The notes beneath the pieces are model-generated. The model was not told the origin of the DNA, did not search any database, and was given only the letters and a program-made list of their open reading frames with translations. Positions 1-64,000 of a stretch of 64,000 nt of DNA are shown here, piece after piece. How positions within the stretch are numbered: the stretch's first letter is position 1; each line of letters starts with the position of its first letter. Both the position numbers and the translations under genes were made by a program. This DNA is from a virus. Where the stretch lies: the IMG/VR virus record IMGVR_UViG_3300022188_000006, positions 92,276 to 156,275 of that record; one strand, 5' to 3'.

Positions 1-2191
1 TCACGGAATAGCCTGTCGCCGATTTCTGCGTCTGATTAGTCAGAGATAGGGTCGCACCGCTGACCAACGTGCCATTCCGATGAACTTCGGCAACCCAGCT
101 CGCAATGTTGCGCGCACTCGCCGACATGGCAACCAGCTTGCAATTGTAAGGGATTACGAACCCATTCGAGCCGGTCGAAACACCATCAGCATAAAGGTAT
201 ATGTTCGAACTGTAATTTCTCCGGGCGGCCGTCAAACAGAACAAGCCACCCGCCGACTGCGGTCCCTGGTAACCCTGGCTGCCCTGAAATCCATTGGCAC
301 CTGTCTCGCCCTGAGGACCCTGACTGCCTTGCGGCCCCGGATTCGTACCCTGTGGTCCCTGAACACCCTGAGGACCGTAATCACCAGATATTCCCTGCCA
401 GCCCTGAGGCCCCTGGAACCCTGTCGGCCCCTGCACACCTTGACTGCCAGCAGCACCCTGTGCACCTTGTGGACCAGCGGCACCGGGGGGTCCAGCAACT
501 CCTTGCGGTCCAGCGGAGCCAACAGGCCCTTGAAAGCCGGTATCGCCCTGAACCCCTTGTGGTCCCTGTGGACCCTGCGGGCCGGGATTGGTGCCCTGCG
601 GGCCTTGTACGCCCTCGCCCTGCGGCCCCTGCACACCCTGCGCACCTTGCGAACCGAGATCGCCTTGATTACCCTGTTCGCCCTGCGGCCCCAAACCACC
701 TTGTGGACCCTGAACGCCTTGCGGCCCCGAATCCCCTTGAGGCCCTTGAACACCGCTTCCCTGCCAACCCTGCGGCCCTTGGTTTCCTTGTGAACCGGAA
801 ACACCTTGACTACCCTGAACACCGGCATCACCCTTCACCCCTTGCGGACCCTGCGCGCCGTCAGCACCAACATCGCCTTGTGGGCCAATAGACCCTTGGA
901 CGCCTTGAGCCCCTTGCACCCCTTGAACACCCTGTGGACCCTGGACTCCTTGTGTGCCAATTCCTTCGGCACCCTGCACGCCCTGAAATCCCTGTGCGCC
1001 TTGGTAACCAATAGCTCCCTGGTAGCCCTGCGGACCTCCAACGCCCTGTGGACCTTCCTGACCCTGGTACCCGATTGGACCCTGGTTGCCGTCTATGCCC
1101 TGCGGACCTTGATCACCTTGAAACCCGGTTGGACCTCTTATGCCTTGGGGTCCCTGACGACCTTGGTAACCTTGCGGGCCTTGAACACCCTGAGGGCCGG
1201 TATCTCCGGTTTGCCCCAGACCCTGCGGACCTTGCACGCCTTGGGAACCGGTTGGTCCAGCATCTCCTTGTGCACCCTTTTGCCCAATTGGCCCCTGTAC
1301 GCCTTGAGGACCTTGGTTTCCCTGAATCCCCGGTGTTCCTGGATCTCCTTTGAAACCTTGCGGGCCTTGCGGCCCAATCTGCCCGTCAAGTCCTTGTGGC
1401 CCTTGCATACCCTGCGGGCCTAGACCTTGAGGCCCCTGGGAGCCTGTTTCGCCGATATCGCCTTGCGGCCCAAGAGCGCCTTGCGGTCCTTGTGCCCCCT
1501 GCGCACCAGAAACACCCTGTGAGCCTTCCTCGCCCTGAGGTCCAGTCGCCCCTTGCGCACCTTGGTACCCGTAACCTTGTGGCCCCTGGGCACCTTGTGG
1601 CCCGAAGTCTCCCTGCGCTCCCGTATCTCCCACAGATCCCTGAGGACCAATCGAGCCGGTATTTCCCTGGGGACCTGCAGTGCCCTGCGGGCCTTGTGGA
1701 CCGGCTTCTCCTTGGTAACCCTGCGGGCCACGAAGACCAAGTGGCCCCTGCGCGCCAGTGTCCCCCTGGGCACCCTTGCTACCTTGGACACCCTGGTTTC
1801 CTATCGGCCCCTGATTCCCCGCAACACCTTGCCAGCCGCGAACTCCCTGTGGCCCCTGAACACCCTGGACACCTTGCGGTCCCTGAATACCCTGAGCACC
1901 ATCAAGGCCATCAACACCGTCAGCTCCGGAAGGCCCTTGGACACCCTGCGGACCGGAAATCCCTTGAGGTCCTTGCGCGCCTTTCAAACCTTCAAAACCC
2001 TGTGGACCTTGAACACCCTGCGGGCCTATTTGCCCCGTATCACCTTGCGGCCCCTGAGCACCTTGAAATCCATACCCCTGCGGACCCTGTGGACCTGGGT
2101 TGGTGCCTTGAGGCCCTTGAGGTCCGAGCCCCGTGACCTTCCTCCTAACACCGAATCCGCGTTCTCCGCGGGGAACATGCGAGACCGGCAT
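1..2191 (-). CDS. Collagen-like (G-X-Y, mostly G-X-Q) fibre protein, >730 aa, 3' end runs off the window; beta-rich C-terminal domain begins near nt 255
   Basis: Not in the ORF track (no stop in window). Manual translation from ATG 2191: [50 protein letters not shown]...; the same frame at the far end reads [28 protein letters not shown]... Confidence 0.93.
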
Positions 2192-2197
2192 CCGCGA

Positions 2198-2599
2198 CTA
2201 CCTCACGCTGCAATACAGAGAAGCTGTCCCTGTAAATGGCGGTGTTCCGGCTCCCCTGCAAGAGACCCTTATTCTGTCCTCGGACTCTCCGAGCTGGACG
2301 GGTATTCTGAACGTGCCGCTCTGAGTGAATCTGAAGATAAACGTCTCCGTAGTACCATCATTGTCGCTAATGGTGTCAGCGAAAAACAGATTGCTGGGCG
2401 AAGTGTCATCAAAAACAGGGCTGTACTCTACGAGAACCTGGAGTTCGTCCTCGTTTCCTTTTGTATAGTCGATGTAGACGAACGCTTGGATAACAGCAGG
2501 TGTCAAAGCTACCCTGGAATTATCCGAAAAGGTTGTCGTCAGGTTCGTGATGTCGAAGGTCTGGTCGTAATTCTCCCCCCAGTTGCTTTTTCCAGCCAT
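2198..2599 (-). CDS. Hypothetical beta-rich protein, probably virion-associated
   Basis: 133 aa, RBS AGGAAG, between the propeller and collagen genes. Confidence 0.7.
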   Translation of the reverse strand: MAGKSNWGENYDQTFDITNLTTTFSDNSRVALTPAVIQAFVYIDYTKGNEDELQVLVEYSPVFDDTSPSNLFFADTISDNDGTTETFIFRFTQSGTFRIPVQLGESEDRIRVSCRGAGTPPFTGTASLYCSVR

Positions 2600-2608
2600 G
2601 TTTGCTTC

Positions 2609-3793
2609 CTACAGTCTGCCGAGACGATAAAGCGCCTCCGTGACATCCGCATACATCCAGGGTATCGAAAAGTATCCACAAGTATAGTTACCCGAACTAT
2701 CACGACCGCTGACTAGCAGCTTGACATCAGCCTCGTCACCGGCACCAGAGAACCTATTTTCGAAGTCGACAACGGCCGACGGAGTATAGCACCTTTGCTC
2801 GCGCCACGTGCCGCTTACGCGACCAAACAGCGGCCCTTGAATCGTCAGCTTTGCCCAATCGAGTCCGTCATCCGAAACAGCCACTCCAATGCCCTCGTGT
2901 AGTGCGCCGGCTCCTCCGGAATAGAACATCATCCACTTTCCGAGAGTAGTCCGGAACACACTACAAGCACCTACGTAGCTGGAATCCCACGGAACAGGAT
3001 TGCCCCAGACGGTACTGCCATGGTCCAGTACCTTGTTATACAAAGAAAAGGTAACACCATCAGGGCTATAACCGAGTCCAATGGACTCAAAAGCACCGGT
3101 GGTGCCATCAAAGAACAGGACGTAGCTGTAGTCGTAGGGATTGCTACCGGAATTGCTAGCACCACTGTTGTAGATCACCGCGCAGGGACCATAGGAGCCG
3201 CGGTTCCAATCCGGATGTGTTCCTGTGACAATCGGAACAGCACCGTTTTGCAGCGGCTGATCATTACTCCAGTTAAGCAGGTCAGACGACTCAGCGGTCC
3301 TGATAGCCTGCACAGAGTATAACTGCGACGTGTCCCAGTAATAGATTCGGAAAGAAGAAGCTCCCGTTTGGACGACCTGGGAATGGTGTGCACCGGACGG
3401 CAAGCCGACAACAGGGTTACCGCCATTCAGGCGTGTCCACGTCGTGAAGTCGTTACTACCGGAAATAATGATGCCTCCACCGGCGTCCACGTCCGAAGAA
3501 TGTAGACACACGTATTTGTAAGCAGTCCCGGCGATGTCGAAGCCATCAGCGAAGTACAGAAGAGTCGGATAATATGCCCTGTCAACCGGAGGGTCGAGCA
3601 CAGGATTCTGATCGTATTCTTCTGGCAAGGCTAGGACCTTCCCGCCACCAGTAACATCCCAAACGCGCTGAAACCCGCCTTGTATGCTGTCACGGAGACG
3701 CTCCATCTCGGCTACCCAGGGCGTCAAACGGCGCTGACCTCGGTTAAGCTGGATCTCCTGTGATCCTCTGTGGTAGAATTGCTGCTGCGTCAT
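2609..3793 (-). CDS. Five-bladed beta-propeller glycoside-hydrolase-like protein (GH32/43/130-type fold)
   Basis: Repeated blade motifs SNDFTTW, SSDLLNW, SPDGVTF, SDDGLDW; WDSSYVG; MFYSG..GIGVAVS. Confidence 0.75.
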   Translation of the reverse strand: MTQQQFYHRGSQEIQLNRGQRRLTPWVAEMERLRDSIQGGFQRVWDVTGGGKVLALPEEYDQNPVLDPPVDRAYYPTLLYFADGFDIAGTAYKYVCLHSSDVDAGGGIIISGSNDFTTWTRLNGGNPVVGLPSGAHHSQVVQTGASSFRIYYWDTSQLYSVQAIRTAESSDLLNWSNDQPLQNGAVPIVTGTHPDWNRGSYGPCAVIYNSGASNSGSNPYDYSYVLFFDGTTGAFESIGLGYSPDGVTFSLYNKVLDHGSTVWGNPVPWDSSYVGACSVFRTTLGKWMMFYSGGAGALHEGIGVAVSDDGLDWAKLTIQGPLFGRVSGTWREQRCYTPSAVVDFENRFSGAGDEADVKLLVSGRDSSGNYTCGYFSIPWMYADVTEALYRLGRL

Positions 3794-4116
3794 CCGACCA
3801 CCCCCTCAAAAATGGCAGCGTAAGCGGCATCCTCTGCGTCCAGCTTCGTCCGCAACCGATCACGCGGAGAGAAAAGGAACTGCTGCCCCCGGGCCACCTC
3901 TGCAAATAGGTATGTGTTATTTACGGACCTGTGCACCTTTTCCAGCACTTCTCCCGCTGGCGCCTTCAGGTCGATTCCATCCATCCAATCCTCGTCAGCG
4001 CGTCCTCGCAGCAATACCGCCTTTCCGTCCTTGACAGCCCATTCCTGGACGATCACACAATCCCGTGTGCGCGGGTTTTGCTCGTAGACGGTCATGACAA
4101 CATTACCAGCGGCCAC
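3790..4116 (-). CDS. Hypothetical protein, putative partner/immunity protein of kinase 4103-4933
   Basis: Overlaps the kinase stop; similar to the C-terminal domain of 15547-17430. Confidence 0.7.
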   Translation of the reverse strand: MAAGNVVMTVYEQNPRTRDCVIVQEWAVKDGKAVLLRGRADEDWMDGIDLKAPAGEVLEKVHRSVNNTYLFAEVARGQQFLFSPRDRLRTKLDAEDAAYAAIFEGVVG

Positions 4117-4933
4117 CTAGTTTCCTCCATGTCCGCATTTTCTTGAGTTCCGAGTGACGCTTGAGAACCCCGTCTAGCTCACGGTCGCCCATTCGTGCCT
4201 CAGTCATTGCTTCCGCAACAGCCTCTAAGTCGGCCTTCTCCAGTATCTGCCGGACATCCTCGGTTATTTCTTTGCCGACGAGTCTCCGCCCAATCACAGA
4301 AAGCATATGCGTCCTGTCATCGCCGGAGGTAAAGGCGTAACCGTTGTCTATAGCGTAAATCCGCTTCTGCGGATCCACGAGCAGATTGCTTGCATGTCGG
4401 TCAATCTGTCCGCAGATAAAGTCGAATGCAGCACAACGATGAAACCAGGGATTTTCTGGATGCTGCCGATAATCGTATCGCCCCGACCGGCGTAACTCAC
4501 TCAACAATGGCAACCTGACCCACGCCATCATAGAACCGGAACCTTCATTGTCTAGCGTTCTGCCGACAACAGGGGGGACCAGGTCGAACCCATATATCCG
4601 GTCCAGCTTATACACCAGAAGCTCTCGCTCCGAAGGGCTCACCTTCGGATCCATTGCCGACAAGTACCGCCCGGTCTCATATCTAAACTCGTGCTTCTTA
4701 AATACAGCCTGTGTACAGTCGATAAAACCCTTGCGGAACGAAGTTTTCAATCTAACTCTCAAGGGACGATGGATCCCCTTGCCGATGGGCTCAGAGTACA
4801 GCTCTTCCGCCTGGGTTAGCACCAGACAACATTTGGCGTGGTCCAGATCGTCCAGACCCTTATCAAGATCAGCCGGCGCGAAGCCGGCCGACCTCCGCAT
4901 ACCGGAGAGTAGCCCACCAGTCAGCGCGTTCAT
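4103..4933 (-). CDS. PI3/PI4-kinase-like (HipA/CtkA-related) kinase
   Basis: AVFK, ERELLVYKLD..VPPVV, FDFICGQIDRHASNLL, IYAIDNGYAF. Confidence 0.85.
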   Translation of the reverse strand: MNALTGGLLSGMRRSAGFAPADLDKGLDDLDHAKCCLVLTQAEELYSEPIGKGIHRPLRVRLKTSFRKGFIDCTQAVFKKHEFRYETGRYLSAMDPKVSPSERELLVYKLDRIYGFDLVPPVVGRTLDNEGSGSMMAWVRLPLLSELRRSGRYDYRQHPENPWFHRCAAFDFICGQIDRHASNLLVDPQKRIYAIDNGYAFTSGDDRTHMLSVIGRRLVGKEITEDVRQILEKADLEAVAEAMTEARMGDRELDGVLKRHSELKKMRTWRKLGGRW

Positions 4934-4969
4934 GCGGTTTCCAGAGATGCCGCTACACAGCAGCCGGCG

Positions 4970-5425
4970 TCATTCGACTTTGAACGTGTGCGTGTGGCCG
5001 TCTGCCTCCTCAACGAGGCCGACCACCTTCACGTCATGCGTGTGGCCGTCGACACTGTCGGTCTTACCGTAAATGACACGCATATCTTTATCCACGAGGG
5101 CTACCACCCTGTGGCAGTGTCGGACCCCGTCTACACCGGCGTCCTGCGTAGTAATCGCCTCGATTTTTCGTTGCCCCGCTTGCTCACGAGCAAACGGCAT
5201 ACTGCCCGTGGTGCATGTGTTGTCCGGCGTGCCCGGACAGTCCACTTCGTTTTCGGCTGCAGCACCTATCCGCAGTCCTTCCCCGTAGGCATTATACCTC
5301 TTGAAGAAGAGAAGCCCAGAGTCGACAGCCACCAGCTCCCAACTAGCCCGACCTAGCTTCTCCAGCGTCGCAGTCAGGTCTCCACATTCAGACAAACTGA
5401 CCGTGTAGTAGTCCCATCCAGGCAT
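4970..5425 (-). CDS. DUF4177-like N-terminus plus His-rich (YmaF-like DGHxH) repeats
   Basis: WDYYTV..LEKLGRASWELVAV; HCHRV, DGHTHDV, DGHTHTF. Confidence 0.6.
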   Translation of the reverse strand: MPGWDYYTVSLSECGDLTATLEKLGRASWELVAVDSGLLFFKRYNAYGEGLRIGAAAENEVDCPGTPDNTCTTGSMPFAREQAGQRKIEAITTQDAGVDGVRHCHRVVALVDKDMRVIYGKTDSVDGHTHDVKVVGLVEEADGHTHTFKVE

Positions 5426-5451
5426 CGCTGCAACCCCCGTTAGATGCTTGA

Positions 5452-5488
5452 GGTCAGGCTGACCGGCCGAAACCGGTCAGCACTGACC
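5452..5488. other. Strong intergenic stem-loop without U-tract
   Basis: GGTCAG-GCTGACCGG-CCGAAA-CCGGTCAGC-A-CTGACC. Confidence 0.5.
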
Positions 5489-5494
5489 GAATCC

Positions 5495-5839
5495 TCAGAC
5501 GCGAGTCGGGCGCGCCCAAGCTCCGAATTGTCCCGGCGCAACACCGACCTGACCACCGCTCCTGGCCACGGAACTGACCACCTTCGGACCGTAGGCGGTC
5601 TCGCCACGTTCCACAGCGATCACCTTGCGAGCGTCCGCGTTGTTGCCCTGGCGAGCCAGATCGGCCATCTTGTCGGCCTCCGCAGGCGGCACACCGGCAG
5701 GGCCAGCATTCGGGATATTCGAATCCACAGGCGGCTGATCGGCGGGCTTTGTCACCATCTTGCTGATTTCCCCGCGCGCTTTACGCGCCTTCGAAACGGC
5801 GCCAGTTCCACCACGAGCAATTGTCGCCTTACCCATCAT
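5495..5839 (-). CDS. Hypothetical protein
   Basis: 114 aa, RBS GGAGG, overlaps the upstream stop. Confidence 0.65.
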   Translation of the reverse strand: MMGKATIARGGTGAVSKARKARGEISKMVTKPADQPPVDSNIPNAGPAGVPPAEADKMADLARQGNNADARKVIAVERGETAYGPKVVSSVARSGGQVGVAPGQFGAWARPTRV

Positions 5840-6180
5840 TCATCCTCCTTGCTTGACTTGACCCCTTCAAACCTGAAACCAGGACAATTTGGGGTCGGAG
5901 AGTCTGGAAATCCTCTACAAATCTGCGGCCTGTCCTCGTAGATGGTACAAACCGCTTCTCCGTTTTCCCACTTCAGAGCGGAACACCTCGCTTCGAAAAT
6001 AACTTCTGCTTCCCGCTCGTTGATCTGTTTGACCGAGACACCTTCGTGCAGGGCCGCCCAGCGTAGAAAATCTTGGGCTGCTGCCATCTCTAAGTCAGTC
6101 GTGGCACCCTCCATTCCAAACTTCAGGACCACCTTCTTGCAACAGTTGCCACACCGCAAGCACTCACCGGTTCTTTCCAT
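5836..6180 (-). CDS. YkgJ-family (CxxCxxCC) cysteine-cluster protein
   Basis: CLRCGNCC ... CSAL ... CTIYEDRPQICRGFP. Confidence 0.85.
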   Translation of the reverse strand: MERTGECLRCGNCCKKVVLKFGMEGATTDLEMAAAQDFLRWAALHEGVSVKQINEREAEVIFEARCSALKWENGEAVCTIYEDRPQICRGFPDSPTPNCPGFRFEGVKSSKEDE

Positions 6181-6941
6181 TACACCACCATCGGAGACAC
6201 ATGCTCGGTCTCCCCGCCGGGCGTGGCCATCTCGGGAAACCGAATGATAATCGAGCTGTCCTTAACAATGTATGGATAAGGGGTCTCCTTGTCCTTCACC
6301 GGGTACGGACCCTTCCCATCGAGTTCAAGCGCGAGGACCCGCTCCTCTTCTGAGAACGGCTCGCTTTTCCGCACCATTACACCGTGCGGATAGCCGTTCT
6401 TTGTCACAAGGCACTTGCATGTGTAGCACTTAGTAACCTTGCCCTGCGGGAAAATGTCGACGACGGCACCATGGACTCCGAGCGGAACCCAGTTTAGCAC
6501 TTGGACTCTATCGCCCACACGTAGGGTCCGCGGTCGCACAAAAGCAGGGGGCTCTTCCGGAACCTCACGCTCAACCCAGAGCTTGTTGGTCTTCCTAGAA
6601 ATGATCTCCCCATCTTTGGCGAGAGCACGAGCCAAAGCTTTTCTGAATTTCTCAGATTCGAGTAGTTCAACCGGATAGCCAGCCTTTTCAAGGGCCGCCG
6701 CCATGATCTGACGCGCCTTCTCTTTCAGCGCGCCTTCGGTCACGGGCTGGTCTTGCGCCGACCCCTTTTGCTCCGACGCCTGATCGTCCTGCTGGTCTTC
6801 GTCCTGTTCCTGCACGTCCTTCAGGATCGGGAACAACGGTTTGTTGAGCTTCGCAGAAAACGTCAGACCCTTACGAATCTCGGCGCCGTGCTCAATCTGA
6901 CTGCTGGAAGTCCATGTTTCTCGGTCGTGGATCTCATTCAT
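6180..6941 (-). CDS. Hypothetical protein with SH3/KOW-like segment
   Basis: 253 aa, RBS AGGAG; LRVGDRVQV...GAVVDI. Confidence 0.65.
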   Translation of the reverse strand: MNEIHDRETWTSSSQIEHGAEIRKGLTFSAKLNKPLFPILKDVQEQDEDQQDDQASEQKGSAQDQPVTEGALKEKARQIMAAALEKAGYPVELLESEKFRKALARALAKDGEIISRKTNKLWVEREVPEEPPAFVRPRTLRVGDRVQVLNWVPLGVHGAVVDIFPQGKVTKCYTCKCLVTKNGYPHGVMVRKSEPFSEEERVLALELDGKGPYPVKDKETPYPYIVKDSSIIIRFPEMATPGGETEHVSPMVV

Positions 6942-6950
6942 TTTATACTC

Positions 6951-7658
6951 CTACGCGAGAAGATCGTCGAGGGCTTTCTCGAAATCTTCTAGGCACTTGC
7001 CCACGAGGCACTCACCTCTGCCACCTTGCCCAAGTCCCGAACCATCCATCCGACCGCCACCCGGACCCATACCACGACGACCTTGCAGCAACCTGGGAGG
7101 CAGGTTTCCGGATGCCGCTTCGGTTTCGCTCTCGCTCGTAGTGGTAGTCTCTTCCTCTTCTTGGTTCGTCAGCCCCTGGAAAGGATGCAAGGCGCCACCA
7201 GCAGCCATATCTGCAGTGTCCATTTTCGTCACGCCGACCACCGACAGAACACCTGGCGCAGCCCAAACAATTCGCTCGCTCCCTGGCAACAGCCGCTGGA
7301 CGTCTACCCGGACAGCCATGTTATCGGAGGCGTCGATACTGTCGACCTGCAACCCGCGTTCGATGCACCACTCCTTGACCTTGGATGAGTTGGCGAACCG
7401 CTTTCTGCTGAACCACAAACTGCCAAGTTCGAAATCCGGCACCGACTTCTGGTAGCGCGTCTCATTGAGCATACCAGTCCATCGGTCATCGCTCAGCTCG
7501 GCCGCCCTTATCGCCTTAAAAGGATTGTCGCAGTACAGGCACTTGTGCTTTGCTCCCACAATCCTCGGGCGCCAAGCTAAAATAGAATCGACGCAGCAAC
7601 CGCGCACATCCTGTACGGCTTCAATGCCGATGCGGCCATCCAGATCCAAGCCAGCCAT
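6951..7658 (-). CDS. Hypothetical protein, possibly head-associated
   Basis: Start moved to ATG 7658 (GGAGG upstream); first gene after the promoter at 7790-7818. Confidence 0.65.
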   Translation of the reverse strand: MAGLDLDGRIGIEAVQDVRGCCVDSILAWRPRIVGAKHKCLYCDNPFKAIRAAELSDDRWTGMLNETRYQKSVPDFELGSLWFSRKRFANSSKVKEWCIERGLQVDSIDASDNMAVRVDVQRLLPGSERIVWAAPGVLSVVGVTKMDTADMAAGGALHPFQGLTNQEEEETTTTSESETEAASGNLPPRLLQGRRGMGPGGGRMDGSGLGQGGRGECLVGKCLEDFEKALDDLLA

Positions 7659-7789
7659 GGTCTTGCCTCCCATGAAGTTGCTTGCAGGACGCGGCCATTC
7701 GCTCTATGCCGGCACCCGAAGCAGACTTGTGTATCCCGCGCACATCGCGGTAGCAAAAGAGTCACAGCAGTATATGCTGCTACAATCCT

Positions 7790-7818
7790 AGTTTATCCCC
7801 TTTTTGATAGTGAGTCAA
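7790..7818 (-). promoter_or_regulatory. Sigma70-like promoter
   Basis: TTGACT-17 nt-TAAACT in the intergenic gap after terL. Confidence 0.65.
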
Positions 7819-7828
7819 GCCTTTCGCA

Positions 7829-9712
7829 CTACACAACGATGACGTTCTGAACGTACTTCGCCGAATCAAAAGGGTTCACAACGAAATCAGGAACGTCTAC
7901 AGCAACCTCGTTCAGACCATCTTCATCGAACTTCCTAGCCATCGCGCGCCGTTGTTTCTCTGCCTTTTTTGCTTCGAGCAACCGCGTTTGCACCTCAGCA
8001 GCGGACGCCTTCTCGATGTCTGGACCAAATTCGTCCTCGAAACGGAAATTCATCATGAGACACATGAGCGCGTCTGGTCCGTGATCCTTCTTCTTTAGGA
8101 TGGCACCGGTAGTCTCGGACCTACGGTAAGCCTTCAGTTGCTCGATTAGTATTTCCAGTGCCTTGTTTATGCGTATGCGCCTGAACACGAAGTACTTCGA
8201 AACATTTTCAATGCCTATCTTCTTCCATGTCCCGAAATTTATCGGCCGCACATCAAAACCAGCGCTAGAGAGTTCCGCGTTGTTGAATGGGTGAGACGAG
8301 TCTGCCAATACGGGGAACTCGCCAAACAGTGTCTTCCAATCGCGCAACTTTGTAGCTACATCGGAGACCAGCACGTGGTCTGTAAACTCAGCCTCATGGA
8401 TATAAACACATTCCCTCGTGCGTATCCCCAGGATCATCACCATGCTTCCCTGAGACTGAATACCCCAGTCGATACCAACCGCCGCCCTATCCACCGCACT
8501 GTCGATAAGGATAGGATCAGTAAGAGAAGCCTCAATCAGCTCAGGTGCATAGACGCAAGACGAATACGACGGGCGTTCGCAGGCAAACTCGGTCTCAAAG
8601 ACGGTCGTCCCGGCATTCATCTCCTTAGCTTCTGACACCATTTTGAAGGTGGCCCAGCCGTCACTGTGGCGCGCCTTTCCGTAACACCCCTTAAATACCT
8701 CTGTCTTCTTACCATCGGGACCATCCACCAAAACCCTGTCCGTCAAATAGCACCTCTTGCAGTACTCAAGAGCTTCCGGATCATCCTCCGTCGCCTCTTC
8801 GAGACCCCTCGTGCATCGTTCCATAGTATCAAACACGTTCCAGTTGTACCGCTGAAATCCCTTCTCCCTGTAACCATCCCAATACTCTTGGAACAGGCCG
8901 TGCGGTATATGGAACGTAGAAAACAAGCACACAATTGAATCCGGCTCTGACAGCGCGCCCTGCAAAGCAGCCCGCATCGCCTTTTCGACTCTGCGGTCCT
9001 CCTGGCAAACCTCGTCCACAAAAATTGTCCCAAAGTGCTTGCCGCGTCCTTGTTTCTCCGTCGCCGGCACACACTTCAAGAGAACACCTGTCACCAACCG
9101 GGTGACATCAGAAAGCGGATCGCCGAGCAGGAGACCGTCACGCAACCCGGGCACAGCATCCCAGAACATCTTCACGTAGTCATAAACAACTTTCGACTGT
9201 TCCCCCGAACCTGCCACATCCAGTATTTCCCGCTTCCAGTAGATGAGGAGCAACCAGATCAGCACAGCAGCCGAAAGAGATCCACCGCCACCACGCGGCT
9301 TCCAAGTGATCGTCTTTCGAACTCGACCAAAAAACACGTCGCCGACCCATTTGATGATCGGCGGAATGAGCTTCACATAGGTCTTTTTGCCGTCCTTAAT
9401 TACGTATAAGGTTTCCCCGACAAATGATGCAAGCCTTTCGTGTTGCCGCTTTATGTATGCTTCTTCACTTTCTTCGTATCCCAAGGGCTCGCGAACCCAG
9501 CCGTCTGTCACGTGCCAGCCTTTTTCGGCAGCCGTAACGGCGCTCATCTCTGGATCATAGACACCCTGCTTGAAGCCACGGGGAAACAGCAGATCAGGCA
9601 AACCGTAAGCACCCGGATATCCCCTTGCGAGACGATCCCTGATCTCTCGCTCAAGCAGCAGAAGCTGTCGTAGCTTCTCCTCTTTGCTTTGGCTCGCCTT
9701 ACGTTTTTTCAC
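7829..9712 (-). CDS. terL: Terminase large subunit
   Basis: Walker A-position WKPRGGGGS, RGKH, Walker B IFVDEV, STF coupling motif, RNase H-like VGIDWG and DHGPDA. Confidence 0.85.
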   Translation of the reverse strand: MKKRKASQSKEEKLRQLLLLEREIRDRLARGYPGAYGLPDLLFPRGFKQGVYDPEMSAVTAAEKGWHVTDGWVREPLGYEESEEAYIKRQHERLASFVGETLYVIKDGKKTYVKLIPPIIKWVGDVFFGRVRKTITWKPRGGGGSLSAAVLIWLLLIYWKREILDVAGSGEQSKVVYDYVKMFWDAVPGLRDGLLLGDPLSDVTRLVTGVLLKCVPATEKQGRGKHFGTIFVDEVCQEDRRVEKAMRAALQGALSEPDSIVCLFSTFHIPHGLFQEYWDGYREKGFQRYNWNVFDTMERCTRGLEEATEDDPEALEYCKRCYLTDRVLVDGPDGKKTEVFKGCYGKARHSDGWATFKMVSEAKEMNAGTTVFETEFACERPSYSSCVYAPELIEASLTDPILIDSAVDRAAVGIDWGIQSQGSMVMILGIRTRECVYIHEAEFTDHVLVSDVATKLRDWKTLFGEFPVLADSSHPFNNAELSSAGFDVRPINFGTWKKIGIENVSKYFVFRRIRINKALEILIEQLKAYRRSETTGAILKKKDHGPDALMCLMMNFRFEDEFGPDIEKASAAEVQTRLLEAKKAEKQRRAMARKFDEDGLNEVAVDVPDFVVNPFDSAKYVQNVIVV

Positions 9713-9760
9713 TGTAACACCGTGGGGCCGCCGTTGCCGACGGCCCCGATCGTCTTCTTT

Positions 9761-10711
9761 CTAGCCCTTCTTGCGGCCTCGCGCAGCCATCTGCTGGAAG
9801 CGCTTCTTCCCGTACTTGGCACGACCGAGACTGGCAGCCAAGGCAGCAGGGTTCTTCACGTCGCCACGCCGCCGCAGCTTGTCCTCCAAAGCCTCGAACC
9901 GGGCGCCTTCACCGGGAGGAGCTTTTGCCGAAGGCTCGCTCTTTCCGCCCTTCAGCGAACCGGGCTTGACCTTCCGTCCCTTACGGGTCTTCTCGATCTC
10001 GAAACCTGGGACCGACTCGTTCTCCTCGCAGAGGCTGTGCAGGATCTCATCCAGGGACTTCCCCGCGGCCGCCATCTCTTGGAACCGCTTCTTGCCCCAC
10101 TTTTTCCGGCCGATCCAAGCAGCCACGGCCTTCGGGTTCTTCACCCCGGGCTTCCCGCGAAGCTCCTCAACAAGCTCATCGAACCGCTTGCCACTGCCAA
10201 GCTTCGGCTTTTTCTTTTCCACCTTACCGTTCAGCGACTTGATCAGATCGTCCTCAGAAAACTCGACAGAAAAGCCGGCTTTGTTGACCCGAATATCCCG
10301 CAAACCCTGGGCAAACAGACCGATTGCCATGATCGCCTTGTGCGCAGCCTTCTCGCACTCAAGAATGAGCGAACGGACGCGATCAGCATCGCTGTCCAGC
10401 TCGTTCACGCTGTCACGGAGACGCTTGCCAACAAGCTCGGCCTGCCGACGAGTCCGGTCCATCTTCACGCCGGGAAGGGTTTCTGCCAGGTCGACGGCCT
10501 GGTCGACGAGGCCTGCACAGGCCAGCACCTTTGCTGCAGCACCGCGCCAGTCTCCCTTTCCGCGAAGCCCCTTGGCCATGTCCACGGCACTTAGAGCCTC
10601 CTCAACCATTGTCAGGAGCATCTCCTTCCTGGTCTTGTTCTTGCTCACCTTGGCGAGGCTCCCAAGAAAGCCCTTCTCAAGGTTCTCGCTCATTTCGTTT
10701 CTCATCGTCAT
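9761..10711 (-). CDS. Basic protein with two copies of a ~47-aa repeat
   Basis: RFxxLxxxL..VKNPxAxAAxxGRxKxGKKRFQxMAAxG occurs twice; RBS AGGAG. Confidence 0.75.
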   Translation of the reverse strand: MTMRNEMSENLEKGFLGSLAKVSKNKTRKEMLLTMVEEALSAVDMAKGLRGKGDWRGAAAKVLACAGLVDQAVDLAETLPGVKMDRTRRQAELVGKRLRDSVNELDSDADRVRSLILECEKAAHKAIMAIGLFAQGLRDIRVNKAGFSVEFSEDDLIKSLNGKVEKKKPKLGSGKRFDELVEELRGKPGVKNPKAVAAWIGRKKWGKKRFQEMAAAGKSLDEILHSLCEENESVPGFEIEKTRKGRKVKPGSLKGGKSEPSAKAPPGEGARFEALEDKLRRRGDVKNPAALAASLGRAKYGKKRFQQMAARGRKKG

Positions 10712-10738
10712 TCTCCTAGCTCTAATGAAACATGGACC

Positions 10739-11101
10739 TTACTCGTCCGTGCCTTCCTTGTCTGCGTCCTCTCCCTGTTCACCTTCCTGCTCGGAATCAC
10801 CGGCAGTCCCTTCTGGACCTTCGTTGTCCACAGCGTCATCTGCCTTGTCAGCCCCCGCAGCAGGCTCCGTAGCAGCAGCTTTCTCGGTCTTCACCAGTTC
10901 CATGCTGATCTTGCAACCAGCACAGACCAGCTTGCCGTCTTTCGCCTCCATAGCTTCACCACACCTCGGACATGTCGCATTCTCCATTCGATTCTCCTTT
11001 TTCTTTCCGACAGCAGCACTTATAGCCCTTGTCACGGCATTAAGACCGCCGTCGAACTGACCAATACCAACAGCACCGCTAGTATCTATTGCCTTTTTCA
11101 C
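10739..11101 (-). CDS. Zn-ribbon protein with acidic tail
   Basis: CPRC..CAGC; start uncertain (GTG 11101 or ATG 10987). Confidence 0.6.
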   Translation of the reverse strand: MKKAIDTSGAVGIGQFDGGLNAVTRAISAAVGKKKENRMENATCPRCGEAMEAKDGKLVCAGCKISMELVKTEKAAATEPAAGADKADDAVDNEGPEGTAGDSEQEGEQGEDADKEGTDE

Positions 11102-11375
11102 GCAACACCTTTCTGTTGAACCTTGCCAACTCCTTTACTACCCTGACGTTTACCGCTCTCGGCTTTGGCTCCCGAACTTTTTTCGGACTAGGATCTTTTC
11201 TCGGTTCCTTTGGCTTTGGCACAGGAACCGTCAGCTTTGGCTTACGAACCGGGACGTTTTGGTCTTGTGTTGCGGGAACAGGACCCTTCGCCCAATCGTT
11301 GCCTCCGGGGCCTGAGCTTGCATTCCTAGCCGCGTCCCTCGCTGGCCGTTTACCTCTTTCCGGATGCCTTGCCAT
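11079..11375 (-). CDS. Lys/Pro-rich basic hypothetical protein
   Basis: ORF 11079-11426; ATG 11375 preferred as start. Confidence 0.5.
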   Translation of the reverse strand: MARHPERGKRPARDAARNASSGPGGNDWAKGPVPATQDQNVPVRKPKLTVPVPKPKEPRKDPSPKKVREPKPRAVNVRVVKELARFNRKVLREKGNRY

Positions 11376-11520
11376 CCCTGATTTCTTTCGCTTCCTTCTT
11401 AGAAACAACACCGGTGCTCTCGGCACCGCTGATTACAGCGCCACGAATCTTTGCGGCATTCCCAGAACGTAGGTGCAGCGACGCCAGATCTCGAAGAACC
11501 TCAGACACAATCTTGTTCAT
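11350..11520 (-). CDS. Small hypothetical protein (56 aa, not in the ORF track)
   Basis: ATGA overlap with the 11517 stop; MNKIVSEVLRDLASLHLRSG...KASGKR*. Confidence 0.55.
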   Translation of the reverse strand: MNKIVSEVLRDLASLHLRSGNAAKIRGAVISGAESTGVVSKKEAKEIRDGKASGKR

Positions 11521-12137
11521 GCCTTCGCCTTCAGCATTAAGTCGCGTCTCTTAGCCAAGGATACCGAAATGTCGCCAAAAATCAACGAAACGCCGAGCCA
11601 GAATGTCTTCTCAGCGTCAGTAATCGTGACCGACGGACTGGCTCTCAGACCCCTACGGCCATACTTCACCGCAAACTTTTCCGCCTTGCAAACACGCTTG
11701 TTCAGATTTTTTGTCTCGGCACGCATCTCTCTCCAGACACTAGGCTTGAATCGTTTGCAGTTGGGATCCCGCTCGATCCTATCAAGCAGAGCTTTTACCT
11801 CTGCGATCAGCACATCGCGTTCCTTGGCAAAATGTGCACTCTTGAAACCTCCGGCACCGCCCCGGCTCAACTCCGTCAACTTCTGCAGTCGCCGTTGCAT
11901 CACGGCAAGTCTTCGCTTGGCAGCAGCTTTTACATGGTCGCCCCTCGGGGATTCCTCCTCTCCGCCTTTCTTGGAAGCTGTGTCTTTCTTGGGTCCTCGA
12001 TAGGGAACAATGTGTCCATTCGGAAGCTTAATGACCCGCTGTCCACCTTGCCGTGTCCAGATTTCTCCCACGCGCCGGCGGACCCATTTCTCCACCGCAA
12101 TCTCTGCCAAATCTACAGCCCAGCTATACTGTCTCAC
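11517..12137 (-). CDS. Basic hypothetical protein with VGE-x-W hairpin motif
   Basis: GTGA overlap; AVEK..RRVGEIWTRQGGQRVIKLPNG. Confidence 0.7.
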   Translation of the reverse strand: MRQYSWAVDLAEIAVEKWVRRRVGEIWTRQGGQRVIKLPNGHIVPYRGPKKDTASKKGGEEESPRGDHVKAAAKRRLAVMQRRLQKLTELSRGGAGGFKSAHFAKERDVLIAEVKALLDRIERDPNCKRFKPSVWREMRAETKNLNKRVCKAEKFAVKYGRRGLRASPSVTITDAEKTFWLGVSLIFGDISVSLAKRRDLMLKAKA

Positions 12138-12679
12138 GACAGGATCCTCACCGTAACCATGAATGCCATCGGGCGCTTCCCGCGGCGCCTGAATGCTCGC
12201 CCCTGAATCACATACTTGTTACCTTGGCTAAATACTCCTTCGGCTTCCTCCTTGAAACCGTCTGACAAAAGCGCATCTCGCAGATCTGCGATTCTGCGAC
12301 CAACATCCTCCTCTGCATCGCACACGACCGTGATATGGTAGGTATCCCCTCTATGTGCAGAGGGGGAGAGCCGACAGCCGCCCCTCCAGCCGCCCATCTT
12401 CCGCGCGATTCTTGAGGCGAACCGTCTGATCCCGGCATCGCTTTCCTTCACCACACGCTCAATAGCAGCATTAAAGGCGAATAGTTCTTCGGTGGCCAAA
12501 TCCTTCCCATAGTCATCGCAGTCTTCGCACTTTTTCACGACGCCCCAAGCCATTTTGTGGCACAAAGCGTCGTCTTTATGTCGCTCGTAGCAGCTGTTGA
12601 ATACCTCCACCCACTGCCGCTGCTTCTTCTCGCTAAGGCCTCTTAGCTTGCTAGGTGGATTGTTCACGTCGTAAGGCAT
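12134..12679 (-). CDS. ChaB-domain protein with C-terminal extension
   Basis: MPYDVNNPP..L..KQRQWVEVFNSCY...CHKMAWGVVK matches the ChaB pattern; GGAGG before ATG 12679. Confidence 0.75.
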   Translation of the reverse strand: MPYDVNNPPSKLRGLSEKKQRQWVEVFNSCYERHKDDALCHKMAWGVVKKCEDCDDYGKDLATEELFAFNAAIERVVKESDAGIRRFASRIARKMGGWRGGCRLSPSAHRGDTYHITVVCDAEEDVGRRIADLRDALLSDGFKEEAEGVFSQGNKYVIQGRAFRRRGKRPMAFMVTVRILS

Positions 12680-13404
12680 GTTCCAGCCTCCCATTTCTTG
12701 AGGGTATCCTGACAAAACGCTGACAACCCCTCTAGTGCTGATGCAATACCGTTCTCCCGCGAAATAGCGGCAACACCGTGTCCGCGAGCACGCAATTCTC
12801 CCTCCGCAGGCTTCCGCCCGATGACATTGCCCTTCGCATCCATAAGGTAGGTGACACCGTGTCTCGTGACCTGTGCAGCCACACGCGGCAACTTCGTCCG
12901 CGTAGGCTTTTTCTTGGGATGCTCGGGCTTTCTCTCCGGTTTCTTTTCTGGTTTCTTCTCTGACTTTGCACTCGGAGCAGGCAGATTAGCTCGCCGTTCG
13001 CGCCGCTCGAACTCCTCTTTTAGTCTCTCTGGAACTTTGATCCCGTACTTTCCGAAATCTCTCGGATATATTGGCTGCCAAGACCCACCGATCTTCATAT
13101 GTGGCAATAGCCTCGCCCTCGGACCCGACCCGGTCCGATACCACTCGATTCGGCCCTCACTCGCGGGCTTCGGACGCTGGGTAGGACGGGCGCGGCCTTT
13201 CGGTTCCTCGTACACATATATCGGCTTCTTGCCGGGACGCTCGATCTTCCTCTTATATTTGTGTGGTCTCAGCCTCTGGGCAAATCCCATCACCCGGCTC
13301 ACGAAACCGGCCTTCAGTAGTTCCTCGCCGACGCCGCGCGACTTCGATACGTCGAAGACGAAGTCACACAGGGCCAGCAACACATCGAATCGCGCGTCGT
13401 TCAT
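12664..13404 (-). CDS. Basic hypothetical protein with leader and HKY hairpin motif
   Basis: LCDFVFDVSKS..ELLKA..HKYKRKIERPGKKPIYVY; ATGA overlap. Confidence 0.7.
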   Translation of the reverse strand: MNDARFDVLLALCDFVFDVSKSRGVGEELLKAGFVSRVMGFAQRLRPHKYKRKIERPGKKPIYVYEEPKGRARPTQRPKPASEGRIEWYRTGSGPRARLLPHMKIGGSWQPIYPRDFGKYGIKVPERLKEEFERRERRANLPAPSAKSEKKPEKKPERKPEHPKKKPTRTKLPRVAAQVTRHGVTYLMDAKGNVIGRKPAEGELRARGHGVAAISRENGIASALEGLSAFCQDTLKKWEAGTCLTT

Positions 13405-14243
13405 TTTCTTCTGCCGATAATCTGCGCGACACGCCGGACATCGCCCGGCGTATCAATCGAACCTGTCTCTTCAACCAGCTTCGCCAACTTCTTGAGGAAG
13501 TCTAGGTAATGATACCTTTCGAAGAGTTTGTAGCGCACGTTCTCCGGAAGAAGGTTCGGCGAGGGGTACTTTTTCAGTCCTCTCCGCGCTAGCTCTAGCT
13601 CACGCTTGAACGCTTCAAGCCTGTCGCGGTGGATGTCAGACATCTCTGCCGCCATTTCCTGCACAGCGGCATCGAGGTCCTTGATCCGCCTACGCAACTT
13701 CGCCGCAACCTCAGCACTATTCGATACCGAGAGAACATCCGCCAGTCGCTCAATATCGATCAGGCTGCGCCACGCCTCAGCCTTATCAGCATCAATTTGC
13801 CGAACATCACGTTTCCACTGATCATAAACATCCAGCAGACTCACGCCGATATCGGGACTTGTCTTCAGCCACTTCTTTCGCATCAAGTCGTAAACAGCGT
13901 CGTACTTGTCGAGGTCGGCACTTTCTAGGACGAAAAAGTTGATTGGATGCTGCGTCCCGGGAGCAAGCTTACCGCTAAGCCGTGTTGCATTCTCGACAAG
14001 TGCCAGCAAGGTCTCTGGATCGACGTCCACCACAATGGACACATCAATGTCCGACTCAGGATTATATCTGAGTCCGGTAATACTCCCGACCAGGTAAGCA
14101 GCGCGAGGCTTCACACCAAGCAGGAGTTTGCGTGCCTGCTGTCGAATCGCCCCCGCGATCTCCGGTCTGAGTACGTACCTGTCCCCGCGCTTGTACCAAA
14201 CAAGCGGGTCCAGTCCCGGCATCTTTTCATCTAATATGCTCAC
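13401..14243 (-). CDS. Pol-beta superfamily nucleotidyltransferase
   Basis: YLVGS-ITGLRYNPE-SDIDV; helical C-terminal domain. Confidence 0.8.
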   Translation of the reverse strand: MSILDEKMPGLDPLVWYKRGDRYVLRPEIAGAIRQQARKLLLGVKPRAAYLVGSITGLRYNPESDIDVSIVVDVDPETLLALVENATRLSGKLAPGTQHPINFFVLESADLDKYDAVYDLMRKKWLKTSPDIGVSLLDVYDQWKRDVRQIDADKAEAWRSLIDIERLADVLSVSNSAEVAAKLRRRIKDLDAAVQEMAAEMSDIHRDRLEAFKRELELARRGLKKYPSPNLLPENVRYKLFERYHYLDFLKKLAKLVEETGSIDTPGDVRRVAQIIGRRK

Positions 14244-14524
14244 GTCTGGGCCTTCGCTTTCTTTTCTTCTTCGAGGACTGACTCCATGACAAGGAGCGCA
14301 GAATAGTAATCCGGATACTCAGCCAAGTGATCCAACGCAATCTGAGTGGCCACGTCTCGCCTGTCCGTGTGCTCCATCTCGATCTCGATACCGATGGCCA
14401 GCTGAACCGGGTCGACATCTTGCTCGGTAACGCCCTTCTTTGCCGCCATCCCGTTTAGCAGTGGCCTAGTGTCTCCTCTGCTCGACGCCCTCTGTTCTAC
14501 CGCCTTTTGGATTTTGTCAAACAT
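14240..14524 (-). CDS. DUF5661-like protein
   Basis: GIEIEMEHT....A..IALDHLAEYPDYYS. Confidence 0.75.
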   Translation of the reverse strand: MFDKIQKAVEQRASSRGDTRPLLNGMAAKKGVTEQDVDPVQLAIGIEIEMEHTDRRDVATQIALDHLAEYPDYYSALLVMESVLEEEKKAKAQT

Positions 14525-14536
14525 TTTGCTTTCCTG

Positions 14537-15064
14537 TCAGTTGCGCCCAAGCGGATGCTGTGCCATGTCCAGCAGATCCGGACTGTCCTCTCCTACCAAG
14601 TCGTCCAACAATCGTTTCTTCAGTGCTGTTAGTTCTTCCAAGGACGCACGCTCAAGATCTACTCCCTCTATGATGTGCCTGGTCGTCGTCTGTGTTACAG
14701 CCTTGGGAACAACGCCAGCCTCCATAAGAAGACTGGTTCGACGATGCAGGGCCGAAAGGGCCTTGTCCAAAAACGCAGCTCGCTGATTGGCACTCGAAGC
14801 CAGCGAATACTCCGACATGGCGCACCGGTAAATCTCATCGTATTTTTGACAGGCTTCGGCGACCTCGGCAGGTGGCTCAGCGTTCGATGTCTTCTCTGCT
14901 TCCTCTGCCTTCCACTGCTTGATCCAGTTTTCCACGGTCTGCTCTGTGCAACCTACAGCCTCGGCTATGTCGCTCTTGCGTGCACCCCTGATGTAGAGAC
15001 GGATCACGCGATCCTTTAGCCGCTCCCTTTCCTGCTTTGACATAGGGCCACGTCGTCTAGCCAT
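14537..15064 (-). CDS. HTH protein, probable terminase small subunit
   Basis: N-terminal HTH (ARKSDIAEAVGCTEQTVENW), helical core, DLERASLEEL tail; upstream of terL. Confidence 0.6.
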   Translation of the reverse strand: MARRRGPMSKQERERLKDRVIRLYIRGARKSDIAEAVGCTEQTVENWIKQWKAEEAEKTSNAEPPAEVAEACQKYDEIYRCAMSEYSLASSANQRAAFLDKALSALHRRTSLLMEAGVVPKAVTQTTTRHIIEGVDLERASLEELTALKKRLLDDLVGEDSPDLLDMAQHPLGRN

Positions 15065-15068
15065 ACCG

Positions 15069-15572
15069 CTATCCTGCCATTTGCAAGGTGTCGCCTACCT
15101 GCCGAATCCGGCCGGACTTAACAAGTACCTCCACCACCTCAGGAGCAACAGGATTTCTTTTACCATCAACACGCACAAGTACCGGTTGCGTCCCCATGGC
15201 CCTGTGCACCATTGTTATCCTGGCGTCATTTTGCAGAAAGAACATGAGATGGTTCGGATTCCTTATGATTCTTCCATCTGGATAGATCGGGGATCTGGCT
15301 GTCGATAGAGTCTTTGTCCTCGGCTCAAACAGCGTTTCCTTTGACTCAGGTTCTTTTCCTGCTACAGGTTCGCTTTTGCTTCCAAGAACACCGAGAACCT
15401 TGTCCAGCGCCTGCTCCACTGCACGCTCAGCCACTGCTATGTTTAGAGCAGGCGCAATTCTAGTCTTTTGCTCCGCAGGTCCTTTGTCCGCAATGACCGC
15501 GGTCCCGGCAGCACGAAGATTTTCTCCGTCCCAGACAAAATTCGTCTCATTCTGAACCCGGCGCATTGGCAT
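15069..15572 (-). CDS. Hypothetical protein
   Basis: Fills the gap between kinase and HTH genes; start uncertain. Confidence 0.55.
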   Translation of the reverse strand: MPMRRVQNETNFVWDGENLRAAGTAVIADKGPAEQKTRIAPALNIAVAERAVEQALDKVLGVLGSKSEPVAGKEPESKETLFEPRTKTLSTARSPIYPDGRIIRNPNHLMFFLQNDARITMVHRAMGTQPVLVRVDGKRNPVAPEVVEVLVKSGRIRQVGDTLQMAG

Positions 15573-17430
15573 TCGTCCGAGGAACAATTCTGACCATCGA
15601 ACCACAAAAACTCAAGGGCAGATCCTGCACAAACTTCTCTGGGGTGTTCGTCGTAATTCGCTCGCCCAGGGGTCCCAGGTAACCGCCCATTACGTACTCC
15701 ACAAGCGGATTTTCCTCGCCGCTGAGCACCACAACCTTGTCACCCTTTAGGGCGATCTCCCCGACAAGCTTTTGGTCTTTTCCAGCACCGGTGTAGACCT
15801 GCATAATCTCAGCGTTCTCAGACTTCAATATGAAGTCCTCTAGTTGGCGCAGAGCCATCGCAACAGTAGCCATCTCTGCCGCGTGTGGTTTCGGTTTAGG
15901 TGGCTTAGGTGTCTGGAGAGACCTTGCTCCCATGGCAAGCTCTACCATGTTCAACGTGCGAGGTAACCTGCCTTTCTCCTTTATTCGCCTAAGACGCGCA
16001 ATGACACCGTTGGCTTCCTTACCTAGGCCCCATTTTTCCAAGGTTTTCTTTAGTTGTCCCTCGTCTACTTTTTGCAGCTGCGAGACGATCCGCTTGTCTA
16101 TCTTCCCGCCGTTGTACTCATGGGAAAGCCAGTGAGGCACAGACGTAAAACCGTGAAAATCGCCTCGTTCATCACTGATCGGGAAGTTGAACCCATTGTC
16201 GATCGCGAATGCTTGCTTTCGGTCAGCACTGACCAAGTAATTCCCGAAGTGCCTGTCTGTGGCCCCTGTAAGGTAGTCAAAGACGGCCATTTTTTCCACG
16301 GAAAACCTGAAATCAGGATCGTTTTCGAAGTGCATCTGCGTCTTCGCCCGTGAAAAGTCACTCCCGCTCATAGCCCCTTCGACAAAATGCTGCCTAGAAG
16401 CAGAAGCCTCCGGATTCAGTGCAGCCTCTTGCAGTTCCTTCAAGGCTTCTTTTGAGAGCTTATTTTCCTTGTAAGCAGCCTGGAGTTCTGGGTGCATCAG
16501 AACCTGCTTGACAACCCTTGCTCTATCCTCGGCCGCTACCTGCGTCTTTGTCTTTACTGTTGGCGGGACAATGCCGAAACCCAGCAACCTGTCCACCTCA
16601 AAAGCCGCCGCTTCGCGCGCCCCCACCGACACTTTTTCGTTGAGAATACCACGCCGCATGAAACTAATCGGTGGACCAAGTCCATCCGGCTTTGTTACGC
16701 TCTTGCTGCCATCAGGTGCCTGATCGAAGTAAACCAGTGTTCGGCTGTCAATGCCTGCTTGCTCCCGTTTCACCGGGTCAGAGCGCAGAGCTTTTTCTAC
16801 TTGCTCTAGGTGTCCTTCCCAAGGAGCTGACGAGAGTGCACCCTTCTTGTAAACAAAATCTCCCCATCCCGTCTCTTCGTCGTGCTTGGCCGGACCGGCC
16901 TCCCTCTCATCCAGCTTGTCGAGTTTTTCTGCTATCTCCCGCAATATGCCGTAAGCTTTCTGGATCTGCTCGGCATCCCCTTTCTTGAATCCATCACGCA
17001 AAAGCTGAGCAAACTCCTTCGCCCGTGTGCTAATCTGTTCCAGGACCTTCTTCTGATGCTCAGTAGTAGCCTTGGTTTTCATTTCGCGGAACCGCTCACC
17101 GAACTTCTTCATTAGTTCGGCAGACTTCCGCTTCAGGTCCGGTGTTGCCTGCCTCGACGATCTCAACTGTCGGACAACGCTCTCGACCTCCTGGGCCAGC
17201 TTCGATGTCTTCGGGGACGGCCCTGCCACGGTCTCAGTCTTTGCGCCCTTGGGCGGCGTGTCCGAATACTCATAGGTACCATCGGGCAATTTACGCCGCC
17301 AGAGATGGCGCTTCCTGCCCGTGCGTCCCTCTGGGTCTGGGGGCTCCCAATCACCGACCTTCGCTTTCAATAGCAGGCTAAACTGCGTCAGCGATTCAAC
17401 GATGGCTTCCCTGGAAAGATCCGCGATCAC
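15547..17430 (-). CDS. Multidomain protein: leader, hairpin, helical region, PI3/PI4-kinase-like domain, C-terminal partner-like domain
   Basis: SVTKP, AREAAAFEVDRLLGFGIVPPTV, FDYLTGATDRHFGNYL, AFAIDNGFNFP. Confidence 0.85.
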   Translation of the reverse strand: MIADLSREAIVESLTQFSLLLKAKVGDWEPPDPEGRTGRKRHLWRRKLPDGTYEYSDTPPKGAKTETVAGPSPKTSKLAQEVESVVRQLRSSRQATPDLKRKSAELMKKFGERFREMKTKATTEHQKKVLEQISTRAKEFAQLLRDGFKKGDAEQIQKAYGILREIAEKLDKLDEREAGPAKHDEETGWGDFVYKKGALSSAPWEGHLEQVEKALRSDPVKREQAGIDSRTLVYFDQAPDGSKSVTKPDGLGPPISFMRRGILNEKVSVGAREAAAFEVDRLLGFGIVPPTVKTKTQVAAEDRARVVKQVLMHPELQAAYKENKLSKEALKELQEAALNPEASASRQHFVEGAMSGSDFSRAKTQMHFENDPDFRFSVEKMAVFDYLTGATDRHFGNYLVSADRKQAFAIDNGFNFPISDERGDFHGFTSVPHWLSHEYNGGKIDKRIVSQLQKVDEGQLKKTLEKWGLGKEANGVIARLRRIKEKGRLPRTLNMVELAMGARSLQTPKPPKPKPHAAEMATVAMALRQLEDFILKSENAEIMQVYTGAGKDQKLVGEIALKGDKVVVLSGEENPLVEYVMGGYLGPLGERITTNTPEKFVQDLPLSFCGSMVRIVPRTNANAPGSE

Positions 17431-17645
17431 TAGGCGCTAACCTCCCTAACAGCCCCGTCTTCAACAGGAACGACAGGGAAACCAAGAAACTCCTCCGGCA
17501 TAATAAGAGGTTCGCGCTCAAGAATCGGAACGAGTACCGTCCGGCCGTCCGCGCCTTTCCCTACACCAACAGACCGGGCTACCTTTACCTCTCTGTTTAT
17601 GCGCTGGAGCAGTTTCTGTGCGGCAACACGTTCTTCGTTGGTCAT
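17430..17645 (-). CDS. Small protein resembling protease pro-region-like domains
   Basis: SVGVG...VLV...MPEEFLGFPVVPVEDGAV. Confidence 0.55.
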   Translation of the reverse strand: MTNEERVAAQKLLQRINREVKVARSVGVGKGADGRTVLVPILEREPLIMPEEFLGFPVVPVEDGAVREVSA

Positions 17646-17646
17646 T

Positions 17647-18840
17647 TTACGGAATCACTTTCATCAATTGCTTCTCGAAATCAACCAGAGTCTTTTGAAC
17701 TGCTTTCTCGATCAACCCCCTCGGATCCTCGAAAGATTTCCCAGCAGACAAACGGGCGTGCAAACCAGCTGTCATCCGCTCGATGTTAAACTCTTCGCGA
17801 AGGTCGTCTTCGTCATCCTTGAACATAATGATTTTCAGTAGATTTTCGAATTGTTCAGGCGAAAGCTTTTCCATCTGCCGCTTTACCCTATTGAACTCCC
17901 GCATGTTCCTGTAATTTTGGGGATCCATACCATCCAGGAAATCGCGCTTCAACTGCTCTTTTGTCCTCCCCCTTCCACGCCTGCCCAGACTAAGTTTGAA
18001 GTACCCCATTTCGCTCATTAGGCTGTTCAGCAGCTCTTGTTCCTTTTCTGTCAATTTCACCCCAGCAGCCTTCAGAGCTTCTAAGTATCTCCGCTTTGAT
18101 TCTTTTGTCATGTGATCCGCCAAACCAGTGGCCTGTCGCAGCTGCATCACAAGCTTCGTGCCTCGTTTCCGCCCAGTCGGCTCCCAATCCTGCTTTTCCT
18201 TCGCGCCCTTCTTACCTACCTTCTTCATGTACTCGTCGTAAGCCTTCGAGCCACGTCGCACACGAACGATGGTGCCGTCCTTCCTCTTCGTCCATAGAGC
18301 CATGCCGCGTCCCTCAAAGCCAGACTTGGCCCACCAGAATTCCCCGACCTCGCGACGCTTCCGCGGCCCCGTCCGCCCGGCCTGGCCTGTTCCCTTCCCG
18401 CTTGTACCGAGCTTCAAGGCTCTTTTGCGCTGTTGCTTCGTAGTATAGCGTGGCTTCTTCGACTTGACTTTTTTGGGCTTTGCCTTTGCTTTTGCCTGCG
18501 CCCGCTTTTGCTGCATCAGCTTTGCCTTCGTCTTCCCGGACAGCTTGCGTTCTCTCTTTCCGGGTATCTTCCGCGGACGACCCTTGATGCCAACATCGCC
18601 GCCTCGCATGCTAGGCCCAACCGGCGCCTTCCCAAGCTTGATGAGTTCCTCTTCCTCATTCGCAATGAACTCATCTCCTACCCCGGCCATCTGGGCGACC
18701 GACGGGAGCGAGAAAGCGGAAGCCAAATCCCCAGCTTCTTTGCCAAGGACAATGTCCACAGCTCGCTTCTCAGGCAAGTCCTTTTCCTTTCGCCGACGCA
18801 CTGCCTGCTCCAGAATCTCCAACGTTTCGAAAAGCGCCAT
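17647..18840 (-). CDS. Highly basic Lys/Arg-rich protein with VGE-x-W hairpin
   Basis: Start moved to ATG 18840 (AAGGAG); REVGEFWW...LWTKRKDGTIV. Confidence 0.75.
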   Translation of the reverse strand: MALFETLEILEQAVRRRKEKDLPEKRAVDIVLGKEAGDLASAFSLPSVAQMAGVGDEFIANEEEELIKLGKAPVGPSMRGGDVGIKGRPRKIPGKRERKLSGKTKAKLMQQKRAQAKAKAKPKKVKSKKPRYTTKQQRKRALKLGTSGKGTGQAGRTGPRKRREVGEFWWAKSGFEGRGMALWTKRKDGTIVRVRRGSKAYDEYMKKVGKKGAKEKQDWEPTGRKRGTKLVMQLRQATGLADHMTKESKRRYLEALKAAGVKLTEKEQELLNSLMSEMGYFKLSLGRRGRGRTKEQLKRDFLDGMDPQNYRNMREFNRVKRQMEKLSPEQFENLLKIIMFKDDEDDLREEFNIERMTAGLHARLSAGKSFEDPRGLIEKAVQKTLVDFEKQLMKVIP

Positions 18841-18851
18841 CTGCCGCTCCT

Positions 18852-19064
18852 TTACGAACAAAGAGAATGAATGATCTCCTCCGTTCTTATCCTGCGTATC
18901 ACAATCTGCTTTCCAGCCCAGAGACTGGGTAAAGCTTCTCCGACAGGCTCCAACGCACCCGTGACCCACACGTACCACTTATTTGGGCGTTCTTCAACGA
19001 ATACTACGCCCGTCGTGGCACTGAGGGCCAGTTTATACAGATCCGTAGCGACCTTACTGTTCAT
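18852..19064 (-). CDS. Small hypothetical protein, weakly similar to 17430-17645
   Basis: YVWV...LPSLWAGKQIVI; overlaps the SOD stop. Confidence 0.5.
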   Translation of the reverse strand: MNSKVATDLYKLALSATTGVVFVEERPNKWYVWVTGALEPVGEALPSLWAGKQIVIRRIRTEEIIHSLCS

Positions 19065-19773
19065 GCCAGTTCCTGTCAGCAAAGCCCCAGTTGACGAGCT
19101 GTCTTACAGCCTTATTCAGGTACGACCGCCTATCGCTCTGATAGTCGAGATAGTAGGCATGCTCCCACAGGTCTATCGCGAGCAGCGGAGTCATACTCTC
19201 ATCCAGCAGTGGTCCCGCGGCATTTTCCCCGTAAACGACTTCTGGCTCTTCGTTTCTCTTGACCAGCCACAACCAACCGGAGCCAAAGAGTTTATCCCCC
19301 ATGTCTACCATGACACGCCGGCATTCTTCGGTCGAACCATATTTCCTTCGCACCGCAGACAGCAGATCACCTGTTGGCGCTGTGTCCTGACCAGGAGGGG
19401 ATATAGACATCCAATAGAATGCGTGATTCCAGGCTTCCCCCGCACGTCTGGCAAGCACCTTGTTCCCATCTGCTCCAGAAGAAATGAGACTTCTCAGATC
19501 TTCTTGCTCGAATCGAGTCCCGCGAACCATTTCCCTCACAAGATCCACGTACCTCTTGTGTATGCGAACGTGCGCCTCGATTGTATCCCTTGAGAGAGCG
19601 GGCGACAGCTCACCCATCTTGAAAGGTAATGCTGGCATCACTAGGCGGCCAGCAATGTCTGTAGCCGGCTGTTCGTTACCTTTTTGCTGCTTCACCTTTG
19701 TCACAAAGGCTGCATTGCTCCCCACAGATTTCAGGAGAGCCCCAAAACCTCCTAGACCAATGCCTGTCTGCAT
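19054..19773 (-). CDS. sodB: Fe/Mn superoxide dismutase family protein with N-terminal leader
   Basis: LPF...LSP..S..TIEAH, WNHAFYW, FGSGWLWL, DLWEHAYY; GGAGG before ATG 19773. Confidence 0.85.
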   Translation of the reverse strand: MQTGIGLGGFGALLKSVGSNAAFVTKVKQQKGNEQPATDIAGRLVMPALPFKMGELSPALSRDTIEAHVRIHKRYVDLVREMVRGTRFEQEDLRSLISSGADGNKVLARRAGEAWNHAFYWMSISPPGQDTAPTGDLLSAVRRKYGSTEECRRVMVDMGDKLFGSGWLWLVKRNEEPEVVYGENAAGPLLDESMTPLLAIDLWEHAYYLDYQSDRRSYLNKAVRQLVNWGFADRNWHEQ

Positions 19774-19844
19774 GCTCTCCTCCCATACACCGCCGGCAGA
19801 CACCGCCTAGCAGTATCAACCGAAGCAAACGCACTGTTATTTTA

Positions 19845-19873
19845 ATCTTATCTATGCCCGGCAAGGGAGTCAA
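19845..19873 (-). promoter_or_regulatory. Sigma70-like promoter opening the packaging/cargo cluster
   Basis: TTGACT-17 nt-TAAGAT; shares GCTTGACTC...GATAA with the 7790-7818 promoter. Confidence 0.65.
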
Positions 19874-19884
19874 GCAGAAGCAAG

Positions 19885-19912
19885 AGGGGCGCATGGCTGA
19901 TCATGCGCCCCT
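19885..19912 (-). terminator. Terminator-like hairpin
   Basis: 11-bp stem AGGGGCGCATG/CATGCGCCCCT with a weak pyrimidine tail. Confidence 0.5.
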
Positions 19913-19996
19913 TCTCGTGCCTCAATCTGGCAGAACCGTCGTCACAGGAGAGGACTATTTACTCCGTTTGTCAAACTTCTACTGCGTTCTTTCTGG

Positions 19997-20031
19997 AAAA
20001 ACGAGAGTCACGCCGGGCGAGCGTGACTCTC
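19997..20031 (-). terminator. Intrinsic terminator after nrdJ
   Basis: 11-bp stem GAGAGTCACGC/GCGTGACTCTC followed by GTTTTT on the minus strand. Confidence 0.65.
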
Positions 20032-20085
20032 TGGGCAACACAGGACACAAGGAAGCGCCTGTTAGTCACCAATATGGATACAACA

Positions 20086-22101
20086 TCAATCGTCCTGGAG
20101 AACAATCCTGCAAGAGTTATTCTTGCATTCAAGTTCTCCTGCAGCACTGAACTTCATTTCTGCTGCGTCGTAATCTTCTTTTTCGATGCGTTCATACGGC
20201 ATCTGCGGTCGGTTTGAAACAGTGGGCATGACTGTCGTACCCTTCAGGTGCGGCCCGAAAGCAATGAGAGCGCGTTCAACATCCTCCACAGTCACCTTTT
20301 CGGGATCCACGTTGACAGTGAAGGAAATCGAGTTGTCCACATAGCTGTCCTGAACTGTCTTCTGTACGTCAAGGTATTCCTCCAGGGTCAGGTCTGTCGA
20401 CTCCTCGACAAGCCCCGGATCAATTTCGGGATCGTCCAGTATCTTAGCCCGACAGATGTAAGAAACTACCTTCGTATTGGGACTATAAAGCGAATCCTCT
20501 ACATCGAGTCCGTTCTTTTCTGCCTCTTCGACGATTTTCCGTTGGTTTTCGTCGCTCATCAAATAGGCCACGCGACGCCGAAAATACCGGAACATCACCG
20601 GCTGCATACCCTCCGAACACCCCGCCAGCTTAGATGTCGAGCCCGTGGGAGCACACGTGCTCACCTTCACAGGTTCAGGTATCCTCAGTTCGAAAGCATA
20701 CTCGCGCGCTGCATTCCTTACCATCTTTGCCGCCTTCTGCAGGGCGGTCTTCTGCCTTTCGGCCGACGGAAACTCACTGAACCGCACGCCTTCCCTTACC
20801 AACCAATCGGCAAATCCCGTAAATCCGACGCCAATTCTCCTATCGCGTAGCACAACCTCACGTGCAGGCCCCTCCGGATAGTCGGCATACGTAGCACGGA
20901 TGAGGAATCGCGTCATCAGCCTAAACGCTTCCAACATTCCAGCCAAATCATGTGCAAATTTGCCCAAATTCACACTCCCGAGGATGCAGCTCCCCCACTC
21001 CGGCAGCGTTATCTCCCCACAAGGATTTGTGCAAACAATCTTGTTTGGCTCTCCCTCATTCGCTTTCGTTATGTTGAATATCCCAGGCTCACCATTTGAC
21101 AGGGCTCCTTCGGCAATCATCCGCATAATCTTTTGAGCGTGTGCATCCTTTCGTCGAAGTGCCAGCCAAAAGTAACTGTCAAGCACAATCGAGATATTCG
21201 TGGTCCAGTGCGCTGAGCCATCAGCTTTCAGGTCAAGAAACCTCTCGATGTCCTCGTCCTTCCAATGCTTCATTGACATCCTGGCACTACGCCGGGAGCT
21301 TCCAGCAACTACGCAGCGGGCAATCTCATGGTCTATATCCAGACAGAGAAATGAATCCGGTTTCGTGCCGACAGCGGCATTCATTCTGTCCGCGACCGAC
21401 AAAAGCATCTCTACAAGTGCGGCAGGTCCACTGGCAACCCCACCAAACCTCTTCAGTCGACTGCCGCTCGGCCGCACATGCGAGACATCGAACACCACCT
21501 CCTTTGCCCGTTCACCCTTTTCATAATATAGGTCTAACATGAGCCCGAGAGCGTCCACCCAGCCCTCGCGGCTATCTTCCACCTGGATCGCACCGGCCCA
21601 AGAGGCAGCATATTTCTTCGATAGGAATCCGCGTATCTGCTCATAGTCTTTGTGTGCTTCATCGCAAACAACATGGACATCCACCGGGTGATGGATTCTG
21701 CCGTACCGGCACACGAAGGGATTGCTGTAGTTTGCGCCGACACCACCTCCTTCCATCAGGCGCGCAAAGGTAAATCGGAAGTGCTCAGAAAATTTTTCAC
21801 CCCACCCGGACACCCAGCAGTTTGCCACCGTTTGTACACCTATCGCGCCCGTCGACCAAAGGTGTCGTCCGCCGGGCAGAAGCTTAAAATGGTAGATAAG
21901 GTTGAACAGCTTCTCAGGCTCTCCGCGCTCTATGAACCTCTTCGGCACAAACCTGCAGTTTCCTTCTACGACCCGTTTGACTGTTTCTGCCCACTCTTCC
22001 TTGCTACCATCCGGCTTGGTTCGACTGTATGTTCGCCGGAAAATATCCTCTCCAAGAGAACCCCACGAAGGCGCATCGAGCCGTTCAGGAAGCCGCAGCA
22101 T
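20086..22101 (-). CDS. nrdJ: Class II (AdoCbl-dependent) ribonucleotide reductase
   Basis: RTYSR, PGGR, ANC, EDSREGW, RRSA, TNPCGE, APTGS, C-terminal CxxxxC; ATG 22101 with AGGAG. Confidence 0.93.
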   Translation of the reverse strand: MLRLPERLDAPSWGSLGEDIFRRTYSRTKPDGSKEEWAETVKRVVEGNCRFVPKRFIERGEPEKLFNLIYHFKLLPGGRHLWSTGAIGVQTVANCWVSGWGEKFSEHFRFTFARLMEGGGVGANYSNPFVCRYGRIHHPVDVHVVCDEAHKDYEQIRGFLSKKYAASWAGAIQVEDSREGWVDALGLMLDLYYEKGERAKEVVFDVSHVRPSGSRLKRFGGVASGPAALVEMLLSVADRMNAAVGTKPDSFLCLDIDHEIARCVVAGSSRRSARMSMKHWKDEDIERFLDLKADGSAHWTTNISIVLDSYFWLALRRKDAHAQKIMRMIAEGALSNGEPGIFNITKANEGEPNKIVCTNPCGEITLPEWGSCILGSVNLGKFAHDLAGMLEAFRLMTRFLIRATYADYPEGPAREVVLRDRRIGVGFTGFADWLVREGVRFSEFPSAERQKTALQKAAKMVRNAAREYAFELRIPEPVKVSTCAPTGSTSKLAGCSEGMQPVMFRYFRRRVAYLMSDENQRKIVEEAEKNGLDVEDSLYSPNTKVVSYICRAKILDDPEIDPGLVEESTDLTLEEYLDVQKTVQDSYVDNSISFTVNVDPEKVTVEDVERALIAFGPHLKGTTVMPTVSNRPQMPYERIEKEDYDAAEMKFSAAGELECKNNSCRIVLQDD

Positions 22102-22145
22102 CCCTCTCCTCCTTTCCACTCTGTTCAACCAAAACCGGATAGGCT

Positions 22146-22409
22146 CTAAAGACTGTCCCAGGTAGCGACTTCCGCCGGGTCGAGAAGCTCTATCGGTAAC
22201 GCCAGGCGATACCGTCGATAGCTTCTTCCCTCTTCGTTAAGTCGCTCCTGGCATCTTTTACAGAACCTATTGAAGTTGCCTTCCGACCAGAACTTTTTTC
22301 CGCACCCCAGGCATGCTCTTTTTCGCCTACTCATTGGCAAGCCCTGTTGCGGGTGCCAACATTTGTATCGGGTCCGCCCTGTTGGCACCACTAGCCCATG
22401 AACAAGCAC
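22146..22409 (-). CDS. Small Zn-finger protein
   Basis: CLGCGKKFWSEG..NRFCKRC. Confidence 0.6.
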   Translation of the reverse strand: MLVHGLVVPTGRTRYKCWHPQQGLPMSRRKRACLGCGKKFWSEGNFNRFCKRCQERLNEEGRSYRRYRLALPIELLDPAEVATWDSL

Positions 22410-22426
22410 GCCCGGACAGCGTCCGT

Positions 22427-23062
22427 TTAGTTCTTTCCTGCTTTCTTTGCCGCTTCTTCTTTGTCCTCCTCTTCAGCAGCCATACTAAATGCCATCAGCA
22501 AATCCACCAAGAAGTCGTCGTCAGGATCCCCGTGAAAGGGCTCCGCCCAAATGACAAAGTTGCTCACCTTCGGAGACTTGACGATGAGTTCCTGTTCCTC
22601 GTCCTGGCCAAGCCGAACATCCACACCCCACTTCGCCAGCTTGGCGAGGTTCAACAGCTCACCTTCACCAGCGGCAGAGAGCAGCACGACTGAATCCGTA
22701 CCAAGCTTCCTGCCATCGTAGAAACCCTCCTGCACCAACTCGGCGGCGACTTCCTTCAGCATCTCGCCTGGCAATACATGCTCGAAGTACATTTCCAGAC
22801 CACTTTGCTTCAGGAAAGCGTCCAGAAAGTTCGTCTGATGTTTGGATGTGAGCGTAACCTGCTTGAAGAACCGCCGCGCTTCAGTCAGAAATGTCTCGAC
22901 ATGAGGCCGCAAAACGAGGGTACTTGTGTCCTGCATCCCGGCCACGTCATCGAAATACTTGAAAGCCACGGGCTTGAGTTTGCTGCTTAGCCGGGCCTCA
23001 GTCAGGTCTGTCGCAACCAGCACATCTTCCAGGTCCACCAAGAGGGTTTCGATCTTCTTCAT
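22427..23062 (-). CDS. HAD/FCP1-like fold protein, degenerate motif I
   Basis: LLVDLEDVLV in place of DxDxT; LRPHVETFL. Confidence 0.6.
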   Translation of the reverse strand: MKKIETLLVDLEDVLVATDLTEARLSSKLKPVAFKYFDDVAGMQDTSTLVLRPHVETFLTEARRFFKQVTLTSKHQTNFLDAFLKQSGLEMYFEHVLPGEMLKEVAAELVQEGFYDGRKLGTDSVVLLSAAGEGELLNLAKLAKWGVDVRLGQDEEQELIVKSPKVSNFVIWAEPFHGDPDDDFLVDLLMAFSMAAEEEDKEEAAKKAGKN

Positions 23063-23072
23063 TGTTGCGTCC

Positions 23073-23116
23073 TCCGGCTGTCTATCATACTATACGACAT
23101 GACAGCCGGAAATCAA
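23073..23116 (-). promoter_or_regulatory. RBS-sequestering hairpin with embedded promoter-like elements
   Basis: TCCGGCTGTC/GACAGCCGGA 10-bp IR overlapping GGAGG; TTGATT-16-TATAGT. Confidence 0.5.
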
Positions 23117-23123
23117 CCTACCA

Positions 23124-24947
23124 CTACTTGGCTTCAGCCCAGTTATCGCCAATACCGACCTTTGCTATCAGTGGGACAAGCAAATTTGTAACCGCCTCCA
23201 TAACCTCCTTCAGCCTCTGGGCTGCCTGCTCGGCGATTTCCTCCGGAGCCTCGACAACCAGCTCGTCATGGACCTGTAGGAGCATGTGCACACCCTCCCA
23301 GCGGGGATCCTGCATCATCATTCGTCTTCTCTCTCTGGAGAAGTTGCGCATCGCGATATTCATTATGTCTGCGGCACTACCCTGAATGCTGGCATTCGTT
23401 CCGACCCTGACCGCGCTCTCGAAGTCCTTTTTCACCAGCGCCGCAAGATTCCTTTTTCTCCCCGCTATGGTCGTCACATAGCCGCGTGTCCTCAACATTT
23501 CTCTGATCTGGAGGTGATACCGAGGTATCGCTGAATATCGCTCGAAGAACCTCGTGCTGTACTTCTTGCACTCAGCCACTGTCTTCACCAGGCGCGCATT
23601 TTTCCACAGCATCCGCTGTAGGCCCTGCGGACTCAGCCCGTAGATCAGCCCGAAATTGCACGCCTTTGCAATCACCCGGTTGTCCTCGGACCCGCCCAAT
23701 CCTAACGCTTCCTGCGTTCGACTGTGTATATCGCCATCCTCGCGGTAAATCTCGATCATCGTCTTATCTTGAGACCGATGCGCCATCAATCTCAGTTCTA
23801 TCTGGGAGTAATCTGCGACACACAGCTTGTTGCCGGGAGTAGCCACAAAAGCTTTCCTGAGTGCGTATTTTTCCCCTTTCTTTGGCCGCGGAATGTTCTG
23901 CAAATTGGGGTCAGAACTAGATAACCGCATCGTCTTCGTGCCGGTTGAGTGGAACGAGCAGTGTATCCGGCTCTCAGGATCTGAAGAAACCAGCTTGAGG
24001 AACGGGTCTACGTATGTGCCACGTATCTTCGTCAACTTACGGAAGTACAATAGGTCCCGCACGAAGTCATTCTCGACGTAGCGGGTCAGAATGTCCTCGC
24101 CAGTCCCGTAAAAACCCTTCTTCCCTCGCTTCATGAATGGCAACGGCTTGAGCCTGAGCCCCTCCGGGTCGTCGAATAGGTATTTGCTGATGCGCTCCGG
24201 ACTGGTCAACATGACCTTTCCATTTGACATAGCAATAGCCCTATCTTCTACCTCTTTGATTTCCTGCATAAGGTACTTACGGTACTCCCTCAGGTAGTCT
24301 CCGTCTATGCGGATACCTCGATACTCCATCTCTGCAAGAATGCGCACCAGGGGCATCGCCATGTCCCAGAATACCTTCTTCACCTTTGGTCGGCGATTGA
24401 CCTGCCTCGTCAGCTCCTTGTAGCACGCCATCGTCCAGAGCGCATCATCCTTTCCGTATTGCTCCTCGTCTTTCCCGAACAGACCGCCACTCAGAGCGCT
24501 CTCCTTCCATGTCTCCAAAATGACGCCAAACAGCTCGTGCGTCAAGCTACCACGGCCCTTCAGAGCAAGTCTGCCGGTTCCAGACCTGTTTTCGTCCAGA
24601 CAGTAGGCCAGTATCATTGTGTCTGCAACACGACAGTTCACGTCCCAGGAAGCTGCCCACATGAATTTCAAATCGAACTTACCACCATGAAACACTGCCG
24701 TCTTCTCGCTGTCTGAAAGCGCAGGCTTCAGTCTCTCTTTCAGAACGTGCAGAGGGATACTTCTAGATTGCCTCTGAACTCTGAAATACCATCCATCCTT
24801 CTCTGAAACAGCAAACGAAACGCCGATAATCCGGTCCTCACGTGGATTCAGACCCGTGGTCTCCAAGTCCATCGAGAAGACCTTGGCCTTCTTCAAGGAC
24901 TTCACACAAGAGTCGAGTTGAGCCAACAGAAGATCCGTCTCGTTCAT
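23124..24947 (-). CDS. polA: Family A DNA polymerase (3'-5' exonuclease + polymerase)
   Basis: DLETTG, RLSSSDPNLQNIP, ADYSQIELR, R..AK..NFGLIYG, QVHDE. Confidence 0.96.
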   Translation of the reverse strand: MNETDLLLAQLDSCVKSLKKAKVFSMDLETTGLNPREDRIIGVSFAVSEKDGWYFRVQRQSRSIPLHVLKERLKPALSDSEKTAVFHGGKFDLKFMWAASWDVNCRVADTMILAYCLDENRSGTGRLALKGRGSLTHELFGVILETWKESALSGGLFGKDEEQYGKDDALWTMACYKELTRQVNRRPKVKKVFWDMAMPLVRILAEMEYRGIRIDGDYLREYRKYLMQEIKEVEDRAIAMSNGKVMLTSPERISKYLFDDPEGLRLKPLPFMKRGKKGFYGTGEDILTRYVENDFVRDLLYFRKLTKIRGTYVDPFLKLVSSDPESRIHCSFHSTGTKTMRLSSSDPNLQNIPRPKKGEKYALRKAFVATPGNKLCVADYSQIELRLMAHRSQDKTMIEIYREDGDIHSRTQEALGLGGSEDNRVIAKACNFGLIYGLSPQGLQRMLWKNARLVKTVAECKKYSTRFFERYSAIPRYHLQIREMLRTRGYVTTIAGRKRNLAALVKKDFESAVRVGTNASIQGSAADIMNIAMRNFSRERRRMMMQDPRWEGVHMLLQVHDELVVEAPEEIAEQAAQRLKEVMEAVTNLLVPLIAKVGIGDNWAEAK

Positions 24948-24970
24948 ATCGACCTGTCAACCGCTCAATG

Positions 24971-24996
24971 AAAAAAGGGCGGGCCGAAGCCCGCCC
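24971..24996 (-). terminator. Intrinsic terminator after the SSB gene
   Basis: GGGCGGGC-TTCG-GCCCGCCC-TTTTTT. Confidence 0.85.
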
Positions 24997-25003
24997 CGGG
25001 ACG

Positions 25004-25807
25004 TCAGAACGGTATGTCATCAGCAGCAGAAATCGGATTCCCCGCCTCCGGCTTTGGCGCCGATGCTCCACTACTACTTCCCCCGGACTTCCGCCTCCCG
25101 TTGCCGTCCGTGATCTGGTACTGGCTGAAGAGCCGCTGCTGCTCATCAATCGGCATCGGAGCGAACAAGTCCCGATAGAATTTCTCGGCTTCCTCGGCCG
25201 TGAATCCATACGGATCCAGATTCATATTCTCCGCGCCGTACTGCTTCAGGTATGCCTTCAGGTCGTCGATCTTCTCCATTGGTTCATAATCGTCGCCGAC
25301 CCTAGGACTGCGCTTCTCGTGCCGAGCGACGGTGTACAGCCAACCCTTCAGGTTTCCCTTGCGTTCCTTCTTGGTCTCGATAATCGACAACGCTGAAGGA
25401 ACGGCCATAAGCAGCTTCTTTCGGGGTGTCACCCTCATCTCTCCGGTATCGCGGTCCTTCCAGGGCGTAACATCGAGAATAGTCATCGCACCGACGAACA
25501 TCCTGCGGAACCCGAGATCTGCCGGCTTACACGGAATCCCGGCCGTCTTCGTACAGGTCACGTAGACACAATTTGCCCAGTCGCCGTCCAAGTCGAGCTT
25601 GTACTCGTACCGACAGAACGGAACCAGTGGCATTGTGTGACCACCACGCTCAACTGTCCAGTCGAAATCGTCCAAGAAAATAATCCGGGCTTCCGAACCG
25701 ACCTTCAGCCAGAAGCGGCTCTGCCGGTTGTTCCCGAACTCGCCGCCAGACCCATCGTTCGTAACTCGCCCCTGCTCAAAACCTCCCATAAACCAGTCAC
25801 CAGCCAT
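25004..25807 (-). CDS. Phage single-stranded DNA-binding protein
   Basis: C-terminal DDIPF tail; RFWLK..RIIFLD; between primase and polA; strong RBS. Confidence 0.7.
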   Translation of the reverse strand: MAGDWFMGGFEQGRVTNDGSGGEFGNNRQSRFWLKVGSEARIIFLDDFDWTVERGGHTMPLVPFCRYEYKLDLDGDWANCVYVTCTKTAGIPCKPADLGFRRMFVGAMTILDVTPWKDRDTGEMRVTPRKKLLMAVPSALSIIETKKERKGNLKGWLYTVARHEKRSPRVGDDYEPMEKIDDLKAYLKQYGAENMNLDPYGFTAEEAEKFYRDLFAPMPIDEQQRLFSQYQITDGNGRRKSGGSSSGASAPKPEAGNPISAADDIPF

Positions 25808-25890
25808 TGCTCTACTCCTTTCCTCTCCTCTGTTGCCAATTTGGCACCATGACTTTACCGGCCACGCACCGGCCCATGAATTTGAGTGTG

Positions 25891-26958
25891 CTAAATAAAG
25901 CGAAGCGTCTCCGCTCTTTCAATGCACTTTCTGACAGAATCTTCATCCATGCCACAAAAATCCTTTTGCTTATATGATCCACTGTCGGCATCTCGTGCTG
26001 CACCGCACTTTCTGCATAGTATCTCCCTTCCAGAGGAAGACAATTTCAACCTAAAATCACCACATGCACAGGTCTCTGCAGGCCAGGCAACCTTCAGAAG
26101 GCATCTGTTCTTCAGTCGGTGAACAGCTTTCGCCATTCCACGTAAACCGGCGACATCCCAGTCGAGCGCGAGAACAATTGGCTTCTTCATAGATAACAGC
26201 TTTTCGGCCTGAATCGCTGAGACCTCGGCACCCATTACGGCCACCGCGTCAAAACCGCACTGCCTCAGCCAGATCGCGTCGAAAAAACCCTCCACAACCA
26301 GCATCTGGTCGGCGACACTCGCTAGGTGTTCACCATAAAGATATCGGCTCTTCTTAAAAGGAATCATCGGCAGATACTTGGGCCGCTGGTTCTCAAAAAT
26401 AGTCCTCGTCATTACACCCACAAGAGCCTTGTCGGCACTCCTCCTAACGGGAATCACGACCTTGCCCTCTTCCTTGTGATAACCCAGATCCCACAGCTTG
26501 CAGCTCTCCAGGGTTATCCCGCGGTCGAGGACGTAACGCGGAACCCTCCCAGAGAACGGCGCCAATTCTTCCTCTGAAAGTACCTCGTCAGGTTCTACAG
26601 CCACGGGAGCAAACTGATCCAACGTCCTATATTTTGTCTCCAAACTGGAGACACGTAGTGCCTCGCCCTCATGCTGCTCTACCAGCCTCAAAATCTCCGG
26701 AGGGATCAACATGCCAAGGCTCTGCAACCTACGGCAGAGCTTCTTCACCGAGCCGCCGGATTCTCCGCAAGCAAAGCAGTGATAGCGACTGCCCTGTCCT
26801 GGCTCAGAGATCTCTATACTGAATGATGGGTGGCGGTCCCTAAAATCCTTGTGCGTGAACCTGGCAAACGGACAGTTTGCAGAGATGTTTTTTTCTCTCT
26901 CTGATATCTTGCCGCAGCCCAGGCCCGAGAGGACCTGCCTTAGATGTGCTCTATCCAT
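25891..26958 (-). CDS. dnaG: DNA primase (Zn-binding + TOPRIM)
   Basis: CPF..H..D.HPSF..YHCFAC; VVEGFFDA; LALDWDVAG. Confidence 0.9.
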   Translation of the reverse strand: MDRAHLRQVLSGLGCGKISEREKNISANCPFARFTHKDFRDRHPSFSIEISEPGQGSRYHCFACGESGGSVKKLCRRLQSLGMLIPPEILRLVEQHEGEALRVSSLETKYRTLDQFAPVAVEPDEVLSEEELAPFSGRVPRYVLDRGITLESCKLWDLGYHKEEGKVVIPVRRSADKALVGVMTRTIFENQRPKYLPMIPFKKSRYLYGEHLASVADQMLVVEGFFDAIWLRQCGFDAVAVMGAEVSAIQAEKLLSMKKPIVLALDWDVAGLRGMAKAVHRLKNRCLLKVAWPAETCACGDFRLKLSSSGREILCRKCGAARDADSGSYKQKDFCGMDEDSVRKCIERAETLRFI

Positions 26959-27013
26959 TCCCCTTGCTAACCAAACGTCGCCGCAGATGCGGCCCCCGTC
27001 TCTCCGTCACCGG

Positions 27014-27322
27014 TCAGAGCCGGCCCCATTTTTCCGTCACGTGTAGCACTTGCGTGCCCTCTGGTAGAAATACGAATACCTTCTTCTCTCTCCTCGCCGC
27101 TTCCGCCACTGACTCTTTCAAAGCCTTCATGGCCTCCTCGGAGACTTCCTTCGGAAGCGTAAGAAACACAAGATTCTCCAGCTCGGTCCGCCAACAGCGT
27201 ATCTCGTCCAGCTCGATACCTTCTCCGTCCAACGCCTTCAATCTGAGTGTCAGACCCTCTGGAGCATGCTTTTTGTCGAACTCGTCCATACTAGACTTAC
27301 CGCCCTCGTTTACAGCTTTCAA
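27014..27322 (-). CDS. Hypothetical protein
   Basis: ORF in operon; start uncertain. Confidence 0.55.
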   Translation of the reverse strand: MKAVNEGGKSSMDEFDKKHAPEGLTLRLKALDGEGIELDEIRCWRTELENLVFLTLPKEVSEEAMKALKESVAEAARREKKVFVFLPEGTQVLHVTEKWGRL

Positions 27323-27831
27323 GTAACTTTCCTGGCACGCGCTTCGATTTCCTCAAACATCGCAATAGCAATCATGCTGGCAAGCTTGTCACGGATTTCC
27401 CGTGTGTGCGTCCGATAAAATTCTTCCTGTTGTTCTGGCGTAGTGTAATCAGGGTTAATGTATCCAGAATCTAGCATCTCCTCCCGGTCTGCCTCTGCGG
27501 CTACCCGCCGCGCCACTTCCCAAAGCCACTTCGGAATTACATCGGAAACAAAACAAAGCTTGAACACGTCTTTCGTAACAAGCTGCCCCAGTCCATTCTC
27601 CTCTGCATCGCCATTACCGGCATAGATCGCATAGACCTCACCATCCGGGACATTAAGCCTGCGCCACTTCTTTGCCTCGCGAAACGAACGCCACACACGA
27701 GTTCCCCGAGACACGCTTGCCTCGGGGTCGTTCTTTATCCGCCGGTACTCCTGCCGGCTCAGCACCACATACATCGCGTCAGGCATCTTCATACGTGGGC
27801 GCCTCGGCCGCAACGACAACTTTCCTGTCAT
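27319..27831 (-). CDS. Hypothetical protein
   Basis: ORF in operon. Confidence 0.6.
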   Translation of the reverse strand: MTGKLSLRPRRPRMKMPDAMYVVLSRQEYRRIKNDPEASVSRGTRVWRSFREAKKWRRLNVPDGEVYAIYAGNGDAEENGLGQLVTKDVFKLCFVSDVIPKWLWEVARRVAAEADREEMLDSGYINPDYTTPEQQEEFYRTHTREIRDKLASMIAIAMFEEIEARARKVT

Positions 27832-28804
27832 CGGTCACCGGGCCATCACCCTTGTACTCCTTGCTGTTGGGGAGCGTAAAGAGTCCTTTGACCTGCTTTA
27901 ACGCCTGGTCGTAACTGTTGCCCATCACAATGACCGAGATGAACAGCTCTTTCAGGTGAGCGAAGGAAAGCCCCTCGGTATCGTCGACCCACCGGTCGAT
28001 ATCAGCGACCGCGACATCATCGTAGTTCTCGGCACCCTGCGAAAACAGGAACTTGAAGAATGCTTTCCGGCAGATCGGAGAAGGCGGTCCGAAGTAGTAT
28101 CTCCGGTCGAACCTGCTCGGTCTATTGATGATCCGCTCCCCCAGCCTCTCAGGGTAGTTCGTCGTCGCGATGTACACTACCTTCGAAACCCCAGAAACAC
28201 CGTCCAATAGGTTCAGCACCGTGCTCTCGCAAAACCGCTGTACTAGGGAGTCGATGTCTTCCAGGAGAACGATCAGAGGCACATCAGGCTGCACGTTCCT
28301 GACAGTCCGGAGCGCACTCACGAGCGTCTCCGGAGGGCAATCCCCAAGCAGCACGATGCCTCCACGGGAGACCAGCTGCGTGGTTAGTAGTTTTACAGCC
28401 GATGTCTTTCCTCCACCGGGAGGCCCGTGAAAGAGAATCCCACGCTTGTAGACCAGCCCGTAGTCGTGGAAAATCTGCTCCCTCTTCCAGAAATCCTCAA
28501 TGTGCTCTAGGACATCCGCAGCAAAGCTGTCAGGAAGAGCTGCGAGCTTTCCGCCACTATCCGGCATCCGAACAAAAATCAGGCCACGCTCCATGGTCAC
28601 CACAGGTTTGTACATGCCAGGCGGCAACTCGTTCTGCGTATGGCCGACCGCGGCAAACTCTACACCGTCATTAGACGCCCACTGCGTTGCTGTCAGTAGG
28701 CCGCCCCTCTTGGCAGTTCTGAGTACACGTAGCGCATCTTCCGGCGCCAGATGTATCCCAAACTCCTGCCGAAAGAAATCACTTACTTTTTGTTCGGCAG
28801 CCAT
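27779..28804 (-). CDS. AAA+ ATPase (BCS1-like)
   Basis: YKRGILFHGPPGGGKT, LLEDID, LNLLDG, ATTN, NRPSRFD. Confidence 0.88.
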   Translation of the reverse strand: MAAEQKVSDFFRQEFGIHLAPEDALRVLRTAKRGGLLTATQWASNDGVEFAAVGHTQNELPPGMYKPVVTMERGLIFVRMPDSGGKLAALPDSFAADVLEHIEDFWKREQIFHDYGLVYKRGILFHGPPGGGKTSAVKLLTTQLVSRGGIVLLGDCPPETLVSALRTVRNVQPDVPLIVLLEDIDSLVQRFCESTVLNLLDGVSGVSKVVYIATTNYPERLGERIINRPSRFDRRYYFGPPSPICRKAFFKFLFSQGAENYDDVAVADIDRWVDDTEGLSFAHLKELFISVIVMGNSYDQALKQVKGLFTLPNSKEYKGDGPVTDDRKVVVAAEAPTYEDA

Positions 28805-28812
28805 CTTGACCC

Positions 28813-29019
28813 CTAATCTGCGATCTTGACCTTTGTCGCGATCTTGCCCCTACGGCCATCTGTGAGTTCATATTCTACAGTCTGATTTTCCTGCAAGATA
28901 CGAAATCCCTCGCCGTCGATGCCGGTATAATGCACGAACACGTCGCTCCCGCCGTCATCAGGGATGATAAACCCGTAGCCCTTCTTTTTGTCAAACCACT
29001 TTACTCTTCCGCTCGGCAT
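28813..29019 (-). CDS. cspA: Cold-shock protein
   Basis: GRVKWF..KKGYGFI (RNP1), DVFVHY (RNP2). Confidence 0.95.
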   Translation of the reverse strand: MPSGRVKWFDKKKGYGFIIPDDGGSDVFVHYTGIDGEGFRILQENQTVEYELTDGRRGKIATKVKIAD

Positions 29020-29041
29020 TTGTGTTCCTTTCGAAGCTGCG

Positions 29042-29347
29042 CTATTCGATGTCGTTCAGGCCGCCCACAAGACCGTCGGGCTTCCTATCTAATAGTTTAT
29101 TCAGTTGTATCTCCTTGTACAAGTCTCCGACCTGTCCATCCTCTCTGAAGTCGAACCAGACAACCGTCTGACACTTCGCACAGGCGAAGAACATTCGGCT
29201 AACAAGCAACGGCCTCCCGTTGTCATCGAGCTCCGGGCCGGTCATATCGGCGTTGGGCCTGTGCTGATGCGCTTTGGTCCGAACGTACCGCATTTTTCGC
29301 TCGCACATTGGGCAGTAGACAACACGCTCAAATCTTAATCCGGACAT
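29042..29347 (-). CDS. Zn-ribbon hypothetical protein
   Basis: CPMC ... CAKC; RBS GAAAG. Confidence 0.6.
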   Translation of the reverse strand: MSGLRFERVVYCPMCERKMRYVRTKAHQHRPNADMTGPELDDNGRPLLVSRMFFACAKCQTVVWFDFREDGQVGDLYKEIQLNKLLDRKPDGLVGGLNDIE

Positions 29348-29369
29348 GGTTCTTTCCTATAATGAGCTG

Positions 29370-30152
29370 TCACGGCAGCCTGTTCTGCAAATACTCACCA
29401 ACCAATATACACGTCGGCGTATAACCAACGGTCTTCTTGACTCCGGCCTTGACGTACCGCTTGTAAGGCCAATTCTTGAAGGGCCAGGAACCCGGTTTTC
29501 TCTCTGCGAACGGCACCACCTGGTTGGTCTCCTCCTCGTGTCCCTCCGACCACCTATAGACATCTGGATACTCGACTCGACATTTCCGGCGAGCGATGTA
29601 AGAATAGAACGGGTTCTCCTCGCAAAGCCAGATGAGGCTTTTAGATGGCGTCTTACCGGTAACCAGGTAAGCCAGGAATACAGAGTTCACGTGCTGTCTC
29701 AGCCATGGAATCCAGCGTACCAGCCACCCAAAAGCGGGTCCACATCGCACCAACCATCTGGCCTTGTGCTTCACAAGAAACGGGTCCTGCAGCTTGGCGC
29801 CGCAGTCAATGGCAAACCGCAATCCGGCGGGTCCAGCGAAAGACTGCGCTTTCTTCTTGTACCAGAATTCCGGCATCTTCTCTGACCGAATCCAGTCAGC
29901 ACTGACCGGCATAGGAGCAAAATTCCGCGCGTCAGGACCAACCTCCAGCAAAACGCGCAGATACCTCTCCGCTTTCTCGGCTACCTCTTTGTCGCCCTCC
30001 AAGAGAGAAGCGCCGCAAAGCAACCCAACCCAAGCCATACCGTCTATCCAGTTGGTATACCCGAAAGGCACGACCTGGGAGAAATACCCATTCTCCTCCG
30101 AGAATGCTGACAACACAAGCTCCCTAGCCTCTTCCAGCTTGTTCTTGTCCAT
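29370..30152 (-). CDS. Hypothetical protein
   Basis: 260 aa ORF in operon. Confidence 0.65.
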   Translation of the reverse strand: MDKNKLEEARELVLSAFSEENGYFSQVVPFGYTNWIDGMAWVGLLCGASLLEGDKEVAEKAERYLRVLLEVGPDARNFAPMPVSADWIRSEKMPEFWYKKKAQSFAGPAGLRFAIDCGAKLQDPFLVKHKARWLVRCGPAFGWLVRWIPWLRQHVNSVFLAYLVTGKTPSKSLIWLCEENPFYSYIARRKCRVEYPDVYRWSEGHEEETNQVVPFAERKPGSWPFKNWPYKRYVKAGVKKTVGYTPTCILVGEYLQNRLP

Positions 30153-30164
30153 GGGATGACCTTT

Positions 30165-30419
30165 TTATTCCGGCCGGTATCTCTCAATCACAGCCAGCGC
30201 GTCCCTGGCGGCCTGTCGAAATCGCTCGTCCCCTTCCTGCTCTGCAATGTCTTGCAGGATCTTGGCCGCCACGAAGAAACTTCCAGTCCCAAACTGCCAG
30301 CCACTTGGTGTCTGCTCGACTCGGCAGTTACCTGCTTTTTCGTCGATAACGGCTACTAGCCCAAAATCTCCCTCATACCTACGCTTCGTTCTTCCGTCCT
30401 CAATGCTCACAGAGACCAT
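30165..30419 (-). CDS. Hypothetical protein
   Basis: 84 aa ORF in operon. Confidence 0.55.
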   Translation of the reverse strand: MVSVSIEDGRTKRRYEGDFGLVAVIDEKAGNCRVEQTPSGWQFGTGSFFVAAKILQDIAEQEGDERFRQAARDALAVIERYRPE

Positions 30420-30434
30420 CGTTCTTTTCCTTTC

Positions 30435-31424
30435 CTAAATAGAACCGGCTACAAGCGCACCGCGCGTGACCGTATACAGTGGGTCATCAGCGACCCTGAT
30501 GTCTTTCACCGGAATTGGAAACTGCAGACGCTCGAACACATCGGTGAACACCTTCACAAAACCATTCGGAGCCGAGGTTCCTCCGGCACTCACAATCGTG
30601 ACTGGCTCGCTAAAGTTCGGCATGTCCTTGCCTGCTTCGAACCTCCGCTTGATGTTCTCCAGTGAATACTGGATGGCAGCCTCATAGTAAGACCTAATAG
30701 CCGCCTGTTCTCTGCTCAGCTTTTCCCCGGTCAGGCTGAACGCCGGATCTTCCTTAATCGCCGTCATCCGCGGCTTCACCTCCCCACAGACCTGCGCCGC
30801 TTTTTCGTCGATGTAGTCTCCTGCCCGGGCGGAAGAAAAAGTTATCACAGGAACACTCTTAAACGCGACACAGACGTTGACCATGCCGCCACCCCAAGAA
30901 ATTCCAATCCCGGTAAACTGCTCGTCTGCCAGTTCTGCGAGGACCACCGCATGGCCCTCGGTCACGGGCACAGACTCGATCTGTCTTTTTTGTAGAATCC
31001 CTTCGATCACGGACTTGTGGAAAGTGCCGTCGAAGTTTGCGTCCACAGGATCCGCAGGCATCGAATAGCAGCACTTGTCTCCAGCTTCTGCGCCAGCGTC
31101 TGAAAGGAGCCTACCTATCATCCTGTCCATCATTGGTATGGCATCAGCCTCCCCAGAACTGATAACTCCAGACTGCATGGGCCGACGCACTTCCTTCCCA
31201 AATGTCTTCGCCAGCTCGAAAGCTTCGTCACCGGCGATATACAGCTTCCCGTCCAACTCAAACTCAGGGACGTTCATGGTGCCCAACATCCTCTTGCTGA
31301 ACGCATCGTTCGGAACCTCAAAGAATACGTTCCGCAGACTTGACACCTTCACATCTCCGTCCGAATCTTCCCACGCACAGACCAGCGTCGCTGTTCCTGG
31401 ATCCAAGGCCACAACCTTAGGCAT
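30435..31424 (-). CDS. Actin-like ATPase (MreB/MamK/ParM superfamily)
   Basis: Phosphate-1 ALDPGT, RRPMQSG, EGHA, phosphate-2 SWGGG, AGDYID, IKE, adenosine SAGGT. Confidence 0.85.
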   Translation of the reverse strand: MPKVVALDPGTATLVCAWEDSDGDVKVSSLRNVFFEVPNDAFSKRMLGTMNVPEFELDGKLYIAGDEAFELAKTFGKEVRRPMQSGVISSGEADAIPMMDRMIGRLLSDAGAEAGDKCCYSMPADPVDANFDGTFHKSVIEGILQKRQIESVPVTEGHAVVLAELADEQFTGIGISWGGGMVNVCVAFKSVPVITFSSARAGDYIDEKAAQVCGEVKPRMTAIKEDPAFSLTGEKLSREQAAIRSYYEAAIQYSLENIKRRFEAGKDMPNFSEPVTIVSAGGTSAPNGFVKVFTDVFERLQFPIPVKDIRVADDPLYTVTRGALVAGSI

Positions 31425-31905
31425 CGTTCTTCCCTCCGCGCAATTTTCTCAACAATTCCTTATTTCGGGCCACACCGGCCGTCTTGTCACCGCGAAGTTC
31501 TACCTCGTCGATATTTGTAGTCATCTCGGAACTGAACACCTCGGAAGCTAGAGCCTCCTTGATATTGGGAACGCCAGCATCACCGGAAACTGGGCTAGCC
31601 GTAGCCGGCACCGCAAGTCCCGAAAGTTTTTCCTCAAGCACTTCGGCCAGCATCTCCCGCAAAGCATTTGGATCCTGCTGTACACTGATACTTACCTCCT
31701 GCGGCGTTTTTTGTGCTGCGGATCCAACGGCTGCCAAAAACACCATTCGCATGACCTCTTTTAGTTCCGCCTTGTCCTTTTCGTTGAGGCTACGGAGCCG
31801 CGCCTTCTGTCGATCAAGGCGTGCCCACAATCTCTCAAAGGCTTCGACAGCTTCGTTATTCAACGCAGTTTCAGTTCCAGTGTCACAGCATTGCAGTGCC
31901 GGCAA
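31417..31905 (-). CDS. Hypothetical helical protein, possible actin adaptor
   Basis: Overlaps the actin start; amphipathic C-terminus ELLRKLRG. Confidence 0.55.
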   Translation of the reverse strand: MPALQCCDTGTETALNNEAVEAFERLWARLDRQKARLRSLNEKDKAELKEVMRMVFLAAVGSAAQKTPQEVSISVQQDPNALREMLAEVLEEKLSGLAVPATASPVSGDAGVPNIKEALASEVFSSEMTTNIDEVELRGDKTAGVARNKELLRKLRGGKNDA

Positions 31906-32255
31906 ATAGCTACCTCGTCGATCTCAAGCCGCCGGCCACACCTCCCGCAGTGTCTGTTCGCCTTGGCTCTCTTTCTTTCTATCTCGTCCTTTGTCAGGGC
32001 TATGATCGCTGAGATGCTGTACTTTGTTTTGCGCTTCACCCAGTTGTCAAAGCCGCCAAGCTCCAACAGGGCATACTCTGAAGCTGGTAAAACCTCCTTA
32101 AGTACGTCCAACGAGCGCATCAGAAATTTCTTCTGTGCGTCCGTAACGGCACTCTCTATCGCAAAACCTCCCTCCCACCAATCAGATGGAGGCTTCTGTT
32201 TTTCCATTTTACGTGACCTTTGGTTTTGTTCAACCGTTCGCACTGTCGCGGACAT
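31860..32255 (-). CDS. Hypothetical protein with C-terminal Zn finger
   Basis: CGRC..CRHC. Confidence 0.55.
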   Translation of the reverse strand: MSATVRTVEQNQRSRKMEKQKPPSDWWEGGFAIESAVTDAQKKFLMRSLDVLKEVLPASEYALLELGGFDNWVKRKTKYSISAIIALTKDEIERKRAKANRHCGRCGRRLEIDEVAICRHCNAVTLELKLR

Positions 32256-32673
32256 GCAATCTTACCAAAGCGCCTGTTTCCTGATCCGCTGCTTGCCATA
32301 CTCCGTCCGTCAGTACATCCGTGCCACGGAGACCTATGACTTCTACGTTTATCCGTGTAACCAGCCCCTCCTCGTTCCTCTCGTAGCCGTCGGCGGTTAG
32401 TCTTACACGCCTCGCGTGCTCCGAAAATCTGTCAACGACTCTCTGCACGACGCGGCGCGCGTCCGACAGGGGTATCGCTTTCCCGTTCTCCGTTTGTGTC
32501 AGCATCTCGATATGTTTGCAGGTCCGTCCGAATTTCCCGGCCCTGCACGTGCAGGTACCCGCCTCTCGGTCTATCTCGTACTTAGCCGCCAGGATCCATC
32601 GTTCGTCATCCTGCGCGTACTTGAAGACAGTGGCCGTTTTCTCATCACTCTTCACTATGTACCGATAGTTCAT
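32230..32673 (-). CDS. SWIM zinc-finger protein
   Basis: CTC......CKH. Confidence 0.7.
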   Translation of the reverse strand: MNYRYIVKSDEKTATVFKYAQDDERWILAAKYEIDREAGTCTCRAGKFGRTCKHIEMLTQTENGKAIPLSDARRVVQRVVDRFSEHARRVRLTADGYERNEEGLVTRINVEVIGLRGTDVLTDGVWQAADQETGALVRLHVRDSANG

Positions 32674-33466
32674 CGACCACATCCTTTCCGAACACAGGCC
32701 CTTCCTCATCGAAGGCCACGAGCTTCACTCGGAATACCCGCTCGACCCTGCGGCACACCTCGTCAAGCCCCTCCTTTCTCGTATCAAATCCTTCCGAGTT
32801 GAAAGCCATCGCAATACAGTCAATCAACCACGGCAGTTTATCACTGCCAGTTATTTTTCGCGCTTTGTCTAGGGCTATATTCCAATTCTCCCATTGATCG
32901 TCGTAGAGAGGAATCCGGATGACATGAATCGACTCTGGTACCTCCTCTCGGCTGGGAATCTCAAGACCTTCTTGTTTCGCTTTTTTCTTCTCGGCCTTCT
33001 CCCGTGCTTTCTTGGCGATCTCCGTCAGGTCCGCAAAGCTGCTCTTTTCTACTCGCTCCATCCACGGCTTAACGTTCCCTTCCGTGATAATTCCCTTCGC
33101 AGCCAAAGGGGCCAAGAGCGACATCTTGGACCATCCCACCTGTTCTGCCCATTTCTTCGGAAAGGGTCCTTCCTCTGTTTGGGCATAGATAAGTGCTAGG
33201 TGGTTCGCTTTTCTCTCTTTGAAACCCAGTTCTTGCTCGCAGTAGGCTGCGAAGGTCTGAAAACCCCAGCTTCGATAGACCGGGATACCTTCCTGGGTAA
33301 CTGCCTTAGCGATGAGCTTGAGAAACTTCCCAAGCTCCAGATAACTCTTCTCGACTATCTCCTTCAGCTCAAGGGCTCGCTTGCGCGCCTCTTTTGCTTC
33401 CTTCTCACCTAAAACTATCTCCCCGACCTTGTGGGCATCTACCTTGACCACTTTGTTCTGTGTCAT
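32645..33466 (-). CDS. Hypothetical DNA-binding protein (DUF3102-like N-terminal region)
   Basis: YLELGKFL..YRSWGFQTFAAYCEQELG; similar to the N-terminus of 55663-56631. Confidence 0.6.
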   Translation of the reverse strand: MTQNKVVKVDAHKVGEIVLGEKEAKEARKRALELKEIVEKSYLELGKFLKLIAKAVTQEGIPVYRSWGFQTFAAYCEQELGFKERKANHLALIYAQTEEGPFPKKWAEQVGWSKMSLLAPLAAKGIITEGNVKPWMERVEKSSFADLTEIAKKAREKAEKKKAKQEGLEIPSREEVPESIHVIRIPLYDDQWENWNIALDKARKITGSDKLPWLIDCIAMAFNSEGFDTRKEGLDEVCRRVERVFRVKLVAFDEEGPVFGKDVVDELSVHSEE

Positions 33467-34263
33467 TTCCAGCCCCTTTCCTTCATTACACGCACAACGC
33501 GCTCGTCCTTTAACAAGTCAGCGCACGATTTGCCAAACCGCCGGCATAGGCACATCTCAGGCAACGTGCCGCTCTTTCTTGCTATCTGCACGCACTTGGT
33601 CTTTGATTTTGCTTCTGAGACGACAGCCTCGTCATACTCCACCACCATGTCTTTGACGAAATCCTCCCCGCCGTCCTTGTTCAGATACACCACACGGCCT
33701 TTTCGTATTCCGGACAGCCACATGTAGACGATTATTTGGAACCGGTCAGCAGGCCAGATATCCTTTATTGCCTTGTATCTACTCGCGCTTCTGGTCTTGA
33801 TGTCCATGACCTCGTATTCCCCGTCGAAGTCCAGGATACCGTCCATTCTCCCTACTATCTCGTGCTCTTTGTTCTCCACCCGAATCTCTGAGTAGAGCCA
33901 TTCGGAGTCCTTGCAATGAATATACACGGGCATCTTGGCCATGTGGACCACGTGCCCGCAACGACTACAAACCCAATCACCAACCAATAGGCCCATTGGT
34001 CCGAGGTACTTTTCTTGCCACCATCTGTGTAGCGCATGCCCGATATCAAACGTTATCTCGTTGGCAGGAGTCCGTTCGATTCTTCTGATCCCGCCAACAG
34101 CCTCGGACAAGACTTCAAATCTCGGACAAAGGTAATGCAACTCCGACACGTGGAAGCCCGCTTCTCGCTCTTCCTCCTCGCGGGTCACAACCCACTTTGA
34201 CACTAGGGATTTTAGCGACTCGCGCTTGATCGTGTTCGCCGCTATATCCGCGAAGCTACTCAC
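33463..34263 (-). CDS. Cas4/AddB-like PD-(D/E)XK exonuclease
   Basis: SEL..LCPR, GHALH, GRMDG, DIKT, Q...YM, C-terminal Cys cluster. Confidence 0.8.
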   Translation of the reverse strand: MSSFADIAANTIKRESLKSLVSKWVVTREEEEREAGFHVSELHYLCPRFEVLSEAVGGIRRIERTPANEITFDIGHALHRWWQEKYLGPMGLLVGDWVCSRCGHVVHMAKMPVYIHCKDSEWLYSEIRVENKEHEIVGRMDGILDFDGEYEVMDIKTRSASRYKAIKDIWPADRFQIIVYMWLSGIRKGRVVYLNKDGGEDFVKDMVVEYDEAVVSEAKSKTKCVQIARKSGTLPEMCLCRRFGKSCADLLKDERVVRVMKERGWK

Positions 34264-34681
34264 TGGCTGCCACCTTCGCCAGATACTCCATAGGAACCAT
34301 CGCCCATTCCTTAGTCCCGAGCTTCTTCATTCCTCCAATCTCTACACAGAGACAAGGCACCCGGCCAGCAAGATCTGCCTCAGCCTCTAACTTCAGGAGC
34401 CAGTCACCCTTTATCGAAATTGACTTCTTGTCAGTTCTCTTCGCCTCGATCAGTAGTTTTTTGCAACTTACGTCTGCAGAGAGGCCCACCTTACCACCGA
34501 CCAATCCATCTTTTACTGTCACTTGACCATCGCGAATTTGGACCGAACCAAAGGCTCCAGAACCGGCCACTACCCTCCCCTTGTACCTGCGTGCAAGCCG
34601 CTTCTCTTGCTTCATGGACTTCTTCTTATTCCCGTACCCCGGATCCAGGGCTCTACACCTGGGCGGTTCGTGCTCAGGCAT
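34256..34681 (-). CDS. Holliday-junction resolvase-like PD-(D/E)XK nuclease
   Basis: QEKRLA..GSGA..ADV..LLIEAK; GGAGG before ATG. Confidence 0.7.
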   Translation of the reverse strand: MPEHEPPRCRALDPGYGNKKKSMKQEKRLARRYKGRVVAGSGAFGSVQIRDGQVTVKDGLVGGKVGLSADVSCKKLLIEAKRTDKKSISIKGDWLLKLEAEADLAGRVPCLCVEIGGMKKLGTKEWAMVPMEYLAKVAASE

Positions 34682-35981
34682 CATCTCCCTCCAAACCGAT
34701 ATTTTTGAGTGCGTCCTTCTCCTCGATAGTGCCCAGGCGCTCTGCCAGAAGGGTCTGCCGAAGTCGTTCCAGCTCGTCAGGATTTTCGACGAGGTACTTA
34801 TAGATGCTCTTCGCTGTCTTGAACTTCTTGTCGTCGTAGACCCAGCCACTGCTACTATCCCCAAACCAACCGCGGCTCTGGGCGACCCCGAGTATTGTCT
34901 TCAACTCATTCGTGTCCCCAGGGGTGTGCCCATCAATATCAGCGAGCCAGACGCGGAACGTGCACTCCATCTGGGGCGGCGCGCTTTTGTTCTTCTCACA
35001 GGTCGCCTTCACTAGCTGGCTCAAGGTGTTACCATACTCATCCTTTTCGTACTTGCCACCTCGCATCCGCAGGTCAATCGTCGTAGCAAACTCCTGCCCC
35101 ATCCCTCCTGGTTTTGTCTCGGGATTCCCGAACATCACGCCCAGCTTCATACGCACCTGATTCAGGAGCAGGACTGTTGGCCGCACCCCGCTGTTCAACT
35201 TCTGCGCATTCTGCGCCGAAACGGAACGCCGCAGGAGCTTGTTGATAAGCCTTGCCTGCAATCCCATCTGCCAATCCGTGGCAGACGCCTCTATTTCTGC
35301 CGACGGAATTAGATGTGCGAGAGTATCGATCACAAATAACTCGCAGGCACCCGCGCGCAGAAAAGCATCCGCCATGTCAACGCCCTGCTCAGCATACTCA
35401 GCCCGACTCAGCAGCAACTTGCTACAATCGACTCCCAGAGCAGCAGCCCATCGGTTTTCGAAGCTACCCTCAGCGTCCCACCAGATAACCCGAAAAGGAT
35501 TGTACTCCCCGCACTCCGGGCACTTCAGCTCGAAATCACCCTTGTCCACCAGATGGGATTCGTAACCAAGCTCCTTGCACTCCGGACACAGGCCCCCAAG
35601 TTCATCTCCGCGGTAACCACACTCTTCGCAGCGATACTTGCGCTTCTCGGTCCGCTTCATCTTACAAAGGTGCTTCCGGCAGTATCCCTGCGCCGCCGCC
35701 GCTGTCTTCAGCGCCACCAGCGTCTTGCAGGACGAGCGCAATCCGTAGATTCCAATGATTCGCCCTATCGGAAATCCGCCACCGGTAATGTAGTCGATAC
35801 CGAAAATCCCGGTCTGTAATCTTGGGATCGTCAGAGCCCGAGCACTGGAAGCTCGCATGATGGCCCCAGCACCGAACTTTGCATTGACCTTTGCCACCAA
35901 CTCGTCAAAGCTGAGATCGCCGCTCGTTTTTTTCTTCGGTCTCCCCGCCACGCTGTTCTCCCTCAAACTGAATGGGTTCAT
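34674..35981 (-). CDS. recA: RecA/UvsX recombinase with Zn-ribbon insertion
   Basis: TG..GID..TGGGFPIGRI, G.RSSCKT, WDAE, GLQARL, NQVRMKLGVMFGNPETKPGG, KNK. Confidence 0.93.
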   Translation of the reverse strand: MNPFSLRENSVAGRPKKKTSGDLSFDELVAKVNAKFGAGAIMRASSARALTIPRLQTGIFGIDYITGGGFPIGRIIGIYGLRSSCKTLVALKTAAAAQGYCRKHLCKMKRTEKRKYRCEECGYRGDELGGLCPECKELGYESHLVDKGDFELKCPECGEYNPFRVIWWDAEGSFENRWAAALGVDCSKLLLSRAEYAEQGVDMADAFLRAGACELFVIDTLAHLIPSAEIEASATDWQMGLQARLINKLLRRSVSAQNAQKLNSGVRPTVLLLNQVRMKLGVMFGNPETKPGGMGQEFATTIDLRMRGGKYEKDEYGNTLSQLVKATCEKNKSAPPQMECTFRVWLADIDGHTPGDTNELKTILGVAQSRGWFGDSSSGWVYDDKKFKTAKSIYKYLVENPDELERLRQTLLAERLGTIEEKDALKNIGLEGDDA

Positions 35982-36201
35982 TTACTTTTTGCCTAATAGC
36001 CTCCACCTCGGAAGCTATCTTCCTCAGTACAAAGTCTCGACACTCCTCGTAACACGCAGCCTTGTCGTCATCCTCGCCCACTTTACGCACTATCCAACAA
36101 TCCACGCGGGCAAAAGCGAAGTGATCTAGCGGAAGCGTCAGGCCGATAGACGACCCAACAACTTGCGTGCTACTTCCGCTTTTTGAGCTTGCTGACGGCA
36201 T
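35905..36201 (-). CDS. Hypothetical protein, paralogue of 36170-36421
   Basis: GLTLPLDHFAFARVDCW. Confidence 0.6.
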   Translation of the reverse strand: MPSASSKSGSSTQVVGSSIGLTLPLDHFAFARVDCWIVRKVGEDDDKAACYEECRDFVLRKIASEVEAIRQKVNEPIQFEGEQRGGETEEKNERRSQL

Positions 36202-36421
36202 CCTTGATCTTTCCTGTCACGAACTCGTAGCACTTCTCGTAGGCCTGCTCCTCCTCGCCCGCTTTACACGGCCGACTGCACCAGCAGTCTATCCTCGCTG
36301 ACTCGTAGTTGCCAAGGTTCACAGTCAACCCACGAGACAATCCCACCGTCACCGTCTGCTCTGGGGAAACGTCCTCAGGCACGGGCTCTGCTCCAACCTC
36401 ATTTGTAATCTGCCTGTCCAT
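36170..36421 (-). CDS. Conserved phage protein (TxNLGNYESxRID type)
   Basis: GLTVNLGNYESARIDCW; start uncertain. Confidence 0.7.
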   Translation of the reverse strand: MDRQITNEVGAEPVPEDVSPEQTVTVGLSRGLTVNLGNYESARIDCWCSRPCKAGEEEQAYEKCYEFVTGKIKDAVSKLKKRK

Positions 36422-36517
36422 TCCTTTTTCCTTCATTGTTACTAACAGCCCCCAGGAAGCATGCTCCCGCGGCATTTTTAACTGTGGTGATCGGTCGCCG
36501 CAAACAATCACAGGTGA

Positions 36518-37096
36518 TCAGTTCCTACGTTCTAGCACGACGCGCCCGCGCTCGTTGGCACAGATGACTCTGTTGTTAGCGCGCCTATCTCTTAGGATGA
36601 GGGTCTCACCCACTAGGCTGTAGTTCACACGCAGCGTATGGGCTCCAACGACCTCACAATCCACTTGCTCGCCAGTAGCTTTTCTCTCGATGGCCCATTG
36701 TTGGATATTTTCGGCATCAAAAGGCACGGAAACCAGACCTCCAGCCTCTACCTGCCTCTCATAGCTGTTCAGGCTTATATCCTGACCACCCAAAGCAGAA
36801 ACAACTTCAAGTTTGGCTTCCGCCTCGCCGCACCACTTGACGATCTGCTCCACGAGCCTTTCCACCCAGTCGGAGCGTTCAAGAATTTCCGTGGAATCCA
36901 CCCGAAAAATTTCCCTTAGTCCTGAGGGAGTGTGCAGGACCGACCACCCAACGAAACCCTTGGTCAATCGACCGTAGGGTCCGGAAATCGACCAGTCGGA
37001 CCTGATTCTACCTGCAGACACGGCCTCCGCGAAAAGAACACCGACACGGTCGGCTCCGCTTATCCCAGCAGGTGATCGGTCCCACACGGTAATCAT
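36518..37096 (-). CDS. Hypothetical protein
   Basis: 192 aa ORF. Confidence 0.55.
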   Translation of the reverse strand: MITVWDRSPAGISGADRVGVLFAEAVSAGRIRSDWSISGPYGRLTKGFVGWSVLHTPSGLREIFRVDSTEILERSDWVERLVEQIVKWCGEAEAKLEVVSALGGQDISLNSYERQVEAGGLVSVPFDAENIQQWAIERKATGEQVDCEVVGAHTLRVNYSLVGETLILRDRRANNRVICANERGRVVLERRN

Positions 37097-37129
37097 ACAG
37101 GACTAAACGCCTGAACCGCACAGATTCAA

Positions 37130-37570
37130 CTAAAGCTCGCCCTTTTCCTTGAGCACAGGATAAAGAGCCTCCACCGCGACCTCGGCCATCATCGGGATCA
37201 CGGTTTCCTCAACCTTCCGCTCGAAGGCACCAAAGAGCAGCGGTATGTCGATGTTGTTCTCGTTGCCAGACTTACCACCGTCGTAGGTCTTGTAGACGAG
37301 CCAGATCGCTTCCTTGACGAACTCCTTTTTCTGCTCACCAGACAAGCCGTCGATTTCTTTGGCAATGGTCATCAAAGGCCGGACGCACCGAAAGATCAGC
37401 ACTACATCCTGCCACTGGAAACCGTCACCCAACGTTTTTTTGACATCAGCTGCGATTTCCTCGATTTTTGGCAAGTACTCCTTAACCAACGCGCCTTGCC
37501 TAATCTGCTGGGTATTACCCAAACCTTCCAGCACCTTCGCCATTGCCTCTTTCATTTGTTCACCCTTCAT
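37130..37570 (-). CDS. Hypothetical helical protein
   Basis: LSGEQKKEFV; RBS AAGGAG; ATGA overlap. Confidence 0.65.
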   Translation of the reverse strand: MKGEQMKEAMAKVLEGLGNTQQIRQGALVKEYLPKIEEIAADVKKTLGDGFQWQDVVLIFRCVRPLMTIAKEIDGLSGEQKKEFVKEAIWLVYKTYDGGKSGNENNIDIPLLFGAFERKVEETVIPMMAEVAVEALYPVLKEKGEL

Positions 37571-37947
37571 CTCTCACTCCTTTCCTCATAACAAAACAAC
37601 CAACCGTGCAACGTTGTAACCGGGACACACACCCGGTACATCTTTTGCATCATCTCGGATACAGCACTAAGTGTAAACCCCTCTTTTATTAGCCTTTGTG
37701 CTTCTCTAATCAAGTCCCATCCGTACTTGCTCTTTTTGGGGGCCAGATGCTTCTCTACAGCAGGATTACAAAAGTGCCGCTGGCACTCAGGACAATAGTG
37801 CTTCGACGAAATCACCAGCACATCTGTCGAAAGTGTACGCACCAGCCTCTCTGAGACACTATGTTTTTTCGAGATGCTTTTGCACTTTGGGCATTTTGCC
37901 ACCTGCGCGACACAGTTCAGTGTTTTCTTCCTTCGCTTCCGAGCCAC
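37567..37947 (-). CDS. Zn-ribbon + HTH protein resembling a transposase N-terminus, no catalytic domain
   Basis: CPKC..CPEC; TLSAVSE..VPVTTLHGW. Confidence 0.55.
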   Translation of the reverse strand: MARKRRKKTLNCVAQVAKCPKCKSISKKHSVSERLVRTLSTDVLVISSKHYCPECQRHFCNPAVEKHLAPKKSKYGWDLIREAQRLIKEGFTLSAVSEMMQKMYRVCVPVTTLHGWLFCYEERSER

Positions 37948-37949
37948 GG

Positions 37950-38729
37950 CTAGATTTCTCCCGGGTCTACTGCGGGCAGCTTATCCTGCCCACAGAGGTC
38001 CAGCCATTCTTCCCGCTGCATGAGATCCTCGATCAGGTCAGCCAAAACCGACTGCAATCGGTTTTTCTTCCTGCCAAGCCCCTCGCTCAGCGCTGAAAGT
38101 AGGCTCGCCAATCTCCCGTCACAACGGACAGCCAGGTGGACCGTGTCTCCTCTCAAGAACAGAATGAAACCACGACCGTCCAGGTCCCCCTCTGCGTCAA
38201 TAATTTCCTTTACCGCCGCACCTAGGGCATCATCGATCTTTTCTCCAGTTTCTTCTCCACCGCCTCCCGCGCCTCCGCCTGTGTCCTCCTTGACAAGGGC
38301 CGCCAGGTCGAGAGCTTCAGCCACCTCGGCCAGTTCCTCGTTTATCTCCTCAACCAAGTCTGCCACCCTGTCATCCAGCAGACGACCCATCGACCGACGA
38401 TTATTGAGAGATAGAAGCAGAGCCTTTTCGCGAGCACCGCCGGGTTCCAGATCCACCCAGGTAATGTCATCCTTGTGTACCACATCCTGTCCGAGTGCCT
38501 GTAGCGCTTCCAGCCGCCGATGCCCTCCGACAATTCTGTTCCCCCGCTTGTTGATCGTGATTGTCCCGCATAAACGGTACCCGTCCTCGCGACGCCAACC
38601 GGGAATAGCCTCCGTGTGTTCCTTGATGGACGCCTGCAGTCGTTGCATGTTCTTCTTCGATATCTTCGTGACGTTGTATTCGGCTGGCTTGAAGTTCGAA
38701 ATCATAATCCAGTCAGCATCCTTGCTCAT
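37950..38729 (-). CDS. ParB/Srx N-terminal domain protein
   Basis: PAEYN..IS..L..SI, ITINKR..IVGGHRRLEAL. Confidence 0.8.
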   Translation of the reverse strand: MSKDADWIMISNFKPAEYNVTKISKKNMQRLQASIKEHTEAIPGWRREDGYRLCGTITINKRGNRIVGGHRRLEALQALGQDVVHKDDITWVDLEPGGAREKALLLSLNNRRSMGRLLDDRVADLVEEINEELAEVAEALDLAALVKEDTGGGAGGGGEETGEKIDDALGAAVKEIIDAEGDLDGRGFILFLRGDTVHLAVRCDGRLASLLSALSEGLGRKKNRLQSVLADLIEDLMQREEWLDLCGQDKLPAVDPGEI

Positions 38730-39121
38730 TTACCTTTCCCTTTCACTTGTTTCTTCAACGTGACCAGTACTTCCGCTTTCAATACGCTGATCGCGTGTGT
38801 TGCAGCGGTTCCGTCTGGGTATATCAGCCGATTTCCACGCAGTGTGTCAAACAGGGCTCGTGTTCTGGCCTCGCTGAATCCTGCACTCTGCGCAAGCTGA
38901 TTCCATGGAATGTCTACCTTTGTCCAGAGCCAATCCCACCGCTCGCGTTCATCCTTTGGTATTTCACCTTTACGGATTGGTAAGGTGAGAATCGAGAGAT
39001 GTGTCCAGGAAGAGAGAAGTCGCTGCAAATCGGGATCGCCAACAAGTATAGCGGAACTGTGGTACCAGCGCTCTTCCTGGTCCCGGTACCAGTCCACAAG
39101 CTTCATGAATTCGCTGTCCAT
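38726..39121 (-). CDS. Hypothetical protein
   Basis: 131 aa ORF in operon. Confidence 0.6.
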   Translation of the reverse strand: MDSEFMKLVDWYRDQEERWYHSSAILVGDPDLQRLLSSWTHLSILTLPIRKGEIPKDERERWDWLWTKVDIPWNQLAQSAGFSEARTRALFDTLRGNRLIYPDGTAATHAISVLKAEVLVTLKKQVKGKGK

Positions 39122-39129
39122 GTTCTTGA

Positions 39130-39957
39130 TTACTTTTTGAACGGATTCTGTTTACACTGAAAACCGGCAGCGCCCTTGTGTCCGCCACCACCGTAGAGTT
39201 TTGCAATCTTGCCTACGTCTAGGTCCGGTCGCACTGTGTACAGCGAAACAGTGTACTCCTTCCCTGTCCAGACAAACGTGGCAACAATATCATATCTGTT
39301 GATCTTCTCCCCAAAAGCCTCCGAGTTCAATCCTTCTGAGTTCACGACAAAGCATTTATGTCCCGCAAACTTCGCCTCGAATCCGAACTTTTCAACGACC
39401 TCTGCTGCTTTGCTCAGTAGTGCTCTGCGAATCCAGCGCCCTTGCTCGATAACCTCCAGAACCACCCTTGTGTCATCAGCCAGCAGATCTTTCCACAGCG
39501 GATTCTCCGGCTCGTCTCTTCCGGTTAACCCGGCGACAAAACACAGGCTTTTCTCGCCGAACGCATGTTTCCACGTGTCGAAATCGGAAACCAACTTCAC
39601 TGCTTCTGGTGGTGATTTTCGGAAGCAGTACTTCCAAGTCAGAAGAGCCGCTGAATCATTTACATCCCGAATACCTTCAAGATCCTCTGCTGGGGTGCCT
39701 TTCGCAGCGTCAATAGCACTGGCATGGTGGTCAATCCAGACAACGTTCTTTGTCACAGCCAGCAACTTCTTCCAGGATGCAGCCGGTTGCATGCTGAAAT
39801 CGACGATGTAGATGCTCTCATTCTTCCGTATGCTCTCCAAAGGCAGCCCGCGCTCGTAGCTAACCTCGACAACGTTGACTGGCATTCCGGCCAAGGATTT
39901 TAGCAGCACCGCGGCCGAACAGCGACCATCGGTGTCATCGTGATGGAATATCTTCAT
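39130..39957 (-). CDS. DHH/DHHA1 phosphoesterase
   Basis: HDDTDG, VDFS, IDHH, GGGGHKGAAGF; start at the ATGA overlap. Confidence 0.92.
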   Translation of the reverse strand: MKIFHHDDTDGRCSAAVLLKSLAGMPVNVVEVSYERGLPLESIRKNESIYIVDFSMQPAASWKKLLAVTKNVVWIDHHASAIDAAKGTPAEDLEGIRDVNDSAALLTWKYCFRKSPPEAVKLVSDFDTWKHAFGEKSLCFVAGLTGRDEPENPLWKDLLADDTRVVLEVIEQGRWIRRALLSKAAEVVEKFGFEAKFAGHKCFVVNSEGLNSEAFGEKINRYDIVATFVWTGKEYTVSLYTVRPDLDVGKIAKLYGGGGHKGAAGFQCKQNPFKK

Positions 39958-40220
39958 CCTTCTTTCCCCAAATGCGCAAGCGCCTCTGGATAACCGAAGC
40001 ACCGCTCTCCCACACAAACTATTGGGTACTTTCCGTCATTCATTTGCAGGGCGACAAACACCTGTAGTGCCACTTTGTCACGCCGTCTCCCCGTCTCTAT
40101 GTCGCGTATGTCAGCTTTCAGAGGCTCAACGCCCGTAATTTCCTTGATATGCGTCCAGGCGCGTCTGCATCTCGCACAGTTATCCATCCCCCATATCGTG
40201 ATATTAGTCAACTTCGGCAT
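39954..40220 (-). CDS. Glutaredoxin/NrdH-like protein
   Basis: IWG..NCARC ... YPIV. Confidence 0.65.
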   Translation of the reverse strand: MPKLTNITIWGMDNCARCRRAWTHIKEITGVEPLKADIRDIETGRRRDKVALQVFVALQMNDGKYPIVCVGERCFGYPEALAHLGKEG

Positions 40221-40404
40221 CGTTGAAACTTCCGCGCCAGTCTATGAATGTCTCATCGAGAAACTCCCGCATCTCCTGCTCGGTCATACCCGTTTTCCGC
40301 ACATATTCAGGCCGCTTATGAAAAACCCTTTGGAATAAAAACCAGCGTGCCTCCCGAACTTCTGCTCTCCATCTCTCAATGATGCTCTCCTCGGATTCGT
40401 CCAT
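40204..40404 (-). CDS. Small hypothetical protein
   Basis: ORF in operon; ATG 40404 preferred as start. Confidence 0.45.
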   Translation of the reverse strand: MDESEESIIERWRAEVREARWFLFQRVFHKRPEYVRKTGMTEQEMREFLDETFIDWRGSFNDAEVD

Positions 40405-40783
40405 CTGCCGCCCCCTGCCACAGCCAATCTCTAAACGCCATGATGTCGTGCCAACTGCCGGTAAGTAGGATTGCAGCGGCATCGCCCGGGAATTGTGAAA
40501 TGCAGGCCTGCAACATATGCTTCAGAGCGTCCGATCCGCCACCCTGTCCTTCTGCTAACTCTCTCATGCTGCGCGCTCCGAGCCGAACACACAGGTCTCC
40601 TGGAAAGCGCCTATCCAGGTACTCATCCAACATCATACGATATTCGTTGGGAAGTTGCAAGTCTTTATCTTCAAGGATGCGCAGGGCCAGGCTATACAGT
40701 CTATCCTTGAAAACGTCTGATATCACTGCTGTCTTCGCGAGTTCCTCTCTCAACTCGCGCAGAGCTTCCGGTTCCTCATCCAC
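40376..40783 (-). CDS. Hypothetical protein
   Basis: 135 aa ORF. Confidence 0.6.
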   Translation of the reverse strand: MDEEPEALRELREELAKTAVISDVFKDRLYSLALRILEDKDLQLPNEYRMMLDEYLDRRFPGDLCVRLGARSMRELAEGQGGGSDALKHMLQACISQFPGDAAAILLTGSWHDIMAFRDWLWQGAADGRIRGEHH

Positions 40784-40796
40784 CGCTTACACCTTT

Positions 40797-42047
40797 TCAT
40801 CCGAAGCTGACAACTGTCCCGAACGGGACCGGATACTCGGCATACTCTTCGGGAACAACCCAGATGACCGGATAATCCGGTTCCTCGTCCGGGAAGGTTC
40901 CCATCAGGTCGGTCATGTAAAACAAACAGCTGGGCCTGTAGCGATCCTCGGCCAGTTTCTCGAATACCGGCACAAAACTGGTTCCGCCTCTTCCCTTCAG
41001 CGTTCTGGGAATATCATCCACATCAGATATCAGCACGTCATCCACCACAGCCGCGTCGCACATCAATAACCTGACCTCGGAAATGTCGCGCGCCCGCACC
41101 AGGCGCAGCATCATTGAAAGAAAATCCGCAGCCATGTCCAGGTCTATCGACCCGGAGCTATCCAAGCCCACCGCGACCCTGGTAGTCTCGATATCGAGAC
41201 TTGGGAGATAGAGTCGCCTTGACACGTACCTCCGGTCAAACTCCAACATGCTGTAGTCGCTTTTGCTCACCTCGTCGAGGAACATCGCGGCCAATTTCTC
41301 AAGCGGAAGCTTCGGCTCCGTCAGTTCCTCTACAAGCTCCTCCATTCCAGCGGGAACGTGACCTTGCATCTTCCCAGCGGCCACCGCCTCCACCAGCCTG
41401 TCACGCCACTGCTTTTCCTGCTCCCGCATCTGCTGTTCAAGGCTGCCACTTCCGTCCATCGGAAACTGCTGGCCATCATTCTTATCATCTGAGGCGCCGC
41501 CACTCTGCCCTTGCTGGGCTCCACTGCTGTTGTCTGAGCCGTCCCCGGGAGGCGGCAGCAAGTCTTCCATGCCAGGTTGCTGCTCGTTACCCCCTCCTCC
41601 TGACTGTTCCTGCTGCTCTTCCTGAAGTACCTGATAGACCTCCTCGACAGACATGCCGCTAAATCTGTCATCGCAGTACCAGTCACCAGGTACGTACATC
41701 TCTTCCGACTTCAGGAAGTTGTTTACCACGTGGTCAGCCGCGATGTTCCACAGCTTCCTGTCCCGCCACTCGATCCTCCATGGCCAGATGTGTCCGAGCG
41801 CAGCATGCAGCACCTCGTGACAAAGCACAGACAGTTTTTCCGCGTTGTCCTTTTTTTCCATCTCGCTCCGCTTAAAGTAGAGCCGCCGTCCGTCAGTACC
41901 TACAAAACTACTGTCCGGGTATCCGGCCGCGGCCCACTCGGCCTCGCTCATCTCCATCTCTTCCATGTGCAAGGCCAGCGTTGCGAAGAACTGGTAGTCA
42001 GTTACCAGACGCACCTTTGTATTTTCGAATAGCTTCGACTTTTTCAT
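40797..42047 (-). CDS. Metallopeptidase-like + vWA protein (DUF2201 type)
   Basis: GTDG, HEVLH, WNIAAD; LDSSGSI MIDAS, GRGGT.F, YMTD. Confidence 0.88.
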   Translation of the reverse strand: MKKSKLFENTKVRLVTDYQFFATLALHMEEMEMSEAEWAAAGYPDSSFVGTDGRRLYFKRSEMEKKDNAEKLSVLCHEVLHAALGHIWPWRIEWRDRKLWNIAADHVVNNFLKSEEMYVPGDWYCDDRFSGMSVEEVYQVLQEEQQEQSGGGGNEQQPGMEDLLPPPGDGSDNSSGAQQGQSGGASDDKNDGQQFPMDGSGSLEQQMREQEKQWRDRLVEAVAAGKMQGHVPAGMEELVEELTEPKLPLEKLAAMFLDEVSKSDYSMLEFDRRYVSRRLYLPSLDIETTRVAVGLDSSGSIDLDMAADFLSMMLRLVRARDISEVRLLMCDAAVVDDVLISDVDDIPRTLKGRGGTSFVPVFEKLAEDRYRPSCLFYMTDLMGTFPDEEPDYPVIWVVPEEYAEYPVPFGTVVSFG

Positions 42048-42049
42048 GA

Positions 42050-43108
42050 CTACACCATCGTGGCGGCCTGATACTTCTTGCCGAAGGCAGCCCATTCCTC
42101 ACTTTTGACCAGCTCATCCCAATGGTCATTGAAAGCGGGCGTCTTCAAGAGATCCTTCACAGCATAGGTCGCGAACTCAGCCGGCATTTGCTCTGTCGCG
42201 TACCTCACCATGTTCCGCATGCCCTGAAGCACGTTCTCGCAGCTGGTCGCCGCGCCCACCAGCGCGCCGCCAAAGGCGAACAACTCGTCCGGCTTTGTCG
42301 GACACTTCACCGACATGTCCCCGCTCACGACCGCCTCGGCGTTCGGGATCTTGTTGTAGACTCGCATGAACCCGGCAAACTGAATTGCAACCGATTCTCC
42401 CAAACACGGAACAAACCTCTCCGCTTCTTTCGCCGACGGATCCACCGAAAGCAGCCTAGACACGAACTCCCAGCTCCGGGGCGTCGGGAACTGATAAACG
42501 TGTACTTTTTTGTCGAAGAAGTAGAGGTACTTCGGCTGATAAGACAGGTAAGCAATCACCTCCTCCTTGATTCCGTTCTTCAGCGCCCACTTTTTCCAGG
42601 CTGAGAGACTCACCTCGACCTCGTAATGCACGAACCGGTTCCGCAACGCGCTGCTCATCTCGTAGGTGACTGCAAGATCGTCGATCAGGTTGCCAGCGGC
42701 GATGATGTCGACTCCATCTGCCAACTCTGCATCGCCGGTCCGCCGGTCAAAAACAAGTTGGTAAGCGGCTACCTGCAGCGCCCGAGGACAGGCGTTGATC
42801 TCGTCCAGGAAGAGGATGGCATTCTCCAGCTTCTTGTCACCTTTCAGCGGGAGTGACTTTGGCGGGAACCACACCATTCTCCCGCCTTCCTCGCCGGGCA
42901 CACCAAGCACGTCTACCGGGTTCCGCATGCTCAACCTGAAGTCCACCAAAGGTCGACCGCTCTCTTCGGCGATCTGCTTGACCGCGGCGCTCTTCCCACA
43001 GCCGGGGTGCCCGTGCAGCATCACCGGCAACCGCGCCTGAAAACACACCTTGATCTCATCCTTCAGGCGGTCAATCGGATATGTGACTCTCTTTATGTCT
43101 TTTGCCAT
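42050..43108 (-). CDS. MoxR-like AAA+ ATPase
   Basis: GHPGCGKS, LFLDE, AAGN, ALRNRF, TPRSW. Confidence 0.9.
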   Translation of the reverse strand: MAKDIKRVTYPIDRLKDEIKVCFQARLPVMLHGHPGCGKSAAVKQIAEESGRPLVDFRLSMRNPVDVLGVPGEEGGRMVWFPPKSLPLKGDKKLENAILFLDEINACPRALQVAAYQLVFDRRTGDAELADGVDIIAAGNLIDDLAVTYEMSSALRNRFVHYEVEVSLSAWKKWALKNGIKEEVIAYLSYQPKYLYFFDKKVHVYQFPTPRSWEFVSRLLSVDPSAKEAERFVPCLGESVAIQFAGFMRVYNKIPNAEAVVSGDMSVKCPTKPDELFAFGGALVGAATSCENVLQGMRNMVRYATEQMPAEFATYAVKDLLKTPAFNDHWDELVKSEEWAAFGKKYQAATMV

Positions 43109-43118
43109 GGGACTGCTC

Positions 43119-43694
43119 CTAGAAGAGGGTCAGTTGGGCTTCCATTTCGACCTGTTTAGCAGATTCGCGGCTTGCCCTCAGTTGCTCTTTCACCTGTTCC
43201 TCGCGCTCCTCGAACAGGCGAAGCGCCGCCGTCAGGGCTACCTCGATATCCTTTGTCAAACCGTAAAGCACCGCCAAGCCGTTAATTTCCTTGAGCCTCT
43301 CCTTTCCGTCCCGCACGTACCGCAGACTCACACCGCCGTCTTCCTTTTTCTCCGCCTCCTTCTTGTAGAGCCTCTTTACCAGTTCATCGACCTGTTGTTT
43401 CAAGGCCGAGGCCGCCAGCCTTCTAACCTTGTCCACGGACCTGTTGTCAAATGGCAACACGAAGACTGCTGCCCTGTTGCCGGTCTCGTACTCTGCCTCG
43501 GCCACGATCTGTTCCAACTTCTCCTTGAGACCCCATTGAAACAGATAGACGCTCAGGTTTACCCTGATTGCCAGACGCCGGATCGCCCGGTAGAGCTTGT
43601 TGTAGAGGCTCTGGTGCCCGTTCGGCACGTCGTAGACCAGAATCCCGTAAGTGATTCCGTTTCCCTGTTCTTCTACTTCGAGTCCGTCCGCCAT
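43119..43694 (-). CDS. Cas2/VapD/PaaX-like ferredoxin-fold domain + coiled coil
   Basis: ILVYDVP...LYRAIRRLAIRVNLSVYLF; RBS AAGGAG. Confidence 0.55.
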   Translation of the reverse strand: MADGLEVEEQGNGITYGILVYDVPNGHQSLYNKLYRAIRRLAIRVNLSVYLFQWGLKEKLEQIVAEAEYETGNRAAVFVLPFDNRSVDKVRRLAASALKQQVDELVKRLYKKEAEKKEDGGVSLRYVRDGKERLKEINGLAVLYGLTKDIEVALTAALRLFEEREEQVKEQLRASRESAKQVEMEAQLTLF

Positions 43695-43748
43695 GGTTCA
43701 CTCCTTTCTTGCTGCTTCCATGACACTTAGCGACGAACTCTTCGTATT

Positions 43749-45158
43749 TCAACCACCGCCATGACTGATAATCTCGAAACCTTTGGCAGCATACAACCGT
43801 GCCCGTTTCCCCCAGAATCTCCCCAAGATGTCGTTCTTGACCTCCCTGCCACCGACATCGGAAATTGCGTCTATTGGATCGACAACCATTGGATCTTTCT
43901 TTCCGGCACAGCCTCGCAGGATCCTTCCCACTGGCTGCTCCACGTCTGCTTTTGGCGTTAGAAAAACCAGAGTATCCAATGCCGGTAAGTCGAGCGCATC
44001 CTTCGCCATTCCATAGGTGCCTATGAGCAGATCCGCTTCGTGCGCCTTTGCTTGGTCTTTCTTCTTTGTCGCACCCACATACCTGAGGACACGGTACTGC
44101 GGCATCCGCCGTTCTACCTCGTCGGCGAGCAGGTGCACCTGTTCGAGCCGGTCGCTGAGGGCAATCACCTTACGACCCTTTTCTAATGCGCGACACAGCA
44201 CGCGAAGAAGGATTGCATTTCTCTTCCTGTTCTTCGCAAGCCAGTTTATCAGTCTCGACATGTACACCTTGTCACCGGACCGAGGCATGTAGTAATTGCT
44301 GGGCACCACCATTGGGACTGCCAGAGCATATACCTTACAGTCGACGACCCTGACAGTATCCATGACTGTCAAGACCTTCCCCATATGTCTCTCGAATATC
44401 CCTTGTAAGCCATCCGAACGTCTAGGTGTCGCCGTCAGCCCTATACGCACCGAGGCCGAGAACCTTGGAACCACTGTCTGGAACAAGGGCGCGCCAAACT
44501 TATGCACCTCGTCCACGATTAGCAGCCCAGCAAAGTTCTCTAGCTTCTCGTTTCTTCCCCGTGAATACAGCGTCTGCGCCATACACAGAACCACCTTGCA
44601 TCCGTCTATTCTGCTCTTGCTCTGTCTTACCTCTCCCACATCATCCTTGCCAAGTCCGAGGAACCTTTCGAGGCGTTCCCTCCACTGTCGTATGAGGAAG
44701 TCCTTGTCAACAACGACAGCCGTCGTTCTTTTCAACTTGGCCATCATCTTACAAGCGCACACGGTCTTACCCTGGCCGCACTCAGCGCAAAAGATTCCGT
44801 GTTTGAACGGCGACTCCTGCCGCCCCATCTTGCTGAAAAACTCGGCTATCGCCCTATCCTGCGCATCGGACAACTGTTTGAAACGGTCCTTGTCCTCCCC
44901 AGGATTGAATACAAAGTCGACCCGCTCACCCCGCGACATCCGATCTTCCACATCCTTGCTTCTTAATTCTTCCCACCAGTAAGACCGTGGAAGCGTTATC
45001 AGGTCTCGGTCTTCCTCCAGTAAACTCACCGTCACACCTGGTCCGAATCCAAAATACTCCCCTCCGCGCGACCTGAACAGCAGATCTCGCTTTGCTTTTC
45101 CGTACTCCGCTTCGGTCAGCACTGACCGACTCAGGGTCACAGTCCCATCAAGTATCAA
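43749..45158 (-). CDS. SF2 (DEAH) helicase
   Basis: CGQGKT, DEVH, TAT, QPVGRILR. Confidence 0.9.
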   Translation of the reverse strand: MILDGTVTLSRSVLTEAEYGKAKRDLLFRSRGGEYFGFGPGVTVSLLEEDRDLITLPRSYWWEELRSKDVEDRMSRGERVDFVFNPGEDKDRFKQLSDAQDRAIAEFFSKMGRQESPFKHGIFCAECGQGKTVCACKMMAKLKRTTAVVVDKDFLIRQWRERLERFLGLGKDDVGEVRQSKSRIDGCKVVLCMAQTLYSRGRNEKLENFAGLLIVDEVHKFGAPLFQTVVPRFSASVRIGLTATPRRSDGLQGIFERHMGKVLTVMDTVRVVDCKVYALAVPMVVPSNYYMPRSGDKVYMSRLINWLAKNRKRNAILLRVLCRALEKGRKVIALSDRLEQVHLLADEVERRMPQYRVLRYVGATKKKDQAKAHEADLLIGTYGMAKDALDLPALDTLVFLTPKADVEQPVGRILRGCAGKKDPMVVDPIDAISDVGGREVKNDILGRFWGKRARLYAAKGFEIISHGGG

Positions 45159-46486
45159 AACGTCATCTCCATCGTCGTCGGCTGGTCCCCGGATTCTCCC
45201 TCGTCGATCACATCTCCGTCCAGGTCAACCACAGCCTTCTGGCTGAAGTCCATGTTGTCGAAATCCCAATTCACGTGGATGTTCACCTGCTCGCCTTCGC
45301 GGTGTTCCAACAGTCTTACGAGCATTTCTTTTTCCTCACGCATAATGCTCGTCTGGAACATGCCTATGAGTCCGTCACAGTTCTGTGCGATCTCATATGC
45401 GTACCCGATGTCTTCAGAACCCGCATCGACACGGGACCGCTTCACCTTTCTGGAGAACTGTGTCGTCCCGATAATCTTGGTCATCTTGCTCTGCGCGATG
45501 TCCTGCAAGTGGTCAGCTATCGTGGAAACCCGCTCGTACTTCGACATTGCCTTGGTTCCAGCCACCTGCATGAGATAAATGCCGTCTATTAGGGCAACAT
45601 CGGGCTTGATGTCCTCGATAAGCATTTCCAGGTCGTCAGGCGTTTTTACTAAGCCCTTACCGCAAATGAACGCAGCTTGGCCAAGGTTTTTGATCTTGTT
45701 CAGGTGCTCTGCGTAGCGCTCCTCAAGCGCCTGGTCTAGGAATCCTTTTCTCAGCGACTCAAACGGAATCTTCCCAGCCAAAGCATCGTATCTTCTGGAC
45801 ATCTTGCTTATCGGCATTTCCATAGACACCAGCAGCGTCGTAGCCCCATGCTGGAGAAAAGTGTCCATGAGTGCTATCTCACACCATGTCTTTCCTGTCT
45901 TTAACCTAGCGACAATGAACCACAGCTCCCCGTTGTGTATGCCTCCTGTTACCTCGTTGAACGCTTCCCAAGGAAAGGGGAGACCGTCGATCTTCCCCTG
46001 CATGGTCTTCATCTTCAGGTACTCTTCCCACCGTTCCTCGGTGTTCGTCCTGATGTCGACTATGCCGGTCTCTTTCCCGGTCTGCCCAACCATCATAATC
46101 TCGCGGATGCGCTCTTTGACTACGTCGACCGCCGCTTCTGTCCTGCCGGACATTACTTCGTCGTGGCTCTTCGACAGCGCCTCCGCAAGCCGATACCTGC
46201 GCCACCTCTCGACGATCTCGTTTGTATAGTATTCAAGCGGTTCCAGTTTTCCTGGGGCGAATTTTACACCACACTTCTGTTCTACCGTTTCTACCGTAGG
46301 CATCTTGCCGTAGTTTCGGTAGAAGTCAGAAACAAACTCATATGCGATGCCCCACACCTCTGTGTCCTTCACCCACCCTACCATGGTCGACTTAAAACCT
46401 GCCTCCAGCAAGGGGCGCATCCCTTCACTTTCCAGCAACGCCCGTACAAAGCGTTCGTCCAGCACATACACTTGCTCGTCAGCCAT
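45155..46486 (-). CDS. dnaB: DnaB-like replicative helicase
   Basis: ARLKTGKT, SMEM, IDGIYLM, QFSR, REG. Confidence 0.88.
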   Translation of the reverse strand: MADEQVYVLDERFVRALLESEGMRPLLEAGFKSTMVGWVKDTEVWGIAYEFVSDFYRNYGKMPTVETVEQKCGVKFAPGKLEPLEYYTNEIVERWRRYRLAEALSKSHDEVMSGRTEAAVDVVKERIREIMMVGQTGKETGIVDIRTNTEERWEEYLKMKTMQGKIDGLPFPWEAFNEVTGGIHNGELWFIVARLKTGKTWCEIALMDTFLQHGATTLLVSMEMPISKMSRRYDALAGKIPFESLRKGFLDQALEERYAEHLNKIKNLGQAAFICGKGLVKTPDDLEMLIEDIKPDVALIDGIYLMQVAGTKAMSKYERVSTIADHLQDIAQSKMTKIIGTTQFSRKVKRSRVDAGSEDIGYAYEIAQNCDGLIGMFQTSIMREEKEMLVRLLEHREGEQVNIHVNWDFDNMDFSQKAVVDLDGDVIDEGESGDQPTTMEMTF

Positions 46487-47084
46487 TCCGCCCGACCTCC
46501 ATCACGACGGTCTTCGTTGTTGTCTTCAGAAGCTCCAGAACCGTAGGGCCGTAGGCCGCGGAAAGTGCCTTCACGGTCAAGTTCGTGCTGACAATGGTTG
46601 GAAGCCCTGCGTTGTATCTGCAGCGCAGTATGCGCTCCGTCATAGCCTTTGCCACCTCCTTTCCGGCCATCGCGCCGAGGTCATCCAGAATCAGGAACGC
46701 CGCATGTCGCAATCTTCTTCTGCGATCATCATCATCGCTCATTTCTATCTCAGCAAGATCCCATTCAGCCTCGAAATGAGGCCAGCAACCACGTCTGATA
46801 ATCTCCTTGCCGATAACTACGGTCCCCGAGGTCTTTCCTAGTTGCGGTGGTCCGATAATCAGGAGGCCTATTCCCTGCTCCCGATACCCTTCCAGGTTCT
46901 CCATGTACTCGACGATTCCTTCCTTGACCTTCGGGTACCTGTCGAACCATGACAGCCGCGCCTTCCAAAATTTCCTAGGGATATTACAGAGAGCGAGTCT
47001 ACGCGCCGTCAAACGGGCGTCATCCGGTTCCCGGAGCGGCCGCTTCGCCTCTATCCTGGCTGCCAGATCCTCGTCCGAAATCAC
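46479..47084 (-). CDS. DnaC/IstB-like ATPase (helicase loader)
   Basis: GPPQLGKT, LILDDLG, R.RY...PTIVSTN. Confidence 0.85.
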   Translation of the reverse strand: MISDEDLAARIEAKRPLREPDDARLTARRLALCNIPRKFWKARLSWFDRYPKVKEGIVEYMENLEGYREQGIGLLIIGPPQLGKTSGTVVIGKEIIRRGCWPHFEAEWDLAEIEMSDDDDRRRRLRHAAFLILDDLGAMAGKEVAKAMTERILRCRYNAGLPTIVSTNLTVKALSAAYGPTVLELLKTTTKTVVMEVGRNG

Positions 47085-48415
47085 CAGATGCCCTCACTGT
47101 AGTTCGTGTCCCTAGCGCGATCTGCAGCCGTGAACCTTCTGGCTCGTTCCTTCTGCGCCTCAATCTTGGAGACGCCACCGTTCTTCACCCAAAAGTATAC
47201 CTGGTCCTTGATGGCATCTACTAGGCCCAGCGTCGGCACCTCCATGCCCCGTGCGCGGAAGTTCACCGCCTTGATGTCGTCCCAGTTGTCGCAAACGAAC
47301 TCCATCATTGCCACGGCCAGGTCGTAGTTCTTCCCGGAGTAGTTGTAGATGTTCTTGAGGTGCCCGAAATCGGCGCCCACTGGCCGTTCCATAGGTATAG
47401 CGTGCCCCGTCAGGATGCGCATCGCCTGCTTCCACTTCTCCCACATGTGCCAGATGTACCTCTTGCTGCTGCTCTTTTTCTTCTGTGGCCTCTTCCTCGC
47501 GTCCTCTGCCGCGCGCTTGCTTCCGCCTATGCGAGCCGTCTGCGGCCTCTGTACAGTTGACTCAACGCGACCCGGAGGTTTTCTCAACTCCATTCCGATC
47601 TCCCCGACTTCATCTGGACAGGTGTCCAGCGTGTCATTTTGACCCGGTGCGACTTTATGTCTTAGTTCCCCAGCGGAAAAAATCTGTCTCGGACTTTCAC
47701 TCTGTATCGTCTGTGTTTGCTGTGTGCGTCTAACCTTCGATCGGATCCTACGTCCTATGCGCTTGGCAAAAACTCCTAGGGTTATCAGTATCGCATTGAG
47801 TTCCTGCATCTGTGTCGGAGCTTGCTCCGACGCAGTGCAAACACGCGAAGCGTGTTTTCCAGTGGGTTCTCCTAATACATCCTCTCCTGCGGGTGTCACG
47901 CTTGTCACCCGGGGGTGACAGTCCTGTCTCCCTTGCTTTTCTCGCGGTTTTTGGGGGGTGACACCACTGTCACCCCTCTTTTCTGAAGAAAAATGGCCCT
48001 GATTTGCGCCCTTCACGCGGAGCGTCCGGCGACCTGCGGGCATCTGAGATTCGGCATATTTGGCGGCAGCTTCGATGTCCCGGAGCGGATTCCTCGAAGC
48101 AATGTCAGGATAAACAGTATTTACGTCTCGAAGAATAATGAGAGAAGTACTGTTAGAAATCCTGACTAAACCGAGTTTCCGTAGGTCGGAAATGTAACGC
48201 TGGACGCTGCGCCTAGAGCACTGCATCTCTTTGGCAAGGTCGGCGCGCTTGAGGAACACTCTGTTCTGGGTGCCAGCGTGGTCGCAGATGATTGAGTAAG
48301 CCATCTGGGCGCCGAAGGTAAGCCGCGGGTCGTAGAGGACCGGGCGCGGCACGGAAGAATAACGCAGGCCGGTCAATCTGCTTGCCGACCTGCCCAACCG
48401 CTTGCGCTTGTACAT
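47081..48415 (-). CDS. Replication initiator (N-terminal wHTH) containing the origin
   Basis: DPRLT...Y...LAKEMQCSRRSVQRYISDLRKLGLV; upstream of DnaC-like/DnaB; internal iterons. Confidence 0.75.
   Translation of the reverse strand: MYKRKRLGRSASRLTGLRYSSVPRPVLYDPRLTFGAQMAYSIICDHAGTQNRVFLKRADLAKEMQCSRRSVQRYISDLRKLGLVRISNSTSLIILRDVNTVYPDIASRNPLRDIEAAAKYAESQMPAGRRTLRVKGANQGHFSSEKRGDSGVTPQKPREKQGRQDCHPRVTSVTPAGEDVLGEPTGKHASRVCTASEQAPTQMQELNAILITLGVFAKRIGRRIRSKVRRTQQTQTIQSESPRQIFSAGELRHKVAPGQNDTLDTCPDEVGEIGMELRKPPGRVESTVQRPQTARIGGSKRAAEDARKRPQKKKSSSKRYIWHMWEKWKQAMRILTGHAIPMERPVGADFGHLKNIYNYSGKNYDLAVAMMEFVCDNWDDIKAVNFRARGMEVPTLGLVDAIKDQVYFWVKNGGVSKIEAQKERARRFTAADRARDTNYSEGIW
47891..47975. repeat. 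Three 20-bp palindromic iterons, putative origin of replication
   Basis: GGGTGTCA-cgct-TGTCACCC (47891), GGGTGACA-gtcc-TGTCTCCC (47913), GGGTGACA-ccac-TGTCACCC (47956). Confidence 0.8.
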
Positions 48416-48427
48416 GAATTCTCTCCC

Positions 48428-48736
48428 TTACGAATGATTGATGCGCTCGAAAAGAGCCTCGACAGTTGCCTGACAACCTTTGCAGACGCCGAGAGTTCCG
48501 CCGTGCGGACCGGATATCCGCAGCAGCATCACCGGGGTGGCTCCGCAAATAAAACAGAACGACGAGAGGTTACCTTTCAGGGGGCCTTCATAGGCATTGA
48601 AGGTGCCGCCACGGGAAGGGCCTCTACAGTCTACACCGCAAGATGTCTGACCAGCGGCAAGAGCCTTCGCCATATGTGCACAAAACGTACACGGAAAGGC
48701 GAGCCCCGGACAGACCAAGGGGAATTGCTCTGGCAT
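48428..48736 (-). CDS. Cys-rich hypothetical protein
   Basis: CTFC, CFIC, CKGC. Confidence 0.6.
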   Translation of the reverse strand: MPEQFPLVCPGLAFPCTFCAHMAKALAAGQTSCGVDCRGPSRGGTFNAYEGPLKGNLSSFCFICGATPVMLLRISGPHGGTLGVCKGCQATVEALFERINHS

Positions 48737-48750
48737 AACAACACCTGTAA

Positions 48751-48996
48751 TTAAACGACTACGTGCTTGTCCGGTATTCTGGTGATTTCTGGCTTGGTAA
48801 TCGTGAGTATTGTGAGATTGATCAGTCTCTGCGCCCGTTTTACCGAGTAAAGGAATGGGTCTGGTTCGTATGGAGGTGAGTAGTAGATGAAGTGCTTATT
48901 CAGTAACTGTTCGAGTTGTTTGTCTTCGCTTTCCCATCTGAACTCGCCATCGCGGCCAAAGAAACACAGGCTTGAGTCAATCTGAACGGCGACCAT
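48751..48996 (-). CDS. Small protein, putative immunity partner of the zincin
   Basis: TGATG coupling to 48996-50003; WESEDKQLEQLLN..YEPDP. Confidence 0.6.
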   Translation of the reverse strand: MVAVQIDSSLCFFGRDGEFRWESEDKQLEQLLNKHFIYYSPPYEPDPFLYSVKRAQRLINLTILTITKPEITRIPDKHVVV

Positions 48997-50003
48997 CACA
49001 GCCCCCTTATGCAGGAAATCACGAGGTCGAAGAACTCCGGGTCCTGCGAAGCAAACTCCTGCGGGTCATACATGAGTCGTTCCATGCCGCAGGAGAGCAC
49101 TTCCATGCCAGCTCCTTCTTCTGTGTCTCCTTCCGACTTGCCATACAATCTGCCTGTGTACTCGCGTCCGCCCTTTTCTACCCATTTGTCCGGTTTGTAT
49201 CTGTATTTTCCAATTAGCGGTGATGTTTCCTCTATGACCTCGTCGTCTTTGGTCCTTTCATGGAAGAAGCGCTCAACAGCGTCTCTGATAGCTTTGTTCT
49301 GATGCCATAAGTGGTGCATGTACTCGTGATAAAGGTCATCTTCGGTTTTGTCTATGGTGGCCTCCTTGGCGTAGGCTAGCAATATGACCGGTCCCTCGTA
49401 ATCCACTGGATCATTGCGTGTCCCTCGTTTTCCCCGAGCGTCGTACAGGCTGAACCTGTCTACGTCAATACTGACCGGTTTTGTCTCCAACTGGGAGAAA
49501 ACATCTGCGGAGATCATCCTGGAAAGCGTTTCCATAGCAGGCGCAATTTTTGCCATCCTAGCTTTCGCCAATTCAGGATTGGGCAACCACTCGTGCCGCA
49601 ACTTGATGGCATCGCTGAGTGGTTTTCGCTCCAATTTGGCCGGGTCCCTCACGGAAAGGCTGGCTACTAGGCGCCTTCTTCTCAAAGCGTCTGCTGCTTG
49701 GAACTCTGCAGCGGCTTGAAGGGCAGTCACACTGTCAACCTTTCCTGCGGCTTGTCCCTCAGAAGCACGTTCGTAGTTTTCCTTTGCCTGGCGGTACTCG
49801 GCAACTTCCTCTGGTGTCATATAATTCGCGAGGTCAGAAGCGAAATCCAGGAAATGCTCCCGGACCTGGGAAGGAGATTGTATCTTCTTGGCAGTTGCTT
49901 CGGAAACGCGCGTCCAGCCGGTATCGGTGCGGACCCATGGCTCGGGTTTCCCGCCGGGGCCAGTCTTCCAGTTTCTGATTTCGCCTACACGAGCCGGTTT
50001 CAC
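48996..50003 (-). CDS. Zincin-like metallopeptidase with N-terminal VGE hairpin motif
   Basis: HEYMHH; EVLSCGME; YTGRLY; N-terminus ARVGEIRNWK..WVRTDTGW. Confidence 0.75.
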   Translation of the reverse strand: MKPARVGEIRNWKTGPGGKPEPWVRTDTGWTRVSEATAKKIQSPSQVREHFLDFASDLANYMTPEEVAEYRQAKENYERASEGQAAGKVDSVTALQAAAEFQAADALRRRRLVASLSVRDPAKLERKPLSDAIKLRHEWLPNPELAKARMAKIAPAMETLSRMISADVFSQLETKPVSIDVDRFSLYDARGKRGTRNDPVDYEGPVILLAYAKEATIDKTEDDLYHEYMHHLWHQNKAIRDAVERFFHERTKDDEVIEETSPLIGKYRYKPDKWVEKGGREYTGRLYGKSEGDTEEGAGMEVLSCGMERLMYDPQEFASQDPEFFDLVISCIRGL

Positions 50004-51124
50004 GCGGCACTCGCCTCCGCAAGAAGAGCTTCGGCCAGGGTCGGCCGTTCCCAGGAATAGAACCCGGGATGACCGAAGTGCCCATAGACCGAGGTATCAT
50101 AGTAGATGGGCTTGCGCAAATCAAGACACTTGATAATCCCGGTAGGGCTGAGGTCAACCATCTCCGGAAGAACGCGGGAAAGTATGGAATCCATCTCGCG
50201 TCCGGCGTCGGTCTTCACAAAAACGGACAGGGGCCGCTCGACGCCAATCGCATAGGAAAGTTGAACTTCGCACTCCCCTGCGAGTCCTGCAGCGACAACA
50301 TTGAGGGCCAGCCAGCGGGCCATGTAGGCGGCGGACCTGTCGACCTTTGTGGGGTCCTTGCCGGAAAATGCGCCACCACCATGGCGCGCCCAGCCACCAT
50401 AGGTGTCGACGATGATCTTCCGACCTGTCAGCCCGCAGTCACCAGCAGGCCCACCAATAACGAACTTGCCGGTTGGATTGATGAGAACCCTCTTCGGCTG
50501 GAAGTAATCCTGGAAGACCTGGTCTATGACGGGCTGCAGCAGGTCGGGAACGTGCTTGGTAAGATCGGGATGATGTTGGACGCTGACGAGCAAACTCTCC
50601 ACCGAGACGGGGTGATTATCATCGTCGTAGGCAACGATAATCTGGACCTTGCCATCGGGCCAGATGCCATGAATGTCCGCTTGGTCAATGGCCCGACAAA
50701 GACGCTGGCAGAGGTAAATGGGCAGCGGCATGTAAGCGGTCGTCTGGTTGGTCGCGTAACCGAACATGAGGCCCTGATCGCCAGCTCCACCGGCATCAAC
50801 CCCCTGAGCAATGTCTCTGGACTGGGCGACCAACTTCGACGCTACGGGAAGCGTCTCCGGGTCCATTCCATAGCTTGCTTCGGTATACCCGGCGTCGGAA
50901 AGAACGGAATGAACAACGACGGCGGGGTCGACTTTTCCTGCGGAAGTGACTTCTCCGGCGACAACGGCCAGATGGCCGGTGATCATGGTTTCGCAGGCTA
51001 CTCTGGACAGCGGATCCTGCTCAAGGAGAGCATCCAGGACACCATCGGAAATGGAATCGGCCAGCTTGTCCGGATGACCGCGACGCACACACTCTGAAGC
51101 AAACAGAAAGCCATTGTTATTCAT
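50000..51124 (-). CDS. metK: S-adenosylmethionine synthetase
   Basis: GHPDK, GAGDQG, DGK, GLTGRKIIVDTYGG, GGGAFSGKDPTKVDRS; start ATG 51124. Confidence 0.97.
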   Translation of the reverse strand: MNNNGFLFASECVRRGHPDKLADSISDGVLDALLEQDPLSRVACETMITGHLAVVAGEVTSAGKVDPAVVVHSVLSDAGYTEASYGMDPETLPVASKLVAQSRDIAQGVDAGGAGDQGLMFGYATNQTTAYMPLPIYLCQRLCRAIDQADIHGIWPDGKVQIIVAYDDDNHPVSVESLLVSVQHHPDLTKHVPDLLQPVIDQVFQDYFQPKRVLINPTGKFVIGGPAGDCGLTGRKIIVDTYGGWARHGGGAFSGKDPTKVDRSAAYMARWLALNVVAAGLAGECEVQLSYAIGVERPLSVFVKTDAGREMDSILSRVLPEMVDLSPTGIIKCLDLRKPIYYDTSVYGHFGHPGFYSWERPTLAEALLAEASAA

Positions 51125-51392
51125 TGCCTTGCTCCTTGTTTTTGTGCTCAACACCGTCCGGGCCAACGATGTCGAACATCTTCTGCTCGTCGTAATCAGG
51201 TTTGCGTTTCTTGAACTCCTCGTAGGCCCACTGGACGAAGCGGTAGAGCACTCGCGGGCGACTGGTGCCCAGGAAACGGGCGACAGCAGAAATAATGACG
51301 TAAGTTTCTGCATCGACGTTGAGGGTGCGATTCCGATATCGCTTCGGAGCGCGCAATAACTCGTCGAGGTGATCCGTGTGTTGTTCGGTCAT
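51117..51392 (-). CDS. Small ribbon-helix-helix-like protein
   Basis: RTLNVDAETY..IS..A..LG.SR..VL; RBS GAAAGG. Confidence 0.5.
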   Translation of the reverse strand: MTEQHTDHLDELLRAPKRYRNRTLNVDAETYVIISAVARFLGTSRPRVLYRFVQWAYEEFKKRKPDYDEQKMFDIVGPDGVEHKNKEQGNE

Positions 51393-51406
51393 GGCAGTTG
51401 TTCCTT

Positions 51407-52699
51407 TCATACTACTAAACCTAAGCGCGGAAGAAGCTTTTCTACAATGTACTCTTCCTGTTTTTTTGAGCGGTTGTCGACAAAGAATCCACAGGCAGCC
51501 AAAAACGCCTGGACAGCCGTGGTCCGCGCCGAGGTACACTCGTTTGCGGGAAGATAAAGGAAAAGCTCTGACTTCAAGTTGGAGAAGAGAAGCGGTGGAT
51601 GGTTGGTGTTGGAGAAGAACATGACCTCCATAATGTCCAGTCCGAAGATCTCTTGCAGAACAGTTTTCGCCTGCTTCGCAAGACCGCGCCGGTACTCAGT
51701 GAGCGGTTCGAGAGCAAGATCCGACTTTGCGGCGTAGCCGAGTGCATCCTCGGACGGAATACCGTCTTTGGCGAGCATCTCCGAAAGCTTGTCAGGAAGA
51801 CGAACGGGGGTCCGTCCAGACGCCTTCACAGACTGGGCGACGTTTTCCGACGGATTGAAGCAGAGCATGCCATCAGGAAAGGCTTCATCAAACGCTTCTC
51901 GCCACTTCTGAACGACCGACTTATTCCAGTCGTGGTAATACAAATCGCGCTCAATAAGCTTCTCCTGCGTGTTGGTGACGGCTTTGATAAACTCTACACG
52001 TCTTTCTAGGCTGCAGGTAGCCAAAAGCTCGGCTATGGCCCAGCGAATGTCTGAGACCGTAGCGGTCCTTGACTCTGTGAGGTTTAAGTCGAAGAGGTCG
52101 TAGTCATACAGAGAGGACACAGGAAGCTCGGTCACAAAGATTCCCTGTTTGTAGATGCGACACTTTTCGCCGAGTCTGGAATAAATGCGACCGGTGCCGG
52201 TTTCCTCGATCAGGCCGGTGGAGCGGATGTAGTATTCCAGGTTGTCGACGACCTGCCGGAGGCGGGGAGTAATCTGGATAAAAACGCGCGAGCACCCAGG
52301 CTCACCTACCGGATCTTCGTCTGCTAGGCGAAGGACGTGGGATCCCTCATCAGCGGCATTCGCGAAGAACTCGCGGAGGATAAGCCAGTGGTCGTTCCAG
52401 TCGTGCTTACCGAAATCGGTAGTAATTGAAGTTGGAATCACTTCGTCTTCGACGAGAACGTCAATTCGCTGTGTACGCCTGCCACGAAACTCAGTCGGTA
52501 TCTGGCAAAACTCAATCCTCTTAGTGCCAGAAAAGACCACAACTTCAACTCCTTCGCGTGCTGCCAAAGCGACAGAGTAGTTGAGCCCGCTGCCAAACAT
52601 ACCGATTGGATCATCGATCTCCTTGACGCTTATGCCTAAAAGGCTGAAGGCGCGCGGGTCGATTTCACCAGCATTCTGAATAAGCACCCACTTGGACAC
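51407..52699 (-). CDS. GHKL (HATPase_c)-like protein with permuted motif order
   Basis: IQNAG, IGMFGSG, then ILREFFANAAD. Confidence 0.7.
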   Translation of the reverse strand: MSKWVLIQNAGEIDPRAFSLLGISVKEIDDPIGMFGSGLNYSVALAAREGVEVVVFSGTKRIEFCQIPTEFRGRRTQRIDVLVEDEVIPTSITTDFGKHDWNDHWLILREFFANAADEGSHVLRLADEDPVGEPGCSRVFIQITPRLRQVVDNLEYYIRSTGLIEETGTGRIYSRLGEKCRIYKQGIFVTELPVSSLYDYDLFDLNLTESRTATVSDIRWAIAELLATCSLERRVEFIKAVTNTQEKLIERDLYYHDWNKSVVQKWREAFDEAFPDGMLCFNPSENVAQSVKASGRTPVRLPDKLSEMLAKDGIPSEDALGYAAKSDLALEPLTEYRRGLAKQAKTVLQEIFGLDIMEVMFFSNTNHPPLLFSNLKSELFLYLPANECTSARTTAVQAFLAACGFFVDNRSKKQEEYIVEKLLPRLGLVV

Positions 52700-52703
52700 G
52701 GAA

Positions 52704-52752
52704 ATCTCCTGTAGAAGTTCCTGTTTTCTACACTAAACTTCCGACAGGAGAT
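52704..52752 (-). promoter_or_regulatory. RBS-sequestering hairpin
   Basis: ATCTCCTGT(CG)GAAGTT ... AACTTC(T)ACAGGAGAT covers the AGGAG of the GHKL gene. Confidence 0.5.
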
Positions 52753-52755
52753 GTT

Positions 52756-55608
52756 TCAACCTGATTGCTTGAGAAGCCATTCCTGTTGGGGAGATTCGGC
52801 ATCACCGTAAATCACGGTTGGGAGCTTCGTAAAGGCCACCTCGCCAGGCCAACGGCTGCAGAATTCCCAGTCGTGGGCGTAACCAACTTCTTCCCGAGAC
52901 TTCCACCAGCCAGACGTAAGCACGATGTGTTTCCTGTGTAGCATACAGCTCGTATCGACCTGGCCACGCTCTTTCCTTTTGAATATCAGCGGAACGGAGT
53001 TTGACTCTAATTCCATGGAAGAAATGACGCCGGAGGTTGCTGGGGAGAGAAGGGAAACCAGCGAAGACAGATGGTTAGGCTTCCAGCGGTTGTCATCATC
53101 GAGGTAAGCGATCAGTGGAAATCTGGAGGCAGCAATGCCGACGTTCCGCGGGTAAGCACCACCAGCACCATGATTGGTGTCAAGAGAAATAACCCACAGC
53201 AGTAAGCGGAGAGAATCGGGAATCTGAATAAGCGTCTCCGGAACCGGCCCTCCGTCATTGACAACAAGAACTTCGAAGGGGAAATAGTCCTGAGCCAAAG
53301 CCGACTCAAGAGCCTTTAGAAGCTTCTGTGGTCTGTTGTGGGTAGGAATGACCACAGAAACTCCGGGGCCAAAATGAACCTGCGGTATAAGGTGGTTGCG
53401 CGGATGCCGGTAGGTAAAAACAGGGAAACCATCAAGGAGCAAATCCGAGTGATCACAGCCAAGTTCATTGTACCAGATTGCGTTTCGGTCGCGCCGGGCC
53501 TGATCGTGAGCCGAAAGATCGTGGAGGATGAAAATGTCGTCCTTGATGAGAATCTGTCTTTCGCCTCCTATCAGTTTTTCGTGGACCGGAAGCTTCCAGC
53601 GGAGCGCGTTTGTCATGCGGAAAAGATAAGGTTTTGGCACCCACTCCTTGTCATCGCTGTCCTTGAGGCGGAGGTGCAGAACGTCATATGGAAAGCAGTC
53701 GCTGATCTCTACCAGTCTGGAAAGAATCTCTTGCGGAGGAATCTCGTCTGGATCCTGCATGACCACCATATCACCTGGCTTAGCGAAGACAGAAAGGGCA
53801 GCGTTGCGCTGTTCTGCGAAGTTAGTGAACTTTCGCTCGGAATAATAAACGCCGTTGGCAGAAGCCCACTCCTTGGTTCCATCCGTAGAACCGGAATCAA
53901 GGATACAAATAGAATCGACCCCGGCTTCCCTGTACATGGGAACAATCCGTTCCAGCTGTGGCCGTTCATTCAAGGTGATCATGATGAGACTTAGCCGGTG
54001 TCTGAGTGCAGGAACGGCAGGAACAGAGGCTTTCTTGTTGTCTGATATGCAAGGAACAAAGCTCTCCATCACAACCTCTGTCTGCGGCTGAATCTTCTTG
54101 AGGTAAGCTGCCAAGGAACACAGCGGATCATGAAACCAACAGGGCAGATAGTCGATAGACGCATCCGGCGGGAGATAAACAAGCGACGGATTGTCAGCAG
54201 CCGATGCCTGAAAAACGATGGGCTTGTCGGAGCAGCGCGCAAAAATGTCCTGGAAGGAATTACCAGAGATAGGAATTTTGAGAGAGGGGTGCACGATCAG
54301 AGTGGCCTCGGTGGTTCCAGCAAGCAGGAGGCGTAGAAGGTCAGCCATCGAAGGTTGGTCCGACTTGTCGAACTCTGGACAAGAAACACCGGCCGCTACC
54401 CTGCCGGTCCAAGATGAAATATACCCCAAAACAAGCGAACCTTCGGGGACTGGACAGCAGACGCGAATGTCTCGGTCAGTGCTGACCGAAACGACCGGCC
54501 GGTTGTTGGAACCAGAAAGGCGCTCAGAGTTTACACGCTCAAACTCGGTGCGATAGTGTTGGCGACCAAGAGCCAGATGGTCCTGGATTGCCTTGTTGCG
54601 GAGGAAGGTGGTATTTTTCCAGGAGTCATGGTAGCGATAGAGGTAGAGCATCTTGTCGAGGTGCAGACACTTCGAATACAGGAAGAACCGTGCAAAGAGA
54701 TCCCAGTCATCTGCCACAGGTAGATTCGGGTTGTAGCCGCCAAGTTCGCGGAAGATACTCGCGCGAAAAGCGCGGACATGGTTAGGCCCAACTGTAAGGA
54801 ACCAAGCGAACTGCTGATCAAAGCCATCCCCGAAGCGGTCATAAATGTTCGGATTCACAGCTTCTTTGTAGACCTTACCACGGTACTCGGTGTCGCGGTA
54901 CCGCTGGCGCCAGAAGTCGTCAGTGAACTGCTGCGGGCTGCCATCCGGAAAAAACGAGGCGCAGTTGCTGTAGACCATGCCAACGTCCGGGTTAGCCTGA
55001 AAGGCAGAGACAACCTCTTGCAGAGCATCGTCGGCGAGCATGTCATCGTGGTCCAGCTCAACAAGAAACTCACCGCGGGCCAGCCGGGTGGCCACGTCCT
55101 TGCTGTATCCAATCTTTCCCTGATGCGGCATGAGGAATGGCCGAACCCGAAAGTCTTCCTGGGCCAGACTCATGATACGCTCCGCGGTTCCATCTGTGCT
55201 TCCATCATCGACCACGCACCACTCCCAGTTCGAGTAGGTTTGCTCTCTGAGTGACTGGTAGGTGTCGCGGAGCAGGTCTCCAGTGTTGTAGGTACAGGTA
55301 TACACAGAAACGAGTGGGAAGTCAGCGTCGTGAGGATGAGGGGACCAGATGTTGAATGAGTAGCACTGCTCAACAGCTCGACAGACATCTTCCGAAGGGC
55401 TGTTCGGGGGAACGTCGATCCAGCGTTTCCTGAGGGCGAACGGTGCTCTGGAGAGAACAGAAGGCAAATTGCCGGAAGTAACAACGACATCCGGCCGAAA
55501 CCCGGCAACGTCAAGGAATATCCGGCGCGGGTCCTCGTTGACCATGGTGTCGTAGGGAAGATGAAAATCGCAGCCAACCAAAAGCACCTTGATACCGGAT
55601 ACAGACAT
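52756..55608 (-). CDS. Multidomain glycosyltransferase (three GT2/GT-A domains)
   Basis: VSVYTCTYN/VDDGS/LDHDD; LSLIMITLNE/LDSGSTD/QDPDE; VSVVIPTHNR/VNDG/YLDDD. Confidence 0.88.
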   Translation of the reverse strand: MSVSGIKVLLVGCDFHLPYDTMVNEDPRRIFLDVAGFRPDVVVTSGNLPSVLSRAPFALRKRWIDVPPNSPSEDVCRAVEQCYSFNIWSPHPHDADFPLVSVYTCTYNTGDLLRDTYQSLREQTYSNWEWCVVDDGSTDGTAERIMSLAQEDFRVRPFLMPHQGKIGYSKDVATRLARGEFLVELDHDDMLADDALQEVVSAFQANPDVGMVYSNCASFFPDGSPQQFTDDFWRQRYRDTEYRGKVYKEAVNPNIYDRFGDGFDQQFAWFLTVGPNHVRAFRASIFRELGGYNPNLPVADDWDLFARFFLYSKCLHLDKMLYLYRYHDSWKNTTFLRNKAIQDHLALGRQHYRTEFERVNSERLSGSNNRPVVSVSTDRDIRVCCPVPEGSLVLGYISSWTGRVAAGVSCPEFDKSDQPSMADLLRLLLAGTTEATLIVHPSLKIPISGNSFQDIFARCSDKPIVFQASAADNPSLVYLPPDASIDYLPCWFHDPLCSLAAYLKKIQPQTEVVMESFVPCISDNKKASVPAVPALRHRLSLIMITLNERPQLERIVPMYREAGVDSICILDSGSTDGTKEWASANGVYYSERKFTNFAEQRNAALSVFAKPGDMVVMQDPDEIPPQEILSRLVEISDCFPYDVLHLRLKDSDDKEWVPKPYLFRMTNALRWKLPVHEKLIGGERQILIKDDIFILHDLSAHDQARRDRNAIWYNELGCDHSDLLLDGFPVFTYRHPRNHLIPQVHFGPGVSVVIPTHNRPQKLLKALESALAQDYFPFEVLVVNDGGPVPETLIQIPDSLRLLLWVISLDTNHGAGGAYPRNVGIAASRFPLIAYLDDDNRWKPNHLSSLVSLLSPATSGVISSMELESNSVPLIFKRKERGQVDTSCMLHRKHIVLTSGWWKSREEVGYAHDWEFCSRWPGEVAFTKLPTVIYGDAESPQQEWLLKQSG

Positions 55609-55662
55609 TGTAGCCCTTTCAAAGAAGTCTTCGTTCCAGGTTAATTAGTTGGCACTCAAGAA

Positions 55663-56631
55663 CTAATCAGCAAACGAAGACAGCTTCGGGTATTGCTTCG
55701 GCAGCGCCTTCAGCCCGTCCACCCACAGAACGGGGACATTGGACGTAACGGCCGAGACAATCATCTTGAATACGGTCTGCCAGGTAACGTGTGGTGATGG
55801 CTCGAACACCAGCCAAGAGAACGGGTCAACGTTGAGTTCGATGTGCGACGAATCGCCGGGCTTGATGACCGCGACGCAATGAAACCGAACTGCGTATGCT
55901 GCCGTTTCCGCGCGCGTGGCATCCGTCTGGTGTGTAATGTCGAACAGAGCGAAGACGTTTTGCGGAGGCTCATCGACCTGCTGCATGGCAGGGAGATATG
56001 GACACAGGAAAACCCAGTCTGTCAGGCGGCCACAGAAGCCGAGAAAACCATCCAGATCCAGATCCTGGTTGTGCTCGACGTAGACCAGACAATCCGAAAG
56101 AGAAGAGGAAGGAGGCGAGGGTGCTGTGAAAGAGGTGTTGTCACGGAGGGTGTGTGACTTGCACAGCCAAGGCACCCACGGTCTGGGGTACTGGGGAGCA
56201 AAAGCCGGTTGGTGGTCGTTGGATTGTCTCGTCTGGTACGCTTCACGTTCCCGTAGAAGGTTTTGCAGTTGCGAAGCAGATGGCTTGTCCCCAAACCTTG
56301 TTCTCGCCTCCTCCCAAATTTCCTTTCGGATGTCCGGGTCTTTGATCTTGGTCAGCGGGCGCACCTGGCCTTCGCTGACCGGGTCGCCGTCTAGCTCCTC
56401 TGCGACTTTAGCAGAAGCAATGAGGCGATACGCATGCGCGCGCCCCATATTCCACCGCTGCTTGCAGTACTCCGAGAAAGTCTGGTACTGTTCCCGGTAA
56501 AGCTGCTGCTCCTTGATCTTCAAGAGGGCCGTACCGACCTCCACAAACGAGCGCATACCACGCCTGATCACGCCTTCGTAACGGCGCAGTTCGGCACGTT
56601 CGGTGGTGGTGAGTCCGTTACGTTCGCTCAA
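55663..56631 (-). CDS. DNA-binding-like N-terminus + degenerate Gp37Gp68 (DUF5131)-like C-terminus
   Basis: EVGTALLKI...LYREQYQTFSEYC; C-terminal similarity weak. Confidence 0.55.
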   Translation of the reverse strand: MSERNGLTTTERAELRRYEGVIRRGMRSFVEVGTALLKIKEQQLYREQYQTFSEYCKQRWNMGRAHAYRLIASAKVAEELDGDPVSEGQVRPLTKIKDPDIRKEIWEEARTRFGDKPSASQLQNLLREREAYQTRQSNDHQPAFAPQYPRPWVPWLCKSHTLRDNTSFTAPSPPSSSLSDCLVYVEHNQDLDLDGFLGFCGRLTDWVFLCPYLPAMQQVDEPPQNVFALFDITHQTDATRAETAAYAVRFHCVAVIKPGDSSHIELNVDPFSWLVFEPSPHVTWQTVFKMIVSAVTSNVPVLWVDGLKALPKQYPKLSSFAD

Positions 56632-56647
56632 TGTTAGCGTCCAGGTT

Positions 56648-56684
56648 GACTATCTCACTATACGGACGGGAAGCAGATTTTCAA
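56648..56684 (-). promoter_or_regulatory. Promoter-like element matching the one at 23081-23116
   Basis: TTGAAA-16-TATAGT-gaGATAGtc versus TTGATT-16-TATAGT-atGATAGac. Confidence 0.45.
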
Positions 56685-57361
56685 GCTGTTTTCCTGCCGG
56701 AGATACCGTCAGCGAAGTAAGCACAGCGCGACGTGTCACGCTCCATCTTGAAAATCGAGCGGATCAAAGGCTCAGCTACACCGCGGATGACCAATGTTCT
56801 TCGACTCTTCAGACCAAGCGGCGCCACAGCGAGTGCGACCGTTCGCGATTTCCCCATGAAGTAGCGGCAGAAACCAATCCTGGAGAAATCGGGAAGAGAA
56901 GCCAGGAAATCGTCTACAGTTTTGGCCAGGTGAGGCTGCGGGCACGAGGCTCTCAACACCATGAGCAAGATATGCACTTCGTCACCAGGCCAGTCCAAGA
57001 GTGTAGCTCCGGTATTCCTGTAGAGTCTGGCTGTGGAGGTAGATGCCTCGTAAGCGAAGCCAACATCGCGCCAACGCAGGCGCCGGAGGACAACTTGCCC
57101 AAAGACACGGGTGCCGCGGAGGGTGTCGCGAAATTCCCGCCACGGAAACGAGACTTTCTCACGAACAAAGGCCGGATCTAGGGAAACCTGATAGCTGAAC
57201 TCAGCAGGCTCACCTGTGCCCTTTCGGCAAGCCACGTGCCCCGGACAAAACCAGTTTCCCATGATCCGAACAGCGAACTCGCACTTGGGGGCAGCTATGC
57301 ACTCTGTGTATTCGACCACGGATTCTCCAGGACCGGTTTCAGGATGGACGGGATTTGGCAA
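56681..57361 (-). CDS. Hypothetical protein
   Basis: ORF in operon; start uncertain. Confidence 0.5.
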   Translation of the reverse strand: MPNPVHPETGPGESVVEYTECIAAPKCEFAVRIMGNWFCPGHVACRKGTGEPAEFSYQVSLDPAFVREKVSFPWREFRDTLRGTRVFGQVVLRRLRWRDVGFAYEASTSTARLYRNTGATLLDWPGDEVHILLMVLRASCPQPHLAKTVDDFLASLPDFSRIGFCRYFMGKSRTVALAVAPLGLKSRRTLVIRGVAEPLIRSIFKMERDTSRCAYFADGISGRKTA

Positions 57362-57717
57362 AGAACGTAGTCGGACTGCATCTTCTTACGTACAATCGTC
57401 GCTCCAACAACAGAAATCTCGCCTGACACGTCTACTGCGACAACTGCGCGGTGCTGGTTGCTGTAGATGTAGAAGCACCTCAGCAAGTGCTGACCAGGTT
57501 CGATTCTGAATTTCACTGTGTCGTAAAGCCAGGGAGCAACTTCCATCCTCAAGTAGTGAACAAGGGCATCCGGTTGTTCGACAGGCTGCCAGCCGCACCC
57601 CTGCTCTAAGAGATGCTTTCTCCAGGAGGGGTCAGAGTAACGAACAATCAAACCGATGTTATGCAGGGCCATGGCCATGGCACGCTCTTGCCAAGTGCAT
57701 TGGACGGCTTCCATCAC
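57295..57717 (-). CDS. Hypothetical protein
   Basis: 140 aa ORF. Confidence 0.55.
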   Translation of the reverse strand: MMEAVQCTWQERAMAMALHNIGLIVRYSDPSWRKHLLEQGCGWQPVEQPDALVHYLRMEVAPWLYDTVKFRIEPGQHLLRCFYIYSNQHRAVVAVDVSGEISVVGATIVRKKMQSDYVLCQIPSILKPVLENPWSNTQSA

Positions 57718-57743
57718 GTGCCCTCAATGTCCAGGGAAATCCA

Positions 57744-58166
57744 TCAGGATATGCCTTTCATCCTGGCCTCGTATCTGATCCAATCGAGATTATCAAGTAT
57801 TTGATCTGCAGGGATCGTCCTACAGGGTTCCTCCGGGCGCGCATACGTCACAGGCATCCCATGTTCCAGAGCAAAGCGCCGTTCTGCTTGTACGCCCTGG
57901 CTCTGAAAGAAACCATCAGGGTCGATAAGAAGGATCCGCAGCTCTGTTGCCCGTTCGAGCATCTGCAGATCCCAAGACACCCAGTTGAAATCTTTGGGGA
58001 TAATTCCCGTCGTCATGCGCAGAAGCGCGGTAGCTTGGACAATGGGCGAAAACACGGGCTGGCCAGTTTCGGCAATAATCCTGGCCGTGGCCAAGGCTGC
58101 GAGCCTTGCTCTTCTGGCCATCACCTCCGGATTAGGATGTCGATAAGGAGATGCAAGGTAAATCAC
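57744..58166 (-). CDS. DUF1937 family (deoxyribosyltransferase-like fold)
   Basis: IYLASPY, VFSPI, W..WD..ML, SQGVQAE..A. Confidence 0.8.
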   Translation of the reverse strand: MIYLASPYRHPNPEVMARRARLAALATARIIAETGQPVFSPIVQATALLRMTTGIIPKDFNWVSWDLQMLERATELRILLIDPDGFFQSQGVQAERRFALEHGMPVTYARPEEPCRTIPADQILDNLDWIRYEARMKGIS

Positions 58167-58183
58167 GCCGGTTTTCCTTCAAG

Positions 58184-58735
58184 TCACGGCACCCGCGGCA
58201 GTCCGAAGTCGCGCTTCTTAATCTTCCCTTTTCTTCCATCTGGATGCCAGAACACGATTCCTTCTATGTCCATGTCGGCCAGCCATTCCCTAAGCTCGTC
58301 GAATGTACGCGGGCAATCGGCAAGAATATCCCGACCGTGAGGGACAAGCACGTGTTCATCGAATCCCTCTGGATTGCCTTGTACTTTTGGGCCACACAGC
58401 TCATAGGTACCATCGGGAGGCGTTCCGATCCTGTCAAGAGCCTCGAAGTAGTATCGGTCGTTGGGATCGCCCATGCGAACAGGAACCCAACCGATTCTTT
58501 TGCCGGTTTCTCGATCAACCTGGACCTCGATGAAGTCAGCGGGCGCCTTCTTCCCGGGGCGAACCTCTCGCCGCTTGAAGCACTGTCCATCCTGTATAAG
58601 CACACATGTGCCGTCGTACTTCCTTGTCGGAAGTCCTTCGCCGCGGAAAACCCAGTCGCAGTCAGGGTGCGGATTCCTTGTGATGCGGGACTTGTTGTCT
58701 AGGTCACGAAGGAAAATAGTGGGAATCTTGCGCAT
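58184..58735 (-). CDS. RNA ligase-like nucleotidyltransferase (DUF5565 type)
   Basis: PTRKYDGT, GTYELCGPK.QGNP, EGIVF, KIK. Confidence 0.8.
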   Translation of the reverse strand: MRKIPTIFLRDLDNKSRITRNPHPDCDWVFRGEGLPTRKYDGTCVLIQDGQCFKRREVRPGKKAPADFIEVQVDRETGKRIGWVPVRMGDPNDRYYFEALDRIGTPPDGTYELCGPKVQGNPEGFDEHVLVPHGRDILADCPRTFDELREWLADMDIEGIVFWHPDGRKGKIKKRDFGLPRVP

Positions 58736-59757
58736 TACTTCTCCGGCAGAGGAACCAGTGGAGCATCCACAGTCTTTGGCTGTCGACCGCTGAGAACGGC
58801 GTTTCCACAGGTAATCATACCTTCGTCCTCATCCATCGAGGGAACAAATACCAGCACGTCGAAGCCATTGGCTTTGAGATCTTCTTCGCACTGCTGATAG
58901 GGTACGTATGAGTGATAACCTTCGGCAGTAGTAACACCAAACTTTGTCGAGGTCGTCGTAACGTGAATTGGGGTGATCTTGCAGATGAAGCGGGCTGGGT
59001 CGAAAAGACGGGCCATTTCTTTGCCATCAACTTCAGTTCCGTCAGCCAGAGCAATGTTCACAGTATATTTGCGACCGACGGGATCAGGCAGCTTACCGGC
59101 AATTTCGGAAATTTCTGCGAGAGACAGAGAACAGCCGTCGAACATATCCTGTCTCTGCTGCTCGTTGGTGGTGTTGATGGACAGTTGCAGGCCGGCGTTT
59201 CCGCCAAAAACTTCGTTTTTGATCTCGCACCACTCCAGCAGGTAATCCAGCAGAGATGTATGCGCCTTGGGCATCATGGTAGAGAGTACGGGATGGACAA
59301 GGCTATTGCGGACGACATCATGCTGCGGAGAACGGATAAGATTCCGCGCATGTTCCAGAACCGCCGGGTTGAACGTGGGCTCTCCCATCCTGGCATAGTG
59401 GATGTTGAGCCTGGCTGTCTTGGTAATATCTGGGAACATCGACAAGGCGCTGGCTACTTGGAGATCCATGTCCGTAACGCTGGCGTTGATACCAGGCCCA
59501 ACCAGGGGCACGTCGCAGAACTTGCACCGCATGGAGCAGCCGTACTGACTAGAAATCGTGACGACCCACTTCTTCGTCAGCGGCATTACCTGCTTGGCTG
59601 TGACACCGTTGATGGGATCCGGCAAGCCAAGGAAATCCGCCTTGATGTTGTGCTCTTTGCCGTAGTCCCCGATGGAAAGGCATTCGAGCTTGCCCTTCTG
59701 ACCTTCAACTATGAGGATATATCCGGTAGGCACACGGATGACTTCCTTGATAGCCAT
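58735..59757 (-). CDS. RlmN/Cfr-related radical SAM protein
   Basis: SSQYGCSMRCKFC, RMGEP, LQLSIN, C-terminal TCG. Confidence 0.85.
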   Translation of the reverse strand: MAIKEVIRVPTGYILIVEGQKGKLECLSIGDYGKEHNIKADFLGLPDPINGVTAKQVMPLTKKWVVTISSQYGCSMRCKFCDVPLVGPGINASVTDMDLQVASALSMFPDITKTARLNIHYARMGEPTFNPAVLEHARNLIRSPQHDVVRNSLVHPVLSTMMPKAHTSLLDYLLEWCEIKNEVFGGNAGLQLSINTTNEQQRQDMFDGCSLSLAEISEIAGKLPDPVGRKYTVNIALADGTEVDGKEMARLFDPARFICKITPIHVTTTSTKFGVTTAEGYHSYVPYQQCEEDLKANGFDVLVFVPSMDEDEGMITCGNAVLSGRQPKTVDAPLVPLPEK

Positions 59758-59783
59758 TTCATTCTCCTATTTCTGTGGAGCCT

Positions 59784-60020
59784 CTAGTCGTCCCTAACTC
59801 CAAGGTGATCAAGTACCTGCCGAGCCATCGCGGGGTTGTATCTGAGGATCATCTTAACGAGTGTGGTAAGGTCGTCAGCATCCAGGATGACATCTCCGAG
59901 GCTCCTGAATTCGACTTCACCGGTGCTGGCATCGAAGAAAACAACGAGATCCGGCTCGCCCTCCTTACCACTGGTGAAAGTGATAGAACTAATCACGGGT
60001 TTCTCCTTTTCCATGCCCAT
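59784..60020 (-). CDS. Small hypothetical protein
   Basis: ORF in operon. Confidence 0.5.
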   Translation of the reverse strand: MGMEKEKPVISSITFTSGKEGEPDLVVFFDASTGEVEFRSLGDVILDADDLTTLVKMILRYNPAMARQVLDHLGVRDD

Positions 60021-60856
60021 ATTCCGGGCGGATCCTTGCTTTCTTCTATGGTGCCGTCGGGCCTGAGCCGGTACCAGTACCCGCTCTTGGCTTCTTTTCC
60101 GACATGTAGCGCCTTGCATATCATTCGTTTAGTGTGCCCGTTCCAGGTGGCTAGCAAAATACAGCCCTCTTGCCCGGCCGAAGCCCAACCTCCATGAACA
60201 GCAACGGCTACGCCGTAGTGACCTGGAGCGGCGGCGCATCCGTCATCAGCGAGCGCACAAGCGTGGCCCGCTGTGCCCTCAGCCAGCGCACAGCTGGACG
60301 ATCCAGCAACAACCGCGTGACTTTGGTAGCCGGTAGCTCTGGCTCCGCTCTCATCACCGCTTGCCAGGGCGTGTGCGCGCCAGCCCTTGGCCAAAGCCTT
60401 GGACTCATCTTGCTTGACATGGGCGTGCTCGTAATCCCCGGAAGTGCGGGAACGACCCCTGTAGGCATTCTCCCCGTAACCGACAATACAAGCCGGATCC
60501 GGGGCGTAACGAGCAAGGAAAGCCGTCGCACTGCGCCGAGTACCGATGTGGACAATGCGGCAGCGTTTACACTTGGCGCCTATCTCCATGTCGACCAATG
60601 GCTTGTGCACTGCCAACACCAGCCAAACGCTCCCACGACGCCAGTTCAGGAGGCTGTAACTCCCTTTGCCCCATGGCAGGTAGTAGAGGCCGTCCCAGTA
60701 CTTATTTGTCGCCGTCCACTTTTCGGCGTGTACCCAGGCACCAACCTTTAGGGGCCATATCATACCTTCGGGGCCGATGCCTTCGGAACTTACGCTTTTT
60801 AACCCGAGCAGTGCATCGCCTGGGAGACGGTTCCAGCTTTTTCCCCGAGGTTTCAT
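59993..60856 (-). CDS. Phage protein with Ala/Gly-rich beta-helical repeats
   Basis: Repeated AxAxGxxxx; C-terminal WYRL..DG; RBS GGAGG. Confidence 0.65.
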   Translation of the reverse strand: MKPRGKSWNRLPGDALLGLKSVSSEGIGPEGMIWPLKVGAWVHAEKWTATNKYWDGLYYLPWGKGSYSLLNWRRGSVWLVLAVHKPLVDMEIGAKCKRCRIVHIGTRRSATAFLARYAPDPACIVGYGENAYRGRSRTSGDYEHAHVKQDESKALAKGWRAHALASGDESGARATGYQSHAVVAGSSSCALAEGTAGHACALADDGCAAAPGHYGVAVAVHGGWASAGQEGCILLATWNGHTKRMICKALHVGKEAKSGYWYRLRPDGTIEESKDPPGIWAWKRRNP

Positions 60857-60915
60857 TCTAGTCCTCCGACGGAGAAACCTTGTACAGAAGAACTAAGCGG
60901 GCAGCCGAACACTTA

Positions 60916-61155
60916 TCAACCGTTCACCAGGGACGGCTGAACGTGGGAACCGCAGCACTTCAGGAAGGGACCAACATCATCAGCATCGCCGGCGAACTGC
61001 AGGACGCAACCATTCGGACATTTCCAGGAGGCATGGCAGTAGGTTGTGCCTGTGTCCTCTCGCCCAACAGTCGCCATCTCGGAGCCTGTTGGGCGCATTC
61101 TGTGCACGTTGAGCAGAATCATCGGCTTGTTATGAATCGGACAAAGTGGTTGCAT
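60916..61155 (-). CDS. Small Cys-rich hypothetical protein
   Basis: CPIH..CPNGC; abuts the upstream stop. Confidence 0.5.
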   Translation of the reverse strand: MQPLCPIHNKPMILLNVHRMRPTGSEMATVGREDTGTTYCHASWKCPNGCVLQFAGDADDVGPFLKCCGSHVQPSLVNG

Positions 61156-61923
61156 CTAGCCATCCCGATAATGCGCTTGGACATACTTCTGAATGTCATC
61201 TCGCAAGAAATCGAAGTAACCACGACACAGGTGACCTTGGTGGTAATGGCTGTCGCAAAACTCAAGCACGTCCTCAGCCGATTCAGGCGTTCGCGTGAGG
61301 ACATCCTCGTACACTTCACAGAGGAACCGCGGCAAGTGCTTTTCGACGGTTCGGTAGTACTCTTCTGATAGCGTGCCTCCGGGTGTCCTGTGAGCGTTGA
61401 TCGCGATCTCAACAGGGTGGAGCAGGCCGCACAACCAACCGGTTTTAACGGCACTTACAAAAAACCTGTTGTAGGCGGAATCCCCAAAAGCAGAGGATTC
61501 TGTCGGCGGAATCTCCGGCGAATCGCTGGCATTGGTCCCGGCAGGAACGCCATAGGCGAAGGAAAGGGTTCGCAGAACGAGCCCGGTTAGGCAGAAGCGC
61601 CGATGACCGCGCGAGCAGGAACATTCCTTGCACGCGGATCCGATCTGTTCTTTCTTGATAACCTGCATGAGTTTGTGGGCGATACTCCTGGCGTCGTTAT
61701 CTCTCCCTTCGGAGTCGGCCAGGGTCAGTTGCGTCGTCAATTTGCTAACGGCACCGGCAGGACAGCCATCTGCGTGATGTACAGAGAACGTGTCCTGGCC
61801 TAACACTGCCGAAGTGCCGCAGAGTGCGCAACCTACGACCTTTCCAGATTCTTTTCTCATCCAGCGTTCGGTGACAAACGCCGCGATCCGGAGCCTAATC
61901 GTGTCGGCAAGGAAATGAGGCAT
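61156..61923 (-). CDS. Hypothetical protein with two Cys/His knuckles
   Basis: CALC..H...C; CKEC..H...C. Confidence 0.6.
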   Translation of the reverse strand: MPHFLADTIRLRIAAFVTERWMRKESGKVVGCALCGTSAVLGQDTFSVHHADGCPAGAVSKLTTQLTLADSEGRDNDARSIAHKLMQVIKKEQIGSACKECSCSRGHRRFCLTGLVLRTLSFAYGVPAGTNASDSPEIPPTESSAFGDSAYNRFFVSAVKTGWLCGLLHPVEIAINAHRTPGGTLSEEYYRTVEKHLPRFLCEVYEDVLTRTPESAEDVLEFCDSHYHQGHLCRGYFDFLRDDIQKYVQAHYRDG

Positions 61924-62125
61924 CAGTGTTTCTCCGCGGACAGCGAGAAAAGAAAATCCTTGGCTTCTTCCAGGTTGTCAAAAGTCACCGCCAAAGGCGT
62001 CTCGGCGGACACCATGTTGACGACGCCGGAAGCTGAAACAAGAAGAAAAGCTGTTGGACACAAGCGATGGTCATTTCCGTCAAAGAGAACGAAATCATGA
62101 CGGCTGGAAGAACGATTCTAATCAC
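61923..62125 (-). pseudogene. Frameshifted, internally deleted paralogue of 62582-62851
   Basis: VIRIVLPAVMI, then in another frame HDFVLFD..FLLVS..MVSAETPLAVTFDNLEEAKDFL; 203 nt, not a multiple of 3. Confidence 0.75.
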
Positions 62126-62435
62126 CTGGGTTCTCTGGTAAATCTGCGGAATCAGCGGATTGTGACTTGGATGAGGCCGGGCACAAACGTGTTTCCTTCT
62201 GCTCGTTCAGGGTAAGATTGCTGACGACGATGGCAAAGTCTTCATCTGCCATATTTTCGCAGGCATCGACAAAGTGGGACAACGTCAAGTCAATGGGCAG
62301 GAAGACTTGGCCGCGTTCAGAACTGCGAGCTTCCATGCAGATCTCACCATCCCTCATCACAACTCTGCACCATTCCAGCAGCCCCTCGACTTTGATGCCC
62401 ATCTGTAGCGCTTTCAGAACAATTGGTGCTTTCAT
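62118..62435 (-). CDS. Hypothetical protein
   Basis: RBS AAGGAG; 105 aa. Confidence 0.6.
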   Translation of the reverse strand: MKAPIVLKALQMGIKVEGLLEWCRVVMRDGEICMEARSSERGQVFLPIDLTLSHFVDACENMADEDFAIVVSNLTLNEQKETRLCPASSKSQSADSADLPENPGD

Positions 62436-62581
62436 AGCGTTATCTCCTTACGTGAGAACCTTGGGTCGCCCGGACTGGCTGTCCTGCAAACGTTGGTGGA
62501 GAGTCCCACACAGCCAACTGATCCGAGCAATGCACAAAAGGCCCCGGGTAGCTCTTGTTATCGCCGGATTGGGCTGTGACT

Positions 62582-62851
62582 CTATTCCTCTGCAACTGCA
62601 ACGAGATCTGATAAGAACTCCTTTGCGTCCTTTAGCTCGTCAAAGTACACGGCCAGAGGTGTTTCGGCAGACACCATGAGAATGTTCGAGCCGGACACAA
62701 GAAGGAAACTGCCGGAGACAAGCGAGACGCGGTTGCCCTGCTCGTCAAACAAGAACAGGTCCTGAACGAGACGATACTGCTTTGTGCCGGTTGGCTTACG
62801 AACTGTAGTACCAAGTGGAATCATGTGCGCTGGAAGGATGATCTTAATCAT
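62582..62851 (-). CDS. Hypothetical protein
   Basis: GGAG before ATG 62851; MIKIILPAHMIPLG... Confidence 0.65.
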   Translation of the reverse strand: MIKIILPAHMIPLGTTVRKPTGTKQYRLVQDLFLFDEQGNRVSLVSGSFLLVSGSNILMVSAETPLAVYFDELKDAKEFLSDLVAVAEE

Positions 62852-63656
62852 GCTGTGCTCCAAGCCCTGGAAGACAATTCCGGCAAGCAAGCTCTTCGGC
62901 GCGGATACGGTCTCGCGCGACGCTAAAATACGCTTCGTCGATCTCTATTCCGATGAAGTCTCTGCCAAGGCGTACACAGGCAACACCGGTTGTTCCACTG
63001 CCCATAGCAAAGTCGAGAACGGTGTGGCCTGGGTTCGTATAGGTACGTACTAGGTATTCAAGCAGTTCCACGGGTTTCTGTGTAGGATGTAATTTTCCGC
63101 TGGAATTGTGAACACACTTAATACCCTGCAAGACGGTATCAGGATTTATCCAATCGTCCTGTCTGTCTAAGTAAAACTCGCGTTGACGCCCATAGACGCT
63201 CGTTTTGCTATTCCTTTTATTCCCTGACTTTCGCTCGGTGGTCCTGGGACGCTTCTGCGGATTGTAGGTACCTCCGAGTTTGTCGCAGAAGATTGAAATT
63301 ATCTCGTGCCCGGTCATGGGTTTCTTGCGCGCATTCAGATTGTCTGATTTCAGGTTTTTCACCCAGATCCAATCGTAGCGGAAATTGGAAAGGTTGCTCA
63401 TACGGAGCAAGCTGCTAAAAGGCTCACTCCCGAACAAGGCAATCACGGCATTCGGCTTTGTCACTCTCCGCAGCTGCGCCCACATTGGTTCAAGAGGAAT
63501 GACAGCATCCCATTTGCAGGCGGTTTTTCCGTATGGCGGATCCGTGATAACGGCATCAACTGACCCTGAGGGCAGAGATTCCATCTGCTCCAAGCAGTCG
63601 CCTAGTAAAAGAAGATTCTTGGACATGTTACCTGTCGACTTGTAATTCCTAGACAC
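62844..63656 (-). CDS. DNA N6-adenine/N4-cytosine methyltransferase (beta class)
   Basis: GDCL, DPPY, HPTQKP, VLDFAMGSGTTG; start may be ATG 63626. Confidence 0.93.
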   Translation of the reverse strand: MSRNYKSTGNMSKNLLLLGDCLEQMESLPSGSVDAVITDPPYGKTACKWDAVIPLEPMWAQLRRVTKPNAVIALFGSEPFSSLLRMSNLSNFRYDWIWVKNLKSDNLNARKKPMTGHEIISIFCDKLGGTYNPQKRPRTTERKSGNKRNSKTSVYGRQREFYLDRQDDWINPDTVLQGIKCVHNSSGKLHPTQKPVELLEYLVRTYTNPGHTVLDFAMGSGTTGVACVRLGRDFIGIEIDEAYFSVARDRIRAEELACRNCLPGLGAQHD

Positions 63657-63743
63657 AGGACACTATCCTGCATGACGCGATGACTCCTTTTGTTCACAGT
63701 ACTTACCGCTTGAGCCTGGATTTTTCAACGGCACGCCGGAAAA

Positions 63744-64000
63744 TCAGAACAACGGGGCGATCTCAGCATGATAGCTGAGTGTGTCCAACCCGCTGACGCA
63801 GGCCATTTGAATACTGACGGAAGCACGCGGCTCTACTTCTCGGGCAGCTTCTACGATCCATTGGCAAAGAGCGAGCTCGTTGTCAACGCTCGCCGAGAGA
63901 TGGCCGGATTTCCTCGTAACGTAGCGTACTGTCGCCTGATTCTCGTGAGAGGCACATCTGTAATCCGTATGGCGGGTCCAGTTTCCATCGGAAAACGAAA
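63744..64000 (-). CDS. 3' end of a hypothetical gene entering from outside the window
   Basis: Open frame from the window edge to TGA at 63744. Confidence 0.3.
   Translation of the reverse strand, partial: SFSDGNWTRHTDYRCASHENQATVRYVTRKSGHLSASVDNELALCQWIVEAAREVEPRASVSIQMACVSGLDTLSYHAEIAPLF

Follow-up and report, generated by a model that had tools for sequence, protein, structure and literature searches.

Kinase 2, a 627-residue protein encoded in the 64,000-nucleotide window of DNA from a large uncultivated phage that we analyzed, is probably a single-chain kinase-antidote module, in which a HipS-like domain at the C-terminus would inhibit the preceding kinase in cis. Modules combining a kinase with a HipS antidote are known as bacterial toxin-antitoxin systems, some of which have been proposed to defend against phages. 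Here, the kinase-antidote logic is found on the phage side, with a different kinase clade and in six copies. The phage modules come in split, fused, and phosphatase-linked forms, and kinase 2 carries at its N-terminus a tag that might guide cargo to the capsid. The domain boundary is marked exactly by the naturally occurring fused and split forms, and the module lends itself to testing by what means a kinase that might poison translation is kept harmless by the phage during production.

The kinase 2 gene is genuine, and the in-frame fusion is not an assembly artefact. The open reading frame (P0001) is preceded by a Shine-Dalgarno sequence with a GGAGGT match to the anti-Shine-Dalgarno (Table 1), and an independently assembled contig of 162,399 bp (Logan/ENA; the JGI contig has 156,275 bp) encodes the identical 627-residue protein. 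Furthermore, the kinase-partner fusion is kept in three or four distant relatives with 29-36% identity (P0003, P0004/L008, and P0007/L006/L009). The preliminary description had proposed a single in-frame fusion and had considered that it might instead reflect an assembly error concealing a stop before position 15873; the uninterrupted frame, its recurrence in both assemblies, and the existence of fused relatives bear out the former. The searched GenBank phages yielded nothing matching kinase 2 or the large terminase, and 185,579 species genomes searched with two patterns yielded 0 relatives; the large related contigs G001-G005 encode kinases of the family and lack a clear kinase 2 ortholog. 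Searches of PHROGs, PADLOC, and Atlas features returned nothing informative on the kinases or the partners.

Table 1. Features of kinase 2 and of related loci in the window (residue numbers are those of kinase 2 unless stated otherwise)
Feature	Coordinates	Strand	Basis or remark
Kinase 2 (P0001), 627 aa	15547..17430	(-)	ORF list and translation; GTG start
Shine-Dalgarno AGGGAGG of kinase 2	17441..17447	(-)	Sequence reading and Shine-Dalgarno scan
N-terminal leader helix, residues 7-22, ending L-L-K, then A	17365..17412	(-)	Helix modelled at low pLDDT
Conserved basic beta-hairpin, residues 41-56, behind Pro-rich spacer	17263..17310	(-)	Modelled strands 45-48 and 51-54
Helical bundle, residues 77-177	16900..17202	(-)	Four long helices, pLDDT 65-77
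Kinase domain, residues 230-494, PI3/PI4-kinase superfamily, type II PI4K/Fam20-like	15949..16743	(-)	PF00454, Foldseek
Linker, residues 495-536	15823..15948	(-)	Disordered Pro/Lys stretch, then helix ending I-L-K
ILKS, proposed cleavage site, residues 534-537	15820..15831	(-)	N-terminal edge of partner domain
HipS-like partner domain, ~85 aa, residues 537-620	15571..15822	(-)	AF2 pLDDT 89
Kinase 1, short 276-aa paralog without the N-terminal region	4103..4933	(-)	BLASTP E 4.5e-10 to kinase 2; PF00454 and TIGR03843
Stand-alone 108-aa partner gene, overlapping the end of kinase 1	3790..4116	(-)	ORF; 6th of 189 by C-terminal-domain HMM
N-terminal extension of Fe/Mn superoxide dismutase, similar leader motif	19639..19803	(-)	Pfam SOD domain from residue 56

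The kinase 2 chain consists of an N-terminal helix, a Pro/Lys spacer, a beta-hairpin, a helical bundle, the kinase, a linker, and an alpha/beta domain, in this order. The N-terminal leader conforms to L-x-x-F-x-x-x-L-K in all paralogs and relatives, including four array kinases of the same phage and L007, L010, and L011, and alignment of the kinase 2 orthologs shows L14, F17, and K22 to be invariant. The hairpin motif is likewise conserved in all long paralogs, and the helical bundle had no family match in Pfam profile searches. The helix, spacer, and hairpin, which are common to five paralogs, might jointly constitute a targeting or tethering module, possibly one for the prohead.

The linker of ~42 residues is restricted to the fused forms, the split kinases ending around residue 494. 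Its Pro/Lys stretch (residues 509-516) lies ahead of the last domain, and the model has a pLDDT below 50 over residues 502-523 and a helix at 517-537. Both this stretch and the ILKS motif are located where the preliminary description had placed them. In all three full-length fused proteins (P0001, P0003, and P0004), I534 and K536 do not vary; the corresponding stretch of the fragment P0007 is L-L-K, and ILKS lines up with the M-(L)-K with which the stand-alone partners begin. The accompanying proposal that the segment before ILKS is an internal leader of the same motif type as the N-terminal one did not hold: this segment reads L-x-x-F-x-L-K, two residues shorter than the N-terminal leader, and only hydrophobic-(L/N)-K is conserved in three fused relatives, which lack the aromatic residue. 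Two split kinases end with F-E-x-L-K-stop; the possibility that split kinases terminate exactly at the L-K of ILK was discarded, because the alignment places their ends at residues 487-494 rather than 531-536.

The core of kinase 2 is that of a PI3/PI4-kinase superfamily member, with type II PI4K and Fam20 as the closest families. Its PF00454 match scores 43.4 bits (cut-off 27.1) at E 5e-11 over residues 308-438, and TIGR03843 is matched as well, albeit below the NCBIfam family cut-off (39.8 against 172.4). Foldseek searches with the model of the core (pLDDT 80-93) retrieved PI4K II alpha and beta (E 1e-7 to 8e-6), followed by Fam20A/C. Conversely, HipA_C (PF07804) gave no match to kinase 2 in Pfam (E up to 1) or NCBIfam (E up to 0.1), and no HipA chain is among the best 50 Foldseek matches listed for kinase 2. 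The catalytic loop D-R-H-x-x-N, the metal-binding I-D-N-G, the beta-3 Lys, and the helix-C Glu are all present, and K247, E273, D392, H394, N397, and D411 are invariant across an alignment of eight kinases. Since the catalytic residues are all intact, kinase 2 is probably active, and, in a phage, its substrate is most likely a protein. Its best fold and profile matches are type II PI4Ks, Fam20/Golgi casein kinases, and the actinobacterial SCO1664 family (TIGR03843), with which it has in common the two motifs and the Gln of the hinge strand, although the identity is only 16-21% and kinase 2 lacks lipid-binding or secretory features.

The C-terminal domain of kinase 2 is homologous to small proteins encoded after five other kinases of the same phage; the phage carries six copies of the kinase-partner module. 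With a hidden Markov model (HMM) of the C-terminal domain, the array partners rank 2nd and 3rd among 189 proteins, and the 108-residue partner of kinase 1 (Table 1) is the most divergent member in the alignment. Comparison of the C-terminal domains with the stand-alone partners by hhalign yielded an E value of 1.3e-4 over 77 columns, with a probability of only 54%. Split forms of the module are found in related phages as well. In particular, the 82-residue P0005 is encoded 15 nt downstream of a 583-residue kinase gene (SRR23086382) in unchanged synteny; in L011, L012, and L013, the kinase is followed by a stop, a ribosome-binding site, and then the ATG of the partner; and the kinase and partner of L049 are split, too. 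The domain was therefore rightly described at the outset as partner-like: in split relatives, it is a stand-alone gene directly after the kinase, and its similarity to the small genes beside the other kinases is well beyond chance. The partner lies beside or is fused to a kinase without an N-terminal copy in five cases in this genome and in at least five in relatives. In three related phages, the partner domain is fused to a HAD hydrolase/phosphatase in the gene behind kinases resembling kinase 1 (L044 and L045 match the partner HMM at E 1e-9 and 4e-8; the domain in L046 was read by eye), and this fusion next to a kinase fits a role opposing the kinase. A 1213-residue protein that matched the C-terminal domain (P0006) has a repetitive, surface-protein-like sequence and was taken as spurious. 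A word-indexed search with the A2 partner alignment returned only the phage's own partners.

In structure comparisons, the partner domain resembles HipS and the N-subdomain 1 of HipA, weakly but repeatedly. Among 48,161 chains compared by VIA-align, HipS (7vkb_B and 7ab3_B) and HipA N-subdomain 1 account for four of the five top matches, with Z scores in the chance range: 4.1 (rmsd 3.8, 69 residues aligned) and 3.9 for HipS and 3.3 and 3.1 for the HipA N-domain. In three Atlas searches with the partner, HipA/Couple_hipA clusters recur at TM scores of 0.43-0.53, values that chance arrangements often reach. The order of elements is that published for HipS, namely, N-terminal antiparallel strands, a helical sub-domain forming the interface, and a final strand. 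Sequence-based searches did not recover this resemblance: the Couple_hipA profile (PF13657) had no match, at E up to 5, to the C-terminal domain or to two partners, and the A2 profile retrieved no HipS from the PDB sequences, only designed repeats and unrelated chains. Foldseek comparison of the C-terminal domain with the PDB gave nothing at E up to 0.001. HipS blocks HipT by means of Trp65 (PMC10627512). All four stand-alone partners of the genome contain a Trp that was matched to this residue in an alignment made by eye; the same column holds Tyr579 in kinase 2 and Val or Ala in its orthologs.

The predicted complex places the partner over the catalytic cleft with a score of 0.91, compared with 0.19 for the best of three controls. 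Of 80 solved complexes, 58 attain the mark set for this score, as do 2 of 110 mismatched pairs; because the alignments were our own, these counts apply only roughly. The three runs have at least 90% of their contacts in common, the pLDDT of the partner is at least 83, and the modelled interface takes in K247, D392, H394, N397, and D411. The score expresses the confidence of the model, which could lean on remembered HipS-HipT structures.

Given that the partner is separable, predicted to lie across the catalytic residues, and HipS-like, inhibition in cis is a reasonable interpretation. The partner domain would dock onto the catalytic cleft by its helical face and the loop 573-589, with Y579 occupying the place of the conserved Trp of the stand-alone partners, and the flexible linker would allow it to reach the cleft within the same chain. 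It would thereby keep the kinase off in the phage-producing cell, and kinase activity would require release of the partner, for which proteolysis in the linker is one candidate route. Docking alone is no proof of inhibition, however, because active HipA includes the homologous domain as a constitutive component (PMC10627512). By analogy, the C-terminal domain might be a constitutive structural, activating, or substrate-selecting subunit, the fused and split forms being equivalent active holoenzymes from which nothing is removed. Such a role would accommodate the repeated fusion and fission without visible change of the catalytic residues, as well as the lack, in domains of the kinase 2 type, of the Trp that makes HipS inhibitory. 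We nevertheless regard it as unlikely: the model seats the domain on the five interface residues named above, blocking substrate access, the stand-alone partners retain a Trp at the position resembling Trp65 of HipS, and the joining of the same domain to a HAD hydrolase in related phages suggests antagonism over activation. Production of the partner domain also, or only, from an internal start, an alternative raised in the preliminary description, is very improbable. Three in-frame ATGs do occur in or just after the linker, M520 (15873), M525 (15858), and M543 (15804), and starts lacking a Shine-Dalgarno match exist in the genome, at 18 of the 66 called genes. Yet none of the three is preceded by an anti-Shine-Dalgarno match of at least 4 nt, as 48 of the 66 called starts are, and the stop and strong AAGGAGAA that precede the partner ATG in split relatives are absent from kinase 2.

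A different fate of the chain would follow if, along the lines of the preliminary description, kinase 2 were a zymogen-like polyprotein that enters the prohead via its leader, is cut by the HK97-type prohead protease after K22 (L-L-K|A) and K536 (I-L-K|S), is thereby separated from its inhibitor, and becomes active only after ejection. The scaffold gene (genome coordinates 85027-86904) begins with an HK97-family prohead protease domain (residues 1-190; TIGR01543, E 2e-5, with a weak S78_2 match), and in 19 distinct relatives, the capsid protein has a variable peptide at its N-terminus that is followed by a conserved hydrophobic-E-K before S/T; a search of the capsid protein against PDB sequences gave no match. 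The mature HK97 capsid protein begins after a Lys with a similar S-L/I-x-S/T-D. In addition, neither K22 nor K536 varies among the fused orthologs, ILK coincides exactly with the N-terminal boundary of the partner domain, within the linker that only fused forms have, and the stand-alone partners have no leader, so that cutting would be needed for the fused form only. K/R at P1 has been reported for an HK97-like staphylococcal phage (PMC8569155). However, a three-residue motif ending in Lys is common, the P1' residue of the candidate sites varies (A, Q, S, R, and E), the capsid site has Glu rather than Leu at P2, and the segment before ILKS, with its different spacing and the missing aromatic residue in relatives, is not a second copy of the leader. 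Moreover, a tightly bound partner domain of 10 kDa would remain in the capsid after cleavage. On balance, we consider a zymogen of this kind rather unlikely.

The leader and spacer layout is also found on a clade of ~20 phage superoxide dismutases (SODs), the closest relatives of the SOD encoded in the window, which have the leader and an acidic spacer in common, both absent from ordinary SODs. This layout recalls the T4 capsid-targeting sequences (CTSs), which are removed by gp21 (PMC9026906), and the likeness between the kinase and SOD leaders hints at a portable targeting tag. The leader motif was observed 8 times vs. 0.78 expected, although five of the eight are paralogs and the pattern was chosen post hoc. 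A profile of the SOD leader had no significant match to the kinase leaders: among all 189 N-termini of the genome, kinase 2 ranked 3rd (E 3.4), and the array kinases fell outside the top 14. We consider it quite unlikely that, in this phage lineage, a Lys-specific HK97-type protease and a tag of ~20 residues (L-x-x-F/W-x-x-x-L-K) load the capsid with up to five tagged kinases (kinase 1 being untagged) and SOD as cargo, with kinase 2 packaged as a zymogen, freed from its HipS-like inhibitor by the same protease, and injected as an armed toxin-type kinase together with the DNA. As in the case of the T4 CTS, found on internal proteins and Alt, and of the proteins ejected by SPN3US and phiKZ, a short N-terminal peptide would be attached to unrelated cargo enzymes; in T4, the prohead protease cleaves it off at a short motif (PMC9026906). 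By contrast, the T4 protease cuts after Glu, whereas the phage analyzed here has an HK97-type protease, and the T4 function was shown experimentally, whereas that of the present tag is deduced solely from its conservation on kinases and SODs. If the tag is a capsid-loading signal, it would represent a second, independent system of the T4-CTS type that could be used to package foreign proteins.

Regarded as a kinase-antidote module, kinase 2 and its split relatives can be compared with several known systems. In HipBST of E. coli O127 and Legionella, as in the phage, a kinase without the HipA N-subdomain 1 is combined with an alpha/beta protein of ~100 residues, and HipS contacts the kinase beside the active site with its helical portion, inserting an aromatic residue (PMC10627512). 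The element order of the partner is the same, HipS is its best, though weak, structural match, and the stand-alone phage partners have a Trp in the loop that corresponds to it in the alignment made by eye. Unlike HipT, the phage kinase is type II PI4K/Fam20-like rather than of the HipA_C type; its partner has no sequence similarity to HipS and is encoded after, not before, the kinase; no HipB-like repressor was seen adjoining kinase 2; and the modules are phage-borne and present in six copies. In bacteria, hipJS consists of a kinase gene followed by a HipS gene, and HipL combines a core kinase and a HipS-like domain in one chain (PMC8262856). In our reading, the kinase 2 module parallels these two, on a different kinase clade: the same pair of split and fused architectures is found among HipL, hipJS, and hipIN (Gerdes et al. 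2021, PMC8262856). However, HipL includes an additional HIRAN domain, which kinase 2 does not have, and those modules are chromosomal, bacterial, and proposed to be anti-phage, whereas kinase 2 is carried by a phage.

Divergent kinases are also known from phage polyvalent proteins (Iyer et al. 2017, PMC5512222). [quoted passage not shown] A distant relative, the 1032-residue protein in L007, resembles them in consisting of a leader, an H-E-x-x-H region, and a kinase. Kinase 2 itself differs from these proteins in having no peptidase or MuF domain, and the polyvalent kinases have no described HipS-like partner. The gene for the L007 protein adjoins a gene that was read by eye as MuF-like.

The 627-codon frame of kinase 2 is genuine, opening with GTG behind an AGGGAGG motif, and both the ILKS motif and the ATG of M520 lie where the preliminary description had placed them. 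Assembly error, raised there as a way in which the in-frame fusion of kinase and partner-like domain might be spurious, is excluded, because an identical 627-aa protein is encoded on an independently assembled 162,399-bp contig and the fusion is kept in relatives, namely P0003 (36% identity, two sequencing runs), P0004/L008 (29%), and the fragment P0007/L006/L009. The suggestion that the C-terminal domain is also made from an internal ATG fared poorly: M520, M525, and M543 all lack a Shine-Dalgarno match, which precedes 48 of the 66 called starts.

The AlphaFold model of kinase 2 (8-sequence alignment, mean pLDDT 65) comprises the elements listed in the table. The core scored above the cut-off against PF00454 and below it against the SCO1664 family, and its top structural matches were the human PI4K II alpha and beta (E 1e-7 to 8e-6), followed by Fam20 kinases, with no HipA chains among the structural matches listed. 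Because K247, E273, D392, H394, N397, and D411 are all invariant in the eight aligned kinases, kinase 2 looks active.

Location of the features discussed (aa, residues of kinase 2; L, related or same-genome stretches)
Feature	Location	Strand	Remarks
Kinase 2	window 15547-17430	-	627 aa
ILKS motif	window 15820-15831	-	
ATG of M520	window 15873	-	
Helix	aa 7-22		kinase 2 model
Spacer	after helix 7-22		Pro-rich, disordered
Beta-hairpin	aa 45-54		
Four-helix region	aa 77-177		
Disordered stretch	aa 177-229		
Kinase core	aa 230-500		well modelled, pLDDT 80-93
Pro/Lys stretch	aa 502-523		disordered
Helix	aa 517-537		
Compact alpha/beta domain	aa 540-617		
Kinase 1	window 4103-4933	-	
Kinase array	L002, genome 26747-33777		four paralogs, 487-519 aa; outside window
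HAD-partner fusion	L044:869-1513	-	overlaps kinase end
HAD-partner fusion	L045:1956-2528	+	overlaps kinase end
HAD-partner fusion	L046:1919-2524	+	overlaps kinase end
Fe/Mn SOD	window 19054-19803	-	55-residue N-terminal extension
Large terminase	window 7829-9712		
Protease-scaffold fusion	L001:12028-13905 (genome 85027-86904)	-	625 aa, after portal
Capsid protein	L001:10614-11975	-	relatives L014-L043
Leader-zincin-like-kinase protein	L007:4477-7575	+	1032 aa
Basic proteins with hairpin-like motif	window 11517-12137, 12664-13404, 17647-18978	-	by eye
RNR large subunit with insertions	L004:1592-6847		1751 aa
AAA protein with insertions	L004:13882-16701		939 aa
HAD/NIF-type gene	L004:136-735		Pfam NIF
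HAD/NIF-type gene	L011:361-939		D-x-D-x-T by eye
Gene downstream of kinase 1 and its partner	window 2-2191	-	760 aa
Gene downstream of kinase 1 and its partner	window 2609-3793	-	394 aa

The relationship of the C-terminal domain to the partner proteins is real, and stands on a firmer footing than could be known from the sequence at first reading. An exhaustive search with residues 510-627 retrieved P0005, a stand-alone protein of 82 aa (E 2.5e-7), together with P0007, a fragment of a fused form. The P0005 gene lies 15 nt after that of a 583-aa PF00454 kinase, upstream of which is the 70-aa gene also present in the window, and the pair constitutes a naturally occurring split version of kinase 2. 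Kinase stop, strong ribosome-binding site, and partner ATG come in succession in three more metagenomic relatives and likewise in L049. With an HMM built from five kinase-2-type domains, the kinase 1 partner came 6th and the array partners 2nd and 3rd among 189 genome proteins, and profile-profile comparison of these domains with the stand-alone partners gave E 1.3e-4 over 77 columns, at only 54% probability. In three related phages, a kinase-1-like kinase gene is followed by one for a HAD-type hydrolase joined to this same domain, recognized by the partner HMM in L044 (E 1e-9) and L045 (E 4e-8) and by eye in L046; two of the three fusions reach the Hydrolase_3 cut-off, and the arrangement would tether a likely phosphatase to the kinase. 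The partner domain is therefore a mobile, kinase-associated module, which exists by itself or as a fusion to either the kinase or a probable phosphatase.

The partner domain was modelled confidently from nine sequences (pLDDT 89) with strands 5-11, 18-26, and 29-34, helices 39-45 and 61-71, and strand 77-81. Foldseek returned no match for it, and at the sequence level none to HipS, the antidote of HipT kinases, or to Couple_hipA was found. All-against-all alignment to 48,161 chains placed two HipS (Z 4.1, 3.9) and two HipA N-subdomain 1 structures (Z 3.3, 3.1) in the top five, and three ESM Atlas searches with different models each retrieved HipA/Couple_hipA clusters (TM 0.43-0.53), each such score, taken alone, being within the noise range. 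HipS consists of N-terminal strands, a helical subdomain forming the interface, and a last strand (PMC10627512); what makes a resemblance of the modelled domain to HipS credible is that these hits recur, that the domain occurs with kinases, and that its elements follow in the same order. While the best of three controls scored 0.19, complex prediction with core residues 185-512 and the partner domain scored 0.91 (three runs), a mark attained by 58 of 80 solved complexes and by 2 of 110 mismatched pairs; these counts are rough because our own alignments were used. The runs shared at least 90% of contacts, with partner pLDDT of at least 83. The predicted interface involves K247, the hinge, D392-N397, I410-D411, and tail 495-503 of the kinase, and residues 573-589 and the second helix of the partner. 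Y579 makes the tightest predicted contacts, and its column holds Trp in all four stand-alone partners of the genome; HipS neutralizes HipT through Trp65, which it inserts next to the active site. The prediction supports binding of the partner domain to the kinase core, and solved HipS-HipT structures may have helped the model.

The genome encodes six kinases of this type, namely kinase 2, the short kinase 1, and the four array kinases, with small partner genes (91-119 aa) after kinase 1 (one) and interleaved with the array kinases (three); all three array partners keep the Trp of a W-x-x-x-G-I/V loop. All five long kinases, including the four of the array, carry an N-terminal leader, L-x-x-F-x-x-x-(L/W)-K-(A/Q), ahead of a Pro/Lys spacer and a basic hairpin; the same layout is found in P0003, P0004, L010, L011, and the 1032-aa protein of the distant phage L007. 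The N-terminal extension of the SOD, shared with its ~20 closest relatives (P0014-P0034, metagenomic) and lacking from ordinary SODs, combines a conserved L-x-L-x-x-W-x-x-x-L-K with a following spacer, acidic or Ser-rich, of 15-40 aa. Kinase and SOD leaders are alike in motif and layout, but a SOD-leader profile retrieved no kinase leaders significantly, and the count of the motif in the genome was post hoc. The leader is plausibly a portable tag; a role as capsid-targeting signal would be an analogy to the T4 CTS.

In alignment, the split kinases stop where residues 487-494 lie in kinase 2, so that the stretch 495-536 is exclusive to the fused forms. Conservation in this linker is low outside a helix that ends in hydrophobic-(L/N)-K, with I534 and K536 invariant in kinase 2, P0003, and P0004 and L-L-K in P0007. 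This segment does not repeat the N-terminal leader, as only one residue, not three, lies between Phe and Leu-Lys, and the aromatic is missing from the relatives. Stand-alone partners start with M-(L)-K, to which the ILK aligns, and a hypothetical cut after K536 would set free a domain equivalent to them. [quoted passage not shown] Capsid proteins of relatives carry a variable N-terminal peptide of 5-25 aa, then an invariant hydrophobic-hydrophobic-E-K and S/T-I-x-S/T-x-D, a junction suggestive of a short propeptide, with Lys in the P1 position. Given this site and the K/R at P1 in an HK97-like staphylococcal phage, cutting after Lys by the protease of this phage is credible, with nothing specific to kinase 2. 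Activation of kinase 2 by the prohead protease seems improbable, a minority possibility, and inhibition in cis is the mechanism that we consider likeliest, with modest confidence. The split and fused forms parallel hipJS (kinase, then HipS) and HipL (kinase-HipS-like-HIRAN) (PMC8262856), but differ from these in kinase clade, in being phage-borne, in copy number, in having the leader, and in their phosphatase-linked variant. Divergent kinases with a conserved hinge Gln are also found in phage polyvalent proteins.

The window spans bases 92276-156275 of a virus contig of 156,275 bp. Nearly all window genes are on the minus strand, with a replication block (DNA polymerase, primase, helicases, RNR) at 20-50 kb and the portal, protease-scaffold, and HK97-fold capsid genes just past the low end. 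The kinase 2 locus is flanked by RNR/SOD on one side and an HTH (small-terminase-like) gene on the other. The 22-kb relative L004 has the same order around the kinase: RNR, glutaredoxin, SOD, 76/416/70-aa genes, kinase, 202/170-aa genes, and DUF5661. Most of 30 IMG/VR contigs (longest, 269 kb) share 66-91% capsid protein identity with this phage, one partial match being at 59%; GenBank phages, in contrast, yielded no match to the large terminase or kinase 2; the phage belongs to an uncultivated lineage. The L004 RNR large subunit and AAA protein contain intein and LAGLIDADG insertions, which the window RNR (680 aa) lacks. HAD/NIF-type genes occur near the kinase locus in L004 and L011. Two genes that come after kinase 1 and its partner likely encode structural or fibre proteins: the 760-aa gene, whose repetitive DNA creates long spurious plus-strand ORFs, and that of the 394-aa protein, which has no family match. 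The 1032-aa protein of L007 combines leader, H-E-x-x-H (zincin-like) region, hairpin motif, and kinase in a polyvalent-protein-like layout, and the next gene has, by eye, the look of MuF/SPP1 gp7-type head morphogenesis proteins. Several basic proteins encoded between RNR and terminase contain, by eye, a motif like the kinase hairpin (basic residues, W, then G-x-x-I/V-x-L/V-x-x-G-x-x-x-P/Y-Y), which could be a shared small module.
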